Program-made: the position numbers and the translations under genes
Part shown: in pieces, positions 1 to 64,000 of the stretch
Position numbering within the stretch: the stretch's first letter is position 1
Layout of the letters: the number at the start of each line of letters is the position of its first letter
Notes under the pieces: generated by a model
Databases searched by the model: none
Seen by the model: only the letters and a program-made list of their open reading frames with translations
Told to the model about the DNA's origin: nothing
Assembly: GCA_963744275.1 (NCBI GenBank)
Contig: CAVUSX010000019.1
Span: 99,639-163,638 of the forward strand
Origin: an uncultured Alphaproteobacteria bacterium
GTDB taxonomy: Bacteria; Pseudomonadota; Alphaproteobacteria; Rhizobiales; Xanthobacteraceae
Reading direction: 5' to 3'
DNA length: 64,000 nt

Positions 1-2
1 TC

Positions 3-908
3 GGGGTCGATGTCGGCTCGGGCTACGACGTGAATGCGCGGCTCTTGGCGCGCCACATGGGGGCGCATATCCCGGGCAATCCCGCCTTCATCGTGCAGAA
101 CCAGCCCGGCGCCGGCAGCGTCACCATGACCAGCCAGCTCTACGCCTCCGGTCCCTTCGACGGCACCACCATCGGGGCCGCCTTCGCCGGCATGCCGACT
201 ATTCCGTTGCTGCAGCCGGGCGGCAGCCGCTTCGATCCGACCAAGCTGATCTGGCTCGGCAACACCAATCGCGAGACCCACGTCACCTATGTGTGGCACA
301 CCGCGCCGGTGCAGAGCCTCGCGCAGGCCCGGACCCGTGAGCTGATCATGGGGGCGCAGGCGCCCGGCTCCTCGCAGGTGGATTTTCCGCTGGTCGCCGA
401 TGCGCTGCTCGGATTCAAGTTCAAGATCGTGGCCGGATATCAGAGCACCTCGAAGATCAACCTGGCGCTGGAGAGCGGCGAGGTGCAGGGCACGATCGCG
501 GCCTGGACCACGCTGAAGACCTTGAGCTCGGCCTGGCTCGCCGACCGGAAGATCAGGATCATCGCCCAATGGGCGCTGCGGCCGAATCCCGAGCTGGCCG
601 ATGTGCCCAACGTGCTGGATGAGGCCAAGACGAATGACGAGCGCGATGCGCTGCGCCTGGTGCTGGCGCGCCTCGACATCGGCCGGCCGTTCTTCCTGCC
701 GCCCAACGTGCCGCCCGACCGGGTGGCGGCGCTGCGCGCCGCGTTCGATGCCACCATGCGGGACCCGGAGTATCGCGCCGAGGCCGACAAGCTCAAGGTC
801 GACATCGATCCGCTGACCGGAGCCGAGCTAGCCGCTCTGGTAGCGCAGGTCGCCCAGACCCCACCCGAGACGGTCGCGCGCGTGCGCGCCGCGCTCGAGC
901 ACAAGTGA
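3..908 (+). CDS. Bug/TctC-family periplasmic solute-binding protein (tripartite tricarboxylate transporter receptor family), 5' end cut by the window edge
   Basis: The frame is open from position 3. GYDVNARLLARHMGAHIPGNPAFIVQNQPGAGS closely parallels the intact paralog at 15340-16353. Stop TGA at 906-908. Confidence 0.8.
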   Translation, partial: GVDVGSGYDVNARLLARHMGAHIPGNPAFIVQNQPGAGSVTMTSQLYASGPFDGTTIGAAFAGMPTIPLLQPGGSRFDPTKLIWLGNTNRETHVTYVWHTAPVQSLAQARTRELIMGAQAPGSSQVDFPLVADALLGFKFKIVAGYQSTSKINLALESGEVQGTIAAWTTLKTLSSAWLADRKIRIIAQWALRPNPELADVPNVLDEAKTNDERDALRLVLARLDIGRPFFLPPNVPPDRVAALRAAFDATMRDPEYRAEADKLKVDIDPLTGAELAALVAQVAQTPPETVARVRAALEHK

Positions 909-919
909 CGCGAAGTTTC

Positions 920-981
920 GTAGCCCGGATGGTAATCCGGGAACGCCGCTCCCGCATTCCGCAGAGCTCCATGCGGGCTAC
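920..981. repeat. REP-type palindromic intergenic element (GTAGCCCGGATGG...CCATGCGGGCTAC)
   Basis: Contains hairpins CCCGGAT-ggta-ATCCGGG and CCGCAT...ATGCGG. Same family as the elements at 56690-56766 and 57841-57974. Confidence 0.7.
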
Positions 982-1047
982 AACGCCCACCCGTCGCCGA
1001 ACAATTCCAAGCTGTGCGCCCAGCACAACGCGCTCGGCCGGGCGCCA

Positions 1048-2484
1048 TCAACGCGGATCGACGTGCAGCGTGGTGCGCATGACGTTCACCTCGTACGGAT
1101 TCCAGGTCGAGACCACCCAGTAGATCGTGGCGCTGCGGCCGGGAGCCGGGCTGGCAGCGGCGGTCGTGTAACGGTTGAGAACGTAGGGCGCATAGGTCCC
1201 GCCGCGCACGAATTTGCCGTCAGGGTGCTTGCCGGGCCAGAAGTCGCGGCGGTTTCCGCAACCCTCCGGGCTCATGAGGAGCCGGCAGCCGAGCTTGTCG
1301 CCGGGCCCGAGAATCGAGGTCGGCGGCGACCATGGCCCCCAGGCCGCAGGCGCGACACGGGCCCAAACGCCGCCCGGGCACTGATAGAGCATGAGCCACT
1401 GGCGCAGTTGCGGATTCCAGGTGACGGAGAACTCGCCGATGCAGCGGCCGCCTGCGAGCGCGGGAGCGAATATCTCGGCTTCGCCGGGCGGCCGCCATGC
1501 CGCCGGGCGCGCATCCTCGGGCGCGCCGCCGCGCGCCCATTGCGGCCCCGATACCCATTTTGGTTGCCCGTTGTCGGCGCGCCCGACGAAGAAGCGCCAG
1601 GTGGCGGGGTCGGCCAGGGATTCGACCGGCGCGTAGGCGAGATAAGGCACGCTCGCGCGATAGCGCGGCACCCCGAAGACGAAAATTCCCAATCGCTGAT
1701 CCTCGGGCAGAGCGTCCTGCTGCCGCGCATTGACGGCCGTCACATAGGTGAAGCCGCGCGGCATCGGCACGACGCCGCGGAAGCTGCGGCCGTCATCGTC
1801 GGATCTCGCCAAGACGTTGCGGCCGATGCTGTTACGCTCGTCGGTCTCGGGACATCTCGGGCTCGCCTTGGGGCGCGCCAGGGGAGCATCGGGTGAGGGT
1901 GCGAGATCATTGGGACCCGCGCAATGATCGGTCCAGAAGAATCCGAACAGTCCACCATCGGCGCTCACGCCGCCGGAGGGGACGTTGAAGAAGCCCTGCT
2001 TGATGCCGGGCGGACCCACGATGGTGGCGGGCGCAAATGTGCGGGGTGGCGAAGGCTTGTCGTTGATCTGCAGCTCCAGGCACTTGCCGTCGGGGCCGGG
2101 CGGCTGCGTGCGCGTGGTGAAGCCGACCGCATCGTCGGGGGGAATCTCGCCCTCCGCGCCACCGCCATGGGGCGGCGGCCAGGAGTTGCCGAACAGGAGG
2201 ATCAGCTTGCCGGCATGCTCGACCGGATAGCCGAGATCGACCGCATCGAGCCCGAAATTTGCGAACGTGCGGGCGGCCGTCGGCGCCCCGGTCTCCCAAT
2301 CCACGTCGCCGGTGAGCTGGCAGATCTTCTCGCTGACGCCGACGCGGACCGGCGGCGGGGGGAGCGTGTCTTCGAGCGCGCCGGCCCGCGGCGATCCGAC
2401 CAACAACAAACCTGCGGCGAGCAGGATTGCGCCTGTGGCTGACCCCAGGGCCGCGGCGAGCGAAAAGAGAAACCGAGCCCTCAT
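1048..2484 (-). CDS. Secreted protein, beta-propeller/DUF4185-like (putative glycoside-hydrolase-like fold)
   Basis: Long ORF with an internal ATG at 2484 followed by a signal peptide (MRARFLFSLAAALGSATGAILLAAG). Motifs FGNSW, GGVSADGGLFGFFWTDHC, ARSDDDGRSF and GEFSVTWNPQLRQWLMLY. The family name is from memory only. Confidence 0.55.
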   Translation of the reverse strand: MRARFLFSLAAALGSATGAILLAAGLLLVGSPRAGALEDTLPPPPVRVGVSEKICQLTGDVDWETGAPTAARTFANFGLDAVDLGYPVEHAGKLILLFGNSWPPPHGGGAEGEIPPDDAVGFTTRTQPPGPDGKCLELQINDKPSPPRTFAPATIVGPPGIKQGFFNVPSGGVSADGGLFGFFWTDHCAGPNDLAPSPDAPLARPKASPRCPETDERNSIGRNVLARSDDDGRSFRGVVPMPRGFTYVTAVNARQQDALPEDQRLGIFVFGVPRYRASVPYLAYAPVESLADPATWRFFVGRADNGQPKWVSGPQWARGGAPEDARPAAWRPPGEAEIFAPALAGGRCIGEFSVTWNPQLRQWLMLYQCPGGVWARVAPAAWGPWSPPTSILGPGDKLGCRLLMSPEGCGNRRDFWPGKHPDGKFVRGGTYAPYVLNRYTTAAASPAPGRSATIYWVVSTWNPYEVNVMRTTLHVDPR

Positions 2485-2659
2485 CGGAGGTCTGCTCCTC
2501 GACAGCGCTAAAGAGCGTAGCCGTTCCTTTCCGGAACGCAACTGGCTCTCCGCCAGCGATAAGCCCGGGGCGTCGCTCACCCTGACCATTTTTCAATCGA
2601 GCACTTTGCGTCCGATCCGCACGCGCCGTGGCCACGCTGCCGCGCCGGAATGCGAGACG

Positions 2660-2872
2660 TCAGCGTTGCATGGCGGCAGGAAGTCTGCTGCTGGCGACCG
2701 AGAGCCGAAACTTGAAGTTCTTGTATGGATCGAGACGCTGGGCGATGAAATGGCCCCGTTGACTGAAACGAACGCCGCCGCCCCCGAAGGCGGACGCGCT
2801 GGTCGGGGCAAGTCCCGTGGCCGCGAGGGCCGCGATCATCGCCAGGGCGAGCAGGGTTGGCTGGGACGACAT
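2660..2872 (-). CDS. 70-aa hypothetical protein with a signal-peptide-like N-terminus; carries a tail-tube-like AQRLDPYKNFKFRL stretch
   Basis: ATG at 2872 (CAT at 2870-2872). Hydrophobic leader MSSQPTLLALAMIAALAATGLAPTSASA. See findings. Confidence 0.35.
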   Translation of the reverse strand: MSSQPTLLALAMIAALAATGLAPTSASAFGGGGVRFSQRGHFIAQRLDPYKNFKFRLSVASSRLPAAMQR

Positions 2873-3029
2873 GGCAATCTCCTGTGGGTTCGAGCGGGTC
2901 ATACGACTGTTGGTCCGAGTGCTCCGGTCGGGCGTTCGAGGGTAGCGTGTCGGCAACCGCGAATTCGAACAATGCGTGACCGCCGTCACAAGCCTGGCAT
3001 CCGTTCTATTGTGCGCTTGCAGGCTCACC

Positions 3030-3441
3030 GTGCCGGCGCTGCAATCGACCGCCGGTGGCCATACGCCGATCGCATTCACGGCGTTGCCGCCGGCGGTGCC
3101 GCTGGTGACCGCGGGCCAGCTGCGGGCGCTGGCGGTGACGAGCGCCAAGCGCTCCTCCGCGCTGCCCGACATCCCGGCCATGGCGGAGGCCGGGCAAAGC
3201 AACCAGGAGTCCGAGAACATCCTGCCGGTCTTGACGCCGGCATCGCCGCCGCAGCCGATCGTCGATCTTTTGCATGGCGAGATCGCCAAGATCGTCGCCT
3301 TGCCGGATATGCAACAGACCCTGGCGGCGCAGGGCTTCGACGCGCTTGCCACGACGCCGGAGGAATTCGGCATCGCGGGTGAAGCTCGAGCTCGCGCGCG
3401 GGGCGAAGGTCATCCACGACGCCAAGATCGAGCCGCAGTAG
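3030..3441 (+). pseudogene. Bug/TctC-family solute-binding protein remnant (C-terminal part only, frameshifted)
   Basis: AGQLRALAVTSAKRSSALPDIPAMAEAG...TPEEFG matches the Bug-family C-terminal half. The last segment (KLELARGAKVIHDAKIEPQ*) is in another frame and ends at TAG 3439-3441. There is no N-terminal half. Confidence 0.6.
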
Positions 3442-3479
3442 CGCCAATTTACCCGTTTGATCCGCCGCTGCGCTTCTAT

Positions 3480-4223
3480 TCAGCGGGGACCGGCGAGCTG
3501 GTAGTTGAAGCCGGCCGAGAACGAGCTGATTGACCAGTTGTTGATGTCGACGGGGTAGGTTGAAGCAAAATCGGTGTTGGGGGTGAGGTTCACCCTTCCG
3601 CTGCCGAAATTGTAGTAGTCGTATTCGGCCTTCACCGACCAATTTCCCCCGATACGATATTCGACGCCCCCGCCCAGGGTCCAGCCGGTCAGAGTCGTCT
3701 TGTTCTCGAAATGGGTATCGATTTCAGGCCAATCGCTGGTGAACTTGTACTGTCCAAAAGCCACGCCGCCCTTCACAAACAGGAGCGTGTTTCCGGCGGT
3801 GCCGGTCGCCAATCCGAAACGGCCCGTAACGGATTCCAGCCCCTGAACTTTTCCGGCGAAGTTCCAGCCAAATTTGTCGAAGTCGCCTTGGACCGTGGAG
3901 AGTCCTCCGCTGACCTCAATTCCGGAGACGTAGTTGCCGTTCTGCCAGTTGTAGCCGCCCTGCAAGCTGACGATGATGCCGCTCAAGTCCGTGGTGCCGA
4001 GATCGCCGTCGTCGGGATTGCTCCAGGGATTGCTGCCGAAGCCGCCGCCGAGATAGACGCCGCCGTACCAGCCGCCCCAATTGGTGGAGACCGGGAAGAC
4101 CGGCAGAGCGGGCTTCTTCGGAGCCGAAACGGCCGGGGTGATTGCAACGCCGATCCCGCATGCCATCGCGAAGGCAGCGGCCGTAGCGTGCGGCAGATGC
4201 GTGCACAAACGTCGGAATGTCAT
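3480..4223 (-). CDS. Outer-membrane beta-barrel protein (Omp25/RopB-like porin family)
   Basis: ATG at 4223 and a signal peptide ending AVSAP. Gly/Tyr/Trp-rich alternating beta-strand pattern. C-terminal ...FSAGFNYQL. Confidence 0.7.
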   Translation of the reverse strand: MTFRRLCTHLPHATAAAFAMACGIGVAITPAVSAPKKPALPVFPVSTNWGGWYGGVYLGGGFGSNPWSNPDDGDLGTTDLSGIIVSLQGGYNWQNGNYVSGIEVSGGLSTVQGDFDKFGWNFAGKVQGLESVTGRFGLATGTAGNTLLFVKGGVAFGQYKFTSDWPEIDTHFENKTTLTGWTLGGGVEYRIGGNWSVKAEYDYYNFGSGRVNLTPNTDFASTYPVDINNWSISSFSAGFNYQLAGPR

Positions 4224-4360
4224 TGTCGCCCCCCTGTTTTCTACCCGCTGCGTGCCCCGCAACGAGGCCCACCAAACCGGACCGACGGCCGTCGGGAACA
4301 ACCCACCAGCTACGACAGTCCGCATTTCGATACGCTGCGCAATTCAACGGCGGCAACGGC

Positions 4361-5944
4361 TCAGGGATAGAAGCTGTACTGGACGCGGAACAAGGAACTC
4401 CAAACCCCCTCGTCGGCCGGGGTGTATAGACCTGCCGTGCTGCCGAAACCGCCGCCGAAGCTCAGGCGTATCCGATTTGGATCGAAGTTCGTGTTTATCT
4501 GGGTGTACATGACCTCGAGGCCGACATCGAGATGCTTGATTGGGTTCCAAATCGTTCGCGACCCTATGGTCCCGACGCCGAAACCGAAGTCGCAACCGGG
4601 CAATGGGGTGATCCCATTCGGGAACGCACCGGCGATCGTGCGGACGGGTCCAAAGGGACTGCTGCACATCAGGCTGTTGCCCGCATCAGTCGGACTCCAG
4701 AGCGAATAACCTCCGAACAGTGACGTTCGCAGCGCAGGCGTCCAGTAGTGCTCGACGGCCGCCTTCACGTCCCAGGCCTGCGGCAAGACGACCGATCCCC
4801 CGAACGGGGCTCCCGGCGTGTTGTTGAAGATGCCGTCCAGTGCCCAGCCCGCCGCCACGTTCGTTCCGTCAAAGCGGTCGAAGATGCCGGTCCCGCCGAA
4901 CTGCCCGAGGCCGGCGTAAGACGATGAGCCTTGAGCGAATCCCACGTGGAACCACAAGGTATCCTTCGGCCCCGTGACGGGCAGCTTGAAGTCGACGTCC
5001 GCCCCGATCGCGGAGCCCCAACTGTCGAAATCCTGTCCGCCAAAGCCGGCGCGAATCTGATGCAGAGCCCCGGCGATCTGCGCAGTGCCCCAATTCTGGT
5101 CGTAGAGCAGGCTGCCGACGATGTCGGGCATCGAGTTGCTCTCATAGGCCCCGATGCTGCAGCGCTCCTCGCTGCTGGTCGCGGAGAGGTAGGAGGGAAT
5201 GCAGGTGCCGGGAATGTTATGCCCGAAAGTAGATGGTCCCGGGAATTCGCCGATCCCCAGAGACGTATCCCCTGCGGCCCAGACGGCGTTTCGGCGGAAA
5301 GAGTTGTCCTCCAGTGAAAAGGTCGCCGAGAATCCGTTGCCGAAGTGCGCCGTATAGGCTCCGAGCAGGGTGCCGGACGAGCTGTCCGGGTCACGCGCCC
5401 ATCCCGGAGTGTAGCTGAAACCGCGTTTGAGCAGATCGAAGTTGGACTGCCTCTCGCCGACCGTGAAGCCGGAAAACTGCAAGAAGGCCCGGTTGATCAC
5501 CGCGTCCGCGTAGGAGTCGGTGGTTGCGCCGATATGCTGGCCGCCCGCGGCATCGACGTATCCATTGAGGAAGGCGCGGGCGGTTCCATACGAGGTGCTG
5601 AGGCGCGCATCGACAAAACCCGAAGCACGGGTCATGAAAGTGGCGATCCCGGTCTCGTCGGTATGGAGCGGCTGATTGTTGAGATCGAGCTGACCGCCGA
5701 CGAATGCGCGATCATTCGGCCATGCACCAAACGCCAAGTCGGCCCGGACGTAGCCACCTGCTTTGATGCAGATGCCGTCGGTTCCAGGCACCCGGAAAAA
5801 TCCTTTGCCGTAGACGTCGCAAGTCCTCACAACGATCGGGCTCAGAGGCCCGTCGCCGTCGGCGCCCGCCTTGGCGACCGTCGGAACGCCGAGCAAAGCG
5901 AACGAGCTGAAAAGAAGAACTTTTCGGATGCCGGCACGTCGCAT
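4361..5944 (-). CDS. Alphaproteobacterial porin (Porin_2-like)
   Basis: ATG at 5944 and signal peptide MRRAGIRKVLLFSSFALLGVPTVAKA. About 500 aa of beta-strand-like sequence ending ...LFRVQYSFYP (aromatic C-terminus). Confidence 0.7.
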   Translation of the reverse strand: MRRAGIRKVLLFSSFALLGVPTVAKAGADGDGPLSPIVVRTCDVYGKGFFRVPGTDGICIKAGGYVRADLAFGAWPNDRAFVGGQLDLNNQPLHTDETGIATFMTRASGFVDARLSTSYGTARAFLNGYVDAAGGQHIGATTDSYADAVINRAFLQFSGFTVGERQSNFDLLKRGFSYTPGWARDPDSSSGTLLGAYTAHFGNGFSATFSLEDNSFRRNAVWAAGDTSLGIGEFPGPSTFGHNIPGTCIPSYLSATSSEERCSIGAYESNSMPDIVGSLLYDQNWGTAQIAGALHQIRAGFGGQDFDSWGSAIGADVDFKLPVTGPKDTLWFHVGFAQGSSSYAGLGQFGGTGIFDRFDGTNVAAGWALDGIFNNTPGAPFGGSVVLPQAWDVKAAVEHYWTPALRTSLFGGYSLWSPTDAGNSLMCSSPFGPVRTIAGAFPNGITPLPGCDFGFGVGTIGSRTIWNPIKHLDVGLEVMYTQINTNFDPNRIRLSFGGGFGSTAGLYTPADEGVWSSLFRVQYSFYP

Positions 5945-6270
5945 CGCGCGCCTGCACGGCTGGCCCTGTAGCGCAGCTGCGCCCATGATCAAGCCCCCCA
6001 ACAACCATCGATTATCAACAACCAGAGATTCCAAGTCTTCCGGATTTGCACCGAATCCTGCACGTCACGAGAGTTTTCTCCAGGGTTGTGTCATCCGCGC
6101 AACATGCCTGGAATCGGCGAGATAGATCAGTGTGTTGGCGGGGTCCGCCGTGACGCTGGGCAATCGTCGGCGCCGATGGACTATCCTCCGGAGGAGGACG
6201 TCCGCCCCGGGTCGTTCACGACCCCGGGACAGCTCCGAGGGCGCGGCGCGGCCACCGCCGCTCGCCCGCC

Positions 6271-7116
6271 CTATGCCGGGAGCGTTTCGAGCAGGCGGCC
6301 ATAGCCCTTGATCGGCTCGTGCAGATGCAGGCGCTTCTGGATCTCCCAGATGCGCGCCGCGATCGCTTGCACGACCGGCACGCCCAGCTCGCGTTCCAGT
6401 GGCGCAATCAAAGGAAGCGCCTCGAGCGACGAGCCCAGGATGTAAACGGCGTCCGCGCCCCCGTGCTCGGCAAAGGCCTTCTTGATGAAGGCGGCGATCG
6501 CCGCAGGCGGCACCTCCGGGATGGACTTGAACTCGACGCCCATTCCTTCCATGGCGACGACGCCGATGCCGTTGTCCTCGAAATATTTCGCGTAGACCTT
6601 GTCCATCTCCGGCCCGCCCGAGCCCGAGGTGATGCCGAGAATTCTCTTCGCCTTGAGCGCCCGAAACGCGTTCACCTGGTTCTGCGAGGAGGTGAACATG
6701 TCGGTGCCGTATTTCCGCTTCCACCCGTCGACCATCTCGGCCTCGCGCGCGGGGCCCAAAAGCATGAACGGCGGCGCACCTTCGATCGCGATGACATTGC
6801 ACTTCTGCGAGGCCAGATAGGTGATGTGCTTCTCGTAGGTGTCATAGCTGCCGCCGTATTCCTCGCGCGAGCCTCGGGTCAGGTTGAGGTACACCGGAAT
6901 GACGCCGATACCGTCGGGCAACAGCTTGATCATGTCGACGAGCGAGGAGTCGGTGGCCCTCGGCTTGATGTCGCCGACGATGCCGCGGTAGGTCGAGGCC
7001 TTGGCAGTGCCGGCGCGCAGAGCGAAGGGCAGGGCCGTGGCGGCAGCGAGACCAGCCCCTGCCGCGCTCCGCAGGACGGAGCGGCGCGTGCAAGCAGTGT
7101 ACGAAAGCGTGTCCAT
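6271..7116 (-). CDS. Tat-signal protein with Asp/Glu racemase / maleate isomerase-like fold
   Basis: Strong RBS (AAGGAGGAATGC before the ATG at 7116) and a twin-arginine leader TRRSVLRSAAGAGLAAATA. The body aligns by eye with maleate isomerase/arylmalonate decarboxylase-family proteins. Confidence 0.55.
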   Translation of the reverse strand: MDTLSYTACTRRSVLRSAAGAGLAAATALPFALRAGTAKASTYRGIVGDIKPRATDSSLVDMIKLLPDGIGVIPVYLNLTRGSREEYGGSYDTYEKHITYLASQKCNVIAIEGAPPFMLLGPAREAEMVDGWKRKYGTDMFTSSQNQVNAFRALKAKRILGITSGSGGPEMDKVYAKYFEDNGIGVVAMEGMGVEFKSIPEVPPAAIAAFIKKAFAEHGGADAVYILGSSLEALPLIAPLERELGVPVVQAIAARIWEIQKRLHLHEPIKGYGRLLETLPA

Positions 7117-7378
7117 GCATTCCTCCTTGCGCCGAGATTTGAAAGCCTGTTGTAAGGATGGCCCAGGAGGCGCCGCCTGACAATGGCGGCAGCTGTTGGC
7201 GGCTCAAGGTAAGCCGATCCGGGTCGGGCTCGGCGCTGCCGCCCGGGCCGCCGTGCCGTCCGCTTCTCCCCGATGGCAGATCCATCGCCGCATGGCCGGG
7301 AACCGCCGCGGGTGAATTAGCGCGGATTATCCGCTTCGGCCGACACAGCATCGGCAAGGGGCGGCTGCAACGGCTCCC

Positions 7379-7858
7379 CTACGCCGACGCAATCTCGAAG
7401 GTCGGTTTGTGCTCTACCTTGAACGACACCGAGCGCGCGACAAAACATTTCTCGGCGGCGGCATCGTGCAGGCGGCGCGCGATGTTCTCATCAGAGCCGG
7501 CCGCGAGCTCGGCGTGCGGCCGCAACGTGACGCTTTCGAATTGCCCGGCGCCGTCCGCCTGCTCGATCTCCACGCCGGAGGCATCGTCGCTGTATGCTAC
7601 CACCACGACACCGGCGTCGGCGCAAAGGTGCAGGTACCAGAGCTGATGACAGGCGGAAAGCGCGGCGATGAGCAGTTCCGCCGGATTCCATCGCGCCGCA
7701 TCGCCGCGGAACGCCGGGTCGGACGAGGCGGCTATGGCCGTTTTTCCCTGCGCGCTGATTTCGTGCGCACGCGAATAGGCGCGGTACGCCGACGTTCCGG
7801 TGCCCTGATTGCCGGTCCAGTCGATGCGGATCGAATAGGTGTGACGCTTGTCTGCCAT
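7379..7858 (-). CDS. OsmC/Ohr-family peroxiredoxin-like protein
   Basis: 159 aa. Typical OsmC layout, including NPAELLIAALSACH and a second Cys in EKCFVARS. Confidence 0.8.
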   Translation of the reverse strand: MADKRHTYSIRIDWTGNQGTGTSAYRAYSRAHEISAQGKTAIAASSDPAFRGDAARWNPAELLIAALSACHQLWYLHLCADAGVVVVAYSDDASGVEIEQADGAGQFESVTLRPHAELAAGSDENIARRLHDAAAEKCFVARSVSFKVEHKPTFEIASA

Positions 7859-8045
7859 GGACTGCTCCGGTCTGCGGCACGGGGCTATCGCAGAAGGTTA
7901 AGCCATCGGCGCGTTGGAAGCCTAGCCAATTGCCCGGGGCGCGGCGAGAACGCGGATACCGAAAGTGGCCGCGATGCGCGCCGGGTGTGGGCCAACGCAG
8001 GGGCCGCCCCTTGATCGCGTAGCGAAAGAATGACAAACCGCGCAT

Positions 8046-8831
8046 ATGATTGGATTATCGGCAGCCGCCCAACTCGGTGCGTGGCTCGCAGCCGCGGTGC
8101 TTCTGTCGGAGGCGACCGCGGGCGCGCAGGCCGCGGAAGTCAAAGTGCTCGGCTTCTTGAGCATGCGTCCGATCCTCGACGATCTCACGTCGGAGTTCGA
8201 ACGTGCGACCGGAGACAGGCTGACGGTCAACTACAATTCGGTTGCTTCCATGCGCAGCCGGATTTCAGGCGGAGAAATCGCCGACGTGGTGATCACGTCA
8301 CGATCAGCTGTCGATGATCTGGCAGGACATGACCTCGTCACCGCCGACAGCATCAGGGACGTGGCCCACATCTCGATTCGCCTGTTCGTGCGGGCCGGCG
8401 CGCCTAAACCTGACATCGGCTCGGTGGAGGCGTTGAAGCGCACGCTTCTGACCAGCAAGTCTCTCGCCTTCACGGACCCGACCAGGGGCGCTTTGGCGGG
8501 TCGGGCCTTCGCCGACGCCCTCAACCGGCTGGGCATCGCCGATCAGGTCAAATTCAAGAGCAAGTTGATCCAAGGACTCGGATCGGAGGTGGTAACGGCG
8601 GTTGCGACCGGGGCGGCTGCCATCGGGGCGGCGCCAGCCAATGATCTCACCCCGTTGCCGGGCGGCATCGATATCCTGGGCCCGCTGCCCAAGGAGCTCG
8701 AGACCGATATCGTGATCTCGGCCGGCTTGCTGGCAAATATGCGGGCGCGAAAGGCTGCAACGGATTTTATCAGGTTCCTGGCCTCGCCTGCCGCCGCCCC
8801 AGCCGTCACCGCGCACGGGATGGAGCGGTAG
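8046..8831 (+). CDS. Periplasmic substrate-binding protein, ModA-like (molybdate/tungstate-type PBP fold), orphan
   Basis: Has a signal peptide. EVKVLGFLSMRPILDDLTSEFERATG...VVITSRSAVDDL is typical of ModA-like binding proteins. No permease or ATPase gene is adjacent. Confidence 0.6.
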   Translation: MIGLSAAAQLGAWLAAAVLLSEATAGAQAAEVKVLGFLSMRPILDDLTSEFERATGDRLTVNYNSVASMRSRISGGEIADVVITSRSAVDDLAGHDLVTADSIRDVAHISIRLFVRAGAPKPDIGSVEALKRTLLTSKSLAFTDPTRGALAGRAFADALNRLGIADQVKFKSKLIQGLGSEVVTAVATGAAAIGAAPANDLTPLPGGIDILGPLPKELETDIVISAGLLANMRARKAATDFIRFLASPAAAPAVTAHGMER

Positions 8832-9169
8832 CTGCGCCAGCCATCGTCTGCGGCGCGCCGACTGGGACGAGCAGCGCAATGTCGACGGCAGCGATCTGCG
8901 CCGGATGCCCATTGGCTGTGCAGGAATGCGTCACCGTCACGGGAGATCTGCAATAATAGATGGAACGAAGCGTCTGCCGAGCGTATTCGCGTGGGTCCGG
9001 ACCGGTAGTGACGCCAGGCGCGGGTGGTGGCTCACGCGAGGCGGCCGGCATCCCGGTTTCGTCGGCACCGCATCAAGACAAGAACCTTCGCTTATATCTC
9101 TTCGTTCGTCAATTAACCAGCTCATGGAACGGGGCCGAGACGGCTCTCGGCCTCAGATGGAGGATGTTC

Positions 9170-9739
9170 ATGTCGAGCATTGCGACAGTCAATGGAGCGA
9201 AAAGCAGAAGCACCTGGGCGATCGTCATCAGCGTGGTACCACTGGTCGTCGTGGGCGGCTTGGCCCTTGCCGCGCAGGACCGGTACTCGCTGAAAATACC
9301 GGATGGACTCGCGTGGTCCGACTTCAGAGGATACGAAACCTGGCAAGATGTCGCGGTAAGTCAGACCGAAACCAGCCTGAAAGTGATCGCGGCGAATGAC
9401 GCGATGATAAACGCATATAGGGACGGCGCTCCCGACGATGGCAAGCTGTTCCCCGACGGCTCCAAGATTACGAAGATCGAGTGGTCCTTCAAGAAAAACA
9501 CTGCGTCTCCCTATTTCGTGAATATCCCGGACACCCTGAAAACGGTTTCGTTCATCGAAAAGGATACCAAGAGATTCCCGAGCACGCACGGATGGGCATA
9601 TGCCCAGTGGGCTTATGATGCAGCGACCGACACGTTCAAGCCATCCGATCTTTCTGCAAGCGGTGCCGAATGCGGGTACGCGTGCCACACGACGGTGGCC
9701 GCCAAGGATTACATTTTCACGGCGTATCCAAAAAGGTGA
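9170..9739 (+). CDS. Cytochrome P460 / cytochrome c'-beta family protein with an unusual CX3CH heme motif
   Basis: GGAGG at 9159-9163 lies 6 nt before ATG 9170 (an alternative in-frame ATG is at 9164). There is a TM/signal segment. The C-terminal AECGYACHTTVAAKDYIFTAYP resembles the P460 tail ...AECAACH...MVFTQFYP recalled from Nitrosomonas europaea. Confidence 0.65.
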   Translation: MSSIATVNGAKSRSTWAIVISVVPLVVVGGLALAAQDRYSLKIPDGLAWSDFRGYETWQDVAVSQTETSLKVIAANDAMINAYRDGAPDDGKLFPDGSKITKIEWSFKKNTASPYFVNIPDTLKTVSFIEKDTKRFPSTHGWAYAQWAYDAATDTFKPSDLSASGAECGYACHTTVAAKDYIFTAYPKR

Positions 9740-9795
9740 ATGGGCGGACTACCACATCATGCTTCCCTCTCGCGCCCTCCGGGACGCGCGAAGAA

Positions 9796-10797
9796 TCAGC
9801 CGCCGCCCATGAGTGACCACGCCTCGCCGCCCAGCACGGTCGCCTTGTCGGCCTCCGGGATCGCGAGCGCGCGGACCTGGCGCACGCATTCCCCGGTGCC
9901 CATGTCGTAGGGATAGTCGCTGCCGAGCAGCACGCGCCGGGGCCCGGCCGATCCGACCAGGAACTCCAGACTTTCCTTCGAATGCAGGATGGTGTCGTAG
10001 TAGAAGCGCTCGATCGACGGCTGCGGCGGTTGCTTGAGATTGACCTTCGGCTCCGGCCGCACCTGCCAGCCGTGCGCCCAGCGGCCGGCCTGATAGGGCA
10101 CGAAGCCGCCGCCGTGCACCAGGCAGACCTTGAGCCGGCGATGGCGCTCGAGCACGCCGCCGAACACCAGGCAGGCCGCCGCGATGGTGGTGTCGAGCGG
10201 GTTGCCGATGAGATTGTTGAGATAGTAGGAGCGCAGGCGGTCGGCGGCGCCGACATTCACCGGATGAATGAGCAGCGGGACATCGAGCTCGCTGGCGGCG
10301 GCCCAGAGCGGCTCGAGCTCAGGATGATCGAGATTGCGGCCCACCACGTTGGACCCGATCATAGCGCCGCGCAGACGCAGCGTGCGCACGGCACGGCGCA
10401 GCTCGGCGGCCGCGAGCTCGGGGGCCTGCATCGGCAGCGTCGCGATCCCGAGGAACCGATCCGGATGGGCGGCGACCAGCTTGGCGATCTGGTCGTTCTG
10501 GATCGCCGCGCAGGCCGCCGTCAGGGCCGGCTCTTGCTCATAGAGATAGCTTTGCGGCGTCGCCGAGAGCACCTGCACGTCGACCTCGGCCGCATCCATG
10601 TCGGCGAAGCGGCGCTCCAGATCGAAGCCGCCGCGCGGGAACGGCCGATAGGGAACGCCGGCGATCTCCAGCATGAAGGAATCCGCGTTGATCGCCGTCA
10701 TCCGCGGCGCCACCTTCGGGGCCTCCTTGCGGATGAGACCGATCATCTCCTCGGTCAGGACATGGGTGTGGATATCAAGGGTGCGCGGCCCACTCAT
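9796..10797 (-). CDS. Amidohydrolase_2 family protein (ACMSD-like metal-dependent hydrolase/decarboxylase)
   Basis: N-terminal LDIHTHV metal-binding motif. ...HGGG..P... and a terminal SDYPYD motif are typical of this family. Confidence 0.75.
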   Translation of the reverse strand: MSGPRTLDIHTHVLTEEMIGLIRKEAPKVAPRMTAINADSFMLEIAGVPYRPFPRGGFDLERRFADMDAAEVDVQVLSATPQSYLYEQEPALTAACAAIQNDQIAKLVAAHPDRFLGIATLPMQAPELAAAELRRAVRTLRLRGAMIGSNVVGRNLDHPELEPLWAAASELDVPLLIHPVNVGAADRLRSYYLNNLIGNPLDTTIAAACLVFGGVLERHRRLKVCLVHGGGFVPYQAGRWAHGWQVRPEPKVNLKQPPQPSIERFYYDTILHSKESLEFLVGSAGPRRVLLGSDYPYDMGTGECVRQVRALAIPEADKATVLGGEAWSLMGGG

Positions 10798-10990
10798 TTG
10801 CGACTTCTCCTCAGGCGGGGATGCTGGTGCGGCTTGGGGACGATGGGGCGGGCCGCTCGCCAGACCTCGGCTGGTCGAGAGCCGCGGTCCAACCGGTGGA
10901 TCTGCGAAGCGCCCTTATAGCAGGATTGCGGCGGCCGCGATCAAGGCGGGTCGCACGCTCGCGCAGCCTGGCCGGAAGCGGAGGACCCAT

Positions 10991-11023
10991 ATTGACAATA
11001 TGCTGTCAATCTGGGTACATAAT
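10991..11023 (+). promoter_or_regulatory. Candidate MarR operator/promoter: 20-bp perfect palindrome ATTGACA-N6-TGTCAAT with an embedded TTGACA -35 box
   Basis: ATTGACA at 10991-10997 and TGTCAAT at 11004-11010. TACATAAT at 11016-23 is a possible -10. The marR-like ATG at 11027 follows almost immediately. Confidence 0.45.
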
Positions 11024-11026
11024 GTC

Positions 11027-11518
11027 ATGATGGATTCCTCTCACACCCCGCAAGGCGCCGCGCTCACGGCGCTGGTGCTGGAGATTTTCCGCCTCAACGG
11101 CGCGCTGCTCGCGCATGGCGACCGCCTGGTCGGGGATATCGGGCTCACCAGCGCGCGCTGGCAGGTGATGGGAGCGGCGGCTTTGTCGCCGGTGCCGCTT
11201 TCGGTCGCCGCGATCGCCCGCAACATGGGTTTGACCCGCCAGGCGGTGCAACGGGTCGCCGACGACCTGGAGGAGGGCGGCTTTGTGCGGTTCGCCCCCA
11301 ATCCGCACCATCAGCGCGCGAAGCTGGTGGTGCTGACGACCTCGGGCAACGCGGCCTGCCGGGCCGCTACCGCCCGCCAGGCGCCCTGGGCCAACCGCCT
11401 CGCGGCCGGCCTCGATCACCGTCGCATCCGCGCCGCGACCACAATTCTGCGCGCCATCTCGCAGCGCCTGGAGGGCGACCAACCGATGACAGCGGAAGCA
11501 CGGGAGCAACGCCCATGA
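11027..11518 (+). CDS. MarR-family transcriptional regulator
   Basis: Winged-helix region ARWQVMGAAALSPVPLSVAAIARNMGLTRQAVQRVADDLEEGGFVRFAPNPHHQRAKLVVLT. Confidence 0.8.
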   Translation: MMDSSHTPQGAALTALVLEIFRLNGALLAHGDRLVGDIGLTSARWQVMGAAALSPVPLSVAAIARNMGLTRQAVQRVADDLEEGGFVRFAPNPHHQRAKLVVLTTSGNAACRAATARQAPWANRLAAGLDHRRIRAATTILRAISQRLEGDQPMTAEAREQRP

Positions 11519-11943
11519 TCAGCGGAGAGCTCGCCTTGATCGCCGCCTCGGTCTTCGCCGGAGCCGCGATCTATGTCAGCGTCGCGGAGCAACCAGCGCG
11601 CCTGATGCTCGACGCGCAGGCGCTCTTGAGCGAATGGAAGGCGAGCTACCGGCGCGGCACCGCCATGCAGGCGCCGCTCGCCTTGCTGGCGACCGCGCTC
11701 GGCGTGGCGGCCCATCTGGGCACCGGTGATCGGCGCTGGTTGCTCGGGGCCGCGCTCTGCCTGGCGAACTGGCCCTATACGCTCTGGGGCATCATGCCGA
11801 CCAACCGGGCGCTGATGGCGGTGGATGCCGCGACCGCCGACGCTGCGGTGCATGCTGGCGTGCGGAAGTGGGGCCGGCTGCATGCCGTGCGCAGCGGGCT
11901 CGGCCTGGCCGCCGCGGCGGTGTTCCTGTGGGCGCTGCACTAG
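11515..11943 (+). CDS. DUF1772 (anthrone-oxygenase-like) membrane protein
   Basis: ATGA overlap with the marR-like stop. Four hydrophobic helices. SVAEQPAR...W...Y...MQ pattern typical of DUF1772. Confidence 0.65.
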   Translation: MISGELALIAASVFAGAAIYVSVAEQPARLMLDAQALLSEWKASYRRGTAMQAPLALLATALGVAAHLGTGDRRWLLGAALCLANWPYTLWGIMPTNRALMAVDAATADAAVHAGVRKWGRLHAVRSGLGLAAAAVFLWALH

Positions 11944-11967
11944 TCTAAAGCCGGTGCACTAGAGCGC

Positions 11968-12104
11968 TGTAGGGTGGGCAAAGGCGGCCGCGAGACTTCG
12001 GATTGATGCACCACGCCGGCTCCGCCGTGCCCACGCGGAAGAGTTCAATCGGTCGAGGGACTTCGCGTGGGCACGGCGCCCGAGAGCGCCTCTGCCCACC
12101 CTAC
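11968..12104. repeat. REP-type nested palindrome (TGTAGGGTGGGCAAAGG ... CCTCTGCCCACCCTAC)
   Basis: Outer inverted repeat at the two ends. The inner inverted repeat is GCCGTGCCCACGCG / CGCGTGGGCACGGC. Confidence 0.7.
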
Positions 12105-12188
12105 CGCTCATCTTCCGGAAAGATTGGCGGGCTGCTAACAATCGGGCGCCCATGTGGACGTGGGGCGGTCGAACCAAGCCGGAGCGTC

Positions 12189-12827
12189 GTGACCAAGCCC
12201 AAACCTACGCGCCGCGATGTCTTGCGAGTGGCCACCGGCATTGCGGGGGGCGCCGCGGTGGTGGGCGCCGTCGGGGCGGCCGCCTATACGGTGCTGCGCG
12301 GCCAGAGCGATTCCGACGCCGCGCTGCCGGCGGTCGCCGGTACGGTCGACGTCGATCTGTTGCCGCTGCAGCCCGGCCAGCAAGTCATGGTGTTCTGGCG
12401 CACGTGGCCGATCTTCGTGGTCCATCGCGGCCCGCAAGCCGTGACCATGCTGCGCAATTCCGACCTCATCGGCCAATTGTCCGACCCGGACTCCGAGCAG
12501 CTCCAGCAACCGCCCTACGCCCGCAACCCGCAGCGCTCCGTCAAAGCCGAGTTCGCGGTGCTGGTGGGCATCTGCACCCATATGGGCTGTACCCCGACCT
12601 TCTATCCGCAACCCGACGCGCGCGAGCCGCAACCCGATTGGCTCGGCGGCTATCTGTGTCCCTGCCACGGCTCGAAATACGATCTGGCCGGCCGCGTGTT
12701 CGCGGGTTCTCCAGCACCCTACAATCTGCCGGTGCCGCCCCATCGCTTCGTCGGCGACAAGGTGGTGCGCATCGGGGAAAATCCTCCCGGCGTCAATTTC
12801 GATTTCAACGCGATCCAGCAGATTTGA
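12189..12827 (+). CDS. Rieske [2Fe-2S] protein of the ubiquinol-cytochrome c reductase (PetA) type, orphan (no cytochrome b/c1 adjacent)
   Basis: GTG start at 12189 with GGAG 5 nt upstream. Tat/anchor leader TRRDVLRVATGIAGGAAVVG. Rieske boxes CTHMGC and CPCHGS. Confidence 0.85.
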   Translation: MTKPKPTRRDVLRVATGIAGGAAVVGAVGAAAYTVLRGQSDSDAALPAVAGTVDVDLLPLQPGQQVMVFWRTWPIFVVHRGPQAVTMLRNSDLIGQLSDPDSEQLQQPPYARNPQRSVKAEFAVLVGICTHMGCTPTFYPQPDAREPQPDWLGGYLCPCHGSKYDLAGRVFAGSPAPYNLPVPPHRFVGDKVVRIGENPPGVNFDFNAIQQI

Positions 12828-12840
12828 GGCCACAAGCAGC

Positions 12841-13566
12841 ATGAGCGGCGCGAATATCCATGCCGTTTTCGACGTGATCGCCTGGGTGGCTGCCGCGCTG
12901 TCGCTCTATTGGGTGACGCGGCTGTCCGGGTGGCCATTCCCGGCCGTGCCGGCGAACGACTGGCGCTACATCGCGGTGCTGGTGTTCGGCGCCGGGGTCG
13001 GAGCCTTGGTGCTCGGCACCGCCAATCTATGGCTGTCGGAGGAATCCGGCGTCGCCCGCTCGATCGAGGGCGCAATCGCGGGCGGCATCCTGGCGGTCGA
13101 GCTCTACAAGCGCAGCGCCCACATCACGGCCCGCACCGGAGCGCGTTTCGCGCTGCCGCTCGCAGTCGGGGTGGCGGTCGGCCGCATCGGCTGCTATCTG
13201 GCCGGGCTCGACGACTTCACCTTCGGCACCCCGACGACGTTGCCCTGGGGTCACGATTTCGGCGACGGCATTCTGCGCCATCCGGTGCAGCTCTACGAGA
13301 GCGCCGCGATGGCGGCCTTCGCGGTCGTCTACGTGATGCGGGTGCGCCGGAACGACCGCTTCGTGATCGAGAACGGCTTCTACCTCGCGGTCGGCTATTA
13401 TGGGCTGCAGCGCTTCCTGTGGGAGTTCATCAAGCCCTATGGGCCGCTGATCGGCCCCCTCACCCTGTTCCACATTTTCTCCATCCTGATCTTTGCATAT
13501 GCGGTGATCATGATCGCGACCGCGCCGGACCCGAAGGCCGCCGATGATGACCGCGCCTTTACGTAG
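12841..13566 (+). CDS. Divergent prolipoprotein diacylglyceryl transferase (Lgt) family membrane protein
   Basis: Polytopic membrane protein with GRIGCYLAGLDDFTFGTPTTLPWG and RHPVQLYES, which match the Lgt signature regions. Starts 13 nt after the Rieske stop. Confidence 0.75.
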   Translation: MSGANIHAVFDVIAWVAAALSLYWVTRLSGWPFPAVPANDWRYIAVLVFGAGVGALVLGTANLWLSEESGVARSIEGAIAGGILAVELYKRSAHITARTGARFALPLAVGVAVGRIGCYLAGLDDFTFGTPTTLPWGHDFGDGILRHPVQLYESAAMAAFAVVYVMRVRRNDRFVIENGFYLAVGYYGLQRFLWEFIKPYGPLIGPLTLFHIFSILIFAYAVIMIATAPDPKAADDDRAFT

Positions 13567-14965
13567 ATCGCGTCCCTATCTGTTCTGGGGCCAGACCACC
13601 TCGCTGTGCGAGACCTGTCTCGCGCTGGTGCCGGCCAAGATCGAGATTCGCGACAAGGAGGTCTGGTACCAGAAGCGCTGTGCGCGGCACGGCACCCAGA
13701 GCACGCTCGTCTCCACCGACGCCGCCTATTGGAAGCTCTGCAAGGACTATCTCAAGCCGGGCGACCGGTCCCTTTCGTTGCAGAGCCGCACCGAATTCGG
13801 CTGTCCCTACGACTGCGGGCTCTGCCCCGACCACGAGCAGCATTCCTGCCTGGCGCTGATCGAGATCAACGAGCACTGCAATTTGACCTGCCCGGTTTGC
13901 TTTGCGGAATCCTCGCCGACGCGGGAAAAGCAGCTTCCGCTGCCGACCGTCGAGCGCATGCTCGACGCGCTGGTCGCCAGCGAAGGCGAGCCCGATCTGG
14001 TGCAGATTTCGGGCGGCGAGCCGACCTTGCATCCCGAGTTTTTCGCCATCCTCGAGGCGGTGCGGGCGCGGCCCATCCGCCATGTCATGATCAACACCAA
14101 CGGCCTGCGCCTGGCGCGCGAGGGCGATTTCGTGGCGCGGCTCGCCGAGCAGAAGCGCGGGCTCGAGATTTATCTGCAGTTCGATTCGCTCGAGCGCGAC
14201 GCGCTCATGAACCTGCGCGGCGCGGATCTGCGCGGCGTGCGCCGGCAGGCGCTCGAGAGCCTGGAGCGCCACGGCATCTCCACCACCCTGGTGGTGACGG
14301 TCAAACGCGGCGTGAACGACGGCGAGATCGGCGCGATCGTGCGCCACGCGCTCGAATGGCGTTGCGTGCGCGGCGTCACCTTCCAGCCGGTGCAGGACGT
14401 CGGCCGCAACGAGAATTTCGACAAGGATCGCGACCGCGTCGTGCTGTCCGAGATCCGGAAGCACGTCGTCGAGGATTCCGGCGTGTTCGGACCCGACGAC
14501 ATGATCCCGCTGCCGTGCAATCCGGAGTCCATCTCGATCGCCTATGGGCTGCGCAACGGCGGCAAGGTGGTCCCGCTGATGTCGCTGCTGCCGCGCGAGG
14601 AGCTGATCGCCAGCCTCCCCAACGCCATCACCTTCGAGAAGCAGCCGGCGCTGTTGCGCAAATTCATGGAGCTGTTCTCGCTCTCTTCCGGCCCGCAGAA
14701 CGCCGGTGAGCGCATGGGGGAGCTGCTGTGCTGCCTGCCGCAGCTGCCGATCCCCGCGGGCCTCGGCTACGAGAACGTCTTCCGGGTGGCGATCGTGCAG
14801 TTCATGGACCGCTTCAATTTCTGCGTCGGCGGCGTCAAGCGCTCCTGCATCCATTTCGTCACGCCGGCCGGTCAGATCATTCCATTCGACACCTACAATC
14901 TGTTCTATCGAAACGGCAGCATCGAGCGCATCCGCGCGGCGCTGCGGGCGGAGGCCAATTCATGA
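13544..14965 (+). CDS. Radical SAM enzyme, MJ0619 / Tes / GDGT-MAS-like family
   Basis: CX3CX2C motif CNLTCPVC (13877-13900). N-terminal CETC...CARH knuckle. Auxiliary-cluster-like CPYDCGLCPDHEQHSC. C-terminal CIHFVTPAGQIIPFDTYN. Overlaps the Lgt-like gene by 23 nt. Confidence 0.75.
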   Translation: MMTAPLRRSRPYLFWGQTTSLCETCLALVPAKIEIRDKEVWYQKRCARHGTQSTLVSTDAAYWKLCKDYLKPGDRSLSLQSRTEFGCPYDCGLCPDHEQHSCLALIEINEHCNLTCPVCFAESSPTREKQLPLPTVERMLDALVASEGEPDLVQISGGEPTLHPEFFAILEAVRARPIRHVMINTNGLRLAREGDFVARLAEQKRGLEIYLQFDSLERDALMNLRGADLRGVRRQALESLERHGISTTLVVTVKRGVNDGEIGAIVRHALEWRCVRGVTFQPVQDVGRNENFDKDRDRVVLSEIRKHVVEDSGVFGPDDMIPLPCNPESISIAYGLRNGGKVVPLMSLLPREELIASLPNAITFEKQPALLRKFMELFSLSSGPQNAGERMGELLCCLPQLPIPAGLGYENVFRVAIVQFMDRFNFCVGGVKRSCIHFVTPAGQIIPFDTYNLFYRNGSIERIRAALRAEANS

Positions 14966-15210
14966 GTGATCAGCAGGAGGCGCGCCCACGAAGCCCCACC
15001 CCGGGTCGAAACCCATGGGTGACGGCGCTCTTGATTCTGGTCGGGATCATCCTGCTGTTGCCCGGCCTCTGCTCGCTGCTCTTCTCGGCCCTGCTGCTCG
15101 GCGATGCGGACAGCCTCGGCCGCGATCCGGGAATTCTGTCGTTGCTGATTTTCTGCTTCCTGGTCGGTGCCGGTGGGATCGCGCTGATCGTCTTTGCGAT
15201 CCGCCGCTAG
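14962..15210 (+). CDS. 82-aa two-helix membrane protein (hypothetical)
   Basis: The ATG at 14962 overlaps the radical SAM stop (ATGA). Charged N-terminus followed by two hydrophobic helices (WVTALLILVGIILLLPGLCSLLFSALLL; ILSLLIFCFLVGAGGIALIVFAI). Confidence 0.55.
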   Translation: MSDQQEARPRSPTPGRNPWVTALLILVGIILLLPGLCSLLFSALLLGDADSLGRDPGILSLLIFCFLVGAGGIALIVFAIRR

Positions 15211-15339
15211 GGCAGGACGGCCTGCTCAATTGGTCGCAGCCGCAGGCCCGGGTGGCATCTTGTCCGGATATTTTGGCAGACGTAACCTCTATGCTCGGTC
15301 CGGTGAAAATCCGCGTGTGGCACGGCTGGAGAGAATCCC

Positions 15340-16353
15340 ATGGCAAGAACCTGCTGCGTCTCGCTGCTTCCGCTTGTGCTGGCCGGGCTCGTGGCCGCTC
15401 CCACGTTCGCCCGCGCCGATGATTTCTACAAAGGCAAGACCTTCACCATCGTGGTCGGCTTCTCGCCGGGCGGCGGCTATGACGTCAATGCGCGCGGGCT
15501 GGCGCGGCATCTGGGTGCTCACATCCCCGGCAACCCCGGCATCATCGTCCAGAACATGCCGGGGGCCGGCAGCTTGACCTCGGTGCGCTATCTCGACGTG
15601 ACGGCGCCCAAGGACGGCACCGTCATGACCATCTTCAACCCCGGCCTGGTCACCCAGTCCATCATGCAGCCCGACAAGGTGCAGCTCGATTTCCGCCGAT
15701 ACGGCTGGATCGGCGTGGTCACCCCCGACTTCCGGGTCTGCTACGGCTTCGGCCCGAACGGCGTCAAGAGCTGGGACGACATGATGCACCGCAAGGAGTT
15801 CGTCCTGGGCTCGACCGCGCGCGGCTCCGGCAACTACATCAACGGGGCGACGCTGCGGGAGGTGTTCCACGCTCCGATCAAGCAGATCCTCGGCTTCCCG
15901 GGCAGCGCCGAGCAGCGGCTCGCCATCGAACGCGGCGAGCTCGACGGCGATTGCGGCTCCTACAGCAGCATCCCGATCGAATGGATGCGCGACGGCACGG
16001 CGCATCCTTTCGTGCGCTTCACCGAGAAGCGGCCGCCCGAGATACCGGAAAGCGCCGCCTATATCGGCACCTTCGCCAAGACCGACGAGCAGCGGCAAAT
16101 CCTCGATGTGCTCGATGCCTCCGACGAGGTCGGCCGGCCTTTCATCATGTCGAAGCAGGTGCCGCCGGACCGCGTCGCCATCATCCGCAAGGCCTTCGAC
16201 GACACCATGCAGGACAAGGAGTTCCTGGCCGACATGGAGAAGCAGCAGCTGCCGGTCAATCCGATGACCGGCGAGGAGGCCGAGACCATCGTGGCCAAGA
16301 TGATGAACGCCCCGCCCGCGGTCGTGGCCAAGGCCAAGGCGATCTACGAGTAG
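15340..16353 (+). CDS. Bug/TctC-family periplasmic solute-binding protein
   Basis: RBS GGAGAG before the ATG, plus a signal peptide. FTIVVGFSPGGGYDVNARGLARHLGAHIPGNPGIIVQNMPGAGS is typical of the family. Confidence 0.85.
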   Translation: MARTCCVSLLPLVLAGLVAAPTFARADDFYKGKTFTIVVGFSPGGGYDVNARGLARHLGAHIPGNPGIIVQNMPGAGSLTSVRYLDVTAPKDGTVMTIFNPGLVTQSIMQPDKVQLDFRRYGWIGVVTPDFRVCYGFGPNGVKSWDDMMHRKEFVLGSTARGSGNYINGATLREVFHAPIKQILGFPGSAEQRLAIERGELDGDCGSYSSIPIEWMRDGTAHPFVRFTEKRPPEIPESAAYIGTFAKTDEQRQILDVLDASDEVGRPFIMSKQVPPDRVAIIRKAFDDTMQDKEFLADMEKQQLPVNPMTGEEAETIVAKMMNAPPAVVAKAKAIYE

Positions 16354-16510
16354 GCGGCGAGCAAGCCCGGCGTTCGATCCGGCGCCCGCCCGGCGCCATC
16401 GTGGCGGGGCTCGGCGCGCGGGTTGAAACGCCTCCCGATTGCGGGCATGTTCCGCGCGCCCAAGATACCCAAGTCCCCAAATCCAAGTCCCCAAATCAAG
16501 GATCCGTCAC

Positions 16511-17034
16511 ATGTCGTTTTCCATGTCCAAGGCCTCTCTGCCGGCTCTCGAGCTCGGCCTCACCGCGCTGTCGGGAGTGCTCGACAAGGCGCAGGCATTT
16601 GCGACCGCCAAGAAGGTCGATCCCTCGGTACTGCTCGGCTCGCGGCTCTACCCCGACATGTTCGCGCTCACCCGCCAGGTCCAGATCGCGGGGATCTCGC
16701 CAAGAACGGCATGGCGCGGCTGGCCGGCATCGAGCCGCCCCGCTTCGAGGACAATGAGACGACCATCGATCAGCTCAAGGCGCGGCTCGCCAAGACGGTG
16801 GCCTTTCTCAAGACTCTCGACGCGACCAAGATCGATGCCGCGACCGATCGCGAGATCACCTTTCCGCTCGGCCCGACCAACAAGGGCCAGATGAAGGGCG
16901 ACGATTATCTCAACCATTTCGTGCTGCCGAACGTCTATTTCCATCTGACCGCCGCCTACGCGATCCTGCGTCACAGCGGCGTGGAGATCGGCAAGCAGGA
17001 TTTCCTGGGCGCGATCCCGATGAAGATGATTTGA
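16511..17034 (+). pseudogene. DUF1993-family protein, interrupted by a 1-nt frameshift (possible sequencing artefact)
   Basis: The N-terminal part (MSFSMSKASLPALELGLTAL...RQVQIAG) and the C-terminal part (DLAKNGMARLAGIEPP...VEIGKQDFLGA) are in different frames. The junction is at G-run 16690-16693. Confidence 0.7.
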
Positions 17035-17069
17035 GGGGCGACCGAAGCAAAGCCAGATATCAAGCAACG

Positions 17070-17228
17070 GATCGTCGTCCCTGCGAAAGCAGGGACCCAT
17101 ACGCGGTGCCCTCTCGATCGGCTGCCATAGCCCGTCGAAGACGGGCGTAAACGCCCTGATGGTCTGGGTCCCGGCGCCGTAAGCGCGTTTACGCGCGTCT
17201 TCGACGCGCTATGGGCCGGGACGACACT
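17070..17228. repeat. Composite REP-type palindromic elements
   Basis: Hairpin GTCCCTGC-gaaa-GCAGGGAC. Inverted pair CCATAGCCCGTCGAAGACGGGCGTAAACGCCC / GCGTTTACGCGCGTCTTCGACGCGCTATGG. Outer pair GTCGTCCC...GGGACGAC. Confidence 0.65.
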
Positions 17229-17233
17229 CAGCC

Positions 17234-18097
17234 TCACTTCTTCGTTTGACCGAAGAACTTCAGGTCCGGCGGCGGCTGGTCCTTCTTGGCCGGCATCAGC
17301 TCGCCGTCCGCGCTCAGGTAATAGTGCTGCGCGCCGATCTGCACGTGGCTGTTGTTCTCCGCGCAAACGGATTCGCGCCAGACCGGCGGCTGCTGGGCCG
17401 GGTCGCGCTGGTAGTGCTTGGTCACCGTCCAGGGCCGCGTCAGGGCATGATCGTTGATGGTGATCTCGTCATCCAGGAGGTCCGTGCTGCCCTTGGCGAG
17501 ATGGAATCGCTCCTGGATGACGGTCTGGTTGTCCTTGTGCAACGGGATGCCGGCGGCGTCGTAGGTGCGCGGCCCTTTGAAGCCGCGGGTCTCGACCTCC
17601 AGCACGGTGTAGCGGCCGGCGCCGTCCGGCTCGCGCCACTGGCCGATGGAATAGCCCGCGAACGACGGCTCGATGTCCTGCGGCCAGCTGCGCCCATCGG
17701 TGTAGATCCGGCGCGAGTCGTGGATATGCTCCATCAATATGTGCGTGGTTTCCGGCGTGATCACGATCTCCATCGGCTCATAGGCGGTCATGATGCGCGG
17801 CATCCCGGGCGACAGGCAGGTCGAGGTCGGGTCGGTGCCTTGGCCGCCGGCGGCCTGATCGGCGAGATTGGCCTCGAAGATCCGCTGATATTCCGGCGTC
17901 AGCGGCGCCTCTTGGCCGGCACCGGCCGACTTGGTCTGATCGAACGAAGGCTGGCCCGCTACGCCCGGAAACCGCACCCGGCTCCATTGCCCCTTCCAGT
18001 CGGGATATTTGCTCTGGTCGAACGCCAAGGCGCCGGCGCACATCGCCGACAACGCCGCCATGAGCGCAAGGGCACCGATCGAGCCGCGGTAGCGCAT
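17234..18097 (-). CDS. Secreted hypothetical protein, family member 1 (paralog of 33471-34349)
   Basis: RBS AAGGAGG before the ATG at 18097, plus a signal peptide. Shared blocks are YPDWKGQWSR, APLTPEYQ, LADQAAGG, MPRIM, GRYxxLEVETRGFKG, PLHKDN, LTRPWTV and PAKKDQPPPDL. Confidence 0.75.
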   Translation of the reverse strand: MRYRGSIGALALMAALSAMCAGALAFDQSKYPDWKGQWSRVRFPGVAGQPSFDQTKSAGAGQEAPLTPEYQRIFEANLADQAAGGQGTDPTSTCLSPGMPRIMTAYEPMEIVITPETTHILMEHIHDSRRIYTDGRSWPQDIEPSFAGYSIGQWREPDGAGRYTVLEVETRGFKGPRTYDAAGIPLHKDNQTVIQERFHLAKGSTDLLDDEITINDHALTRPWTVTKHYQRDPAQQPPVWRESVCAENNSHVQIGAQHYYLSADGELMPAKKDQPPPDLKFFGQTKK

Positions 18098-18344
18098 GTG
18101 AAGCCTCCTTTGATCAAGCTGCGGCCGGCACGCCGACACGCCCAGCCTTCGTGATCTGCGAGCGTCAGCGCCGGAAAAAAACACCGGCTCATGAGGATGA
18201 GATGCCTGCCGACGGCACTCCGGCGGCCCGTTCGCCCGGCGAGGAACTCGGCACATCCCGCTTCGAGGGCAGCTGGCCAGGAGGATAACGCAGTTGCTGG
18301 TGAATGTGGAAGGCCGGGACGCGCGCCGACCACCGGCGGCGGGC

Positions 18345-19142
18345 TCAGAGCACGGCCGCCGCCAAGCCGGCACTGCCCCAGGCGACGAGCCCGGCGCCGA
18401 TGAGGCGGGCGAGGCCGCGGCCCCAGGGCAGCACCTTCTCGGCCAGCACCACGATCGCGATCGCCGCCATCCAGGCCACGTTCATCACGCCGACGACCAG
18501 CAAGAGGCCCATCAGCGCGCCGCAGCAGCCGAGGCAGGAGACGCCGTAACGCAGTCCCCGGCTGATCGTCCCGGCGGCAGTCTCGGACGCCTTTCCGGGC
18601 GGGGCATCGGTACAGGCGCGACAGGCGAGAAGGCAAGCTCGCTTCAAGGGGGTCAGCTGATAAAGCCCAACGGCGATGAGCAGCAAGGCGGCCGCCACGC
18701 GGCTGCGGCTCGCCATCGTCTCCGACAGGAAACCCGCGGAATCGAGGCCCCACTGCAGCAGCGTGGCTGCGATGCTGAAGCCGGTCCAGACCATGAGATA
18801 GCCGCAGGTGAAGAGGAGCGCCGCGACGCGGCCGCCCGCCGTGCCCCCCGGCTCGCGCGTCGGGCCGGCGACCCGCAGAATGGCGGGCGCCGCGCTCGGC
18901 AGCATCATGGCGGCCATCATGACGACCCACATGAAGAGGACGAGCGCCGCGTAGCCCGCCGTCCATGTGGGCGCCATCAGCATGATCTCGCCGCCGCCCA
19001 TATCCATCTTGTCCATCTCGACGCCGGCGCCGTGCAAGAGATAGAGCCAAGACGCCGCGATGAGCGCCGCCAGGAGGGCCAGCACCACGATCCGGTCGTG
19101 ACGCGCTGCGTCGGGCGGGGCGGCGGTCATTGCGGTCCCCAT
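18345..19142 (-). CDS. DUF2182-family predicted metal-binding integral membrane protein
   Basis: Polytopic. Has MWVVMMAAMMLPSAAP and the Cys-rich C-terminal segment CLLACRAC...SCLGCCG. Lies 15 nt downstream of the DUF899 gene. Confidence 0.6.
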   Translation of the reverse strand: MGTAMTAAPPDAARHDRIVVLALLAALIAASWLYLLHGAGVEMDKMDMGGGEIMLMAPTWTAGYAALVLFMWVVMMAAMMLPSAAPAILRVAGPTREPGGTAGGRVAALLFTCGYLMVWTGFSIAATLLQWGLDSAGFLSETMASRSRVAAALLLIAVGLYQLTPLKRACLLACRACTDAPPGKASETAAGTISRGLRYGVSCLGCCGALMGLLLVVGVMNVAWMAAIAIVVLAEKVLPWGRGLARLIGAGLVAWGSAGLAAAVL

Positions 19143-19157
19143 GCCGGGTTGCGGCGT

Positions 19158-19868
19158 TCAATCCTGATATTCGTCGTGCCGGCGGACCCAGGCTTGGGCG
19201 TGTGGCTTCTGCTCGGCCTCGTCGCGCCCCTTGGGGGTCAGGTCGAGGTAGTGATAGGCGCCGTTGAGCATGTCCACGCCGCGCTGGTAGCATGAATAGG
19301 TATGAAATAGTCCGCTCGGGTCCTGATGGAAAACGCTGATCCCGACGGTTTCGGTTTCAAACGGCTTCTGACGGGCGTAATTCCAAATGGCGCTTCCCTC
19401 CGCCATCTGCTCGGGCGTGAACGACACGCCGAGGTCGTAGTTGAAGTCGCTGCCGAACGAGGACACCCACTTGAAGCCCCAGCCCATGCGCCGCTTGTAG
19501 GCTTCGAGCTTTGCGAGCGGCGCCCGCGAGACGGCGAGCAGCGTGGTGTCGCGATGCTTCAAGTGAACGTCGATGCCGTTGAAGTTGTCGGCCCAGAACG
19601 AGCAGCTCCTGCACCCCGCCTCCCAGGCCGGATCGAACATGAAATGGTAGACGATGAGCTGCGATTTTCCCGCGAACAGGTCGGACAAGGTCTCCTTGCC
19701 GGAGGGCCCGTCGAAAACGTAAGTCTTCTCCACCCGCTCCCAGGGCAGATCGCGCCGCTGGGCGCTCAGCTGATCGCGCAGCCGCGAGAGCTCCTTCTCC
19801 TTGATCAGGAGCTCTTTGCGCGCTTCGATCCACTGCGCGCTCGGTACGATCTTGTGCGGCTCGGCCAT
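19158..19868 (-). CDS. DUF899 thioredoxin-like family protein
   Basis: WIEARKELLIKEKELSRLRDQLSAQRRDLPW and the CRSCSFWADNF motif are typical of DUF899. Confidence 0.7.
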   Translation of the reverse strand: MAEPHKIVPSAQWIEARKELLIKEKELSRLRDQLSAQRRDLPWERVEKTYVFDGPSGKETLSDLFAGKSQLIVYHFMFDPAWEAGCRSCSFWADNFNGIDVHLKHRDTTLLAVSRAPLAKLEAYKRRMGWGFKWVSSFGSDFNYDLGVSFTPEQMAEGSAIWNYARQKPFETETVGISVFHQDPSGLFHTYSCYQRGVDMLNGAYHYLDLTPKGRDEAEQKPHAQAWVRRHDEYQD

Positions 19869-19987
19869 GCGGTGTTCCGTTGCGGTTGGCGGCGGGCGTG
19901 GCGGCGGGATATAGCGAAAATCGGCGCTTGATCAATTCGCCACGGTCCATATAGGCTCGCCGGCATCGTTGTGGAGTTTCACAATCC

Positions 19988-21310
19988 ATGGGACCGCCGC
20001 CCGCCGGGGCCGACGCTTTGATCAGCCAGTGGGGCCGGCGTTTCCGCCAGGATGCGCTGGCGGCCGCGGTCGTTGCCGGCCTGGCGCAGCGCAGCAACGA
20101 GATTTGGCGGGGAACGTTCGAGCTCCTGCAGCGCGAAAGCCCCGAGTATCGCAATTCGGTGGATGACGAGTTCACCGAGGAATCGAAGGCGCATTGCAGC
20201 GAGCTGTTGCGCGCCATCGTCGCGCTCGCGGCCGGACGGGGGCGCAAGTCCGGCGGCGATGCCTTCGGTTTCGTGCGCACCCATGCGATATGGCGCGCAC
20301 GCCACCAGGTGCCGCTGATCGCGTCGCTGCACGCCTATCGCCTCGCCCACAAGACCTATTGGGGGATCACGCGCGAGCAATTGCTGCGGCATCCCAGGCA
20401 AGACGAGGCCATTCGCTCGTTGACCCTGCTGTCGGATTTCTGGCTCGAATTGTTCGATCATGTCGGCGCCGTGCTGGCGGAAGCGCATGCGGTCGAGGAG
20501 GGCCTGATCGTCGCGCAGGCCACCCGCACCTATGGGGGCCTGATCGACGACCTGTTGGGCGGACGCGCACCCAGAGACGCGCAGGCGCAGCGGCTGTGCG
20601 CGCTCTGCGGCATTGCGCCCGGCGCCGCCATGGCGGTCGTGGTCGCCCGACCGCTCCAGGCGGGCAACGGTCACGTCGATCTCGAGGTGACGCTGCGCTC
20701 GCTGGTGCGGCTCATCGAGCAGGTGCTGCCCGCGGCCACCTTCGGCAAGCTGGCGGACATCCGCGACGGCGCGGTCACGGCGATCGCCTGCAGCGCTACG
20801 GATACGGGGCGCGGCGTGCTTGCGGCCTTGCGCCGGAACGGCCTCGCGCGGCGGGTCCGTGACAGCGTCGCTGCCGCAGTCGGGATCAGCCTCGACACGA
20901 GCGAGATCGGCGGTCTGCCGGCGGCGCTCCAGGAAGCCCGCCTGGCGCTCGACTTCGCGAGCGCCACCCGGCCGCTCATGCATTTTTCCGATATCGATCT
21001 GCCGGAATTTCTCATCCGGCGCGCCGGCAGCGCCGCCTTTCGCCTGGTCCCGCATTGGGCGCGTCATTTCTGCCCGGGCGACGATGAGCCGGCGCGCGCG
21101 CTGGCGCGCACGATCCGCGCCTTCGCGGATTGCAATTTCAACGTCAAGCGGACCGCGCGGCGGCTGGGGGTTCACACCAACACGGTCTATTTTCGGCTCA
21201 ATCGCATCAAGAAGCTCACCGGCGTCGATGCCCGGACTTATGCCGGGACGTCGCTCCTGCTGACGGCGCTGCGGCTGACCGAAATCCAGGGCGACGCCCG
21301 GCCGGGTTAG
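19988..21310 (+). CDS. PucR/CdaR-family transcriptional regulator
   Basis: C-terminal HTH FADCNFNVKRTARRLGVHTNTVYFRLNRIKKLTGVD. Divergent from the DUF899 operon. Confidence 0.75.
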   Translation: MGPPPAGADALISQWGRRFRQDALAAAVVAGLAQRSNEIWRGTFELLQRESPEYRNSVDDEFTEESKAHCSELLRAIVALAAGRGRKSGGDAFGFVRTHAIWRARHQVPLIASLHAYRLAHKTYWGITREQLLRHPRQDEAIRSLTLLSDFWLELFDHVGAVLAEAHAVEEGLIVAQATRTYGGLIDDLLGGRAPRDAQAQRLCALCGIAPGAAMAVVVARPLQAGNGHVDLEVTLRSLVRLIEQVLPAATFGKLADIRDGAVTAIACSATDTGRGVLAALRRNGLARRVRDSVAAAVGISLDTSEIGGLPAALQEARLALDFASATRPLMHFSDIDLPEFLIRRAGSAAFRLVPHWARHFCPGDDEPARALARTIRAFADCNFNVKRTARRLGVHTNTVYFRLNRIKKLTGVDARTYAGTSLLLTALRLTEIQGDARPG

Positions 21311-21352
21311 GGCAAGGCTCCGTCACGGGCGCGCTGCAGCAGCGCGGCGCCT

Positions 21353-21625
21353 CTAAAATCGCTCCTTCACGTCCGAAAGATGCGCCCAGGCCAACCATTC
21401 CTCCCAGCTCGTTTTCAACGCGGCCTCCGCCTCATCGAGCGTCGCGGCGACGCCGGATAGCCGCAGGTTCTTGGGTCCGCCCGGAACGCCGTTGAGTGCC
21501 CAGATGTAGCGCGGCTCCGGACCCGAAAAGGAAGGCCGCTTGTCGATGCGCCCGATCTGCCATTCGCCGTGCATGGCCAGCTGGTCGTTGGGCGAGCTGG
21601 CATCCGGTCGCAGCACTAAGGCCAT
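21353..21625 (-). CDS. Small conserved hypothetical protein (90 aa)
   Basis: RBS GGAGAC before the ATG at 21625. MALVLRPDASS...GEWQIGRIDKRP...TLDEAEAALKTSWEEWLAW. Confidence 0.5.
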   Translation of the reverse strand: MALVLRPDASSPNDQLAMHGEWQIGRIDKRPSFSGPEPRYIWALNGVPGGPKNLRLSGVAATLDEAEAALKTSWEEWLAWAHLSDVKERF

Positions 21626-22140
21626 GGTGTCTCCAGGTGTGGGGATGATGGTTTGTTTGCTGCAACCGCGCGCACTGGGAGCTGTCCGTGAGCGGTCTCC
21701 CCGGAACCGCATAATCGCACGCTTGCATGCACCGGTCCAACCCTGCATCGCATGAGCCTCTCCGGCTCAAGGAATTCGCGCGGAACAACGTCCGCGTCGC
21801 CGGATGGTTCCTTGAAGAAGGCTGCGGCGGGTGCGCTCGGGAAGAGCCCCGCCTCCATGCGGCTCCGTGATGCCTTTGGGGCGGGAGCTTCGACCCGCGC
21901 TTCGGGCAATGAATACGCTCCGCATGGTTAATCGCGGCAGCGGGTGTCAGGAGACCGCAGCGGACCTCGATACCGCTCGAATCTGCTGAACGCAGCGAAT
22001 TCCAGCTCATAGGTTCGCGAGCGTCCCGCGATTTCAAGGAGATCCTCGCACCCGATGCGGTGGCGGCCCGGACGGCGGTTAAAGTCTTGTTTAGGCGCCG
22101 GCGGTTAACTCGCCGGATGTCGGGGCGTATCAGCGCGTAC

Positions 22141-23080
22141 ATGTCTGCGGCGGCCGTGCTGTTCCGCCCGCGGATCTATCCGCGGGCGATGGCGCTGATG
22201 CTGCTATGCCTCGGCGCTGCCGGTTGCAGCGCCGATCCGAACGGCGATCCATACCGACGGCAGTCCGAGGCGACCGGCTCCTTCCGGCCCGACCGGCCGT
22301 CGATGGCGCAAGATCTTCGCCCGCCGATGCCGCTGCTCGAAGAACCCGCCATCCGTCCGGTCGCGGTGCGGCCCGCCGATGCGGGCACCTACGAACGGGA
22401 CCGCTCAAGTCATGCTGCCGCCACCACGGTGCGTTTGCCCGCCCCAAAGCCGACGATAGCGAGCCGGCACGCCACCGCGCTCGCCGAGGCTGCCAAGCCC
22501 AAGCGTGTCGCGCCCGAACCAAAGACGCATGGCCGCGATCTCCAGCATCGTGGCGGATGCGAAGCGCGTGAATGCGCAGCCCGCGAGCGAGAGCGGGGTC
22601 GGTCGGCAGGCTCCCCCACCACCGGCGCAACCCGCTCCCGCGCCGTCGCCTTCCATCGATGCCTCGACGCCCATCGGATCGTTGAAGGCCGCAGAGGCCG
22701 GGTCGACGTTCAACTGGCCGGTCCGCGGCCAGGTCATTGCCGGATTTGGCGCCAAGATCAACGGCCAACCAAACAACGGCATCGACGTCGCGGTTCCCGA
22801 GGACACGCCGGTCAAGGCGGCGGATGACGGCGTCGTGCTCTATGCCGGCAACGGGCTCAAGAGCTACGGCAATCTCCTGCTGGTGCGCCACCCCAACGGC
22901 TACGTCACGGTCTACGCCCACGCCAAGGAGCTCTTGGTCAAGGTCGGCGACGAGATCAAGCGCGGCCAAACCATCGCCAAGTCCGGCCGAACCGGCGATG
23001 TCGATCGGCCGCAGGTTCATTTCGAGATCCGCAAGGCGTCCGCGCCGGTCAATCCGTTGCCGTATCTCAACGGGGCGTAG
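22141..23080 (+). pseudogene. M23-family (NlpD-like) lipoprotein peptidase, N- and C-terminal parts in different frames
   Basis: The lipobox LLCLGAAGCS is in frame 1. The M23 domain (NGIDVAVPEDTPVKAADDGVVLYAG...LLLVRHPNGYVTVYAH...GRTGDVDRPQVHFEIR) is in frame 2. The frameshift lies somewhere in 22460-22700. Confidence 0.7.
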
Positions 23081-23252
23081 CGCTGCTCCGGGCCTAGCCG
23101 CGCACGTCGGCTCTCGTTTCCGGAATAGATACGCGCTCGATCCGCTCCGCCCTCGCAGCCCGGCCGGCCGACACGGCTCGGCAATCCCTTTGAACCCGGG
23201 GAGCGTGACCTTCGACTAACCTCGACGGATCTCTGCTGGGCACGTCGTCGAG

Positions 23253-23921
23253 ATGCTGCATTTCACGCGCCGAAAGGACCTGTTGGCGGGCTGTTGCGGC
23301 GCGCTGGTGCTGGGTTTGGCCGGTGCCATGCTGGCGCCGGCGGCCGCGCAGTCGATCGGCAGCGCCCACACGGACTATGACACGCGGGCGTGCGCCCATA
23401 AGGCCGGCCGGGCGGTCGAGGACTATGGCGAATGGCGCTGCAAAGGGCTCGACGGCATGGCGGTGTTCCTGAGCGCCGGCGACCAGCGCATGACCATGAG
23501 CTTCGGTCCGCGCGCGCGCGACGAGCCGGCCGCCGGCGAGACCCTGCAGGGCTTCAACGACGTCTACAAGGCACGCATCGAATGGCGTATCGCGCGCGAA
23601 GCGGGCGGACATGCCCGACCTTTCGCCACGATCGTGCGCTGGAACACCTTCTTGTTGGACGAGGGCACCGACCTCGCCGATGCGCCCCGGCCCAAGACCA
23701 TCGACGGAAAGGTGCTGGTGGTGACCCGGCTCGGCCCGCACGGCGTATGCCACGTCGGCTACGTGGATGCGCTGGTCAATCGTGACGCCGACGCGCTTGC
23801 CCGCAAGATCGCCGACCAAAGCGCCCGCTCGTTCCGCTGCGATACCGACCGGCCGATCATCCTCGGAGAAACCGGCCCGGGTTTCAGCTCCACCAGCAAG
23901 GCCGGGAAGGTCGACCGATGA
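23253..23921 (+). CDS. Secreted Cys-containing hypothetical protein
   Basis: Signal peptide LAGCCGALVLGLAGAMLAPAAAQ. Codon usage is consistent with the neighbours. I could not assign a family. Confidence 0.5.
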   Translation: MLHFTRRKDLLAGCCGALVLGLAGAMLAPAAAQSIGSAHTDYDTRACAHKAGRAVEDYGEWRCKGLDGMAVFLSAGDQRMTMSFGPRARDEPAAGETLQGFNDVYKARIEWRIAREAGGHARPFATIVRWNTFLLDEGTDLADAPRPKTIDGKVLVVTRLGPHGVCHVGYVDALVNRDADALARKIADQSARSFRCDTDRPIILGETGPGFSSTSKAGKVDR

Positions 23922-23955
23922 AATTCCCTGCCATCGTGGCGGCGCTAGCGGTTCA

Positions 23956-25002
23956 TCAGGGCGGTTGCGAGCCGACCGCCGCCGGAGTTGGGGGCCCGCC
24001 CTTCTGCTCGGTGGTCAGCTCGGTATTGGTCCACCCCAAGAGCTCGGCCCGATCCGCGGGCAGGCGAAAATCGTAAGCCCCGACCTTGGCCATGACGGCG
24101 TCGGCACGCGGGCGCGCGGCGTCGTTGGCGGCCTCGGCCGACAGCTGCACCCAGCCCTCGGTCGGCTCGCCCGCCGCGGTGACCGTAAGCCGCAATCCGT
24201 CCCCGAAGTCGGCCACCATGTGGCGCGCGTCATCGGCGGGCTTGGATCGCTTGCGCACATCCTGGAACGCGAAGCTGCCGATCATGCTGGCGAGCCGGCC
24301 CACCTTGAAAGTATCGGCGACGCGCTTTTCCGGCACGTTCTCGAGCGTGAGCTCGCCCGGCTTTCCGGCGCTCGCCGTCGCGCTCACGCCGTCGCGGCCG
24401 CCGCCCATCACCTCGATCTTCTTGATGTCGTCGCCCTTGAGGCCGAGATCGAGGCCGGCGAACCAATCCGACCGGTTGGCGGGCAGCCGCACATTGCCGC
24501 GCGCGAGCCAGGTTTGCGGCTGGCCCTCGAGCCGGACGAACTCGCCGCCCAACGCTCCTCCGACCGTGTTGTCGCGATTGCCGACCACGAAATCCGCGAG
24601 ATTTCCGCTCCCCGCCCGTATGGTGATCTCCTTGCCGCCATCGGCGGCGCCCGGATCGGCGAGGCCGAGATCGGGATAGCGGGCCGGATCGCTGGTGCGG
24701 GCCTCCTCGAAGGAGAGCTCGAGGCTGCTGGCGATGAGGTCGCGCACCGTGTCGGCCTTGACCGGAAAGCCCGAATCCGCCGCCACGAAGCCGGTATCGC
24801 GGCGCTCGATCGCCAGCGTATCTGTGCCCTGGCGCACCACCACCCCGGTGATCTGGTTGGTCTTGTCGATCAGCCCCGGCAGCACGCGCTCGCCGCGGTG
24901 GTCGGACGCGATGCCGGCCGTGCTGGTGCGCAGCACCACCGCGGTCGCCCCGACGCTCACGGCGGCGAGCAGCGCCAGGATGGTGAGTTGCCGCCTGTTC
25001 AT
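23956..25002 (-). CDS. DUF4340-domain protein (last gene of the ABC-2/GldG operon)
   Basis: The ATG at 25002 overlaps the upstream stop (ATGA). Single N-terminal TM segment MNRRQLTILALLAAVSVGATAVVL. Position after GldG is typical. Confidence 0.65.
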   Translation of the reverse strand: MNRRQLTILALLAAVSVGATAVVLRTSTAGIASDHRGERVLPGLIDKTNQITGVVVRQGTDTLAIERRDTGFVAADSGFPVKADTVRDLIASSLELSFEEARTSDPARYPDLGLADPGAADGGKEITIRAGSGNLADFVVGNRDNTVGGALGGEFVRLEGQPQTWLARGNVRLPANRSDWFAGLDLGLKGDDIKKIEVMGGGRDGVSATASAGKPGELTLENVPEKRVADTFKVGRLASMIGSFAFQDVRKRSKPADDARHMVADFGDGLRLTVTAAGEPTEGWVQLSAEAANDAARPRADAVMAKVGAYDFRLPADRAELLGWTNTELTTEQKGGPPTPAAVGSQPP

Positions 25003-26981
25003 GCTTCCTCTCCCGCCTTGGACTTGACCGGCAGCGGCCGGCGCGGCCGTCGCAGCGCCAGCCCCAGCACGAAGATGGCCACCACCACCGGAACGACGCC
25101 GACATTGAGCGCCGTGATCCAGCCCTTGAGGTCGTCGACGTCGCGGCGCAAGGCGAACTGGACATCGCGCAATTGCGAGCGGATGCCGAGCAGCTGGGCA
25201 CGGAAGCCTTCGATCGCCTTCAGCTGCTCGGGGGTCAGCACGTCGTTGCCGCCTTCCTGCGCCTTCGGCAATTCGGACAGCTTCTGCTCGGTGTCCTTGA
25301 GCTGCTGGGTCAGCTCCTGCTCCTTGGCGCGGTAGCGGCTGTCGGCATCGGCCTCCATGCGCTGGATCAGCTCGAACGGACGCCATGAGACGCCGCGCCC
25401 ACGCAGGTCCGCGAGCGCGGTGCCGCCGGCCATCTCCTCGATCGCATTGGTGACGAAATCGCCGTTGTTGGCGAAGGCCTGCGCGACCTGCTGGCCGAAC
25501 ATCGATTGCTGCTGGATCCAGTTGCGGTCCATCAGCATGTCGGCATCGCCCACCAGGATGACGTTGACGGGTTTGGTGGAACGTTTGATCGTCGCCGCCG
25601 CGCCTTCATCCGGCTTCGCGGCCTCCGGCTTCGCGTCCTTCGGCGCCCCGTCCGGATAGGCGCTGTCGAGCGTTCCGGACAGCCGGGCGGCGAGGATCGG
25701 CGGCTTGGAAACCCTGCTGAAGCCGACCATCAGGCGGCGGGGATCGGCGCTATGGTCGCCCGCCAGCGCCGCATCGAGCAGCACGGCCGAGCTCGACGCC
25801 TGCAGGAGCGGCCGCAGCGTGACGCCGTCCTTGCTGGTCTCGAAGGCGCCCGCGGTCGTCATCACGATGGCGGACAGCTGCGCCAGGATCGCCTCGTCAT
25901 GGGAGAGCGCATCGCCGCGCAGCGCGAGCCAAGGCAGGTTCTGCGCCTGCACCGGCCGGCCCCCGACATCGCGCTCGGTCTGCAGCGCATAGACCGGGTC
26001 GCCCACCGCATGCGAAGTGTCGAACTTGACGCCCCAGGCCTTGAACAAGGGCTCCAGCGTCGAGCTCGGATCCGGCGGCGGCTCGCCCTGCGGGCCGATC
26101 TGATTTTCCGCATGGGGATCGACGAAGATCATCGCCGCATTGCCCCCCAGCACCCATTGATCGATCGTGTAGAGCGTGCGCGGGCTCAGGTTCTGCGGAT
26201 GCACCACCATGAGCACGCGGGTTCCCTCGGGCAGCTTGTCGACGTCGCCCGTGATCGGCTTGACGTCGAAGAACTGCTTCATCTGCACCAGCACCTGCTG
26301 CTCGGGCAGCCGCAGCATCGGATTGCCGGCGAGCCCGAGCCCGTCGAAGAGCGCCACCACCGGCTTGCCGCGGCGGCCGAGCTCGGAGACCAGCCGCGTG
26401 AGGTCGTATTCCAGGAAGGCCTCGCGATCGGGCGAGAACACCCCGATATTGGCGTTGCCGGTGGTCGAGTTGGTGGCGGCGAGCCCGAAGAACAGCCGCT
26501 CCCCGTTGGTGCCGGTGAAGCTGTCGATGCCGAAAGCGACCGCGCGATCCTCGTCCTCCGAGAACGGCCGCGGATCGATCACCTCGAGCACGATGTGGCC
26601 GTTGGACGCCGCCACATAGGCGTCGAGCAGCGAGCGCACCCGCGCCGCGAAGGCAGCCAATTGCGGCGCCTGCTTGGTGAGCTCGGACGACATGAACATC
26701 CGGAAGCGCACCGGCTCGTTGAGGCCGGCTAAGAGCGAGCGCGTTCCCTGGCTGAGCGAATAGAGGTGCTGCTGGGTGAAGTCGATGCGCAGCGGACCCA
26801 GCACCTGCGCGCTGATCAGGTTGACGCACACGAAGATCACCGCGCCCAGGATCGCGGCCGCGATCGCGATGCGGCCGGTCGCGGACGCAGCTCGGCCCGA
26901 AGATGGCCTGCCCGAAGACGGGTGGCCCGGAGGCGGCTGGCTGGGGGAGGGGGGCGGATTGGGGCTTGCTTGGTCGGACAT
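24999..26981 (-). CDS. GldG-like auxiliary component of an ABC-2 transport system
   Basis: ATG at 26981. An N-terminal and a C-terminal TM helix bracket a large domain. DFTQQHLYSLSQGTRSLLAGLNEPVRFRMF is typical of GldG-family proteins. Confidence 0.7.
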   Translation of the reverse strand: MSDQASPNPPPSPSQPPPGHPSSGRPSSGRAASATGRIAIAAAILGAVIFVCVNLISAQVLGPLRIDFTQQHLYSLSQGTRSLLAGLNEPVRFRMFMSSELTKQAPQLAAFAARVRSLLDAYVAASNGHIVLEVIDPRPFSEDEDRAVAFGIDSFTGTNGERLFFGLAATNSTTGNANIGVFSPDREAFLEYDLTRLVSELGRRGKPVVALFDGLGLAGNPMLRLPEQQVLVQMKQFFDVKPITGDVDKLPEGTRVLMVVHPQNLSPRTLYTIDQWVLGGNAAMIFVDPHAENQIGPQGEPPPDPSSTLEPLFKAWGVKFDTSHAVGDPVYALQTERDVGGRPVQAQNLPWLALRGDALSHDEAILAQLSAIVMTTAGAFETSKDGVTLRPLLQASSSAVLLDAALAGDHSADPRRLMVGFSRVSKPPILAARLSGTLDSAYPDGAPKDAKPEAAKPDEGAAATIKRSTKPVNVILVGDADMLMDRNWIQQQSMFGQQVAQAFANNGDFVTNAIEEMAGGTALADLRGRGVSWRPFELIQRMEADADSRYRAKEQELTQQLKDTEQKLSELPKAQEGGNDVLTPEQLKAIEGFRAQLLGIRSQLRDVQFALRRDVDDLKGWITALNVGVVPVVVAIFVLGLALRRPRRPLPVKSKAGEEA

Positions 26982-26983
26982 GT

Positions 26984-27037
26984 TTGCTTGCTCGGATAGT
27001 ATTGCTTGTTCGGATTTGATTGCTTGCCCGGATTTGG
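26984..27037. repeat. Three tandem 18-bp repeats filling the permease-gldG intergenic spacer
   Basis: TTGCTTG recurs at 26984, 27002 and 27020. The units are ttgcttgctcggatagta / ttgcttgttcggatttga / ttgcttgcccggatttgg. Confidence 0.85.
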
Positions 27038-27040
27038 CCC

Positions 27041-27775
27041 TTACGCCGCCTTCTTGACCTCGATGACCCGCACGTTGAGCCAGAGGCAGAACACGATCAG
27101 GGACAGGAAGAAGACGACCGACGGCAATTCCAGCACCCCGTCGGTGATGTGGCGGAAATGCCCCAGGAACGACATGGAGCTCACCGCCTGGATCACGATC
27201 GCCGGCGCCCAGCCGCGCACCGTGGAGAGCACCAGATCGTAGCCCGCCATGACGAACAGAAAGCTCACCGCGGTGGCGCCGATGAAGGCCAGCACCTGGC
27301 TCTTGGTGAGCCCGGAAATGGCGGCCGCCAGCGCCAGGAAGGCGCCGGCCATGAGCCAGGAGCCGAGATAGGACGCCACGATGACGCCGTTGTCGGGTGA
27401 GCCGAGCACGTTCACGGTGATCCACAGCGGCACGGTCAGCACCAAAGCGAGCGCCGCGAACACCCAGGCGGCGAGCCACTTGCCGAGCACGAGCTGCCAG
27501 GGCTGGACCGGGAGCGTCATCAGCAACTCGATGGTGCCGCTGCGCCGCTCCTCGGCCCATAGCCGCATCGCGATCGCCGGCATCAGCACCAGATAGAGCC
27601 ACGGATGCCAGAAGAAGAAGCCGGAGAGGTCGGCTTGGCCGTGCTCGAAGAAGCCCGATACCAGAAACGTCATGCCGGCCGACAGCGCCAGGAACACGAT
27701 GAGAAACACGGCCGCCACCGGGGTCGCGAAATAGGCGGCGAGCTCGCGGCGAAACACCAGGAGGGTGGGGCGCAT
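27041..27775 (-). CDS. ABC-2 type transporter permease
   Basis: ATG at 27775, 1 nt after the ATPase stop. Six hydrophobic helices. RRELAAYFATPVAAVFL...ERRSGTIELLMTLPV. Confidence 0.8.
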   Translation of the reverse strand: MRPTLLVFRRELAAYFATPVAAVFLIVFLALSAGMTFLVSGFFEHGQADLSGFFFWHPWLYLVLMPAIAMRLWAEERRSGTIELLMTLPVQPWQLVLGKWLAAWVFAALALVLTVPLWITVNVLGSPDNGVIVASYLGSWLMAGAFLALAAAISGLTKSQVLAFIGATAVSFLFVMAGYDLVLSTVRGWAPAIVIQAVSSMSFLGHFRHITDGVLELPSVVFFLSLIVFCLWLNVRVIEVKKAA

Positions 27776-27776
27776 G

Positions 27777-28724
27777 TCAGGGCTCCGTTCCGTTGGTGAT
27801 CTGGCGGAAGACGTCGTCGAGCGTCGGGCGCTTGAGGTAGATCTCGTCGGTCGAGATCTCGGCGCGGCCGAGCAAGCTCGCGAGCGCGCTGGCCGACGGC
27901 CGGCTTTGCGTCGCATGCACGAGCAGGCGGGTGGTGCCGTTGAGGCGCTCCGCGATGGCGACCGCCGTGACGCCCGGCTCGCGCGAGATGATCTCGATCG
28001 CCCGTTGCGGCTCGCTGGTCGCGATCGTCACCGCGAGCGCGCCCGCGTCCGCCGCCCCGGCCAAGAGCGCGGCCGGGGTGGCATCGGCCAGCATGCGCCC
28101 CTTGGCGATGATGATGACGCGGCTGCAGACCGCTTCGACCTCCTCCAGGATATGGGTCGAGATGATGATCGCCTTGTGCGGCGCGATATCCCGGATCAGG
28201 GCCCGCATCTCGTATTTCTGGTTGGGATCGAGCCCGTCGGTGGGCTCGTCCAGGATCAGCACGTCGGGATCGTGCACCAGCGCCTGGGCGATACCGACCC
28301 GCCGCTTGAAGCCCTTGGACAGCGAATCGATGCGCTGGTTCCAGACATCGGCGAGATGGACGCGCTCGATCAGCTCGGCCAGCCGGTCGTTGGCCTGCCG
28401 CTTGGACAGCCCGTGCATGCCGGCGATGAAATTCAGAAAGGCGCCGACGCTCATGTCCGCATAGGCGGGCGCGCCCTCCGGCAGATAGCCGAGCCGCCGG
28501 CGGGCCGCGAGCGAATCCCTGTGGCTGTCGTGGCCTTCGATCCAGGCCTGTCCGGAGGTAGGCTCCAGAAAGCCGCTGATGATCTTCATCGCGGTCGACT
28601 TGCCGGCGCCGTTGGGACCCAGAAATCCCACCACCTCGCCGCGGTCGACCGCAAACGTAATGCCATCGACGGCGGTCAAGGCGCCGAACCGCTTGACCAG
28701 ATCCCGTGTCTCGACGAGCGCCAT
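27777..28724 (-). CDS. ABC transporter ATP-binding protein (ABC-2 subfamily)
   Basis: Walker A GPNGAGKST, signature LSKGFKRRV, Walker B VLILDEP. Confidence 0.9.
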   Translation of the reverse strand: MALVETRDLVKRFGALTAVDGITFAVDRGEVVGFLGPNGAGKSTAMKIISGFLEPTSGQAWIEGHDSHRDSLAARRRLGYLPEGAPAYADMSVGAFLNFIAGMHGLSKRQANDRLAELIERVHLADVWNQRIDSLSKGFKRRVGIAQALVHDPDVLILDEPTDGLDPNQKYEMRALIRDIAPHKAIIISTHILEEVEAVCSRVIIIAKGRMLADATPAALLAGAADAGALAVTIATSEPQRAIEIISREPGVTAVAIAERLNGTTRLLVHATQSRPSASALASLLGRAEISTDEIYLKRPTLDDVFRQITNGTEP

Positions 28725-29086
28725 CGCTCCCGCTCCCGGCGTTGTGACCGGCGCGGTGCGCGTTGCCGCACCGCCCCGATCAGATCATGTTTGGGGCGCC
28801 CCACCCCGGCCGCGCACCGACTAAGGGACACTCCGGCGAATTTCAAGGGGGCATCCCCGCCGCGACTTACCAGCGGAACTCGTGCGGCCGGGCAATGCAC
28901 AATCGCGTGAGACATTGCGGCAGATGTTCGCGGGCTGGAGCAGAGGCGGCCCTGCGTGCCGCGCCGCCCCCTGATCAAGCAACAAATCGACCCAATGGAG
29001 CAGCTGGCGTGGCGCCCCGGCGGCCTCGCCGAGATTGTCCGCGGCCGCTGCTATCGGTCGCAGAGTGTGGGCGGGGGAGGGGAACA

Positions 29087-29329
29087 TGAGCAAGCTCTTG
29101 GTCGCGGTCGCGTGCCTCGTCGCCCGCCCAGGTCTATCCGACACGCGCCCTCACCATGGTGGTGTCGTTTGCCGCGGGCGGCCCCCATGGTGCGATCGCC
29201 CGCACCCTGGCGGAGTGCATGCAGGCCTCGCTCGGCCCGCCGGTCATGATCGAGAACATCGATGGCCCGGCCGGGGTCGGGACCGGCCGGCTCGCCGGCG
29301 CGAAAGTCCTCGACTTTGCCCAAGAATGA
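29087..29329 (+). pseudogene. Bug/TctC-family solute-binding protein remnant (N-terminal about 70 aa, frameshifted and truncated)
   Basis: The signal peptide MSKLLVAVACLVA is in one frame. YPTRPLTMVVSFAAGGPHGAIARTLAECMQASLGPPVMIENIDGPAGVGTGR is in another and ends at TGA 29327-29329. Confidence 0.55.
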
Positions 29330-29545
29330 GCGCCTCTTCTGAGCATCACCGGCAGCGGCATTATACCAGATACCAGGCGTCGGTGGCTGAGAGCTCGGTA
29401 ATGCTCCCGCCTATTCAAGGCAGTCACCGCGTGACCACCACGAATGCATCCGCTGGGCTCGGGACGCAAAGACCGAAGCCGAACGAAAGTGACCGCCCGG
29501 ACGTGGACGGTGGCCGCCGCCCAGACAAACGGCGTGATCGGCGTG

Positions 29546-30556
29546 ATGGCCTCGGGACCCGTTAACGAAATGACGATGCCGGTGTGGCAGGAAAAGCATC
29601 TTCGAGCCGCAACCACCGCGGCCGGCGTAGCGTTGTGGTCATGGAATGTCGATACCGACGCCGTCACCATGGATGAACGCGCATACGATCTGTGGGAAGT
29701 CCCGAAGAACGAAAGGAAGATCACGTTCGAGATCTTGTCTCAGAACATCCATCCGGCCGACCTGGAAAGGGTCAGATCGGCGTTTGCTGCTACGCGCGCA
29801 GTCGTGGGCGCTTATGAAATTGATTTCCGCATTCTATCCGGCAGCGATATCCGCTGGATTTCCGCTCGAGGCCAAGGCGACGATGCCGACATCGTCGGCC
29901 GAATTATGTTTGGCATCTTTCTCGATGTCACCCAACGCAAGCAGGCCGAGGAAGCCAACGAATTGCTGGCGGGCGAAATGAGTCATCGGGTTAAGAACCT
30001 TTTGACGATTGCAACCGCGCTTACTCAATTTACGTCGAAGTCCGCCGCGACAAAAGAAGACATGGCCCACGACCTGACCAGTCGGTTGATGGCTTTAGGG
30101 CGGGCCCAGGACCTCATCCGTCCCGCGCCGGGCCGGCAGAACGAGACTGCGCTTCTTGGCGATCTCATCTCGGTCTTGCTGGCCCCTTACGACGAAAAGG
30201 GAGCCAGCGTTCGCATTCGCGTTTCGGTGCCGAAGATGAACGTCGGAGAAAGGTCGAGCACGACGCTGGCCTTGGTGATCCACGAGCTGGCGACCAACTC
30301 GGCAAAATACGGATCACTGTCGGTTGCGAGCGGCACGCTGGACGTATCGTGCAATGCCCACGACGACGAGGTTGTGGTCGTGTGGACCGAACGGGGCGGC
30401 CCGCCTATTTCGGCTCCAGCCAAGCTTGAAGGCTTCGGAAGCAAATTGGTGCACCGAAGCATGGCCGCCCAGCTTGGGGGCGCCATCGCATTTGACTGGT
30501 CAGTTGAAGGTCTGGTGGCGACATTGCGAATGAACAAGGAACGTATCGCCAAGTGA
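29546..30556 (+). CDS. PAS-domain HWE-family sensor histidine kinase
   Basis: PAS-like N-terminus (ALWSWNVDTDAVTMDERAYDLWEV...). HWE kinase core (MSHRVKNLLTIATAL..., HELATNSAKYGSLS, GFGSKL). Start uncertain (ATG at 29546, 29570 or 29576). Confidence 0.75.
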   Translation: MASGPVNEMTMPVWQEKHLRAATTAAGVALWSWNVDTDAVTMDERAYDLWEVPKNERKITFEILSQNIHPADLERVRSAFAATRAVVGAYEIDFRILSGSDIRWISARGQGDDADIVGRIMFGIFLDVTQRKQAEEANELLAGEMSHRVKNLLTIATALTQFTSKSAATKEDMAHDLTSRLMALGRAQDLIRPAPGRQNETALLGDLISVLLAPYDEKGASVRIRVSVPKMNVGERSSTTLALVIHELATNSAKYGSLSVASGTLDVSCNAHDDEVVVVWTERGGPPISAPAKLEGFGSKLVHRSMAAQLGGAIAFDWSVEGLVATLRMNKERIAK

Positions 30557-30756
30557 CGGTTTGCAATGCGACGGATGAGGCAGCCAGGCGAGTTGTCGGT
30601 CCTATGTTCACTTTTGTGCATTTCGCATGCAACTAAAGCTGCCGCCCTTCGGGGTAATGCCTGGGGCTGCACAAACCGAAGGTGCGGGCTGGTATTGATT
30701 ACTACCCGGCGGCAGAGTCGGGATCACGCCGCTTGGCGCCGACCGTCCGACTTCAC

Positions 30757-32643
30757 TCAGCCCGCCGCCGGCAGCCCGCGCACCACCAGCCGGTTCAGCC
30801 GCGCCGCGAACGCGGCCGGGTCGCTCGGCACCTCGCCGTCCAGGATCTGGGCCTGATCCAGCAGCAGCGCCGACAAGTCGGCGACGTCATCGGTGCGCCC
30901 CTGCGTTTGCGCTTGCCCGAGCGCCTTGACCAGCGGGTGGCGCATGTTGAGCTCGAGGATGGGCTTGCCGCCGGCGCCGCGGCCCGAGCGCGCGAGCAGG
31001 CGCTCGAGCTCTCGGTCGGGGCCGTGGCCGCCGGCCACCAGGCAGGCGGCGCTGTCGGTGAGGCGCTGCGAGCTGCGCACATCCGCGACCCGCTCTCCGA
31101 GCGCGCTCTTCACCGCCGCGATGACGCTCGCGTCCGTGTCCGAGGCCGGCGCGGTGTCGGCGCTCTCCTCCAGGCGCGGCACCAGATCGAAGTTGACCTC
31201 GCCCTGGCTCAGCGATTTGAGCGGCTTGCCCTCGAAACCGGGCGGTGCCGCGGTCCAGAACGCGTCCACCGGATCGGTCAGCAGCAGGACCTCGATGCCG
31301 CGCGCCCGGGCGGCTTCGAGCTTGGGGTTGGCTTTGACCCGCTCCGGGCTCTCGCCCACCAGATAGTAGATCTCGGTCTGATTGGGCCGCAGGTCCGCGA
31401 CATATTGCTCGAGCGAGCGCGCGGTGCCGGTGGTGGTGGTGAAGCGGGCGAGCCCAATGAGCTGCTCGCGGCGCTCGAAATCCTCGTAGATGCCTTCCTT
31501 GAGCAGGCTACCGAACGCGTCCCAGATCTTCTCGAAGGCGGGCGCGTCCTTTTCGGCCAGCGTCTCGAGCTCGCTCAGGACACGGCTGGTCAGCGCCTTG
31601 CGGATTTGCGCCACCTGCGGATCGTTCTGCAGCATCTCGCGCGAGATGTTGAGCGGCAGGTCCTCGCTGTCGACCACGCCGCGCACGAAGCGCAGATAGG
31701 GCGGCAGCAACTCGGCGTCGTCGGTGATGTAGACGCGGCGCACATAGAGCTTTACGCGGCCCTTGCGGGCGGTATCGAACAGGTCGAACGGCCGGGTCGA
31801 GGGAGCAAACAGCAGCACCGCATAGGAGAGCCGGCCCTCGGCCCGGTAATGCAGCGTCATGGCGGGCTCGTCGAAGGCGCCCGTGATGGAGCGATAGGCT
31901 TGGGCGTAGTCCTCGGGCTTGAGCTCGGCCTTCGGCCGCTGCCAGAGCGCGCTCGCCGTGTTGATCTGCCGCGCCTCGCCCTTTTCGTCGATCAGCTCGA
32001 TCGGAAACTGGATGTGGTCCGAATAGGCTTTGACCACGCGCTCGATCTCGTGCGGCTCGAGAAAGCGCTTGGCGTCCGCCTTCAGGTGCAGGACGATTTG
32101 CGTGCCGCGCGGCATGCCCGCGTCCGGGCTCGGCTCTGCCGGCGCGATCTCGAAGCCTTCGCCGCCGGCCGAGCGCCAGACGAAGGCCTCGCTCGCCCCG
32201 GCACGCCGGCTCGTCACCTCGATGCGGTCCGCCACCATGAAGGCCGAATAGAAGCCGACCCCGAACTTGCCGATCAGCGCGCTTCCCTCCTTGGCCTCGG
32301 CCAGCTGGCTGATGAAGGCACGCGTGCCCGAGCGCGCCACGGTGCCGAGATTGTCGATCAGCTCCTGGCGGTCCATGCCGATGCCGGTGTCGGTGATCGT
32401 GAGGGTGCCGGCCGCGGCGTCCGGCTTGATGCGGATCGCGAGCGCGGCGCCGTCCGCCAGCAATTCCGGCTTGGCGATGGCCTCGTAGCGCAGCTTGTCG
32501 CAGGCGTCGGAGCCGTTGGAGATCAGCTCGCGCAGGAAGACCTCGGTCTCCGAGTAGACCGCGTGGACCATCAGATGCAGGAGCTGGGCGACCTCGGCCT
32601 GAAACGGACGGGTCTGCGCGACATTCTCGTTTTCGCTATCCAT
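30757..32643 (-). CDS. htpG: Molecular chaperone HtpG (Hsp90)
   Basis: 628 aa. N-terminal [41 protein letters not shown] is the Hsp90 ATPase signature region. Confidence 0.95.
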
Positions 32644-33057
32644 GGATACGCTCGCCTGTCGTCTTAAAGGAAATGCGGTTGCCGGGGATTTGATGGAGAG
32701 AGCGCCTGTGGGTTGTCCCTATCGTCCAATTGTGCCGGCAAATCAACATGCCGGCCCACCTGGCAGCGGCCGATTTGGCACGCCGGATTTGGGAATTGGT
32801 TGCGCCCTGTCAAGAGCCGGCCGCAGCCCGGGAGGGTGGGCCGCGGGCCGCCTGGCCCCGGTACAGTCGCGAAGGTCGTGCCGCCGGCCGAGCCGCGGCG
32901 GCGCGGGCATCAGGCGCCATGCGGCTCAGCGGAAGGACATGCGCCCCTTACCAAACATGCAAGGGCATGCCGTGACAATTTCCTCACACGCTCCGGCTCT
33001 GATATGGCGCTCCGGGGCTCGACCCTTCGCACCCTCGCGTCCGGCATCACGTGCCGC

Positions 33058-33321
33058 TCACCAGCGGCCGCGACCGTGGAAGAGCCGCAGAATGACCAGG
33101 AGCAGGAGCGCCCCGATGGTCGCCGAGATGATGGCGGAGACGATGCCGGCGCCGAGATGGATGCCGAGCCGCGGCAGCAGCCAGCTGCCGATGAGGGCGC
33201 CGATGATTCCGATGCAGATGTCGGCGATGATGCCGAAACCGGTGCCGCGCACGATTTGGCCGGCGAGCCAGCCGGCGATGAGACCGACCAGCAGTATGAC
33301 GAGAAGGCTTTCCCCCGACAT
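33058..33321 (-). CDS. GlsB/YeaQ/YmgE-family (transglycosylase-associated) stress membrane protein
   Basis: 87 aa with three Gly-rich helices: LLVGLIAGWLAGQIVRGTGFGIIADICIGIIGALIGSWLL. Confidence 0.85.
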   Translation of the reverse strand: MSGESLLVILLVGLIAGWLAGQIVRGTGFGIIADICIGIIGALIGSWLLPRLGIHLGAGIVSAIISATIGALLLLVILRLFHGRGRW

Positions 33322-33470
33322 GGCGTGCTCCCTTTAAGCTTGTGCGCACGATGTTGCCCGAGCCGAATTGCCGACGCAATGGCGTCCGTGGGCAAATCTC
33401 AGGCAGCGGAATTCATGGCGGACGCGCAGCGGCTGATTGCGAGGATCGCGTGCGCGGCCAAGGCCGCGGC

Positions 33471-34349
33471 TCACTTCCCCGGCCGATTGAAATAGCGCAG
33501 ATCCGGCGGCGGTTGGTCCTTCTTGGCAGGCATCAAGAGGCCGTCGGCGCTGAGCATGTAGCTGTCGGCGCCGATGCGCACATGCTGGTTTTCCTCCAGG
33601 CAGGCCGAATCGCGCCAGTGTGGACGCGCCTCCTTGGAGCGGCGGTAGTCCTTCATCACCGTCCAGGGACGTGTGAGGGCATGGTCGATCACGGTGATCT
33701 CGTCATGCAGGATATCGCGGTCGGCGCTGTCGCTGAAGATCCGCTCCTTGATGATGCTTTGATTGTCCTTGTGCAGCGGAATGGCGGTGCTGTCCAAGGT
33801 GCGCAGGCCTTTGAATCCGCGCGTCTCGACCTCCAGGAGGTCGTAGCGGCCGCTCGCTGCGGTATCGATCCATTGGCCGATGGAGGTGCCCGCCACCGAG
33901 GGCTCGGGGTCCGGCGTCCAGGTGCGGCCGTCGGTGAAGATGCGCCGGTTCTCGTTCAGGAAACCCATCAGGATATGGGTCACTTCCGGCATCACGACGA
34001 TCTCCATCGTGGAATACACGTTCATCATGCGCGGCATGCCGGCCGGAAAGCACACATAGTCCCGGTCGAGCCCCGATCCGCCGGCGGCCTGGTCGGCGAG
34101 GCTCGCTTCCAGGATGGCCTGATATTCGGGCGTCAGCGGGGCCTCCTGGGCGAGGCCTTGGTATTTATTGGGATCGAAGGAGGGGTTGGGCGAGACCCGG
34201 TCGCGCAAAGTCCGCAGCCGGCTCCACTGGCCCTTCCAATCGGGATATTTCGCCTCGTCGAAGGCCGCAACGCGGCCAATCGTCAGGCTCATCGCGGCCG
34301 CCAACGCGAGGAGAACGATCAAGCTCCGGTGAATCATGGTGGTCCTCAT
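33471..34349 (-). CDS. Secreted hypothetical protein, family member 2 (paralog of 17234-18097)
   Basis: Signal peptide plus the same conserved blocks as member 1 (YPDWKGQWSR, APLTPEYQ, MPRMM, GRYDLLEVETRGFKG, PLHKDN, LTRPWTV, PAKKDQPPPDL). The start could be 34337. Confidence 0.75.
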   Translation of the reverse strand: MRTTMIHRSLIVLLALAAAMSLTIGRVAAFDEAKYPDWKGQWSRLRTLRDRVSPNPSFDPNKYQGLAQEAPLTPEYQAILEASLADQAAGGSGLDRDYVCFPAGMPRMMNVYSTMEIVVMPEVTHILMGFLNENRRIFTDGRTWTPDPEPSVAGTSIGQWIDTAASGRYDLLEVETRGFKGLRTLDSTAIPLHKDNQSIIKERIFSDSADRDILHDEITVIDHALTRPWTVMKDYRRSKEARPHWRDSACLEENQHVRIGADSYMLSADGLLMPAKKDQPPPDLRYFNRPGK

Positions 34350-34569
34350 GATCGAGCCGCGGGCGCGCGAGCTCGCGCGGTGCAAACGTGTCGTGCTGAA
34401 TGCCGCGACCGGCGATGAGCGTCGGCGCCGGAAAAGGATCGGGCTTTGAGGATGCGATGCCTGCCGACGGCATCCAGGCTGCCGGTTGCCCCCGGGATCT
34501 CGGCACCTCCCGCGGCAGCTCGCCGGCAGGTTACACCACGCGGCCGCCCGTAAGGAAGGGGAGGGGCTC

Positions 34570-35247
34570 CTACCAAATCAGCGGGACGAACCGGTAGCGC
34601 ACCCGTGCCGCGTAATCGGCGTAGCCGGGCAATTGCGCCTGCAGCGTGCGCTCCTCCAGCACGGCCCGGATCGCGAAACCGACCACCAGGGCCGGCGCCA
34701 GCGCGAGGCCATACCAGGAGCCGAGCAGCAACGGGATACCGATCAGGAGCAGGATCGCGCCCGCATACATGGGATGGCGCACATGGGCATAGAGGCCGGT
34801 GGTCGCGATGGCATGGCCGCGCTCCTTCTGGACCTTGACGACAGGCGCCGCGTAGCTGTTGGCGCGGAACACCAGCCAGAAGACGTATTGCGACACCAGG
34901 ATCAAGACCGCCCCGAATCCCTGCGCCCAGACCGGAACATGGGAGACGCGAAAGCGCACGGCATCGAGGCCCATGACGGCAAGCCAGGCGTAGAAGAACA
35001 GCAACACGCAGATCATGAATACACGGTCCCACGCCGCCTGCTCGCGCTGCACCGGCGAAGCCATGCGCTGTGCCAGGAGCGCGGGATCGTGGACATGGAG
35101 CCAGCCGCTGATGAGGAGGCCGGTCACCGTGAGCTCGACCAGGAACACCCAGGCCTGCGGCCACCAGATGGTTCCGGCCGGCACGAACATGAGCGCCGCC
35201 ATGAGCGCGATCCAGATCAAGGGCTTGATGACCAGACTTGCGCGCAT
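34570..35247 (-). CDS. Isoprenylcysteine carboxyl methyltransferase (ICMT)/phospholipid methyltransferase-family membrane protein
   Basis: Polytopic. C-terminal ATTGLYAHVRHPMYAGAILLLIGIPLLLGS...EERTLQAQLPGYADY is the family signature. Confidence 0.75.
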   Translation of the reverse strand: MRASLVIKPLIWIALMAALMFVPAGTIWWPQAWVFLVELTVTGLLISGWLHVHDPALLAQRMASPVQREQAAWDRVFMICVLLFFYAWLAVMGLDAVRFRVSHVPVWAQGFGAVLILVSQYVFWLVFRANSYAAPVVKVQKERGHAIATTGLYAHVRHPMYAGAILLLIGIPLLLGSWYGLALAPALVVGFAIRAVLEERTLQAQLPGYADYAARVRYRFVPLIW

Positions 35248-35364
35248 TGGCGTCTCCTGGCGTGCGACAACTCTCTTCGGTCCGCTCGGAGGATCACCAG
35301 GCCGGTGGCGCGCCGAAGGCGCAGTCTAGTCGCTCTGCGCGGAGATTTTCGACTCCTTCAGCCG

Positions 35365-38300
35365 TCATGCCGGCTGAGCGGGCCCGGAGGGTCGCAATGC
35401 AAGGCCTTTTTCCCGCTCGGCTGCCGGTTCTGCCTCCAGCACGCGCCGTATCTTGGCGATCAGGTCGCTGTCACGGAAGGGCTTGCGGATGATGTGGTCT
35501 TCGTCGGTGTCGCCGAGCGCAGTGGTCTCGGCATAGCCGGTCAGGAAGATCAATGGGAGCTCGGGGCGCCTCGCCCGCACCTGCCGCGCCAGCTCGGCGC
35601 CGTTCATCCCAGGCATGGCGAAATCGATCAGCATCAAGTCGATGTTCGGTTTCTGGTCCAGGAGCTCGAGCGCGTGTCCGCCGCTGCCGGCCTGGAGCAC
35701 CACGTGACCCATCTCCTGGAGCATCGAGGAGGTGATTTCCCGCACCCCATGGTCGTCGTCGACCAGGAGAATCTTGCACGCCCCGTTGAGCGGATCCGCC
35801 GCCGGGGTCGCGGGCTCGCTTGGCTGCGCGCGGGATCGCGCGGTGGCGCGCGGCAGATAGACCCTGACCGTGGTGCCCTCGCCCTCGCGCGTATCGATGC
35901 GCACGCCCCCTCCCGACTGCTGGGCAAATCCGAGCACTTGGCTCAGGCCCAGCCCCGAGCCCTTGCCGACGTCCTTGGTGGTGAAGAACGGCTCGAAGCA
36001 CTTCGCCAGGACTTCGGGCGGCATTCCGGAGCCGGTGTCGCCGACCGCGATCATGACATAGTCGCCCGCCGGCGGCTCTTCCGGCCGCTGCGCAACCCCA
36101 AGCGTCACGTTGGAGGTCTCGACCGTCAGCCGCCCGCCCACCTCCATGGCGTCGCGCGCGTTGATCGCGAGGTTGAGAACCACGAGCTCGATCTGGGTGG
36201 GATCGACCAGCGCCGGCCAAAGCTCCCGACGCAGCACGGTCTCGATCTGGACGCTTCCGCCCATCGTGCTTTCCAGCAAGTCGCGCATGCCCTGGACGGC
36301 TTCATTCAGATCGATCGGCTTGGGCTCCAGGCGTTGACGGCGGGAGAACGCCAGCAGCTGCGATGTCAGCTTGGCGCCACGCTCGGCCGCCTGCCGCATA
36401 TAGGACAGCCGCTGCGCGGTCTTCGGGTTCTCGTCCGTCAGTCCCTTTTCCAGGAACCCGATATTGCCGAGCACGACCGTGAGCAGGTTGTTGAAGTCGT
36501 GCGCCACGCCGGAGGTGAGCTGCCCGACGGCTTCGAGCCTTTGCATCTGGCGGAGCGTCGCCTCGACCCGCTCGCGCTCCTCGATTTGCTCGAGCAGCTG
36601 CCGGTTCGCGGCTGCGAGCTCTCCGGTGCGTTCCTCGACCCGCTTTTCGAGCTCCGCATTGAGCCTCGCCATGGCTTCCTCACGGTCGCGAAGCGTGCGG
36701 TAGAGTCGCGCATTGTCGAGCGCGATCGCGGCTTGCGAAGCAATTCCCAGCACCAGGCGTTCGGACCGGTCGGTGAACACGCCGGGTTGCGGGTGTCCGA
36801 AGAACAGCCCACCCAGGACCTCACCGGAGCGCGAGATCACCGGGGCCGCAAGGTAGCTGCGGACCGGCAGGTGGCCGTCGGGCTGGCCGAAATGCGGGGC
36901 ATTGCCGCCGTAACGCGGGTCCTGGGTGATGTCGTGCGCGCGAACCACCCCTTCGCCCCTGAACGTCGGCGCGAACAGGGCGGTGTTGCGCGGCATCGGG
37001 AATTCGGCAAACGCCTCGCGCTGCGCTCCCGACAGGGCATGCAGCATGTACCTCTCGCCGTGCTCGTCCTGCGCATTGTAGAAAAATGCGCCGAATGCAG
37101 CCCCGCTCAGCTCGGTCGCCGCGTCCGTGACGGTCTGCACGGCCCGGTCCAGGTCGAGCTCGGCCGCGACCGTCGCGCCTATTCGAATTCAGGATCTCGA
37201 GCGTGCGACCTTCCTCGCGCAGGCGTTGCTGCTCGGCGCGCCGGGCCTGCGCGATGGCGAGATTGGTGGACACGCGTGCGAGCAGCTCGCGGGCCGAGAA
37301 CGGCTTGATGAGGTAGTCGTCGGCGCCGGCATCGAGCCCCTCGACCCGCGCTTCCTCGCCGGCCCGGGCGGACAGCAGGATCACCGGGATGGCGTTGAGC
37401 TCGCAATCCGCCCGCACCGCGCGCAAGAGGCCGAAGCCGTCGAGCCGCGGCATCATGACGTCGGACAGGATCAGGTCCGGTATTTGTCGGCGCACGGCGC
37501 TCAGCGCCTCCTCGCCGTCGGTGGCCACCGCCACCTCGTAGCCCCGCTCCCGCAAGAGCCGGCCCACATAAGTCCGCAGATCCGCGTTGTCGTCGACCAG
37601 CAGCACGCGGCCCTTCGTCTCCTCGGGCGGGCGAGTGGTGGGAGCCGAGATGATGTCATGCGCCAGATCGGCATGCAGGCTCGGTTGCGGGTCATGGTCG
37701 AGGTCCGGCAGCCAGCGCATCGCCTCTTCGACGTAGGTCTCCGAATGCGTCATGCCGGTGAGATCGCGTCTTGCTCCTATTCTTTCGGGCGGCAAATGGG
37801 CGGTCCCAAACGGCACCCGCACGATGAATTCCGTCCCGTGCTGCGGCTCGCTGGCGACCCGGATGGTGCCGCCGTGCAGCCGGACGAGCTCCTGGACCAG
37901 CGCCAGCCCGATGCCGGACCCCTCGAAGGAGCGGCTGCGTTGACCCTCGACGCGATGAAACCGTTCGAAGATCCGATCGAGCTGGTCGGGCGGAATGCCC
38001 ACTCCGGTGTCTTTGACGATAAGCTCGACGGCGCCGTCGGGTGTCGATCCGAGCTCGACCCTGATCTCGCCGTCGAAGGTGAACTTGAACGCGTTGGAGA
38101 GAAGATTGAGGACGAGCTTTTCCCACATGTCCCGGTCGACGTAGACGGGCTGGTCGAGGGGGGCGCAGGCGATGACGAACTTCAATCCGGCCTTGTCCAT
38201 GGCCGAGCGGAAGTTGGAGGCGAGCTCGGTCGTGAAAGCCGCCAGATCCGTCGGCTCGTAGCTCGCCTGTACGCGCCCGGCCTCGATGCGCGAGAAGTCC

Positions 38301-39580
38301 AGCAGCATGTTGACGAGCTTCAAGAGCCGCAGCGCGTTGCGATGCGCCACCTCGACGAGACCACGCGGCTGCGGCGTGTCGTTGCGATCCGGTCTCGCCA
38401 GCAGCTCCTCGAGCGGACTCAGCATCAAGGTCAGCGGGGTGCGGAACTCGTGACTGACGTTGGAGAAGAAGGCGGTTTTTGCCCGGTCCAGCTCGGCCAG
38501 CGCCTCGGCGCGCTTGCGCTCATCTTCGTAGGCGGTGGCATTCGCTATACCGGACGCGATCTGCCCCGCCATCAGGGTCAGAAAGCCGCCATAGCTGTCG
38601 TCGAACCCGCGGTACGGGTTGAGGCCGACGACCAGAAATCCCGCGGATTTATCCTGGCCCCGCCGGGCCACCGGAACGATGGCGGCCTGCGCCGGCGGCT
38701 TGTCCCAGGCGCCTGCCGGCAGGCCGGCGAATTCCGGGCGCAAGTCCGTGATGACGATCGGCGAGGTGGCGGCGGCCAATTTGCTCACTGGCCAGGGACA
38801 ATCCGGGCGCCCGATGTCCATGACCGGGGCGGCTGCGACATGGCCGGCGGCGAGCCCGGTCGAGCCGGCAAGGCGGGCCTTCGTCCCATCCGCGTCGAAA
38901 AGGTAGGTGAGGGTGAACGGCAGATCCCGCGGGTTGGCCTCGAGCGAACGGGTCACGGCCGCAAAGACTTCCTCTCGCCGATGGCTTCCGGCCAGCTCCG
39001 AGGAGAGCTCCCGCAACGTCGTCAATCGCCGCTCGCCGATGACGCGTTCGGTTTCCTCGGTGACCACGCAGAGCATGCCGGCCACCCGTCCGGCGTCGTC
39101 CGCGAGCGGGCTGTAGGAGAACGTATGGTAGGTCTCCTCGGTATATCCGCTGCGCTCGAGGAACAAGAGCAGCGCCTGCTCCCAGGTCGCCTCTCCGCTG
39201 GCGAGCACCGCCTCGATGCGCGGGCCGATGTCCTTCCAAATCTCCGCCCAGACCTTCTGGGTCGGCATTCCAAGCGCCCCTGGATGCTTGACCCCGAGGG
39301 TGGGACGGTAGGCGTCGTTGTAGAAAAAGCTGAGCTCTTCGCCCCAGCACATCCACATCGCGTAGCGCGACGTGAGCATGATCCGCACAACCGTCTTGAG
39401 GCTTTGCGGCCAAGCCGCCGGCTCGCCGAGCCAACTCGAGGACCAATCCTTGGCGCGGATGAGCGCGCCCATCTCTCCCCCGCCGGCCAGGAAGGATGGC
39501 AAATCGCCACCCTCCTCGGAACCCACTGCGGCACGCACCTGAGAAACCATTCCCCGTCCTCGAAGACGCCCGAACATCAC
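35365..39580 (-). pseudogene. Tandem hybrid sensor kinase (PAS-GAF-HisKA-HATPase-REC-GAF-HisKA-HATPase-REC), split by a 1-nt frameshift near 37180-37192
   Basis: The upstream ORF (36821-39580) runs through [12 protein letters not shown], the GxGIGLA ATPase and REC ([10 protein letters not shown]...SDVMMP), ending ...[10 protein letters not shown]. The next frame (35365-37140) continues [26 protein letters not shown] (GAF), GVAHDFNNLL (HisKA), HATPase and REC (KILLVDDDHGV...IDFAMP). The real start may be the ATG at 39550. Confidence 0.75.
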
Positions 39581-39702
39581 CTAACCGCGCGGCTGCCATT
39601 TGGTTCCATACCCCGGGGGGCATAGGCGGCGCGGGCCCCGGTATCGACGGCGCCCGCGGCTCGTGTAGGGTCGTTTGCGGACAACTCCTGCAAGGCGAAG
39701 AC

Positions 39703-40089
39703 ATGCCGGCGAGCAAGATATTCCAAGGCCTGCGCGTTCTCCTGGTCGAGGACGAGGTGATGATTTGCCTCTTGCTCGAGGACATGCTGCACGAGTTTGG
39801 CTGCGAGATCGTCGGCCCGGCTTGCGATCTCGAGCGCGCCACCGACCTGGCGCGAAGCGAGGAGGGCATCGATGCCGCCATCCTGGACGTGAATCTCGGC
39901 GGCCAGGTGGTTTTCCCGGTCGCGGAAATCCTCGCCGAGCGAGGGGTGCCGATCTTGTTCTCGACCGGCATGGGTGTGGACGGGCTTCCCGAGGCTTGGC
40001 GCCGGCATGAAACGATTCAGAAGCCGATGAGCATGGACCAGCTCGCCGCCAAGCTCGGCAATGTGTTGCAGGATCGCGGCCGGGGCTGA
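39703..40089 (+). CDS. Single-domain response regulator (CheY-like receiver)
   Basis: LRVLLVEDEVMICLLLEDML...AILDVNLGG...LFSTGMG...QKP. Paralog of 46986-47369. Confidence 0.85.
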   Translation: MPASKIFQGLRVLLVEDEVMICLLLEDMLHEFGCEIVGPACDLERATDLARSEEGIDAAILDVNLGGQVVFPVAEILAERGVPILFSTGMGVDGLPEAWRRHETIQKPMSMDQLAAKLGNVLQDRGRG

Positions 40090-40281
40090 CTCTATCGCGG
40101 CGGCCGGCACCGTGGCGCTCGCCCCTGCGGGCGCCCTTCGTGCCATGCACGATAGCGAACACCCGGACCCCGAGGCTTGCCAAATCAAGCCGGGTTTGCA
40201 ACCAGGAGATTGACCCAATCCTCGACCACCGCGGCGGATCGGCGCTGCGGCGCCGGTCGTCAGACTACGGTGTGAACCTAC

Positions 40282-42171
40282 GTGTCTTCCCCAGGATCAG
40301 CCCCCGCCCCGGCCGGCCGCGAGAGCAGCTCTCTCGCTACCCTGCATTGGGGCTTGGTGTTCACCACGGCGTTGGTGGCGGCGATCGTGGTCGCCACCTT
40401 CTGGCTCAGCGACCGCACCCGGAGCGACGATGAATGGGTGCGCCACACCCTCTCGGTCCGCAACCAGCTCGCCCAGGTCCTGACCCTGGTGCAGGGGGCG
40501 GAAAGCGGACAACGCGGCTATTTGCTCACCGGCGGCGCCACCTATCTCGCCCCCTACGACACCGCCGTACGGCAGATGCCGGAAACGCTCGACCGGGCTT
40601 CAGCTCTCGTCAGCGACAACCCCCAGCAGCAGCAGGCGCTCGGCCAGCTCCGTGCCCTCATCGACGACAAGCTCGCGGAGCTGCGCAGCACGGTCGAGGC
40701 ACGCAAGGCCAACCGTGCCGAGGCTGCGCTCGCGACCGTGAACTCCGACGAAGGCCGCCGTACCATGGACGAGATCAGGGCGCTGCTCGCGACCATGGAG
40801 GCGGAGGAGAACCGGCTGCTGGCGGACCGGCAGGCGAGCGCCGTCACCTCCAGCACCATGCTGCGCTGGGGGGTGGGTGCGAGCTTCGCCCTGGTCTGCG
40901 TCCTGGGCGCGCTGATCGGTTACTTCACCCGCCACTCGTTCGCACAGGTCGCGGCGGCGCGCGACCGGCTCATGGCCGCCAATGCGGAGCTGGTCGAGCA
41001 GGTGCGCCGGCGCGAGCAGGTCGAGAGCCAGCTCCGGCAGTCGCAAAAGATGGAGGCGATCGGCCAATTGTCCGGCGGTATCGCCCACGACTTCAACAAC
41101 ATGCTCGGCGTCATCATGGGCGCGCTCGACCTCATGCAACGGCGTGTCCGCGTGGGCGATTTCGGCATCGAACGCTTCATGCAGGCGGCGATCAAGGCGA
41201 GCGAGCGCGCCGCCGGCCTGACCCACCGCCTGCTCGCCTTCGCGCGTCAGCAGCCGCTCGCCCCGGAGCCGGTCAATGCCAACAAGCTGATCGGCAACAT
41301 GTCGGATCTCTTGCGCTCCACCTTGGGCGAGCATATCCGGATCGAGACGGTGTCGGCGGCCGGGTTATGGCTGACCAAAGCGGATGCCCATCAGCTCGAG
41401 AGCGCGATTCTCAACGTCGCGATCAACGCCCGCGACGCGATGCCGGACGGCGGCAATTTGACGATCGAAACCGGCAACGTATTTCTCGACGACGCCTATT
41501 GTCGTCAAAACGCCGAGGCCGAGCCCGGGCAATTCGTCATGCTCGCCGTCAGCGACACCGGCACCGGCATGGCGCCGGAGGTCGCTGCGCGGGTGTTCGA
41601 TCCGTTCTTCACCACCAAGCCGGCGGGCCGGGGAACCGGGCTCGGCTTGAGCCAGGTCTACGGCTTCATCAAGCAGTCGCGCGGGCATATCAAGGTGTAC
41701 TCGGAACCGGGTGCCGGCACTTCGGTGAAGATCTACCTCCCGCGCCTGATCGGCGAAACGGAAAAGCTGGAGCGCGCGCGGCCGCCGGCGATACAGAAGG
41801 GCTATGCGGGCGAGCTCGTCCTGGTGGTCGAGGATGATCAGCTGATGCGGCAAATGAGCGTCGATGCGCTGACCGACCTCGGCTACGGCGTCATCGACAG
41901 CGAGAGCGCGATGGAGGCGTTGCGCATTCTCGATGGCCGGCCGGACGTCAAGTTGCTGTTCACCGACGTCGTGATGCCGGAGATGAACGGGAAAAAGCTC
42001 GCGGACGAGGCCCTGCGCCGCCGGCCCGATCTCAAGATCCTGTTCACCACCGGCTACACCCCGAACGCCGTGGTGCACGGCGGCGTGCTCGATCCGGGCG
42101 TGAATTTCCTGGGCAAGCCGTTCACCTTGGAGCAACTCGCCGCCAAGGTGCGGGCGACCTTGGACGGATGA
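40282..42171 (+). CDS. CHASE3-domain hybrid sensor histidine kinase/response regulator
   Basis: GTG start. TM, then a CHASE3-like periplasmic domain (VRHTLSVRNQLAQVLTLVQGAESGQRGYLLTG...), TM, HisKA (GGIAHDFNNMLGVI), HATPase and a C-terminal REC (LVLVVEDDQLM...TDVVMPEMNG). Confidence 0.85.
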   Translation: MSSPGSAPAPAGRESSSLATLHWGLVFTTALVAAIVVATFWLSDRTRSDDEWVRHTLSVRNQLAQVLTLVQGAESGQRGYLLTGGATYLAPYDTAVRQMPETLDRASALVSDNPQQQQALGQLRALIDDKLAELRSTVEARKANRAEAALATVNSDEGRRTMDEIRALLATMEAEENRLLADRQASAVTSSTMLRWGVGASFALVCVLGALIGYFTRHSFAQVAAARDRLMAANAELVEQVRRREQVESQLRQSQKMEAIGQLSGGIAHDFNNMLGVIMGALDLMQRRVRVGDFGIERFMQAAIKASERAAGLTHRLLAFARQQPLAPEPVNANKLIGNMSDLLRSTLGEHIRIETVSAAGLWLTKADAHQLESAILNVAINARDAMPDGGNLTIETGNVFLDDAYCRQNAEAEPGQFVMLAVSDTGTGMAPEVAARVFDPFFTTKPAGRGTGLGLSQVYGFIKQSRGHIKVYSEPGAGTSVKIYLPRLIGETEKLERARPPAIQKGYAGELVLVVEDDQLMRQMSVDALTDLGYGVIDSESAMEALRILDGRPDVKLLFTDVVMPEMNGKKLADEALRRRPDLKILFTTGYTPNAVVHGGVLDPGVNFLGKPFTLEQLAAKVRATLDG

Positions 42172-42185
42172 GCGGCGAGCGGGAG

Positions 42186-42262
42186 CATTTTCAGGAAAAT
42201 GCCTGCCCCTGCGGAGGCAGGGGTGGAATCCGGTTTTCCGTCCGAAAATGCGACAATGCAAA
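42186..42262. repeat. Cluster of short hairpins between convergent genes (REP-like, possible bidirectional terminator)
   Basis: CATTTTC-ag-GAAAATG (42186-42201). CCCCTGC-ggag-GCAGGGG (42206-42223). TTTTCcgtccGAAAA follows. There is no T-tract. Confidence 0.4.
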
Positions 42263-42271
42263 AATGCCCGC

Positions 42272-43171
42272 TCAAGCCACCATCGTGCGCTCATCGGTCG
42301 CCGCGCTGCTCTCGTCGGTTTCGTGCGTCGTCACGCTGAACGACTTGAGCACGTTTTTCCCGAATGTCGTGCTGATGGCGACATCGGCGGCGTCGCGGCC
42401 GCGCGCGATCAGCACACGACCGATCCGCGGCACGTTGTGGCGGGCATCGAAGGTGAACCAGCGCCCGCCCACGAAGGCCTCGAACCAGGCGCTGAAATCC
42501 ATGGGCGCCGGATCGGGCGGCACGCCGATGTCGCCCAGATAGCCGGTGCAGTACCGCGCCGGAATATTGAGGCAGCGGCAGAAGGTGACCGCCAGATGCG
42601 TGAAGTCGCGGCAGACGCCGCGCCGCTCCGCGAAGGCCCGGGCCGCCGTCCTGGTGGCATCCGCATGCGGGTAGCCGAATTCGATGTGCCGGTGCACGAA
42701 GTCGCAGATCGCCTGCACCCTGCGCCAGCCTGGAGCCGCGCCACCGAACAGCTCCCAGGCCTTGTCCATCATGAGGTCGGTCTCGCAATAACGGCTGGCC
42801 AGGAGGTACACCAGCGTGTCGTGCGGCAGGCTGGCGACCGCATGCTCTTGCGCCGCGAGATCGATCGGGTCCGGTCGGCCGTTGTCGGCGATGACCGTGC
42901 TGCCCGTCACCCGCAGCTCGCCGGCCGGCGCCAGCACGCGCACGCATTTGTTCCCGAAGCCGTCGACATAGGGCGTAATGGAACGTGGCGGCGAAAAATG
43001 CAGCCTGTCAGGCTTGAGCAAGTCGGCCGCGCGCGAGGGATGGACGTTGAGCATCAAAATCATCGGCGTCGCATCGGCGCACGCGTAGGTCAGGTCGAAG
43101 CCCAGCTGGATTTTCACGATTTTCGCCCACTGTTGGAACGGGTATTCGTAACTAAGCCCGATCGCAACCAT
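42272..43171 (-). CDS. Transglutaminase-like cysteine protease superfamily protein
   Basis: Core GVCRDFTHLAVTFCRCLNIPARYCTGYL...FSAWFEAFVGGRWFTFDARHN (Cys-His-Asp type). The ATG at 43171 is preceded by GAGGGA. An alternative GTG is at 43117. Confidence 0.75.
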   Translation of the reverse strand: MVAIGLSYEYPFQQWAKIVKIQLGFDLTYACADATPMILMLNVHPSRAADLLKPDRLHFSPPRSITPYVDGFGNKCVRVLAPAGELRVTGSTVIADNGRPDPIDLAAQEHAVASLPHDTLVYLLASRYCETDLMMDKAWELFGGAAPGWRRVQAICDFVHRHIEFGYPHADATRTAARAFAERRGVCRDFTHLAVTFCRCLNIPARYCTGYLGDIGVPPDPAPMDFSAWFEAFVGGRWFTFDARHNVPRIGRVLIARGRDAADVAISTTFGKNVLKSFSVTTHETDESSAATDERTMVA

Positions 43172-43737
43172 CAGTTCCCTCAAGGCAGCAGAATAAGACA
43201 GAGGCCTGGGTCTCGATCCGGGCTGCAGACCGATCCAATGGCCCGGTCCAATGGGCCTGGACGGAATCCCAACGCCCACCGCGATGAGCGATAGGTCCGC
43301 CTACGGCCTCTGGCGGGGCCACGCCCACCTACAGCGTGGGCACTTCATGTTTATGTATAGACCAGAGGAAACAGGAGCCGGAGCCCAGAATAATTGCAGG
43401 GAGTGCGATCCAAATAAGCATTTTGCGGACCTCGCGTCTCCACCCTCACGCAGCGGCAAACGTCGGAGCGCCAGTCTGGGTTCCATGCGGCCACCCGGGG
43501 AAGCCGTCCGTGCCGCCAGGCGCCGCGCCGAGATGGCAGCGGGCTCTCAAGCGCAACTGGTCGCCGCCGCTGAACGGGACCGCCTCCCACGCTACCGATC
43601 GACCCCTTCCATCGGGCTGGAACTTTCCGCGAGGGTCCTGCGTTGGGCGCCTTGTCTGCGTGGGTCCGCCTGCGCGGGCGGCTTTCTCGTCCGCGGGCGT
43701 ATCTCTCTCATTAAACGCGACATCCCGGGGGTCTGCG

Positions 43738-45234
43738 ATGGATGCCATGACGCAACTTCTGCCCAGGGCGGCGACCGGAGTCGCCGGCCTCGACGGCATT
43801 CTGGGTGGCGGCATGGCCCGCAACCGTCTTCACTTGCTGGAAGGCAGCCCCGGCACCGGCAAGACCACGATCGCGCTGCAATTCCTGCTGGCAGGCGCGG
43901 CGGCGGGCGAGGTCGGGATTTACGTCAGCTTGGCGGAAACCGAACGCGAGCTGCGCGAAGGCGCCGCCTCGCACGGCTGGACGATCCCGGAAGCGATCGA
44001 GATATTCGAGCTCGTACCGCCCGAAAGCGTGCTCGATCCGGATCAGCACCAGAGCCTGCTTTATTCCTCCGATCTGGAGCTCGGCGAGACCATCCAGCGC
44101 ATCTTCGAAGCCATCCAAAGGCTCAAGCCCAAGCGCGTCGTGATCGACAGCTTGTCCGAGATTCGTCTGCTGGCCCAGAGCTCGTTGCGCTACCGCCGCC
44201 AGATCTTGGCGCTCAAGCACTACTTCGCCCAGCACAACTCCACCGTGATCCTGCTCGACGATCTCACCACCGAGACCACCGATCGGGCGGTCCACAGCAT
44301 CGCTCACAGCGTCCTTCATCTCGACCAGCTGGCGCCGATTTATGGCGGCGAGCGCCGCCGCCTGCGCATCATCAAGTGCCGCGGCCAGAGCTTCGGCGCC
44401 GGTTATCACGACTTCACGATCACGCAAGGCGGCGTGCAGGTGTTTCCGCGCCTGGTGGCGGCCGAGCATCGCAAGGGATATCCCGACCAGGCTCTGTCGA
44501 GCGGAATTCCGCAGCTCGATCAGTTGCTGGGCGGCGGGGTCGCGGCGGGGTCCAGTACGCTGGTGATCGGCCCGGCCGGCACCGGCAAGTCCGTGCTGAT
44601 CCTGCACTGCATCGCCGCCGCCGTCGCCCGCGGCGAGCGCGCCGCGCTGTTCGCCTTCGACGAGGAGCTCGGCCTGCTGTTTGCCCGCGCCAAGGGTCTG
44701 GGCATCGATCTGGCGGCGATGTGCGAGGCCAACAAGCTCTTTGTCGAGCAGGTGGACGCTGCCGAAGTGTCGCCCGGCGAGTTCTCCCATCGGGTACGCC
44801 GCTGCGTCGACCGCGAAGGCATCCGTATCGTGGCGATCGACAGCCTCAACGGCTACCAGGCCGCCATGCCGGAGGAGCAGTTTCTGCTCCTGCACCTGCA
44901 TGAGCTGCTGCAGTACCTGAACCGGCAGGGCGCCGCGACGTTTCTGGCGGTCGCGCAGCACGGCATGATCGGCGACATGAAGCAGACGATCGACGTCACT
45001 TATTTGGCGGACACCGTGATCCTGCTGCGTTATTTCGAGGCGCTGGGGCGGGTGCGGCGGGCGATCTCGGCCATCAAGAAGCGCACCGGATCGCATGAGG
45101 ATACGATCCGCGAATTTCAGATCGGCAGCGGCGGACTTGCCATCGGACCGCCGCTGCGCGCCTTCCAGGGCGTGCTGCGCGGAGTGCCGAGCTATGTGGG
45201 GAAGGCCGAACCCCTCATGGATCAAGCCCCATGA
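43738..45234 (+). CDS. KaiC-like double RecA-domain ATPase (circadian clock protein KaiC homolog)
   Basis: Two RecA/KaiC modules, each with a Walker A (GSPGTGKTT; GPAGTGKSV). The C-terminal ...DTVILLRYFEALGRVRRAISAIKKRTGSHEDTIREFQI parallels KaiC ...DTIILLQYVEIRGEMSRAINVFKMRGSWHDKAIREF. Confidence 0.85.
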   Translation: MDAMTQLLPRAATGVAGLDGILGGGMARNRLHLLEGSPGTGKTTIALQFLLAGAAAGEVGIYVSLAETERELREGAASHGWTIPEAIEIFELVPPESVLDPDQHQSLLYSSDLELGETIQRIFEAIQRLKPKRVVIDSLSEIRLLAQSSLRYRRQILALKHYFAQHNSTVILLDDLTTETTDRAVHSIAHSVLHLDQLAPIYGGERRRLRIIKCRGQSFGAGYHDFTITQGGVQVFPRLVAAEHRKGYPDQALSSGIPQLDQLLGGGVAAGSSTLVIGPAGTGKSVLILHCIAAAVARGERAALFAFDEELGLLFARAKGLGIDLAAMCEANKLFVEQVDAAEVSPGEFSHRVRRCVDREGIRIVAIDSLNGYQAAMPEEQFLLLHLHELLQYLNRQGAATFLAVAQHGMIGDMKQTIDVTYLADTVILLRYFEALGRVRRAISAIKKRTGSHEDTIREFQIGSGGLAIGPPLRAFQGVLRGVPSYVGKAEPLMDQAP

Positions 45235-46932
45235 TAGAGATCCCGCCCCGGTCCGAACGCACGCTCCTGCTCGCGCCGCGCGGCCGCGATGCGGTGGTGG
45301 CGAAGGGAATATTGCGCGACGCCAAGATCCATTCCGAGATTTGCCTCGATCTCGAGGAGCTGGTGCAGGAGCTGCGTCGTGGCGCCGACGTCGCGGTCCT
45401 CACCGAGGAAGCCGCCCGCAGTCCCGACGCGAAGGCGCTCATCGATTGGATTTCGCGCCAGCCGCCCTGGTCGGATTTTCCGTTCGTCCTGCTCACCAAG
45501 CACGGCGGCGGCCTCGAACGAAATCCGGCGGCCGCGCGCCTGACCCAGGAAATGGGCAACGTCACGTTCCTGGAGCGGCCGTTTCATCCGACCACCCTGG
45601 TGAGCGTCGTGCAGACCGGATTGCGCGGTCGGCGTCGCCAATACGAGTGCCGGCGCCTCAACGAGGAGCTCGAATTCGCGGGTGGAGGAGCGCACGCAGG
45701 AGCTCGCGACCGCCAATCGGCAGCTGCTCGGCCAGATCGCCGAGCGCGAGCGGGTGGAGTCCACGCTGCGCCAGATGCAACGGCTGGAGGCGGTCGGGCA
45801 GCTCACCTCGGGCGTCGCGCACGACTTCAACAACCTTCTGACCGTGGTGCTGGGAAACATCGGCTTTCTGGAGAAGGAGCTCGCCGCCAAGGGCATCAAC
45901 GGCAAATCCAGCCAGCGGCTGGGTTACATGCGATCGGCCGCCGAGCGCGGCGCCAAATTGACCGATCAGCTGCTGTCGTTCTCGCGCCGTCAACGCCTGG
46001 AGCCGCAATCGCTCGATCTCAACGAGACCGTCATCGGCATGCGTGATCTTCTGCAGAGCACGATGGGAGGCAGCATCCACATCGAGACCAAGCATCATTG
46101 CGGCCTGTGGCCGGCGCTGGTCGACCCGACCCAGCTCGAGTTGGCCGTCCTCAACCTCGCCATCAATGCGCGCGACGCGATGCAGGTCGGCGGCACCTTG
46201 CAGGTGAAAACCGGGAACGCCAAGCTCGGGCCCGCGCAACGTCCGGAAGATCCTCCGGCCGGCGAATACGTGGCGGTGAGCGTATCCGACACCGGCACCG
46301 GGATGACGGACGATATCCGCGCCAAGGTCTTCGAGCCGTTCTTCACCACCAAGGAGGTCGGCAAGGGCTCGGGCCTGGGCTTGAGCCAGGTGCTCGGCTT
46401 CGCCAAGCAATCGGGCGGGGGAGTGTGTATCGAGTCGCGCCTGGGCGCAGGCACGTCGGTGCACATCTATCTGCCGCGCTCCGAGGCGACACGCGCCAGG
46501 CGGGATCCCCCGCCCATGCGGGTCGCCGGCGCCGAGGTCTATCGCGGCCTGACGATCCTGCTGATCGACGATGACAATGCGGTCCGCGAGGTCACCCGCG
46601 CCACCCTGCATGAGCTCGGTTACAAGGTCCTGGAGGCGGGCAGCGGCGCGGCGGCGCTCGATCTGATCGAGCGCGAGCCCAAGATCGATCTGATGATCGC
46701 CGATTTCGCGATGCCCGGCATGAACGGGGCGGAGGTCGCCCGCCTCGCATGCGCCAAGCGGCCGACACTGCCGGTCTTGTTCGTCACCGGATTTGCCGAC
46801 CGCACCGCGTTGGCCGGAATTGGCGAAGCCCAGATCATCAGCAAGCCCTTCATCGACGATGAGCTCGCCCGCAAGGTCCGGACGGCGCTGGCGGAGAGCA
46901 ATTCGAGGAATGTGATCCGGCTGCGGCGCTGA
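45231..46932 (+). pseudogene. Pseudo-receiver - HisKA - HATPase - REC hybrid histidine kinase, split by a 1-nt frameshift near 45672-45682
   Basis: The ATG overlaps the kaiC-like stop (ATGA). The N-terminal receiver-like fold lacks the acidic pocket. ...RRLNEELE is followed in the next frame by RVEERTQELATANRQL...GVAHDFNNLLTVV, HATPase and a canonical REC (ILLIDDDNAV...ADFAMPGMNG). Confidence 0.8.
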
Positions 46933-46985
46933 CCGAGGCCGCGGAGCGTCGGAGTAGAGGTGTCTTGCAACAACGGGGGCTGTGC

Positions 46986-47369
46986 GTGCCTGACGATATC
47001 CAAGGACTTCGCGTCCTCGTGGTCGAGGACGATTCGTTGATATGCCTCCTGCTCGAGGACATGCTGCTGGAGCTCGGTTGCCAGGTCGTCGGGACCGCGG
47101 CCGATGTCAAGCGCGCGATCGACCTGGCGCAGCGCGAGGAAAGTGTCGATGTCGCCATCCTGGACGTGAACCTGGGCGGCCGGCAGGTGTTTCCGGTAGC
47201 CGAGATCCTGGCCGAGCGAGGGGTGCCGTTCTTGTTCGCGACCGGCATGGGGGCGGACGGGCTGCCCGCCGGCTGGCTCGGCCATTGCTCCGTGCAGAAA
47301 CCGATGACCGTCGAGGGCCTCGGCAACGCGCTTCGCCGCGCCATTCGGGAGCAGGCCAAATCCGGCTAG
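46986..47369 (+). CDS. Single-domain response regulator (CheY-like receiver), paralog of 39703-40089
   Basis: LRVLVVEDDSLICLLLEDML...AILDVNLGG...LFATGMG...QKP. I chose the GTG at 46986 by alignment with the paralog N-terminus (MPASKIFQGLRVL vs VPDDIQGLRVL). The ORF also opens at TTG 46965. Confidence 0.8.
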   Translation: MPDDIQGLRVLVVEDDSLICLLLEDMLLELGCQVVGTAADVKRAIDLAQREESVDVAILDVNLGGRQVFPVAEILAERGVPFLFATGMGADGLPAGWLGHCSVQKPMTVEGLGNALRRAIREQAKSG

Positions 47370-47520
47370 CGGCTCGCGCGGAGATTTTTCTCTTTCAGCC
47401 CTCATGGTGAGGGCGCGGGCAACGCCCGCGCGTCTCGAACCATGGCCGCGCCATGGACAATCGACCCTGAAAGGATCAGCCAACGCCGGCGGAACCGTGA
47501 TAACCAGCGCAAGGCACCAT

Positions 47521-48629
47521 CTATTGGCCGATTGGAGGCAGGCCGCCCTTGTAGAGGAAGCGCTGCACGCGCTGGCCCTGCACCTCGGCGGTGTAGATGT
47601 TGCCTTTGCTGTCGATGCCGATGTTGTGGAGATTTTCGAACTCACCCGGGCCGCGCCCCACGCGCCCGAAGCTGCCGACCACCTGCCCGTCGCTGCGGCG
47701 GAGCACATGGATCTGGCCGTTGGGGTCGTCCGAGGTGAACCAATAGGTCTGCCCCTTATCCGGCCAGAACACGGTCGAGCCGGTGACGCCCGGCGCGGTC
47801 AATTCACGCAAGACCGGGATTTCGCGGACAAAGGTGCCGTTCTTCTGGAAGATCTGAATGCGGTTGTTGAAACGGTCGGAAACCACCACTTCCCGTCGTT
47901 GGTTATCCTGATGCCGTGCACCGGATTGCCGAACTGCTGCGGCAGGACGTTCGGATCATAGGTGATCTTCTCGTCCGTCGGCGGCTTGCCATAGGCGCCC
48001 CAGGCGCGCTTGAACACGCCCGTGTCGGCGTCGAACACGACGACGCGATGATTGAAGTAGCCGTCGGCCACATAGAGCTCGTTGGTCTGCGGATCGACCA
48101 CCATGTCGGCGGCGCGGCCGACGCGCGTCTGATCGAGACTGTTGGTCTGCTTGGCGGACCTGCCGATCGACATGAGAAACTTGCCGTCGTTGGTGAACTT
48201 CAGGACCATGCCGTCGTCGTCGCCGTTGCCGGCGAGCCAGACATTGCCTTTGTAGTCGATGAACATGCCGTGCTCGTTTTGCGGCCAGTCATAGCCGTGG
48301 GCGGTCTTCGGTCCGCCCCACGCCTTGACCACGTCGCCCGCCTGGTTGAGCTCGACGACGGAGGGCGCGGTGTAGCAGCAGATCGACTTGTCGCCACGTT
48401 CGGCGCGCTTGTCGCGATCATTCACCGTACGCGGTCGCTGGCTGATCCAGACGTTGTCGTCCTTGTCGAGGAAAATGCCGCCGATCTGCCCGAAGATCCA
48501 ATTGTTCGGCAGCGGCTTGGGCCAGCTCGCATCAATCTCGAATTTCGGCGCCGGCTGCGCGACCGCAGCCGTCACCATGAATGTCAATGCGGCGGCGCTC
48601 GCGAGCACAATCGTCCGGGCAAGCTTCAT
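47521..48629 (-). pseudogene. Secreted NHL-repeat six-bladed beta-propeller protein, 1-nt frameshift near 47887-47890
   Basis: RBS AGGAGGAATA before the ATG at 48629, plus a signal peptide. The upstream ORF ends ...HGIRITNDGK. The next frame continues VVVSDRFNNRIQIF...GPGEFENLHNIGIDSKGNIYTAEV (NHL repeats). Confidence 0.7.
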
Positions 48630-48742
48630 GTATTCCTCCTTCGTGCGGCGCCGCGTTCGTCCGGCCGGCCGCTTCATCGACCAATACAGGAGAGTAGAAG
48701 TCCGGCTCCGTCATCCCGGGAAACAGCTCGAATTCCTGGGCT

Positions 48743-49882
48743 TCAATGAACGTAACCGCGTTCTCGATAATACTGCAAGGCGCCCGGCGCCACCGGCACG
48801 ACCGGGCTGTGCGCCACGAGGCGCGCATCGTAGTAGAACGGATCGCCGAACATTCGGAACAGCTCCTGATGCTCGTCGAGCGCCTTGGCAACCGCATAGG
48901 TGAAGCTGTCGGGGGCGTCGTCGCGAACATAGATCACGTGGGCCGAGCGCATGACGGTCGGGATCTGCCTGTCCACACCTCGCAGCAGCGCCAGCGGCGC
49001 GATCGCTCTGCCGTATCCCGGGACCTGTGCGAGACGGCCCAAGAGCGGCGCCGGTATGTCGAAAAAGATAAGATCATCGAGCTGACTGGCCTCATACCAG
49101 ACACGCTGCTCGGGGGTGTCGACCAGAAGCGCGTGGCCGACGAAGAGGTCCGCTGCGGCGCGTGGACGCCGCTCCGAGGTGCGAATAAAGCCGCCGCCGT
49201 TCGCCTTCAGCGCGTCCTCGGCGATGCCGTAATAGCTAAGAACCTCGTCGACCGCCGCATCGCGGTTGACGATCTCGATCCACGTCGGCTTGGTCCGGTT
49301 CTTGACTTGCGACAGATCGGTGATCCCGGATGTCTTGCTCGCCGCGATCATCAGAAAATTCGGTTGTTGCACAGCGGCGATGACGCGGTAATTCCGTCTC
49401 TGCCGGTTGTCCTTGGCGTAGGGGCCGACACCGTTCCATGCCGCGATCAGATTGATTTCGCTGGTGGCGCTGATGTCCGGGATCGCGTCCGGCGGCAGCT
49501 CCAGATAGGCCTTGGGGACATTGTCGGCCTCGGCGGGCCAAACCGGCTTGGTCTTGTCGGCCATCTCCCGCGGCCCGTAACTGGACCAGCAGACCCAGCA
49601 GATCTGTACGTCGTAGCCGGCGGGCTCGAGCGCCTCCTTGGTGACGGAGGCGAGGACGCCCCAAGGGCAGGCCTTGCAGGCCCCGCCAAAAAGGGGACGT
49701 TTGACGTCGATGCCTGTCGGACCTACGACGCTGCTCGGCGCAATCCCCGCTATTGTGCCCTCGGACGTGGTCCCGCCCGCCGCCGCCGGCGCTTCAGCCG
49801 CCAAAACATCCGCCCGCACCCAGGTGCAGCCGCAGAATATCAGGACAAGCGAGAAGACGCGGATCCAAGCGTTGAAGCCCAT
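48743..49882 (-). CDS. TAXI-family (TRAP-associated extracytoplasmic immunogenic) solute-receptor-like protein, orphan
   Basis: ATG at 49882 and a signal peptide. The C-terminal ...PVAPGALQYYRERGY resembles the TAXI ...HPGAxKYYKExG ending. No TRAP permease is adjacent. Confidence 0.55.
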   Translation of the reverse strand: MGFNAWIRVFSLVLIFCGCTWVRADVLAAEAPAAAGGTTSEGTIAGIAPSSVVGPTGIDVKRPLFGGACKACPWGVLASVTKEALEPAGYDVQICWVCWSSYGPREMADKTKPVWPAEADNVPKAYLELPPDAIPDISATSEINLIAAWNGVGPYAKDNRQRRNYRVIAAVQQPNFLMIAASKTSGITDLSQVKNRTKPTWIEIVNRDAAVDEVLSYYGIAEDALKANGGGFIRTSERRPRAAADLFVGHALLVDTPEQRVWYEASQLDDLIFFDIPAPLLGRLAQVPGYGRAIAPLALLRGVDRQIPTVMRSAHVIYVRDDAPDSFTYAVAKALDEHQELFRMFGDPFYYDARLVAHSPVVPVAPGALQYYRERGYVH

Positions 49883-50156
49883 GCTTGCCCCCCTGTCGAA
49901 TTCATCGACGGCGCGAAATCGCTCGCTGTGTTGGACTGCCTTCCAGCGTCGGCCGGCGGCTGCAAGTGCGCCACCTGCGATGACATCCTGTGACAACGGC
50001 TCGCCAGTGTACCCTACCACATCCCCCGAACAAGTTGGGCTGCCAGGCAGCTCAGGGTTACCGCCGGAACGGCCGCCGGAACGACTCCTCCCCGGACCGA
50101 AACGATGTAGCCTGATGACGGACGGAGCCATCGCAACCGGGGAAAGCGAGGGTGAC

Positions 50157-51100
50157 ATGCGTGTACGGCTGAAATTGTTTTTTGCACTGACCGCATGGGC
50201 GGGCGCGGTTGCGTCTCCCGCCATCGGGCAAGGGACGGCGCCCGCGGTTGCCACGTCAGGCGGCGCTGCGCAAAGCGCGGCATCGATCCCGGATTTCTCC
50301 GGCATTTGGGCGCATCCCGGGCTCGGCTTTGGCCCGCCAGCTCTCGGGGCCAGGCCCGGTCAGAAACAAATCGCGGCTGCCCTCCGGCGCGAGCAATTTC
50401 GATCAGCTGGTCGGCGACTACACCAATCCGATCCTCAAGCCCGAGGCCGCGGAGGTGGTCAAGAAGCTCGGCGAAATCTCATTGTCGGGCCGGGCCTTTC
50501 CGGACCCGGACAACAGTGCCTGCAAAATCCGCTGCCCTATATTTTCTGGAATTTCGATGTCCAGCTGCTGCAGCAGCCGGACAAGGTCACTCTCATCTAT
50601 GAGCACGACAACGACTTCCGCGAGGTGCGGCTGAACCAGCCGCATCCGGCAAAGGTGATCCCGTCCGTGCACGGCGATTCGGTCGGCCATTACGAAGGCG
50701 ATACGCTGGTCATCGACACCGTGGGGGTCAGGCTCGGGCCGTACCGGATGATCGACCGTTTCGGCACGCCGTACACGCAAGCCTTGCACGTGGTCGAGCG
50801 CTACCGTCTGATCGACTACGAGGCCACCAAGGAAGCGATCGCGCGCGCCGAGAAAGAATGGCCGCGCGCCGGCGGCACCGTCGATCCCAACTACCGGGGC
50901 AAGGGCCTGCAGCTCGAATTCACGGTGGAGGACCCCGGCGTCTTCACCATGCCCTGGTCGGCGACCATCACCTATGGCCGCGGCGCGAGCCCATGGGAAG
51001 AGCGCGTCTGCGCCGAAAATGTGCAGCACGACTATCAGCTGACAACTAGTTTTCCGACAAGGACGCGCATCTGCCGACCGCCGACAAGCCGGACTTCTGA
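50157..51100 (+). pseudogene. Secreted hypothetical protein distantly related to the 17234/33471 family, carrying three 1-nt frameshifts
   Basis: The reading frame switches at G-run 50346-50349, at 50513-50515 and at T-run 51050-51053. The reconstructed protein reads ...GFGPPALGPGPVRNKSR...LVGDYTNPILKPEAAEVVKK...DNQCLQNPLPYIFWNF...GHYEGDTLVIDTVG...CAENVQHDY...FSDKDAHLPTADKPDF*. Confidence 0.6.
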
Positions 51101-51359
51101 TCGGAGCGCGCCGCGCATGCACTCTCGCAAGGCCTTGGTGGTTTGTCGCGCCTGAGGAAATAGATTTCACTCTCCGACGGAAGCTTGCCCGGGCTTTCGC
51201 CCTGCTTTTCCGCCCTCTTTCCGCCCTGGCTCTCTTGCAAAACCTCCCCGATTCATTTATAAGCGGCACGTCCTCGCTCGAACCGGGGAGGATTTGCATG
51301 ATTACGTCTTGTTCGCATATCGCCTCCTCGCGTCCGCGGCCCATGCCGGATGCTCGCGT

Positions 51360-51379
51360 CGCCCGTTAGGGGCGTTTTT
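51360..51379 (+). terminator. Minimal intrinsic-terminator-like hairpin (possible attenuator) after a 23-codon mini-ORF
   Basis: CGCCC-gttag-GGGCG followed by TTTTT (51375-51379). The mini-ORF stop TAG (51367-51369) sits in the loop. Confidence 0.3.
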
Positions 51380-51521
51380 CGGCAGCATCGATCGGGCCCG
51401 CCCGCGATCTCCAACTTCCCAGTAAGTCACTGATTTCTTTAACGACGCTCGTGTTCGGCTGTTTTGCCGCCATGCGTCACCGGATGGAGTCGGCGTGTGC
51501 GTGAGCACCGCCGATGACGAC

Positions 51522-53323
51522 ATGACCGCTTCAATCAACAAGCGACCCGCTGCGATACGCGTGGTGATTCCGTTTGTGCTTCGCCAATGGCGCAATCAAC
51601 CGGCCCGTGCGCTCACGGTCGCCGGCGGCCTGTTGGGGGCGACGGTCGCGGACCTGTTCATGCCGATGTTCTCGGGCTATCTGGTCGACGCGCTGACGCT
51701 CGGCACGGCCGACCCGGCCGCCCGCCACGCCGCGTGGTCGGCCTTCTGCGCCATCGTTGCGCTCGGCTTGCTGTCGATCATCCTGCGCTTCGCCGGATTG
51801 CGGGCGATCGTGCCGTTCACGCTGCGGATCATGTCCGACGTGGCGCGCGACGCCTTCATGCGGGTGCAGCGCTTCTCGACCGACTGGCACGCCAACAGCT
51901 TTGCCGGCTCCACCGTGCGCAAGATCACGCGCGGCATGTGGGCGCTCGACCTCCTCAACGATACCATCCTGATGGCGCTGTTGCCGTCGCTGGTGGTGCT
52001 GTTGGGATCGGTGATCCTGCTCGGGCTGCACTGGGCCTCGCTCGGTCTCGTGGTCGCGCTCGGCGCCCTGATCTATGTATCGCTGACGGTCGTGTTCTCG
52101 ACGCGCTATATCGCGCCGGCGGCGCGCATCTCCAACGCCTGGGACACCAGGGTCGGCGGCACGCTGGCCGATGCCCTGACCTGCAACGCCGTGGTGAAAT
52201 CGTCCGGCGCGGAAGTGCGCGAGGACGCGCGGCTGGTGCGCGTGCTGAGCCGCTGGCGCGGGCGCGTACGGCGGACCTGGCTGCGCTACAACTACACCTC
52301 CACGGCGCAGCTCACGGTGCTGCTGTGCCTGCGCGCCTCGGTGATCGGCGGCTCGTTGCTGCTGTGGATGGCGGGCCGCGCTTCGCCGGGCGGTGTTACT
52401 TATGTGCTGAGCAGCTACTACATCATCCACGCCTATCTGCGTGATGTCGGCATGCACATCAACAATCTGCAGCGCTCGGTGAACGACATGGAAGAGCTTG
52501 TCGCGATCCATGACGAGGCAATCGGCATCGCCGATGCCGCCGATGCATGTCCGATCGACATCCAAGGCGGCCGCATCGTGTTCGAGGACGTGACGTTCCA
52601 TTACGGCGGCCATCGGGTGCCGCTGTACGAGGGTCTGTCAGTGGAGATCGGCGCCGGCGAACGCGTCGGTCTGGTTGGCCGCTCGGGCTCCGGCAAGACC
52701 ACCTTCGTGAAGCTGGTGCAGCGGCTTTACGATGTTCCGGCGGGCGGGTCCTGATCGACGACCAGGATATCGCGAAAGCGACCCAGCACTCGCTGCGCAG
52801 CCAGATTGCGATCGTGCAGCAGGACCCGATCCTGTTTCACCGTTCGCTCGCTGCCAACATCGCGTATGGCCGGCCGGGCGCCGGCATGGCTGCGATCGAG
52901 CAGGCCGCGCGGCTTGCCAATGCGCACGAGTTCATCCTACGCCTGCCCATGGGTTACGGCACGCTGGTCGGTGAACGCGGCGTCAAACTGTCGGGTGGCG
53001 AGCGGCAACGCGTCGCGCTGGCACGCGCGTTCCTCGCCGACGCGCCGGTCCTGATCCTGGACGAGGCAACCTCGAGCCTCGATTCCGAATCGGAGGCGTT
53101 GATTCAGCAGGCGATGGTGCGGCTGATGAAGGGGCGCACCTCGATCGTGATAGCGCACCGGCTGTCGACGGTGCGCAGTCTCGATCGGATTCTGGTGTTC
53201 GATCGCGGCGAAATCGTCGAGCAGGGTACCCACGCTGCGCTCACGGCGCGAACCGGCGGCATCTATCGCGGCCTGTTCGAGCGTCAGGTGACGGAGTTCG
53301 ACGGCCTCTCGGCGGCCGAATAG
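51522..53323 (+). pseudogene. MsbA-like ABC exporter (fused permease/ATPase), 1-nt frameshift near 52739-52748
   Basis: Six-helix TMD, then Walker [10 protein letters not shown]...RLYDVPAG. The next frame continues RVLIDDQDI..., [18 protein letters not shown] and a H-loop (IAHRLS). Confidence 0.8.
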
Positions 53324-53465
53324 TCGCGATGGTGTGCACGCCCACCGCGTCCGTGGACAATTCCTTCACGCGCTCTCCGGGTGGGGACGTCAGAATGAGG
53401 TTGTTGGTTCTCAAGCAGAGGAATCTCTGTACTGGCCGCGCGGATGCCGCGACTTCACTCGCGCC

Positions 53466-53732
53466 TCAGTGCCGGGTGACCCAGGCGCGCGCGGCGCGCT
53501 GCGCCGCGGCAATCTCGCTCTCGGACATTTCGGCTGCGATTTCGTGGCGCAAGAGGGCGGCGTCCTTGCTTCCGCTCATGGCCGCGATGTTGAACCACTT
53601 GTGGGCCGACACCATGTCGGTCGGCACCGATCGGCCGGTGGAATACAACATGCCCAATTGGAGGAATTGCTCCGCTCCCGGCATCTCGCCCAGGACTGCG
53701 TTTTCCGGGCTGGTGATTGTGCGGCTCGACAT
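53466..53732 (-). CDS. Small Sel1-repeat (TPR-like) protein
   Basis: ATG at 53732 with GGAGAGAG upstream. GAEQFLQLGMLYSTGRSVPTDMVSAHKWFNIAAMSG is a Sel1 repeat. Confidence 0.65.
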   Translation of the reverse strand: MSSRTITSPENAVLGEMPGAEQFLQLGMLYSTGRSVPTDMVSAHKWFNIAAMSGSKDAALLRHEIAAEMSESEIAAAQRAARAWVTRH

Positions 53733-54001
53733 CGGCTCTCTCCAAACATCGCATGCAGGAAGGAAGCAACATGCAAGACGACTCGGGCAAATCCTATGAG
53801 CATTTGGAGGGCCGAGAAAATTCCGTAATATCCCGTAGCGTAACATTCCCTAGCGGGCTGCGCGGCGGCGCTGCCCTCGGGGACGCTGCGCGACGACATA
53901 TCAAGTCAAAGTCGAGCGAAGGGAGCCGTATCCCGTTGCCGATGTTCGCCGGCGCGGCTTCGAGCCGACGTTTTCCGTCTCTTGAAGGCGGCCGGCGACG
54001 G

Positions 54002-54535
54002 TCAGCCGGGCGGGGCTGCCGACTGAGCTTGCGGTGCGCTCGAGCATTCCGCGCTCATCAATCCGCCGTCCGATGCGCCGGCCTCGGCATCGAGCCCCAG
54101 CAGCTCCCCGGCGGTGCGGCAAAGCTTGCTCCAGATCCGCAGGCCGAGGCCCACCGCCTTGGGCACCGCGACGTGGCAGACCGCGATCTTGCGAACGTCC
54201 CGGACCACCTGCCAGACGCTGGCGCTGCCGGCCGGAAAGAACGCGGTATCGCCGGGACCCAGGCGGCGCTCGGCGCCGGATTGGTCGGTGATGATGACCT
54301 CGCCGGAGAGGATGTGGGCCATCTCGTCGACCTGGTAGTGCCAGCGGAAGCGGCCCTTGGTGCAGGACCACGCGATCACCGTCATGGCGCCGTCGCGGCT
54401 GTGGGCGATGGCGGTCGCCCGCGCCTGCGGAGCGCCGTCGAGAACCCATGCGGCCGGGAAAGGAGAGGAGAAGAGCTCGACTGTGGCGGGATTTGCGGTG
54501 GTGACGTGATGTGACGCTTGCGACACTTGCGACAT
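54002..54535 (-). CDS. Cupin-domain protein (DUF861/EutQ-like)
   Basis: GRFRWHYQVDEMAHILSGEVIITDQSGAERRLGPGDTAFFPAGSASVWQV is a single cupin barrel. Confidence 0.65.
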   Translation of the reverse strand: MSQVSQASHHVTTANPATVELFSSPFPAAWVLDGAPQARATAIAHSRDGAMTVIAWSCTKGRFRWHYQVDEMAHILSGEVIITDQSGAERRLGPGDTAFFPAGSASVWQVVRDVRKIAVCHVAVPKAVGLGLRIWSKLCRTAGELLGLDAEAGASDGGLMSAECSSAPQAQSAAPPG

Positions 54536-54758
54536 GGGGCCCCCCAATCAACGCGGTCGCGAAGATTGCCGGATAGAGCCTTAAGAATGGTTATCCTCCG
54601 CCCCTATTTTACCTCCGGGGCCGGTCGCCGGGCTTGACCCCTCCCGCCAAATCAGACTATTCGCGAAATTGAAACTGGCGAATTGCGCCTCGATGCCGGG
54701 CTCGGCGCTAGCGCAATCGCACCCCCCGCCCCAAAATCCCGAAATAACAACGAGAATT

Positions 54759-54805
54759 CCATTGTTCTTTACAATTTACAATGGGACTGTTCAAAAATTG
54801 GAACA
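54759..54805. promoter_or_regulatory. AT-rich divergent control region with two inverted repeats
   Basis: CCATTGT (54759-65) / ACAATGG (54778-84), enclosing tandem TTTACAA repeats. TGTTC-N8-GAACA lies at 54788-54805. This is the only strongly AT-rich patch in this part of the window. Confidence 0.4.
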
Positions 54806-54870
54806 AATCTTGATTTTGGTACGCGGGGCGCCTACAAGGCCGGGAGCCGTCGCGCCCGGAAAGCCACCCC

Positions 54871-55743
54871 ATGCCCTCTGCCCACGACATGTTCGCCTCC
54901 GCCCCCTTCGTGGTCGGCAAGAGCGTGCCCTCCGCCGCCGCGCCGCACATACCGGCCGAGGAGGCCCTGTGTCCGGTCGTCTCCCACGATTGGGTGAACT
55001 CCGAATACAAGCATCTGGTCGTGCAGGCGTCCCCGAAGGCGCTCGCCGTCAAGCCGGGCCAATTCTTCAATCTGCTGTGCCCGTCGCCGGACGTGGGCGA
55101 GCTGTGGCTGCGCCGTCCGCAAAGCGTCTACCGGATCGACCGCGGGCAGGGCCGCATCGAGTTCCTCTACAAGTGCGTCGGCCGCGGCACGCGCGGGCTC
55201 GCCACGCTCCCGGTCGGGGGTGAGCTCAACATGGTGGGGCCCCTGGGGGTGGGCTTTTCCCTCGATCCGCGTGCCAAGAGTGTCGTGGTGCTGGGCCGCG
55301 GCGTCGGGCTCGCCACGCTTGCCCCGATCTCGCAGCTCGCCGGCGACAACGGGGTCGCGGTGACCGCGATCCTGAGCGCGCGCAGCGCCGAATTCGTGAT
55401 GGCGGACGACCTGTTCGGCAAGGTCGGCGAGGTCGTCTGCGTGCTCGATTCCGACGGCTCGAGCGCGGTCGAGAACGTGGAGGCGATCCTGCAGCGGCTG
55501 ATCCAGCAGGGGAGGGCGGATGCGTTCTACACCTGCGGCTCCAACCGCCTCATGCAATTGATGAAGCGGCTGGGCCGCCAGCACGGCATCCCGGGCGAGG
55601 TCGCCATGGAGCAGATCATGGCCTGTGGGCTCGGCCCCTGCTACGTGTGCGTGAAGACCTTCGAGGTCGGAGGCGAGAAGGTGCTGCGGCGGGTCTGCAT
55701 CGAAGGCCCGGTGTTCGATCTGCAGGAGGCGGTCGGATGGTAG
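54871..55743 (+). CDS. PyrK-like FAD/[2Fe-2S] electron-transfer subunit (dihydroorotate dehydrogenase B-type partner)
   Basis: Ferredoxin-reductase-type fold (RRPQSVYR, GPLGVGF, VVVLGRGVGLATLAP). C-terminal Cys cluster MACGLGPCYVCV...RVCIEGPVF. Confidence 0.75.
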   Translation: MPSAHDMFASAPFVVGKSVPSAAAPHIPAEEALCPVVSHDWVNSEYKHLVVQASPKALAVKPGQFFNLLCPSPDVGELWLRRPQSVYRIDRGQGRIEFLYKCVGRGTRGLATLPVGGELNMVGPLGVGFSLDPRAKSVVVLGRGVGLATLAPISQLAGDNGVAVTAILSARSAEFVMADDLFGKVGEVVCVLDSDGSSAVENVEAILQRLIQQGRADAFYTCGSNRLMQLMKRLGRQHGIPGEVAMEQIMACGLGPCYVCVKTFEVGGEKVLRRVCIEGPVFDLQEAVGW

Positions 55744-56693
55744 ATATGAGGGTCAAGATCGGGAGCCTCACGCTCGCGAACCCGATCATGCCGGCCTCGG
55801 GCGCTTTCTCCACCGAGCTCGCCCAGGTGATGGACATCAACCGGCTGGGCGCGCTGGTGACCAAGACGGTGTCGCGCGAATTCCGCATCGGCAATCCGCC
55901 CCCGCGCGTGGCCGAGCTCGAAGGCGGCATGATCAACTCGATCGGCCTGCCCGGCAAAGGGCTCGACTATTTCCTCGATCACCAGCTGCCGGACTACAAG
56001 CGCTACACGCCCCCGACCGTGGCCAACATCACGGCGACGACCGCCGACGATTTTGCCGCCATGGCGCGCGCCGTGACGCGGCCTGAGGTCGACGCCATCG
56101 AGATGAACATCTCATGCCCGACGCGCGAGCCGGGCGGCGGCAATTTCGCGCTGCACGAGGACCACACCTACGAGATCGTCTCCCGCGTGCGGGCGGCGAC
56201 CGACAAGCCGCTGTGGGCCAAGCTCTCGCCCAATGCGGGCGAGATCGATCTGGTGGCGCAGGCGGCGGAGCGGGCCGGCGCCGATGCGCTCACCATCTCC
56301 AATACGCTGCTCGGGCTCAAGATCGACACGCAGACCTTCAGGCCGATGATCGGCAACGGCTATGGCGGGATTTCGGGGCCCGGCATCAAGCCCATCATCC
56401 TGCGCATGGTGCATCAGTGCGCGCGGGTGGTGAAAATCCCCATCATCGGCTGCGGCGGCATCGTCAAGGTCGAGGACGTGGTGGAGTACATGCTGGCAGG
56501 CGCGAGCGCGGTGATGATCGGCTACCTGACGTTCCGCAATCCCTCCGGCATGATCGCGATCATCGACGGGCTCGAAGCCTGGTGCGGCAAGCGCGGCTTC
56601 GCCCGCGTCGCCGACTTGACCGGCGCCATGAAGTTCGAGAAACCCCCCCCACCCTGGTCGCCGCCGCCGCGCCGATCGGATAGACTCTCGTAG
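55737..56693 (+). CDS. Class 1 (1B-type) dihydroorotate dehydrogenase-like catalytic subunit
   Basis: The ATG overlaps the PyrK-like stop. NPIMPASGAF, GALVTKT, NSIGLPG, EMNISCP (class-1 catalytic Cys), GGISGPGIKP, IIGCGGI. The C-terminal reading is uncertain because of a C8 run at 56643-56650. Confidence 0.8.
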   Translation: MVDMRVKIGSLTLANPIMPASGAFSTELAQVMDINRLGALVTKTVSREFRIGNPPPRVAELEGGMINSIGLPGKGLDYFLDHQLPDYKRYTPPTVANITATTADDFAAMARAVTRPEVDAIEMNISCPTREPGGGNFALHEDHTYEIVSRVRAATDKPLWAKLSPNAGEIDLVAQAAERAGADALTISNTLLGLKIDTQTFRPMIGNGYGGISGPGIKPIILRMVHQCARVVKIPIIGCGGIVKVEDVVEYMLAGASAVMIGYLTFRNPSGMIAIIDGLEAWCGKRGFARVADLTGAMKFEKPPPPWSPPPRRSDRLS

Positions 56694-56766
56694 CCCGCAT
56701 GGAGCGATAGCGAAATGCGGGAGCAGCATCCCGGATTACGCAAGCGCTACCAATCCCGACGCTACA
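56690..56766. repeat. REP-type element (GTAGCCCGCATGGAGCG...), second arm degenerate
   Basis: Same family as 920-981 and 57841-57974. Contains the stop codon of the upstream gene. Confidence 0.65.
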
Positions 56767-56787
56767 CCAGCACAGTAACCAGACATC

Positions 56788-57836
56788 ATGACTCAGCGCA
56801 TCACCATCCGGAAACCCGACGATTGGCACCTGCATGTGCGCGACGGCGCCATGCTCAAGGCGGTGCTGCCCTATACGGCCAGGCATTTCGGCCGCGCCAT
56901 CCTGATGCCCAATCTGGTGCCGCCGGTGACCACCACCGACGAGGCCATCGCGTACCGGCAGCGCGTCATGGCGGCGCTGCCGCCGGGCTCGACCTTCAAG
57001 CCGCTGATGACCTGCTATCTCACCGATGGCACCGATCCCGAACGACGTGGAGCGCGGCTTTCGCGAAGCGGGTGTTCACCGGCGTCAAATACTATCCGGC
57101 CCATGCCACCACCAATTCCGCCGCTGGCGTAACCGATCTTCGCAATATCATGCCGGTGCTGGAGCGCATGCAGAAGCTCGACATGCCGTTCCTGATGCAC
57201 GGCGAGGACGTGGACCCCGCCGTCGACATATTCGATCGCGAGAAGAGCTTCATCGATCGCTATCTGCAGAAATGGGTCAAGCAGTTCCCCGGCCTGCGCA
57301 TGATCCTGGAGCACCTGTCGTCCAAGAATGGCGTCGATTTCGTGCGCAGCGCCGCCCCGCAGGTCGGCGGCACCATCACGCCCTATCACATGATGCTCAC
57401 CCGCACCGACTGGCTCGGCTGGGGCCTCAAGCCCTACATGTATTGCATGCCGGTCATCAAGACCGAGCCCGATCGCCTGGCGCTGCGCAAGGCCGCGACC
57501 TCCGGGGAGGCCTGCTATTTCCTCGGCACCAATTCCGCCCCCCATCCGATGTCCCGCAAGGTGAACGTGAACGGCGTGCCGGGCTTGTTCAACGCTCCGG
57601 TCGCGCTCGAGACCTATGCACGGGTGTTCGAGGAGGAGGGCGCGCTCGACAAGCTCGAGGCCTTCGCGTCCCTCAACGGCCCCCGCCACTACCGCCTGCC
57701 GGTGAACGAGGGCACCATCACGCTCGAGCGCTCGCCCTGGACCGCGCCCGCCGAGATCGCGGTCGAGGGCCCCGACGAGCGGGCGCTGGTGTACCGCGGC
57801 GGCGAAACGATCGAGTGGCGGGTGGTGGAGAATTAG
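56788..57836 (+). pseudogene. pyrC: Dihydroorotase, homodimeric (E. coli PyrC) type, with two 1-nt frameshifts (likely sequencing artefacts)
   Basis: [20 protein letters not shown]...[10 protein letters not shown] (frame 1), [13 protein letters not shown] (frame 2), [15 protein letters not shown]...FLGTNSAPH... (frame 0). Collinear with E. coli PyrC throughout. Shifts at C-run 57037-57039 and at 57066-57073. Confidence 0.85.
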
Positions 57837-57840
57837 CCCT

Positions 57841-57974
57841 TGTAGCCCGCATGAAGCGCAGCGCAATGCGGGGCAGTGGTAGTAGCGAATCGCGAATAGC
57901 TGTAGCCCGCATGGAGCGCTTGCGAAATGCGGGACAGCCGACCCGGATTACGCGAGCGCTCCATCCGGGCTACA
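57841..57974. repeat. Two REP-type elements (TGTAGCCCGCATGAAGCG...; TGTAGCCCGCATGGAGCG...CGCTCCATCCGGGCTACA)
   Basis: The first unit (57841-57875) is a half element. The second (57901-57974) is a full palindrome. Confidence 0.75.
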
Positions 57975-58002
57975 GCCTGCAGCGTCAAGAGCGAGAACAA
58001 CA

Positions 58003-59484
58003 ATGTCAGAATACGATGTCATCGTCGTCGGCGCCGGCAACGCCGCGTTTTGCGCCGCCTTGGCGGCGCAGGAGCAAGGCGCCTCGGTGCTCATGCTGGA
58101 GGCGGCGCCCGAGCAGGAATCCGGCGGCAACAGCCGGTTCACGGCCGGCTCGATCCGCGTCGTCTACAACGGCGTCGAGGACATCAAGACGCTGGTCCCC
58201 GATCTGACGCAGGCCGAGATCGCCACCACCGATTTCGGCACCTACACGCAGGAGCAGTTCTTCGACGACATGGCGCGGGTGACCCAGCACCGCGCCGATC
58301 CCGATCTGGTCGAGCTGATGGTGACCCGCAGCTTCGACACGCTGTGCTGGATGCGCGACAAGGGCGTGCGCTTCATCCCGATCTACGGCCGCCAGGCCTT
58401 CAAGATCGACGGCAAGTTCAAGTTCTGGGGCGGCCTCACGGTGGAATCGGTCGGCGGCGGGCCGGGCCTGGTCAACATGCTGACCGAGGCGGCGAAAAAG
58501 CGCGGCATCGAGGTTCGTTATCAAGCCCGCGCGCTCGGTCTTCTCTACAACGGCTCGCGCATCGAGGGCGTGCGGGTGCGCAGCAACGAGCAGGTGAGCG
58601 AGGTGCGGGGCAAGTCGGTGGTGCTCGCCTGCGGCGGCTTCGAGGCCAATCCGGAATGGCGCACGCGCTATCTGGGCCCCGGCTGGGACCTCGCCAAGGT
58701 GCGGGGCAGCCGCTTCAACGCCGGCGACGGCATCCGCATGGCGCTCGAGATCGGCGCCAGCCCGCGCGGCAACTGGTCGGGCTGCCATGCGGTCGGCTGG
58801 GAGATGAACGCGCCCGAGTTCGGCGATCTCGCGGTCGGCGACCAGTTCCAGAAGCATTCCTATCCGTTCGCCATCATGGTCAACGCCACCGGCAAGCGCT
58901 TCGTCGACGAGGGCGCCGATTTCCGCAACTACACCTACGCCAAATACGGCCGCGTCATTCTGGAGCAGCCGGGCCAGTTCGCCTGGCAGATCTTCGACCA
59001 GAAGGTGAAGCACCTGCAGCGCGACGAATATCGCATCCGCCAGATCACCAAGGTGACGGCCGATACCATCGAGGAGCTGGCCAAGAAGCTCGACGGCGTC
59101 GATGCCGCCCAGTTCGTCAAGACCATCGCGGAATACAATGCGGCGGTGCGCCGGGACGTCCCGTTCAATCCCAACGTCAAGGACGGCCGCGGCACGCAGG
59201 GGCTCGCCATCAACAAGAGCAACTGGGCGAACACCTTCGACCAGCCGCCCTACGAAGCCTATGGGGTCACCTGCGGCATCACCTTCACGTTCGGCGGCTT
59301 GCGCATCAATACCGACGCGGAGGTGCTCAACACCGATTATCAGCCGATCCGCGGGCTCTATGCGGCCGGCGAATTGGTGGGCGGGATCTTCTACTTCAAC
59401 TATCCGGGCGGCTCCGGCCTCATCTCCGGCGCCGTCTTCGGCAAGATCGCCGGCACCTCGGCGGGACGCGCCTTGAAGAACTGA
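58003..59484 (+). CDS. FAD-dependent dehydrogenase, TcuA (tricarballylate dehydrogenase)-like, fumarate-reductase flavoprotein superfamily
   Basis: N-terminal dinucleotide fold YDVIVVGAGNAAFCAALAA. GGNSRFTAG, ACGGFEAN and a C-terminal GLYAAGE...GG motif. No tcuB or tcuC nearby. Confidence 0.7.
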   Translation: MSEYDVIVVGAGNAAFCAALAAQEQGASVLMLEAAPEQESGGNSRFTAGSIRVVYNGVEDIKTLVPDLTQAEIATTDFGTYTQEQFFDDMARVTQHRADPDLVELMVTRSFDTLCWMRDKGVRFIPIYGRQAFKIDGKFKFWGGLTVESVGGGPGLVNMLTEAAKKRGIEVRYQARALGLLYNGSRIEGVRVRSNEQVSEVRGKSVVLACGGFEANPEWRTRYLGPGWDLAKVRGSRFNAGDGIRMALEIGASPRGNWSGCHAVGWEMNAPEFGDLAVGDQFQKHSYPFAIMVNATGKRFVDEGADFRNYTYAKYGRVILEQPGQFAWQIFDQKVKHLQRDEYRIRQITKVTADTIEELAKKLDGVDAAQFVKTIAEYNAAVRRDVPFNPNVKDGRGTQGLAINKSNWANTFDQPPYEAYGVTCGITFTFGGLRINTDAEVLNTDYQPIRGLYAAGELVGGIFYFNYPGGSGLISGAVFGKIAGTSAGRALKN

Positions 59485-59491
59485 GAACGCC

Positions 59492-60778
59492 ATGGCGCGC
59501 CGCCTCAACGAGCTCTCGGCAACCGAGATCGCGCGCCGGGTCGCGGCCCGCGAAGCCACCGCCGAGGCGGTGGTGGCCGATTGCCTCGCCCGCATCGCAG
59601 CGCGCGAGCCGGTGGTTCACGCCTTCGCGCATGTGGATTCGGAGCTGGCACTACGGCAGGCGCGCGCGCTCGATCGCGGGCCGATCCGCGGTGCCCTGCA
59701 CGGGGTTCCGATCGGGATCAAGGACGTCATCGATACCGCCGACCAGCCGACCCAGATGGGATCGCCGATCTATGCGGGCCACCGCCCCGCCTGCGATGCC
59801 GCCTGCGTGGCGCTCCTGCGCGCCGCCGGCGCCGTCATCCTGGGCAAGACCGTCACCTGTGAATTCGCCGGCATGACGCCGGGGCCGACCACCAATCCGC
59901 ACGATGCAGCCCACACACCCGGCGGCTCCTCGAGCGGATCGGGGGCCGCGGTCGCCGATCTGATGCTGCCGGCGGCGCTCGGCACCCAGACCGGAGGCTC
60001 GGTGCTGCGGCCGGCCGCCTATTGCGGGGTGATCGGCTACAAGCCGACCTTCGGGGCCTTCAACCGGGCCGGCCTCAAGTTCGCGGCCGAGAGCCTCGAC
60101 ACCATCGGGTTGATGGCGCGCTCCCTCGACGACATCGCGCTCGTCACCTCTGTTCTGCTCGGCGGCCCGCCGGGTACGCCGCTCGCGCTCGGCTCGGCGC
60201 CCGCAATCGGATTGTGCCGCACGCCGCTGTGGGACACCGCGGAGCCCGAGACCAAGCATGCGGTCGAGGATGCGGCGGCGCGGCTGGCGCTGGCGGGCGC
60301 CGATGTGCGCGAGGTCGTGCTGCCCGCGGATTTCGCCGGCCTCAAGACCGCGGCGCGTGAGACCATCAACAACTACGAACGTTCCAAGAGCATGGCGGCC
60401 GAGTGGGCGAGCCACCGCGATCTGATCAGCCCCAAGCTCAGGCGCTGCATCGAGCTCGGCATGGCGATGCCCTACCAGGACTACCTGGCCGCGATCAGGC
60501 TCGGCGAAAGCTGCCGCGCGCGGCTCCCGGCGGTGCTCGAAGGCTTCGACATCCTGCTCACACCCTGCGTGCAGGGCGAGGCGCCCCTGGGCCTCGATTC
60601 GACCGGCGACCCCGGCTTCCAGGCGATCTGGACCATCCTGCACGTGCCGACCATGAGCCTGCCCACCCACACGGGCCCGAGCGGCCTGCCGGTGGGCATC
60701 CAGCTCATCGGCCGCCGCCACGACGACCAGCGTCTGCTCGCTTGTGCCCGATGGGTGTGGGAAAGGCTTGATTTGTAG
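59492..60778 (+). CDS. Amidase-signature family enzyme
   Basis: GVPIGIKDVIDT and the GGSSSGSGAAVA signature, followed by LGTQTGGSVLRPAAYCG. Confidence 0.85.
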   Translation: MARRLNELSATEIARRVAAREATAEAVVADCLARIAAREPVVHAFAHVDSELALRQARALDRGPIRGALHGVPIGIKDVIDTADQPTQMGSPIYAGHRPACDAACVALLRAAGAVILGKTVTCEFAGMTPGPTTNPHDAAHTPGGSSSGSGAAVADLMLPAALGTQTGGSVLRPAAYCGVIGYKPTFGAFNRAGLKFAAESLDTIGLMARSLDDIALVTSVLLGGPPGTPLALGSAPAIGLCRTPLWDTAEPETKHAVEDAAARLALAGADVREVVLPADFAGLKTAARETINNYERSKSMAAEWASHRDLISPKLRRCIELGMAMPYQDYLAAIRLGESCRARLPAVLEGFDILLTPCVQGEAPLGLDSTGDPGFQAIWTILHVPTMSLPTHTGPSGLPVGIQLIGRRHDDQRLLACARWVWERLDL

Positions 60779-60897
60779 GATGGGTTGAGTTCACAAGGGC
60801 GTTTACGCCCGTCTTCGCGGGCTATGCGAAACCCATCACGGGCCGCGCCCGGTGCGCTGCCGCCGATGGGTTTCGCAAGCGCTCAACCCATCCTACA
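60774..60897. repeat. 124-bp REP-type palindrome (TGTAGGATGGGTTGAG ... CTCAACCCATCCTACA) shared by two convergent genes
   Basis: The outer arms are perfect inverted repeats. The left arm contains the amidase TAG (60776-78). The right arm contains the dioxygenase-like TAG on the minus strand (60893-95). Confidence 0.8.
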
Positions 60898-61912
60898 GAG
60901 CCCTCTGATTGCCGTATTCCTCGATCAGCAGATCGAGCCGCCGCAGCACCTCGCGATCGCTCACCACGAACAAGGTGGCGCTGCCGCTGTCGCAACTGTG
61001 GCTGACCCAGTTGCCGTGCGGCATGCTGAAAATGTCCTTCGGCTGCCACGCAAAGGTCTCGTTGCCGACGCGGCTGGTGCCGCTGCCCTCCACCACCACG
61101 CCGACCGCATTGCTGGTGGTGCGATACGGGATGGTCTCGGTGCCGGCCGCGATGCGGGTCATGGTGCAATCCAGGAGCGCCATGACGGGGCCGCCGGTCA
61201 TCGGATTGACGTAGCGGATCTTGCGCGCGCCGTCGCGGGCGAGCGGAGCTGCGGCGAGCGCCTTGACCGACGCGGCCCACGGATAGCGGAACACCGGCGA
61301 ATAGCTCGCGGGCGCCTGCAATTCGGGAACGATATTGGGCACCGCGAAGGCCGCATCGTCGGTCGGCTCGGGCAGATTCTTGGGCGGCCCCGGCTCGAAC
61401 ACCGCCGTGCCCAGATATTGGTGCAGCGGCACATCGAGCGCATCGAACCACACGATCGGAGCGGTTCCATCATGCGAATGCTGGTGCCAGGACATGCCGG
61501 GCGTGATGATCAGGTCGCCCTCGGCCATCGCGCAGCGCTTGCCGTCCACCACCGTGGTGGCGCCGCCGCCTTCGAGCACGAAGCGCAGCGCATTGGGGGT
61601 ATGCCGATGCGGCCGCGCCAACTCGCCCGGCATCAGCACCTGCAGGCAGCCGTTGAGGTTGGTGGTGGTGTTGCGGCCCCCGATGGCATCCGGATTGGTG
61701 AGCGCGAGCACGCGGCGTTCCGCGTTCTCCATGCCGGTGACCTCGATCGCCTGGTCGATCAGCGGCCGCAGCACCCGCCACTTCCAGTGATAGGCCCGCG
61801 GCGTGGTGTCGGCCGGCTTGTGGGCGGTGGTCTCCCACAGCGGCGTGACATTGGCGTCCCGCCAAGCCTGGCGGATCGCGTCAAGCCGCGTTGCTGCGTC
61901 GCTCTGGCTCAT
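60893..61912 (-). CDS. Bicupin dioxygenase, gentisate 1,2-dioxygenase-like
   Basis: ATG at 61912 with GAGG upstream. LMPGELARPHRHTPNALRFVLEGGGATTVVDG is the GDO-type metal motif. A second cupin is present in the C-terminal half. Confidence 0.7.
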   Translation of the reverse strand: MSQSDAATRLDAIRQAWRDANVTPLWETTAHKPADTTPRAYHWKWRVLRPLIDQAIEVTGMENAERRVLALTNPDAIGGRNTTTNLNGCLQVLMPGELARPHRHTPNALRFVLEGGGATTVVDGKRCAMAEGDLIITPGMSWHQHSHDGTAPIVWFDALDVPLHQYLGTAVFEPGPPKNLPEPTDDAAFAVPNIVPELQAPASYSPVFRYPWAASVKALAAAPLARDGARKIRYVNPMTGGPVMALLDCTMTRIAAGTETIPYRTTSNAVGVVVEGSGTSRVGNETFAWQPKDIFSMPHGNWVSHSCDSGSATLFVVSDREVLRRLDLLIEEYGNQRAL

Positions 61913-61922
61913 GATTTTCAAA

Positions 61923-62032
61923 CCTCATCCTGAGGAGCCGTGCGGAGCACGGCGTCTCGAAGGATGGCCGCGCGTTCGTGCCCTGCATTCATCCTTCGAG
62001 ACGCGCGCGAGGGCGCGCTCCTCAGGATGAGG
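61923..62032. repeat. REP-type nested palindrome (CCTCATCCTGAGGAGC ... GCTCCTCAGGATGAGG)
   Basis: Outer inverted repeat at the ends. The inner inverted repeat is CGTCTCGAAGGATG / CATCCTTCGAGACG. Confidence 0.8.
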
Positions 62033-62129
62033 CTGTAGTGATCTTCGCGACCCTACAACGGCTTAAGCGGCGCGGTCTAACCCTATTTGCGAGACGCTTC
62101 ACGTTGGGCTGGAGGCCCTGCCCACCCGC

Positions 62130-62720
62130 TCATCCCCGCGGAGGCATCTGATCCGGGAACTTGATGATGAAATTGCCCTTGTTGGGCAATTTCACCTTCG
62201 GCAGCGACTGCGCGTCCATGCTGTCGTTCTCGCCGATGAACTTGTTGAGCGAGAAGATATAGGCGCACAGGGAATAGACCTCCTCGTTCGAGAGCGTGCG
62301 CGGCTGCGGCCAGGGCATGGCGCGCCGGATGTAGTCGAACACCGTGGTCGGGTCGGCCCAGAAATTGCCGATGGTCTTGTCGGCCTCGATGCCGGCCTCG
62401 GTCAGCGAGGGGGCGCCGACCAGCGTCCGCGACGAGCCGCCCTTGGCGCCCTCGCCGTGACAGGGCGCGCATTTCTGCGCGAAGATCATGGCGCCTTGGG
62501 CTGCGGTTCCGCTGCCGGGCGGCAGGTTGGTGCCGTCGGGCAGGATGGTGATGTTCCAGCCCTTGATGTCGGCCTCGGTGATCGGCTTGCCGAGGCCGGG
62601 CTTGCCGGGACTTTGATCACCGACGCTCGGCGCATCGGCGGCGAGGCCGGCGGGCGCACCCGCGAGCGTCAGCAACAGGGCGGCGGCCAGCGCCTTGCGG
62701 CGGCTCTCACGCGTAGACAT
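62130..62720 (-). CDS. sorB: Monoheme cytochrome c subunit of sulfite dehydrogenase (SorB-like)
   Basis: Signal peptide and a CAPCH heme motif. Overlaps the upstream molybdoenzyme gene by 14 nt. Confidence 0.65.
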   Translation of the reverse strand: MSTRESRRKALAAALLLTLAGAPAGLAADAPSVGDQSPGKPGLGKPITEADIKGWNITILPDGTNLPPGSGTAAQGAMIFAQKCAPCHGEGAKGGSSRTLVGAPSLTEAGIEADKTIGNFWADPTTVFDYIRRAMPWPQPRTLSNEEVYSLCAYIFSLNKFIGENDSMDAQSLPKVKLPNKGNFIIKFPDQMPPRG

Positions 62721-63993
62721 GCTTGATCTCCCCCTTGGCATCGATCCCCCAGCTGGTGAGGCTGTTGTAGTGGTTGTTGGGGAAGCCGAGCACGTTCGGC
62801 ACCGTTTTGGTCTGCCCGCGTTGGGCGATGAAATCCGCCCGCAGCGGCTGCACGTTGCCGGCCTCGTCCCAGGCGCGGCTGGTCAGGACCACGGGCTGGC
62901 CGTCCCAGCGCCACGGCATGCGAAAGCGCGTATAGGCCTTGGGATGGACCGGGCCCTGCAGCGCGGCTTCGCCCCAGCTCTTGCCGCCGTCGGCCGAGAC
63001 CAGGACCTTGGCGATGCGGCCGGTGCCCGAATAGGCGATGCCGGAGATATGATAGTAGCCCGGCTCCTTGAGCGCATAGCCGAACGAGGGCTGGGTGATG
63101 AAGGATTTGACCTCGTTGATGAAGTAGAACCGGTAGGCCTTGCCGTCCGGCAAGAGCGGCGAATAGTTGCGCTCCTCGTAGTAGCTCATGGCCGGCTGAT
63201 CGGTGAGCTGGATGCGGCGCACGAACTTGGTGTTCATGTTGCCTTCCCAGCCGGGCAGCAGGAGCCGCATCGGATAGCCGTTGCCGGGCATGATCCGCTC
63301 GCCGTTCTGGTAGAGCGCGATCATGGCGTCATCCATGCCCTTCTTGAGCGGGACGCTGCGGTCGATCGCGGCCGCATCGGCGCCCTCGGCCACGAACCAT
63401 TTGGCCTTGGGATCGACACCGGCTTCATCGAGCAGGATGGAGAGCGGCACGCCGGTCCATTCGGCGCAGGAGGACAGCCCATGCATCTGCTGCACGGTCG
63501 CCTGCAGCGGCTCCTTGGAGAACAGCGGCGCGCTGTTGCCGCCGCATTCCACGAAGTGCATGCGCGAGACCATCGGATAGCGCATCAGCTTGTCGAGCGT
63601 GAACTCCAGCGGCTGCCGCACCAGGCCGTGGATCACCAGCCGGTGCCGGTCGGGATCGATGTCCGGAATGCCGGTGTGCAGGATGGTGAAATGCAGCGGG
63701 TTGGGGGTGACGGTGCCGTTGAGCAGATGCAGCGGCGCGCGCGCATGCTGGGTGCGCGGCGCCCCGTCCGGATTGCTGAGCGTGCGCACGACCTTGTCCT
63801 CGAACCGCGAGCGCTGCTGCAAAACCGGGGTGACGGCGCCGGGACCCCGGCTCCAAGGATCGTCCGTGAGCGGCTCGGCGGCCGCGGCCGTGAGGCTGCC
63901 GGCGGCGCCGGTCGTGAGCGCGCCCGCGAACACGATGCCGCTTGCGAGCAGCGCGCGGCGATGCAACAGGCCGTTGCCGGCCACCGTCTCCAC
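62707..63993 (-). CDS. sorA: Sulfite dehydrogenase/oxidase-family molybdopterin subunit (SorA/SoxC-like)
   Basis: Tat leader LLHRRALLASGIVFAGAL. HFTILHTGIPDIDP, FVECGGNS, and Moco-binding and dimerisation-domain blocks. The GTG at 63993 is the last start inside the window, and the true start could lie beyond the edge. Confidence 0.75.
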   Translation of the reverse strand: METVAGNGLLHRRALLASGIVFAGALTTGAAGSLTAAAAEPLTDDPWSRGPGAVTPVLQQRSRFEDKVVRTLSNPDGAPRTQHARAPLHLLNGTVTPNPLHFTILHTGIPDIDPDRHRLVIHGLVRQPLEFTLDKLMRYPMVSRMHFVECGGNSAPLFSKEPLQATVQQMHGLSSCAEWTGVPLSILLDEAGVDPKAKWFVAEGADAAAIDRSVPLKKGMDDAMIALYQNGERIMPGNGYPMRLLLPGWEGNMNTKFVRRIQLTDQPAMSYYEERNYSPLLPDGKAYRFYFINEVKSFITQPSFGYALKEPGYYHISGIAYSGTGRIAKVLVSADGGKSWGEAALQGPVHPKAYTRFRMPWRWDGQPVVLTSRAWDEAGNVQPLRADFIAQRGQTKTVPNVLGFPNNHYNSLTSWGIDAKGEIKHVYA

Positions 63994-64000
63994 GCCGGGA

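Follow-up and report, generated by a model that had tools for sequence, protein, structure and literature searches.

The closest structurally solved relative of the radical SAM enzyme (rSAM) analyzed in this study is GDGT-MAS/Tes from M. jannaschii (MJ0619; PDB 7TOL and 7TOM), whose cofactor motifs served as the reference for our motif comparisons (PMC9433317). Free phospholipids are substrates for GDGT-MAS, which also binds phospholipids of E. coli (PMC9433317). For bacterial homologs of Tes, a role as membrane-spanning lipid synthases has been put forward (PMC8941075), and since 2022 these homologs have been debated as candidate producers of branched GDGTs and further membrane-spanning lipids; their presence is not matched to membrane-spanning lipid production (PMC8941075, PMC13159169). 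For the bacterial membrane-spanning lipid synthase Mss of Thermotoga, a radical SAM enzyme, tail-to-tail C–C coupling between bacterial acyl chains has been proposed, and our own proposal invokes the same chemistry; however, the relationship of Mss to Tes is described as remote, and Mss comes from anaerobes and has no reported Lgt or small-protein partners (PMC13159169). For TrsS, a radical SAM (seleno)protein (NF045646), our literature search found no published function, only its listing as a selenoprotein family. Among phosphatidylglycerol:prolipoprotein diacylglyceryl transferases (Lgt; EC 2.5.1.145), N146C homologs are known; the N146C Lgt of Leptospira partly complements E. coli, and M. 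smegmatis has an N146C paralog, MSMEG_5408, besides its main Lgt (PMC13251419).

Here, we analyzed a stretch of 64,000 nucleotides of DNA (the window), in which a Tes-like rSAM gene belongs to a widespread three-gene cassette together with an Lgt paralog (Lgt-C) and small membrane proteins with one conserved Cys. A literature search found no published description of this cassette, which agrees with the original prediction that no function had been characterized for the gene combination.

Organization of the locus

The locus comprises four open reading frames on the same strand (Table 1), and all four products exactly matched called genes on a public 526,719-bp contig. The Rieske and Lgt-C genes are separated by a 13-nt gap, the Lgt-C and rSAM genes share a 23-nt overlap, and the stop codon of rSAM overlaps the start codon of the small-protein gene in an ATGA sequence, exactly as the original prediction had described. 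Because the Lgt-C and rSAM genes overlap, translational coupling of the two is suggested. The predicted upstream palindrome corresponded to nested REP-like inverted repeats 5' of the Rieske gene, which probably delimit the transcription unit on its upstream side. The predicted downstream gap of about 130 nt measured 129 nt, as the next gene starts at 15340, and a terminator-like hairpin in this gap is the probable 3' end of the unit.

Table 1. Coordinates of the genes and flanking elements in the window.
Feature	Position	Strand	Description
Nested REP-like inverted repeats	11966–12107		Arms 11966–11986/12087–12107 (21 nt at 90%) and 12023–12037/12064–12078 (15 nt at 100%)
Rieske ORF (gene 1)	12189 (GTG)–12827	+	212 aa, PetA-type [2Fe-2S] protein
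Lgt-C ORF (gene 2)	12841–13566	+	241 aa, prolipoprotein diacylglyceryl transferase paralog
Radical SAM ORF (gene 3)	13544–14965	+	473 aa, Tes/GDGT-MAS-like
Small membrane protein ORF (gene 4)	14962–15210	+	82 aa, two helices
Terminator-like hairpin	15248–15267	+	Followed by ATATTTTGG

Conservation of the three-gene cassette

The Lgt-C gene was located directly 5' of the rSAM gene, mostly overlapping it, in 79 of 80 alphaproteobacterial genome loci. The pair was also found in 35 of the 36 metagenome loci that had enough downstream DNA to be evaluated (from a set of 80), where Lgt-C was 34–59% and rSAM 42–58% identical to the window proteins; no further recurring gene was found in the 80 metagenome loci. 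The overall interpretation of the original prediction was supported in part, in that the three gene identities held and the four-gene unit did not: the real unit is a cassette of Lgt-C, Tes-like rSAM and small membrane proteins with one conserved Cys. The same architecture was present in Bacteroidota (Chondrinema and Persicobacter) and in Actinomycetota (Mycobacterium branderi, M. avium and Nonomuraea), in both of which the cassette was also carried on plasmids. The module had been regarded as unexpected in an aerobic alphaproteobacterium; instead, the cassette is standard in Bradyrhizobium, Rhodoplanes, Tardiphaga and others.

The radical SAM enzyme belongs to the GDGT-MAS lineage

The motifs quoted in the original prediction for genes 1 to 3 were all present; in Lgt-C, these were GRIGCY and RHPVQLYES, and in rSAM, CETC...CARH, CPYDCGLCPDHEQHSC, CNLTCPVC and CIHFVTPAGQIIPFDTYN. 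Profile searches returned Pfam matches to Radical_SAM and Zn_ribbon_HMPTM. The phmmer comparison with 7TOL gave an E-value of 2e-61 over residues 17–326 and 406–462. Identity to GDGT-MAS was approximately 33%. Foldseek searches with a low-confidence rSAM model (pLDDT 60.7) revealed 7TOL and 7TOM as the top matches, with an E-value of 1e-25, a TM-score of 0.62/0.59 and 29% identity, while the next match after GDGT-MAS had a TM-score of 0.36. Gene 3 thus belongs to the MJ0619/Tes/GDGT-MAS lineage, as had been predicted, whereas its assignment as Tes by NCBIfam criteria was ruled out: it scored 259.3 bits with the Tes model (NF045702; cut-off 450), and nine other Lgt-linked relatives scored 243–305 bits. 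The best-scoring NCBIfam model, over nearly the full length, was TrsS, with 297.1 bits for rSAM and 296–341 bits for the nine other Lgt-linked relatives; however, rSAM lies below the TrsS cut-off of 490 bits and has no Sec codon.

Upon comparison of the cofactor sites, we found that rSAM retains the rubredoxin, N-terminal cluster and radical SAM cluster motifs of GDGT-MAS. The rubredoxin-type site (C22X2C25X20C46X2H49; PF23545, 59.9 bits) had spacing identical to that of GDGT-MAS (C9X2C12X20C33X2H36), and the three Cys and the His of the putative N-terminal auxiliary [4Fe-4S] cluster (C87PYDC91GLC94PDH97) aligned with GCPYDCGLCPNH of 7TOL. The radical SAM cluster motif CX3CX2C (C112NLTC116PVC119; PF04055, 70.8 bits) was invariant in the family alignment. 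In contrast, the C-terminal Cys positions differed: the cluster ligands C458 and C490 of GDGT-MAS (7TOL chain numbering) were replaced with Ile and Asp, and the column of the labile Met439 contained Val or Ile. Invariant C-terminal Cys residues of rSAM were found at positions 325, 396, 397 and 435, and a C-terminal cluster may still be bound through other ligands. Since neither the C-terminal ligands nor Met439 are conserved, the coupling chemistry may differ from that of GDGT-MAS. The rSAM enzyme further differs from GDGT-MAS in its context, as it is bacterial, has an Lgt paralog and small Cys proteins as its constant partners, and stands outside any isoprenoid ether lipid setting.

Lgt-C is an apparently headless Lgt paralog with an Asn-to-Cys replacement

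Lgt-C matched the Pfam LGT family (PF01790) with 68.6 bits and an E-value of 6.5e-19 (gathering score 24.9), and a Bacteroidota member spanned positions 9–233 of the 240 in this profile. It nevertheless fell below the cut-off of every NCBIfam lgt equivalog model (22–39 bits versus cut-offs of 119–558), including TIGR00544 (23.3 bits, cut-off 118.9), with the other lgt models at 39 bits or less. Profile–profile alignment of the Lgt-C family with E. coli Lgt by hhalign gave a probability of 98% and an E-value of 2.6e-13 over E. coli Lgt residues 14–285. In this alignment, R143 corresponded to R115, N146 to C118 and R239..E243 to R146..E153, which confirmed the prediction that gene 2 encodes a divergent Lgt with Cys at the Asn146 position. 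In the signature G114-R115-I-G117-C118, the Arg is kept, and an invariant Cys takes the place of the Asn; the GRxGC motif was present in 123 of 125 representative relatives showing this region. The motif R146HPVQLYE153 was invariant in the family alignment, as were the equivalents of Lgt R143, G142/G145, R239 and E243, although the mycobacterial members have lost the R239-equivalent Arg (MHPSFLYE). The HGG motif had been read by eye as AGG; the profile–profile alignment instead placed H103 on Glu76 (SIEGA), in a variable column containing Glu, Val or Met. True Lgts likewise show little conservation of H103 (PMC13251419).

As in E. coli Lgt, seven helices were predicted in the AlphaFold2 model of Lgt-C (pLDDT 76); a Foldseek search of the PDB with this model gave no significant match, E. 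coli Lgt included. Lgt-C differs from E. coli Lgt in the length between the signature and RHP motifs, which is approximately 27 residues in Lgt-C and approximately 85 in Lgt; the periplasmic head domain appears to be missing. Moreover, Lgt-C is operon-coupled to rSAM and presumably serves dedicated small substrates rather than the whole lipoproteome.

Small membrane proteins share a Gly-hydrophobic-Cys motif

The 82-aa protein contains a basic, Pro-rich N-terminus, a first transmembrane helix with LLLPGLC37S, a short acidic loop, a second transmembrane helix and a C-terminal RR. The original prediction had listed it simply as a membrane protein; this description held, although the protein proved to be the third conserved component, carrying the most informative motif. 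The small proteins shared a conserved Gly-hydrophobic-Cys motif, placed in a transmembrane helix close to its outer end. Genes for proteins with this motif lay 3' of rSAM in 85 of the 86 alphaproteobacterial sources and numbered one to five in tandem. At least one small Cys membrane protein was found in 15 of 20 metagenome loci (21 proteins in total), compared with none in equal-sized upstream control zones. Analogous proteins were present in other phyla, and G-hydrophobic-C-[TAGS] was common to different phyla (PGLCS, GAGVCGS, GGLCTG and AGSCFG). In 75 of the 122 copies in the alphaproteobacterial set, the Cys followed the last charged residue at a distance of 21 residues (the mode); in the Bacteroidota and mycobacterial proteins, a count by hand placed it 16–25 residues past the basic segment. 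The residue at position −1 to the Cys was often Leu, Ile or Val, whereas a canonical lipobox has Gly, Ala or Ser. We propose that the 82-aa protein is a substrate or partner of the two enzymes.

Proposed mechanism and alternative readings

We tentatively favor, while stopping short of calling it probable, a three-component mechanism in which Lgt-C lipidates the Cys of the small protein and rSAM radically modifies the lipid tails. On insertion of the small protein, its basic segment would stay cytoplasmic and the Cys would come to lie close to the periplasmic end of a transmembrane helix running from inside to outside, which would place this Cys at the position of a prolipoprotein lipobox Cys. 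The likeness of Lgt-C to Lgt, including the RHPxQLYE motif and the counterparts of both Arg residues essential in the E. coli enzyme (R143 and R239), suggests that it would then move a diacylglyceryl group from a phospholipid to this Cys as a thioether. The 5'-deoxyadenosyl radicals of rSAM would functionalize unactivated lipid-tail carbons and could couple the termini of the tails; the most likely outcome would be tail-to-tail C–C coupling, which would either macrocyclize the anchor or join it to a lipid in the other leaflet. The two steps could also run in reverse order. In its fullest form, the proposal is a new post-translational modification system, in which a headless Lgt paralog thioether-lipidates an internal or near-C-terminal Cys of dedicated small polytopic membrane proteins and a Tes-like enzyme radically crosslinks the tails to yield a protein-anchored macrocyclic or membrane-spanning lipid; this form is doubtful.

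Several observations sit uneasily with such a mechanism. The active-site loop of Lgt-C and the target Cys are predicted to be periplasmic, whereas an Fe-S/SAM enzyme must be cytoplasmic, and the route of rSAM to a periplasmic lipidated product has no explanation. The hydrophobic residues at position −1 depart from the lipobox, Lgt-C lacks the head domain and an H103 equivalent (and the R239 equivalent in mycobacteria), and Foldseek missed E. coli Lgt. One locus (L123) has Lgt-C with no rSAM within 7 kb. The small proteins could also be structural subunits rather than substrates.

Our analysis shows that a large clade of bacterial Tes homologs, and a second, actinobacterial clade, are locked to an Lgt paralog and Cys-bearing small membrane proteins. 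This linkage offers a concrete alternative in which the substrate is a protein-linked lipid, and the cassette may explain what the enigmatic bacterial counterparts of archaeal Tes, the tetraether synthase, do. If this is true, the system would account for many of the bacterial Tes homologs that lack an explanation; its chemistry would be a novel type of protein lipidation, with radical coupling of the Tes type put to a new use. The cassette occurs widely among soil bacteria, with Bradyrhizobium and mycobacteria as examples; genetically tractable organisms that bear it are Bradyrhizobium and possibly M. smegmatis.

Alternatively, Lgt-C and rSAM could remodel bulk lipids, for example into macrocyclic or membrane-spanning diacylglycerol-type lipids, which we consider somewhat unlikely. 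The accompanying roles, with Lgt-C as a glycerolipid transferase using a non-protein acceptor and the small proteins as scaffolds, regulators or anchors for the soluble rSAM, are unlikely to the same degree. The overall GDGT-MAS fold of the rSAM model, the activity of GDGT-MAS on free phospholipids and its binding of E. coli phospholipids (PMC9433317), and the proposal that bacterial Tes homologs are membrane-spanning lipid synthases (PMC8941075) all favor remodeling of bulk lipids. However, it leaves both the lipobox-like Cys that is invariant across phyla and the tandem amplification of the small genes unexplained, and all characterized Lgt-family members are protein-Cys transferases. To our knowledge, Bradyrhizobium has not been reported to make membrane-spanning or macrocyclic lipids, which also counts against it.

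Tandem, short, divergent ORFs sharing one conserved motif beside an rSAM gene are typical of precursor peptides, and the second-tier structural neighbors of rSAM in Foldseek were the peptide-modifying enzymes SkfB, CteB and anSME. A RiPP-like maturation, in which rSAM modifies the small proteins directly, for example by a thioether or C–C crosslink at or near the Cys, is nonetheless quite improbable. Profile searches revealed no SPASM/twitch or RiPP-recognition domain in rSAM, which was far closer to GDGT-MAS than to the peptide maturases (E-values of 1e-25 and 1e-8, respectively), and the conserved Cys is predicted to lie near the periplasmic face, away from the cytoplasmic rSAM. Lgt-C would have to be a membrane chaperone, a pseudo-enzyme or the catalyst of a different transfer, which is no easier to accept; the invariance of its catalytic-site residues speaks against the pseudo-enzyme.

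The Rieske gene is a lineage-specific passenger

Extra PetA paralogs occur outside bc1 operons, with PetA2 of Rubrivivax gelatinosus as an example. The window Rieske protein is likewise a genuine PetA-type paralog: it has the Tat motif TRRDVL together with both cluster boxes (CTHMGC and CPCHGS), and it passed the equivalog cut-off of TIGR01416 (171.9 bits, cut-off 97.4). It differs in that a long loop of 22 residues separates the two boxes. The prediction of an orphan Rieske gene was borne out, as no cytochrome b or c1 gene lies beside it; its neighbors are an anthrone-oxygenase-like gene and Lgt-C.

The co-conservation of all four genes, on which the original prediction had relied, did not hold: a Rieske gene was present within 6–7 kb in none of the 80 alphaproteobacterial and none of the 80 metagenome loci. 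Its linkage to the cassette was observed only in close relatives (L082 and L085; rSAM identity of at least 87%), and members of this Rieske paralog family are also found elsewhere, where the cassette is absent. The Rieske gene is thus a lineage-specific passenger outside the conserved cassette, linked to it only in a shallow Xanthobacteraceae clade; it is a separate PetA paralog, recruited beside the cassette in this one lineage, and would be co-transcribed there at most. The 13-nt gap, the shared strand and the linkage in the closest relatives could be taken to mean that the Rieske protein serves the Lgt/rSAM pair as an integral redox partner, but its absence from all 160 other loci and the existence of the family without the cassette make this highly improbable; moreover, from established biochemistry, a periplasmic, Tat-exported and presumably high-potential Rieske domain would be unable to reduce a cytoplasmic radical SAM cluster.

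Gene 2 as a plain housekeeping lgt with unrelated neighbors is scarcely credible, since, although some bacteria such as Leptospira work with an N146C Lgt (PMC13251419), Lgt-C fails the lgt equivalog cut-offs and lacks the head domain, its strict cross-phylum linkage to rSAM and plasmid carriage are unexpected for such a gene, and the M. smegmatis N146C paralog exists besides a main Lgt (PMC13251419). The N146C and Y26H-like changes reported for MSMEG_5408 (PMC13251419) match those of Lgt-C, in which a near-invariant His7 falls within one column of Lgt Y26; the cassette offers a candidate role for unexplained mycobacterial N146C Lgt paralogs such as MSMEG_5408.

Organization of the locus

Four closely packed ORFs were present on the plus strand of the window with the coordinates, spacings and motifs of the original prediction, and their products were all exact public gene calls. 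The products were a PetA-type Rieske protein (gene 1), the Lgt paralog Lgt-C, which has GRxGC where Lgt has GRxGN (gene 2), a radical SAM enzyme resembling Tes and GDGT-MAS (rSAM, gene 3), and an 82-aa membrane protein (gene 4). A gap of 13 nt separated gene 1 from gene 2, genes 2 and 3 shared 23 nt, genes 3 and 4 overlapped in an ATGA, and the next gene lay 129 nt further on. Amidohydrolase_2, MarR regulator and anthrone-oxygenase-like (PF08592) genes separated the cytochrome P460 gene from the cassette, a term used here for Lgt-C, rSAM and the small Cys-bearing membrane protein(s).

Features of the locus and its flanks in the window
Feature	Position	Strand	Remarks
Cytochrome P460 family gene	9176-9739	+	PF16694, 92.8 bits; about 2.5 kb upstream
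Nested REP-like inverted repeats	11966-12107		21-nt arms at 90% around 15-nt arms at 100%; upstream of Rieske gene
Rieske	12189(GTG)-12827	+	ORF
Lgt-like (Lgt-C)	12841-13566	+	ORF
Radical SAM	13544-14965	+	ORF
82-aa ORF	14962-15210	+	ORF
Terminator-like hairpin	15248-15267		Downstream of 82-aa ORF
DUF1993 gene	16423-17034		
PpoB2-type copper chaperone family membrane protein	18345-19142	-	PF09948, 191.8 bits

With 171.9 bits against a cut-off of 97.4, gene 1 passed the NCBIfam equivalog for the Rieske subunit of the proteobacterial bc1 complex, and gene 2 passed Pfam LGT (68.6 bits, cut-off 24.9). Gene 3 combined a Radical_SAM domain with a zinc ribbon of the MJ0619 type at its N-terminus. Among NCBIfam models it scored highest with TrsS (297 bits, cut-off 490) and Tes (259 bits, cut-off 450), in both cases short of the threshold. 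Profile searches gave no match for gene 4. An Rfam scan of window positions 1-64000 returned no family at the gathering score, and a promoter scan found none. Because a Crp/Fnr-like gene frequently adjoins the cassette in Bradyrhizobium, a FixK/Fnr-type box was sought upstream of it; the box was found at only 4 of 65 loci and was absent from the window, and this mode of regulation was rejected.

Conservation of the Lgt-C and rSAM pair

A scan of one alphaproteobacterial genome per GTDB species revealed 373 relatives of gene 3, and the best 80 loci were analysed (76-87% identity; Bradyrhizobium, Rhodoplanes, Pseudolabrys, Tardiphaga and other Hyphomicrobiales). An Lgt-like gene was located directly upstream of rSAM in 79 of them, and the lone exception had no upstream DNA. 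The module, which had been considered unexpected in an aerobic alphaproteobacterium, is instead common there. None of eight proteins flanking the cassette in the window was present at these 80 loci, so that the flanks are not syntenic. At most Bradyrhizobium loci, and at 73 of the 80 overall, the cassette preceded a large ORF that was taken on visual inspection for the GTPase typA/bipA; the flanks therefore carry no functional hint.

A tblastn search of plasmids extended the pair to other phyla. In the Bacteroidota Chondrinema litorale and Persicobacter, an Lgt-family gene overlapped rSAM (47-48% identity) and was followed, after rSAM, by a 59-64-aa two-helix ORF. Three Actinomycetota also had the cassette, in the order Lgt-family gene, two small ORFs and rSAM in M. 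branderi and M. avium, and with the Lgt-family gene overlapping rSAM in Nonomuraea. The two enzyme genes usually overlap. Plasmid carriage, found in five records, hints at mobility of the cassette. On the M. branderi plasmid (locus L174, 7823-9468), an IS200/IS605 tnpA-tnpB pair immediately followed the cassette.

Exhaustive searching with the Lgt-like protein gave, at E<=1e-10, 617 clusters defined at the 50% identity level. Of the 150 best representatives, 125 showed the motif region, and 123 of those had GRxGC, with Cys for Asn146 of Lgt. A metagenome scan seeded by a diverse Lgt-C alignment gave 80 loci, of which 36 had at least 2.2 kb downstream; in 35 of these 36, a Tes-like rSAM in the same orientation was present at a distance of 35-1550 bp. 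Locus L123 was the sole metagenome locus in which the 7 kb flanking Lgt-C on each side contained no Tes-like rSAM. Clustering of all ORFs at the metagenome loci revealed no further recurrent neighbour, and Lsp, Lnt, ICMT, methyltransferase and ferredoxin genes did not recur. One representative protein, P0247, was a single 502-aa gene call with an ICMT-like (PF04140) N-terminal part and Lgt-C. An isoprenylcysteine-methyltransferase-like neighbour would fit a lipidated Cys substrate; the fusion was set aside, as its middle looks frameshifted and it may represent two adjacent genes.

Small Cys-bearing membrane proteins

The motif [hydrophobic]2-x-P-G-x-C-[STAG] was found just downstream of rSAM in 85 of 86 alphaproteobacterial sources, with one copy in 57, two in 22, three in 4, four in one and five in one. 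In a close relative (GCA_037024715.1; locus L085, 9439-10227), three tandem small PGLC paralogs followed rSAM, compared with one in the window. Among 122 alphaproteobacterial small proteins, the residue at position -2 to the Cys was always Gly, and in 75 the Cys was placed 21 residues past the last charged residue. At divergent loci the small ORFs, often in tandem, were positioned between Lgt-C and rSAM or after rSAM, with motifs such as ...LLAGGSCFGF..., ...LVGFGMCGLG... and C-terminal ...FLLNATCWG... in metagenomes, ...VIGAGVCGSFF* in Bacteroidota and ...SGGLCTGLNPADYAG* in mycobacteria.

A neutral criterion was also applied (40-165 aa, at least two hydrophobic segments, and a small residue then Cys inside a hydrophobic segment). 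Such ORFs were present in the cassette zone of 15 of 20 evaluable loci (21 ORFs in total), and none was found in equal-sized upstream control zones. In every type of small protein, the Cys lay 16-25 mostly hydrophobic residues beyond a basic, presumably cytoplasmic segment; for Bacteroidota and mycobacteria, this spacing was a residue count on the printed sequences. The placement resembles the geometry of the lipobox Cys that ends a lipoprotein signal peptide and may be equivalent to it. The small proteins have only the Cys motif and membrane topology in common, and they are the third conserved component of the cassette. We show that the three components are inherited together in three named phyla as well as in many lineages known from metagenomes.

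Comparison of Lgt-C with Lgt

PDB searches with Lgt-C by phmmer and a close-homolog HMM found nothing; a firm alignment, to E. coli Lgt residues 14-285 (98% probability, E 2.6e-13), was obtained only with the profile of the diverse family. The AF2 model (pLDDT 76) contained seven helices and had no significant PDB match in Foldseek, which was counted neither for nor against homology. R143, R239 and E243 of E. coli Lgt corresponded to invariant R115, R146 and E153 of Lgt-C. N146 corresponded to invariant C118, in keeping with the predicted divergent Lgt with Cys for the essential Asn, and H103 fell on a variable column (Glu76 in the window protein). The near-invariant His7 of Lgt-C was within one column of Y26, and the periplasmic head domain comprised about 27 residues compared with about 85 in Lgt.

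A 2026 study (PMC13251419) counted Y26, H103, R143, N146, G154 and R239 among the essential residues of E. coli Lgt. According to the same study, distant homologs carry N146C and E151D, M. smegmatis MSMEG_5408 carries Y26H and N146C, and partial complementation of E. coli was obtained with Leptospira Lgt, an N146C enzyme. The replacement of Asn146 by Cys is therefore compatible with activity. By the positive-inside rule, the signature loop and C118 would face the periplasm, as they do in Lgt.

Comparison of rSAM with GDGT-MAS

The nearest solved relative of rSAM was GDGT-MAS (7TOL), both by sequence (E 2e-61) and by the fold of a low-confidence model (E 1e-25, TM 0.62, next match TM 0.36), which places gene 3 in the MJ0619/Tes/GDGT-MAS lineage, as proposed. 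The rubredoxin-type CX2CX20CX2H, the N-terminal cluster CPYDCGLCP..H and the radical SAM motif of GDGT-MAS were all kept. The C-terminal Cys set of rSAM (C325, C396, C397 and C435) was unlike that of GDGT-MAS, and Met439 of GDGT-MAS was not conserved.

Ten rSAM relatives, nine of them Lgt-linked, all scored below the Tes and TrsS cut-offs. A small neighbour-joining tree, not bootstrapped, grouped the Lgt-linked enzymes from Alphaproteobacteria, Bacteroidota and soil metagenomes in one clade, whose members shared 52-59% identity with the window protein and about 33% with GDGT-MAS; the actinobacterial Lgt-linked enzymes formed a second, divergent clade. Tes-family rSAMs with no Lgt gene were paired with SAM methyltransferases on haloarchaeal and Mycolicibacterium plasmids (loci L172, 4004-6167, and L089, 6001-8369) and appear to be a separate subfamily. 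On a Halorarius plasmid, the pair lay next to a low-molecular-weight phosphatase; on a plasmid of Mycolicibacterium vanbaalenii, its neighbours were CcdA, a disulfide oxidoreductase and another rSAM.

Public labels for these proteins are 'radical SAM protein', 'tetraether lipid synthase' or '7,8-dihydro-6-hydroxymethylpterin dimethyltransferase' for kin of gene 3, and 'prolipoprotein diacylglyceryl transferase family protein' for kin of gene 2. In the literature searched on TrsS, on Lgt with Tes or brGDGT and on MSMEG_5408 neighbours, the cassette was not described, no paper connected bacterial Tes homologs with Lgt, and such homologs were mentioned only as unexplained. The cassette therefore appears to be a new combination of known enzyme kinds, with predicted chemistry.

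Proposed mechanism and alternatives

We propose that Lgt-C would place a thioether-linked lipid on the Cys of the small protein, with a phospholipid as donor, and that rSAM would act by radical chemistry on unactivated carbons of the lipid tails, after or before Lgt-C. By analogy with GDGT-MAS, the most likely outcome would be tail-to-tail C-C coupling. The main difficulty of this mechanism is topology, as the target is predicted to be periplasmic and rSAM would be cytoplasmic. Two rival explanations use the same three genes: a lipid-only pathway, in which the small proteins would be accessories, and a RiPP-like one, in which rSAM would modify the small proteins themselves.

A Rieske-dependent four-gene module, as in the original prediction, is poorly supported. 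The observed arrangement was confirmed and its original interpretation is supported in part: Lgt-C, rSAM and the small ORF are kept together across genomes, but the conserved unit has three genes, not four, and a Rieske gene was found at 0 of 80 alphaproteobacterial and 0 of 80 metagenome loci. The window context (amidohydrolase, anthrone-oxygenase-like gene, Rieske, LGT, rSAM, small ORF(s) and DUF1993) was found only in the metagenomic relatives closest to the window, whose rSAM was 87-92% identical; the association with Rieske is thus of recent and local origin. The Rieske paralog family of the window, whose cluster boxes are separated by a long loop (CTHxGC, 22 residues, CPCHGSKYD), also occurs away from the cassette (loci L090, 6001-7270, and L091), about 4 Mb from it in one genome. 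Poorly supported as well is the reading of gene 2 as the housekeeping lgt, since it reached at most 39 bits against the NCBIfam lgt equivalogs (cut-offs 119-558) and failed each. At L090 and L091, the Rieske paralog was followed by a conserved 190-aa ORF, a gene call with no recorded Pfam match.

Follow-up and report, generated by a model that had tools for sequence, protein, structure and literature searches.

A kaiC-like gene followed by a pseudo-receiver histidine kinase in a soil Xanthobacteraceae bacterium: probable member of a KaiB-independent module

KaiC homologs lacking both KaiA and KaiB greatly outnumber true circadian clocks. The locus described here raises the question of how the state of such an ATPase could be read without KaiB. 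It lies on the forward strand of the window, the 64-kb stretch of DNA analysed here, and had been described in an earlier note as a KaiC homolog followed by a hybrid histidine kinase and a stand-alone receiver, in which a pseudo-receiver of the kinase would read the KaiC-like state directly. We consider it reasonably probable that the locus represents a KaiB-independent "kaiC-like + Nt-kinase" module in a soil Xanthobacteraceae bacterium, working by the mechanism proposed below and with its kinase split in the window by an assembly indel. Both the architecture and the hypothesis of direct reading by the kinase have already been published (De Luca 2011; Terrettaz 2022). The locus is no new kind of system; rather, the comparative work sharpens the fold of the kinase partner, a candidate interface, and a possible link to a stress promoter motif.

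The KaiC-like ATPase

The first gene (43738–45234, + strand) encodes a 498-aa protein with two KaiC domains (PF06745; Pfam search, E 1.2e-69), in agreement with the double-RecA KaiC homolog that had been claimed, and most of its homologs are also 498 aa long. The two Walker A loops noted earlier were located at residues 36–44 (GSPGTGKTT) and 278–286 (GPAGTGKSV). Residue equivalences were taken from an S. elongatus KaiC reference sequence checked against landmark numbering. In an alignment of 74 KaiC-like orthologs, the equivalents of K52, K294, R226, R459, E78, and E319 are invariant, and each of the tandem KaiC/RecA-like domains of the family carries a Walker A lysine and an arginine finger. 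The protein thus resembles cyanobacterial KaiC in being a double-domain KaiC-fold ATPase with Walker A and B motifs, arginine fingers, and a CII phosphosite, and it is probably a hexameric autokinase.

Conservation of the phosphosites and catalytic glutamates is only partial. E78 and E319 are kept, but the first CI catalytic Glu, E77, has given way to Ser or Ala throughout the 74 orthologs (Ala in the window's protein), E318 is replaced by Asp in 71 of the 74, and the Ser-Thr pair S431/T432 has become an invariant Thr-Tyr pair (74/74), here T421 and Y422. Since E77 is replaced throughout the family, CI may be a poor ATPase. Also unlike cyanobacterial KaiC, the aligned protein ends ~20 residues short, without the KaiA-binding C-terminal tail. 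Scores against the equivalog models for circadian KaiC, NF006799 and TIGR02655, lie below the NCBIfam cut-offs (279 bits against 408, and 193 bits against 546), and the orthologs carry the NCBI name "ATPase domain-containing protein". A true clock KaiC was rejected on these scores, the 29% identity to cyanobacterial KaiC, the E77 to Ala change, the Thr-Tyr pair, and the lack of a nearby kaiB.

In cyanobacterial KaiC, the B-loop is the docking site of KaiB. Its equivalent in the KaiC-like protein, QSLLYSSDLELGE (residues 105–117), is the longest run conserved to at least 95% among the 74 orthologs, and the region is three residues longer than in cyanobacterial KaiC and differs in sequence. Because the best-conserved stretch of the ATPase corresponds to a KaiB/SasA docking loop surface, it provides a concrete, testable interface, and the near-invariance of this CI region across the family, as judged from the alignment, is possibly new.

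The kinase: N-terminal module and frame break

The stop codon of the kaiC-like gene and the start codon of the kinase overlap in a single ATGA at 45231–45234, just as the earlier note had it. The first part of the kinase (45231–45677, + strand) is a module of 149 aa that continues into a long α5/coiled-coil helix. This N-terminal module (N-module) matches no Pfam or NCBIfam family, including PF00072 REC. It is predicted to adopt a (βα)5 fold in the order β1α1β2α2β3α3β4α4β5α5 (AF2 pLDDT 88.7, pTM 0.84), and the top 50 Foldseek matches of the model are receiver domains (TMt 0.75–0.84). The three motifs cited earlier for a degenerate receiver were located at residues 12–20 (LLLAPRGRD), 54–60 (VAVLTEE), and 115–118 (ERPF). 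They place A15-P16 at the acidic pair, T58 at the phospho-Asp, and R116 at the Lys, while T89 (the T87 equivalent) is the only active site residue kept. The loss of these residues, along with the missing family match, marks the N-module as a pseudo-receiver; in the predicted model, the partner module of the kinase is a degenerate receiver fold, neither KaiB/SasA-like nor PAS. Its invariant residues gather in the β4-α4 and β5-α5 loops, the Pro after the β5 residue is retained, and the acidic E59, next to the lost phospho-Asp position, is nearly invariant, which leaves room for some phospho-chemistry on the module.

T89, the Pro, and the acidic position 59 would also suit an atypical but working phospho-acceptor or a small-ligand sensor, with the KaiC-like protein at work elsewhere, perhaps as a repair ATPase of RecA/RadA type, and the adjacency reflecting co-regulation only. 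The KaiC-like protein does weakly match RadA, RecA, and DnaB models, although for RadA and RecA it falls far short of the cut-offs, and a working acceptor is hard to square with a module that has lost both its phospho-Asp and its Mg-binding acidic pair. Translational coupling through the ATGA or a small overlap, together with an adjacency that holds across phyla, argues for a physical partnership, and direct KaiC-kinase interaction has been demonstrated in Pseudomonas. We regard an independent sensor as the least probable of the alternatives weighed here, and favor a pseudo-receiver that partners the KaiC-like protein.

The remainder of the kinase (~45679/45682–46932, + strand) was delimited by Pfam and the ortholog from the closest relative, L001, and contains a coiled coil, HisKA (E 1.4e-8), HATPase_c (E 1.7e-17), and an internal REC (E 2.8e-20). 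The H-box reads AHDFNN, and the internal REC is canonical, with DDD/D/T/K all present. All the domains of the hybrid kinase described earlier are therefore in place, but they occupy two frames rather than one ORF. Frame 0 extends from 45231 to 46046 but is native over just the first ~149 aa, and the portion with HisKA, HATPase, and REC lies in frame +1 (45682–46932). A 1-nt insertion near 45675–45678 (+ strand), which the earlier note had read across unnoticed, parts it from the pseudo-receiver; GAATTCGCGG carries an additional base compared with the GAATCGCGG or GAATTCCGG of relatives. The orthologs L001 and L002, which are intact, continue through this site as ...LNEELE[S/F]RV.ERT....

The extra base is present in the window sequence as given, and if it is real, the kinase is a pseudogene or split gene in a decaying or rewired module. 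What would remain is a free-standing pseudo-receiver trailed by 122 aa read out of frame, with the kinase either dead or re-initiated at GTG 45682, for which a GAGGAG ~13 nt upstream could suffice. Many database entries for the module are likewise short, truncated ORFs, yet the complete kinase orthologs all have a single ORF. Contigs of close relatives from five sequencing runs (X1–X4, X16), one of them 99% identical, are one base shorter than the window at 45675 or 45678, and both halves of the kinase are 87–90% identical to the L001 ortholog (87% for the second part) with no further lesions. Two more single-frame breaks fall in unrelated genes within 7 kb, in an NHL propeller gene (~47,895) and an ABC transporter gene (~52,745). 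Such clustering of single-frame breaks is a pattern typical of long-read assembly indels. The five relatives and the two neighbouring broken genes, compared at the sequence level, make an assembly indel the likely cause of the split, and we give a genuine one only a slim chance.

Conservation of the pair and its known relatives

Among species-representative genomes, the kaiC-like gene lies directly upstream of the N-module and on the same strand at 80 of 80 N-module loci (KaiC identity 63–83%), so the KaiC-kinase adjacency is conserved in related genomes. It persists on pSymA of S. meliloti, where identity drops to 42% for KaiC and 29% for the N-module, and is also found on pAt of A. fabrum. 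Behind the constant N-module, the output domains of the kinase vary, with HisKA-REC at 63–66 of 76 loci, PAS at 17, HWE_HK at 7, and GAF at 1.

The absence of kaiB and kaiA from the window, which sets the module apart from the cyanobacterial Kai system, was confirmed by tblastn with kaiB and kaiA probes: no such coding sequence was found within the 64 kb (best E 0.8). The window shows only 64 kb of the genome, and some related Alphaproteobacteria have kaiBC clusters (e.g., kaiC1-kaiB2-kaiB1 in M. extorquens, and R. palustris), which would fit a KaiB-dependent hourglass like the R. palustris/Rhodobacter KaiBC systems, with kaiB elsewhere in the genome. The comparative evidence makes this highly unlikely. 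No kaiB occurs within 10 kb at any of the 80 orthologous loci, none is reported for the genomes of the second kaiC-context (De Luca 2011; PMC3164672), and no KaiB was found in 1255 Pseudomonas genomes with the same TY/SY KaiC group. The region equivalent to the KaiB-docking B-loop is altered in length and sequence, and the KaiC-like protein is closer to cyanobacterial KaiC (E 1e-53) than to the solved Rhodobacter KaiBC-type KaiC (E 1e-43). We continue with the reading that the kinase, rather than KaiB, is the partner of the ATPase.

As proposed here, the cyanobacterial KaiC state is read by histidine kinases, SasA and CikA, through a non-catalytic N-terminal domain, and CikA also bears a pseudo-receiver. 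In SasA this domain is of the thioredoxin-like (KaiB-like) type, and the pseudo-receiver of CikA has KaiB instead of KaiC as its binding partner, which makes the analogy with CikA loose.

A closer parallel is the second kaiC-context, in which a kaiC of the SY, TY, or SF type is followed by a specific Nt_HK (De Luca 2011; PMC3164672). The example given, Rta_04330/Rta_04340 of Ramlibacter tataouinensis, comes from a genome without kaiB; the genes are co-transcribed by RT-PCR, and the weakly receiver-like N-module was proposed as a KaiC-interacting module (De Luca 2011; PMC3164672). The locus in the window likewise has a kaiC-like gene directly ahead of a histidine kinase whose N-module is conserved and specific, and a family-invariant TY pair (T421-Y422); kaiB is absent from the 64 kb of the window. 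Here the host is an alphaproteobacterium rather than a betaproteobacterium, and a response regulator of putative FATGUY type comes after the kinase, itself a hybrid with an internal REC. While De Luca 2011 favored a SasA/KaiB-like N-module, the one predicted here is clearly CheY-like. Judged by their shared attributes (receiver-like, N-terminal, and after a TY-type kaiC), it is likely homologous to RtaNt of Rta_04340.

In Pseudomonas, KaiC group I (P. protegens CHA0) has the TY/SY phosphosite and its nearest relatives in Rhizobiales, while group III is represented by P. putida PP_3834/PP_3835 (Terrettaz 2022; bioRxiv 10.1101/2022.01.26.477890). KaiC binds its kinase, for which kinase residues 1–138 suffice, and the KaiC-binding fragment of the P. 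putida kinase, which belongs to group III, was described as PAS (Terrettaz 2022). KaiC phosphorylation rises in stationary phase and mutants are stress-sensitive (Terrettaz 2022); the system's role lies in stress and stationary phase rather than in circadian timing. Group I resembles the module here in its phosphosite, in having a (hybrid) histidine kinase together with a single-domain response regulator as neighbours, and, within the 64-kb window, in lacking kaiB. It differs in its EPS-sortase neighbour; neither an EPS sortase nor CsrA was seen among the neighbouring genes scanned here.

In kaiC2-kaiR2 of Methylorubrum extorquens AM1 (Iguchi 2018, as summarised in PMC8069551), an alphaproteobacterial, KaiB-less kaiC is paired, as in the window, with an adjoining regulator gene. 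Phosphorylation of KaiC2 is required for its function, with phenotypes in UV and temperature stress and plant colonisation (PMC8069551). With its single Ser phosphosite, S426, in place of TY, KaiC2 probably belongs to another KaiC-like group.

Direct reading by the pseudo-receiver without KaiB, as put forward in the earlier note, is strongly favored by the comparative data (the complete synteny, the lack of kaiB within 10 kb at all 80 loci, and the constancy of the N-module), alongside the Pseudomonas binding data. It loses as an original idea by prior publication, and its details suffer from the frame-broken kinase, the loose CikA analogy, and a response regulator that is not part of the core.

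Promoter motif, proposed mechanism and neighbouring genes

A motif scan predicts a σEcfG-type promoter, GGAAC-N17-CGTT, at 43619–43644 (+ strand), 119 nt 5′ of the kaiC-like ATG, one of three strict matches in the 64-kb window where about one is expected. In L001, whose spacer has diverged, GGAAC and CGTT persist at -117. Upstream of the kaiC-like gene, the motif occurs at 28 of 73 loci, compared to 2/73 on the reverse strand and 1.3/73 in shuffles, and is missing from the other 45, A. fabrum and S. meliloti among them. No σ70-like promoter turned up between 43100 and 47800, and several published regulon supplements for the general stress response (GSR) do not mention a KaiC-like gene. The motif upstream of kaiC in many alphaproteobacterial loci is possibly a new observation at the level of sequence; it suggests the point at which the module connects to physiology, and is an Alphaproteobacteria-specific link that differs from the Pseudomonas KaiC-like systems.

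In the mechanism we propose, a σEcfG-type promoter would probably drive the operon in many Alphaproteobacteria, including the organism of the window. The KaiC-like protein would form a RecA-type hexamer with ATP bound in both halves, and its second half would slowly autophosphorylate on the invariant Thr421, and possibly on Tyr422. The kinase pseudo-receiver, which should not be phosphorylatable in the usual way, would dock on the hexamer, plausibly at the CI B-loop-equivalent (residues 105–117). Docking could be relayed through the long α5/coiled-coil helix to the HisKA dimer, shifting the balance between kinase and phosphatase, and phosphate would pass from His to the internal REC and on to further partners, here including the adjoining response regulator of putative FATGUY type. 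Rather than a circadian clock, the module would be a gauge, induced by stress and slow to change, of how long stress or stationary phase has lasted. Where docking occurs, which way regulation runs, the GSR link, and any timer behaviour are inferred.

A bolder version, which we hold to be rather unlikely, is, for Alphaproteobacteria, a σEcfG-induced, KaiB-free "stress hourglass" in which the Thr421/Tyr422 state is read on the CI B-loop and phosphate returns via FATGUY response regulators to the PhyR/NepR/σEcfG switch. If true, the module would determine how long the stress response lasts or is remembered. The module also sits on megaplasmids of tractable models (Agrobacterium fabrum pAt and Sinorhizobium meliloti pSymA), making these ideas directly testable.

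The stand-alone receiver proposed earlier is real: a single-domain response regulator of 134 aa lies at 46965–47369 (+ strand; Pfam REC 1.4e-9) and keeps the canonical Asp (ILDVNL) and Lys (VQKPM). The FATGUY class, whose members include SdrG, MrrA, and Sma0114, is defined by a single REC domain with a PFxFATG[G/Y] motif. The regulator here has PFLFATGMG at residues 88–96, which fits PFxFATG but has Met in place of Gly or Tyr at the last position, and its best NCBIfam matches, PRK13435 and PhyR-type receivers, are both under cut-off. It is shared with L001, but as only one or two of 76 loci have it, it is not part of a conserved module and is a lineage-specific addition outside the core. A putative FATGUY-type regulator beside the module is possibly a novelty. 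Other genes flanking the module in the window are transglutaminase-like, NHL propeller, and NMT1-like. Fragments of close relatives are present in a soil metatranscriptome, where contigs bridge both the kaiC-kinase and the kinase-response regulator junctions.

The KaiC-like ATPase and its surroundings

The KaiC-like gene (43738-45234, + strand) encodes a 498-amino acid protein with two KaiC domains (PF06745, E = 1.2e-69), and lies in a window of ~66% GC whose closest relatives are metagenome-assembled genomes of soil Xanthobacteraceae/Hyphomicrobiales. This is the double-domain protein described in the earlier note, and the two Walker A loops quoted there are found at residues 36-44 and 278-286. 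An exact-sequence look-up of the protein gave no match, while its homologs number in the thousands and are mostly exactly 498 amino acids long. The protein is ~29% identical to KaiC from S. elongatus, its best matches in the PDB are KaiC structures (E = 1e-64 to 1e-43), and its scores for the NCBIfam KaiC equivalogs fall far under the cut-offs (279 vs. 408 bits and 193 vs. 546 bits). Judged by sequence, the ATPase is KaiC-like and not KaiC.

Residue conservation was computed over 74 orthologs taken from loci that carry the N-module, the N-terminal 149 residues of the neighboring kinase. Both Walker lysines and both arginine fingers are invariant, and the KaiA-binding tail is absent from the C-terminus. 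The earlier note had asked whether the phosphosites and catalytic glutamates are conserved. The equivalents of Glu78 and Glu319 (S. elongatus numbering) are invariant and Ser431/Thr432 correspond to Thr-Tyr in 74/74 orthologs (Thr421/Tyr422 in the window protein), but Glu77 has been lost to serine (51) or alanine (23) and Glu318 is replaced by aspartate in 71 of the 74. Thr426 shows no conservation in this set.

In cyanobacterial KaiC, the B-loop of the first half (CI) is the docking site of KaiB and SasA. The region that aligns with it is 3 residues longer than in cyanobacterial KaiC, and this B-loop-equivalent, QSLLYSSDLELGE (residues 105-117; window 44050-44088), is the longest run conserved at ≥95% among the 74 orthologs, exceeding either Walker motif in length. 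It is a possible place for the pseudo-receiver to dock.

The TGA stop of the KaiC-like gene overlaps the kinase ATG (ATGA, 45231-45234), as reported earlier. In close relatives this start is GTG (A>G at 45231 in contigs X16 and X4; valine at L001 and L002, two loci with intact kinase orthologs), and the 4-nt overlap is retained with either codon. The claim that the window holds no kaiB- or kaiA-like gene agrees with tblastn using KaiB and KaiA probes, which found no match anywhere in the 64-kb window (best E = 0.8). A transglutaminase-like gene (42272-43279, - strand) diverges from the KaiC-like gene. Directly upstream of the locus is a signaling island (35365-42171) with three hybrid kinases, GAF-HisKA-HATPase-REC (35365-37140, - strand), PAS-GAF-HisKA-HATPase-REC (36821-39580, - strand) and a CHASE3 kinase (40282-42171), together with a single-domain response regulator (39703-40089). 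Further upstream is an HtpG/Hsp90 gene (30757-32643, - strand), which also lies upstream at L001, the closest relative (1032-2933), so local synteny reaches beyond the operon.

A split kinase with an N-terminal pseudo-receiver

What was first read as one hybrid kinase is, in the window, two overlapping ORFs in different frames, a break that had gone unnoticed. The first (45231..46046, + strand) is native for ~149 amino acids and then runs into a 122-amino acid out-of-frame tail, while the second (45682..46932, + strand) encodes HisKA-HATPase_c-REC. Intact orthologs of 566 and 578 amino acids read ...LNEELE(S/F)RV.ERT... without interruption, and comparison of the window (GAATTCGCGG) with relatives (GAATCGCGG or GAATTCCGG) reveals one surplus base. 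One base is missing at 45675 or 45678 in every contig of close relatives, drawn from five public runs that include a metatranscriptome; identity reaches 99% in one contig. Among public runs, none contains the exact strain, and the best shares 38% of words.

Further frame breaks were located with a GC3 frame plot and translations. An NHL/six-bladed β-propeller gene (47521-48677, - strand) is divided between two ORFs in different frames at ~47,895 (...GIRITNDGK | VVVSDRFNNRIQIF...), which looks like a single-base indel of the same type as in the kinase. An ABC transporter with membrane and ATPase portions (51495-53323, + strand) breaks at ~52,745, with a stop 40 residues into the ABC_tran domain, and the remainder of the ATPase domain (…RVLIDDQDI…LSGGERQR…) is found in another frame. 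Because three breaks fall within 7 kb and each yields a normal protein on read-through, the kinase split is probably an assembly indel rather than biology, and the cluster suggests an indel-prone (long-read) assembly. The ORF at 36821-39580 also overruns the end of its REC domain by ~150 amino acids and enters the gene that follows, and the hybrid-kinase junction near 37.1 kb may be another frame problem.

The N-module has no family match in Pfam or NCBIfam, yet its sequence is strongly conserved, with motifs LAPxGRDA, QPPWSDFPF.LLT, GGGLERNP and FLERPFHPTTL. A 51-sequence alignment gave a confident AlphaFold2 model (pLDDT 88.7, pTM 0.84) with (βα)5 topology, whose long terminal α5 runs on into the coiled coil. 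In a Foldseek search of the PDB with this model, the top 50 matches are all receiver domains (HupR, CpxR, PhoB and NtrX among them), with TMt up to 0.84. Mapping the strand ends places Ala15-Pro16 at the acidic pair, Thr58 at the phospho-aspartate and Arg116 at the lysine, while the threonine is kept as Thr89. The model thus bears out the earlier description of a receiver-like fold stripped of its acidic pair, phospho-aspartate and lysine, and by this fold the kinase N-terminus is a pseudo-receiver. A SasA/KaiB-like thioredoxin fold was dropped given the (βα)5 model and its top matches, all of them receivers, and a PAS domain is ruled out by the receiver fold.

Clustered at 50% identity, the N-module family has 1,163 clusters at E ≤ 1e-30 and ~4,000 at E ≤ 1e-10, although the weaker matches may include generic kinase helices since the profile extended into the coiled coil. 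The module nearly always occupies the extreme N-terminus.

Conservation of the pair and its precedents

Scanning one genome per species, we found the N-module in at least 577 genomes. Alphaproteobacteria (Xanthobacteraceae/Bradyrhizobium, Sphingomonadales, Caulobacterales, Methylobacterium and Microvirga) make up most of them, and a few come from Gammaproteobacteria, Gemmatimonas and Terriglobales. The adjacency of KaiC-like gene and kinase holds at all 80 loci fetched for neighborhood analysis, where a KaiC-like gene (63-83% identity) lies upstream on the same strand, a few to tens of bases away, and no kaiB-like sequence occurs within 10 kb (0/80). Past the N-module the kinases differ, with HisKA-HATPase-REC in 63-66 of 76 loci (an extra PAS in ~17), HWE_HK in 7/76 and GAF in 1/76, which argues that what stays linked to KaiC is the N-module and not the output. 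On plasmids and chromids there are 269 records of the ATPase and 208 of the N-module. Adjacency is kept on S. meliloti pSymA at 42% (KaiC-like) and 29% (N-module) identity, and on A. fabrum pAt. In these model rhizobia the module sits on conjugative megaplasmids, and its neighbors are stress-type genes (a cold-shock protein, a J-domain protein and the CsbD family). The S. meliloti kinase is short (347 amino acids) and is followed by a 129-amino acid response regulator.

This arrangement was defined as the "second kaiC-context", for which co-transcription was shown, and the weakly receiver-like N-terminal module of the kinase was proposed to interact with KaiC as part of a rudimentary hourglass (De Luca et al., 2011; PMC3164672). 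KaiB is absent from 1255 Pseudomonas genomes, whose three groups of KaiC-like genes have conserved histidine kinase and single-domain response regulator neighbors; group I carries TY/SY and has its nearest relatives in Rhizobiales (Terrettaz et al., 2022; bioRxiv 10.1101/2022.01.26.477890). In that other system, KaiC binds the kinase, for which kinase residues 1-138 suffice, phosphorylation accumulates in stationary phase and is not circadian, and mutants have stress phenotypes (Terrettaz et al., 2022). M. extorquens likewise has a KaiB-less pair, kaiC2-kaiR2, with stress and colonization phenotypes (PMC8069551). The earlier proposal that the pseudo-receiver reads KaiC without KaiB is reasonable, but it re-derives a published hypothesis that has partial experimental support.

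Response regulators, a predicted stress promoter and a possible signal route

A single-domain receiver of 134 amino acids (46965-47369, + strand) begins 33 nt after the kinase. The earlier note counted it as part of the module; it is real in the window and present at L001, but a receiver adjoining the operon is rare (1-2/76 loci), and we rejected it as a core third component. A receiver neighbor also occurs, independently, in S. meliloti and Pseudomonas. Both this regulator and its paralog at 39703-40089 (PILFSTGMG) carry FATGUY-like PF/ILF(A/S)TG motifs. Members of the FATGUY class serve the general stress response of Alphaproteobacteria as phosphorylation hubs.

A σEcfG-type motif, defined as GGAAC-N15-18-[CG]GTT within 450 nt upstream of kaiC, is found in 28/73 loci, compared with 2/73 on the reverse strand and 1.3/73 in shuffles; none is found at the A. 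fabrum pAt and S. meliloti pSymA loci. In the window, a predicted promoter of this type (GGAAC-N17-CGTT, 43619-43644, + strand) precedes the KaiC-like gene, and a second strict motif (GGAAC-N17-CGTT, 43459-43484, - strand) faces the transglutaminase-like gene, so the spacer may hold divergent general-stress promoters. The 64-kb window has just three strict matches in total, and L001 keeps both boxes around a diverged spacer. A 13-bp GC-rich hairpin (43652-43681, + strand) lies past the predicted promoter and ahead of the KaiC-like start codon, which would place it in the 5′ leader. A σ70 promoter scan of the locus gave no match, and terminator-like matches in the region are not above chance. 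A KaiC-like gene is not mentioned in any of the four supplements on general stress regulons that were searched (for B. diazoefficiens, S. melonis, R. etli and M. extorquens), so σEcfG control of the operon stays a prediction. Within the literature searched, one review covers both KaiC and EcfG/PhyR, in separate sections, and no other paper discusses them together.

Setting the anatomy, fold, conservation, synteny and motif enrichment observed here beside the Pseudomonas data, we infer a possible signal route. The KaiC-like hexamer would autophosphorylate on Thr421, possibly also on Tyr422, and the pseudo-receiver would dock on it, plausibly at the invariant B-loop-equivalent. The docking signal would reach the HisKA dimer by way of α5 and the coiled coil, and the internal REC would hand phosphate on to partners, among them the FATGUY-type regulator. 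With expression driven by σEcfG, the module is proposed to gauge how long stress or stationary phase has lasted. Two modest, testable additions to a known module would be the σEcfG link and the interface of B-loop and pseudo-receiver.

Fragments of close relatives are present in a soil metatranscriptome, and contigs bridge both gene junctions. These fragments, the σEcfG-type motif and the FATGUY-type regulators are possibly new observations.
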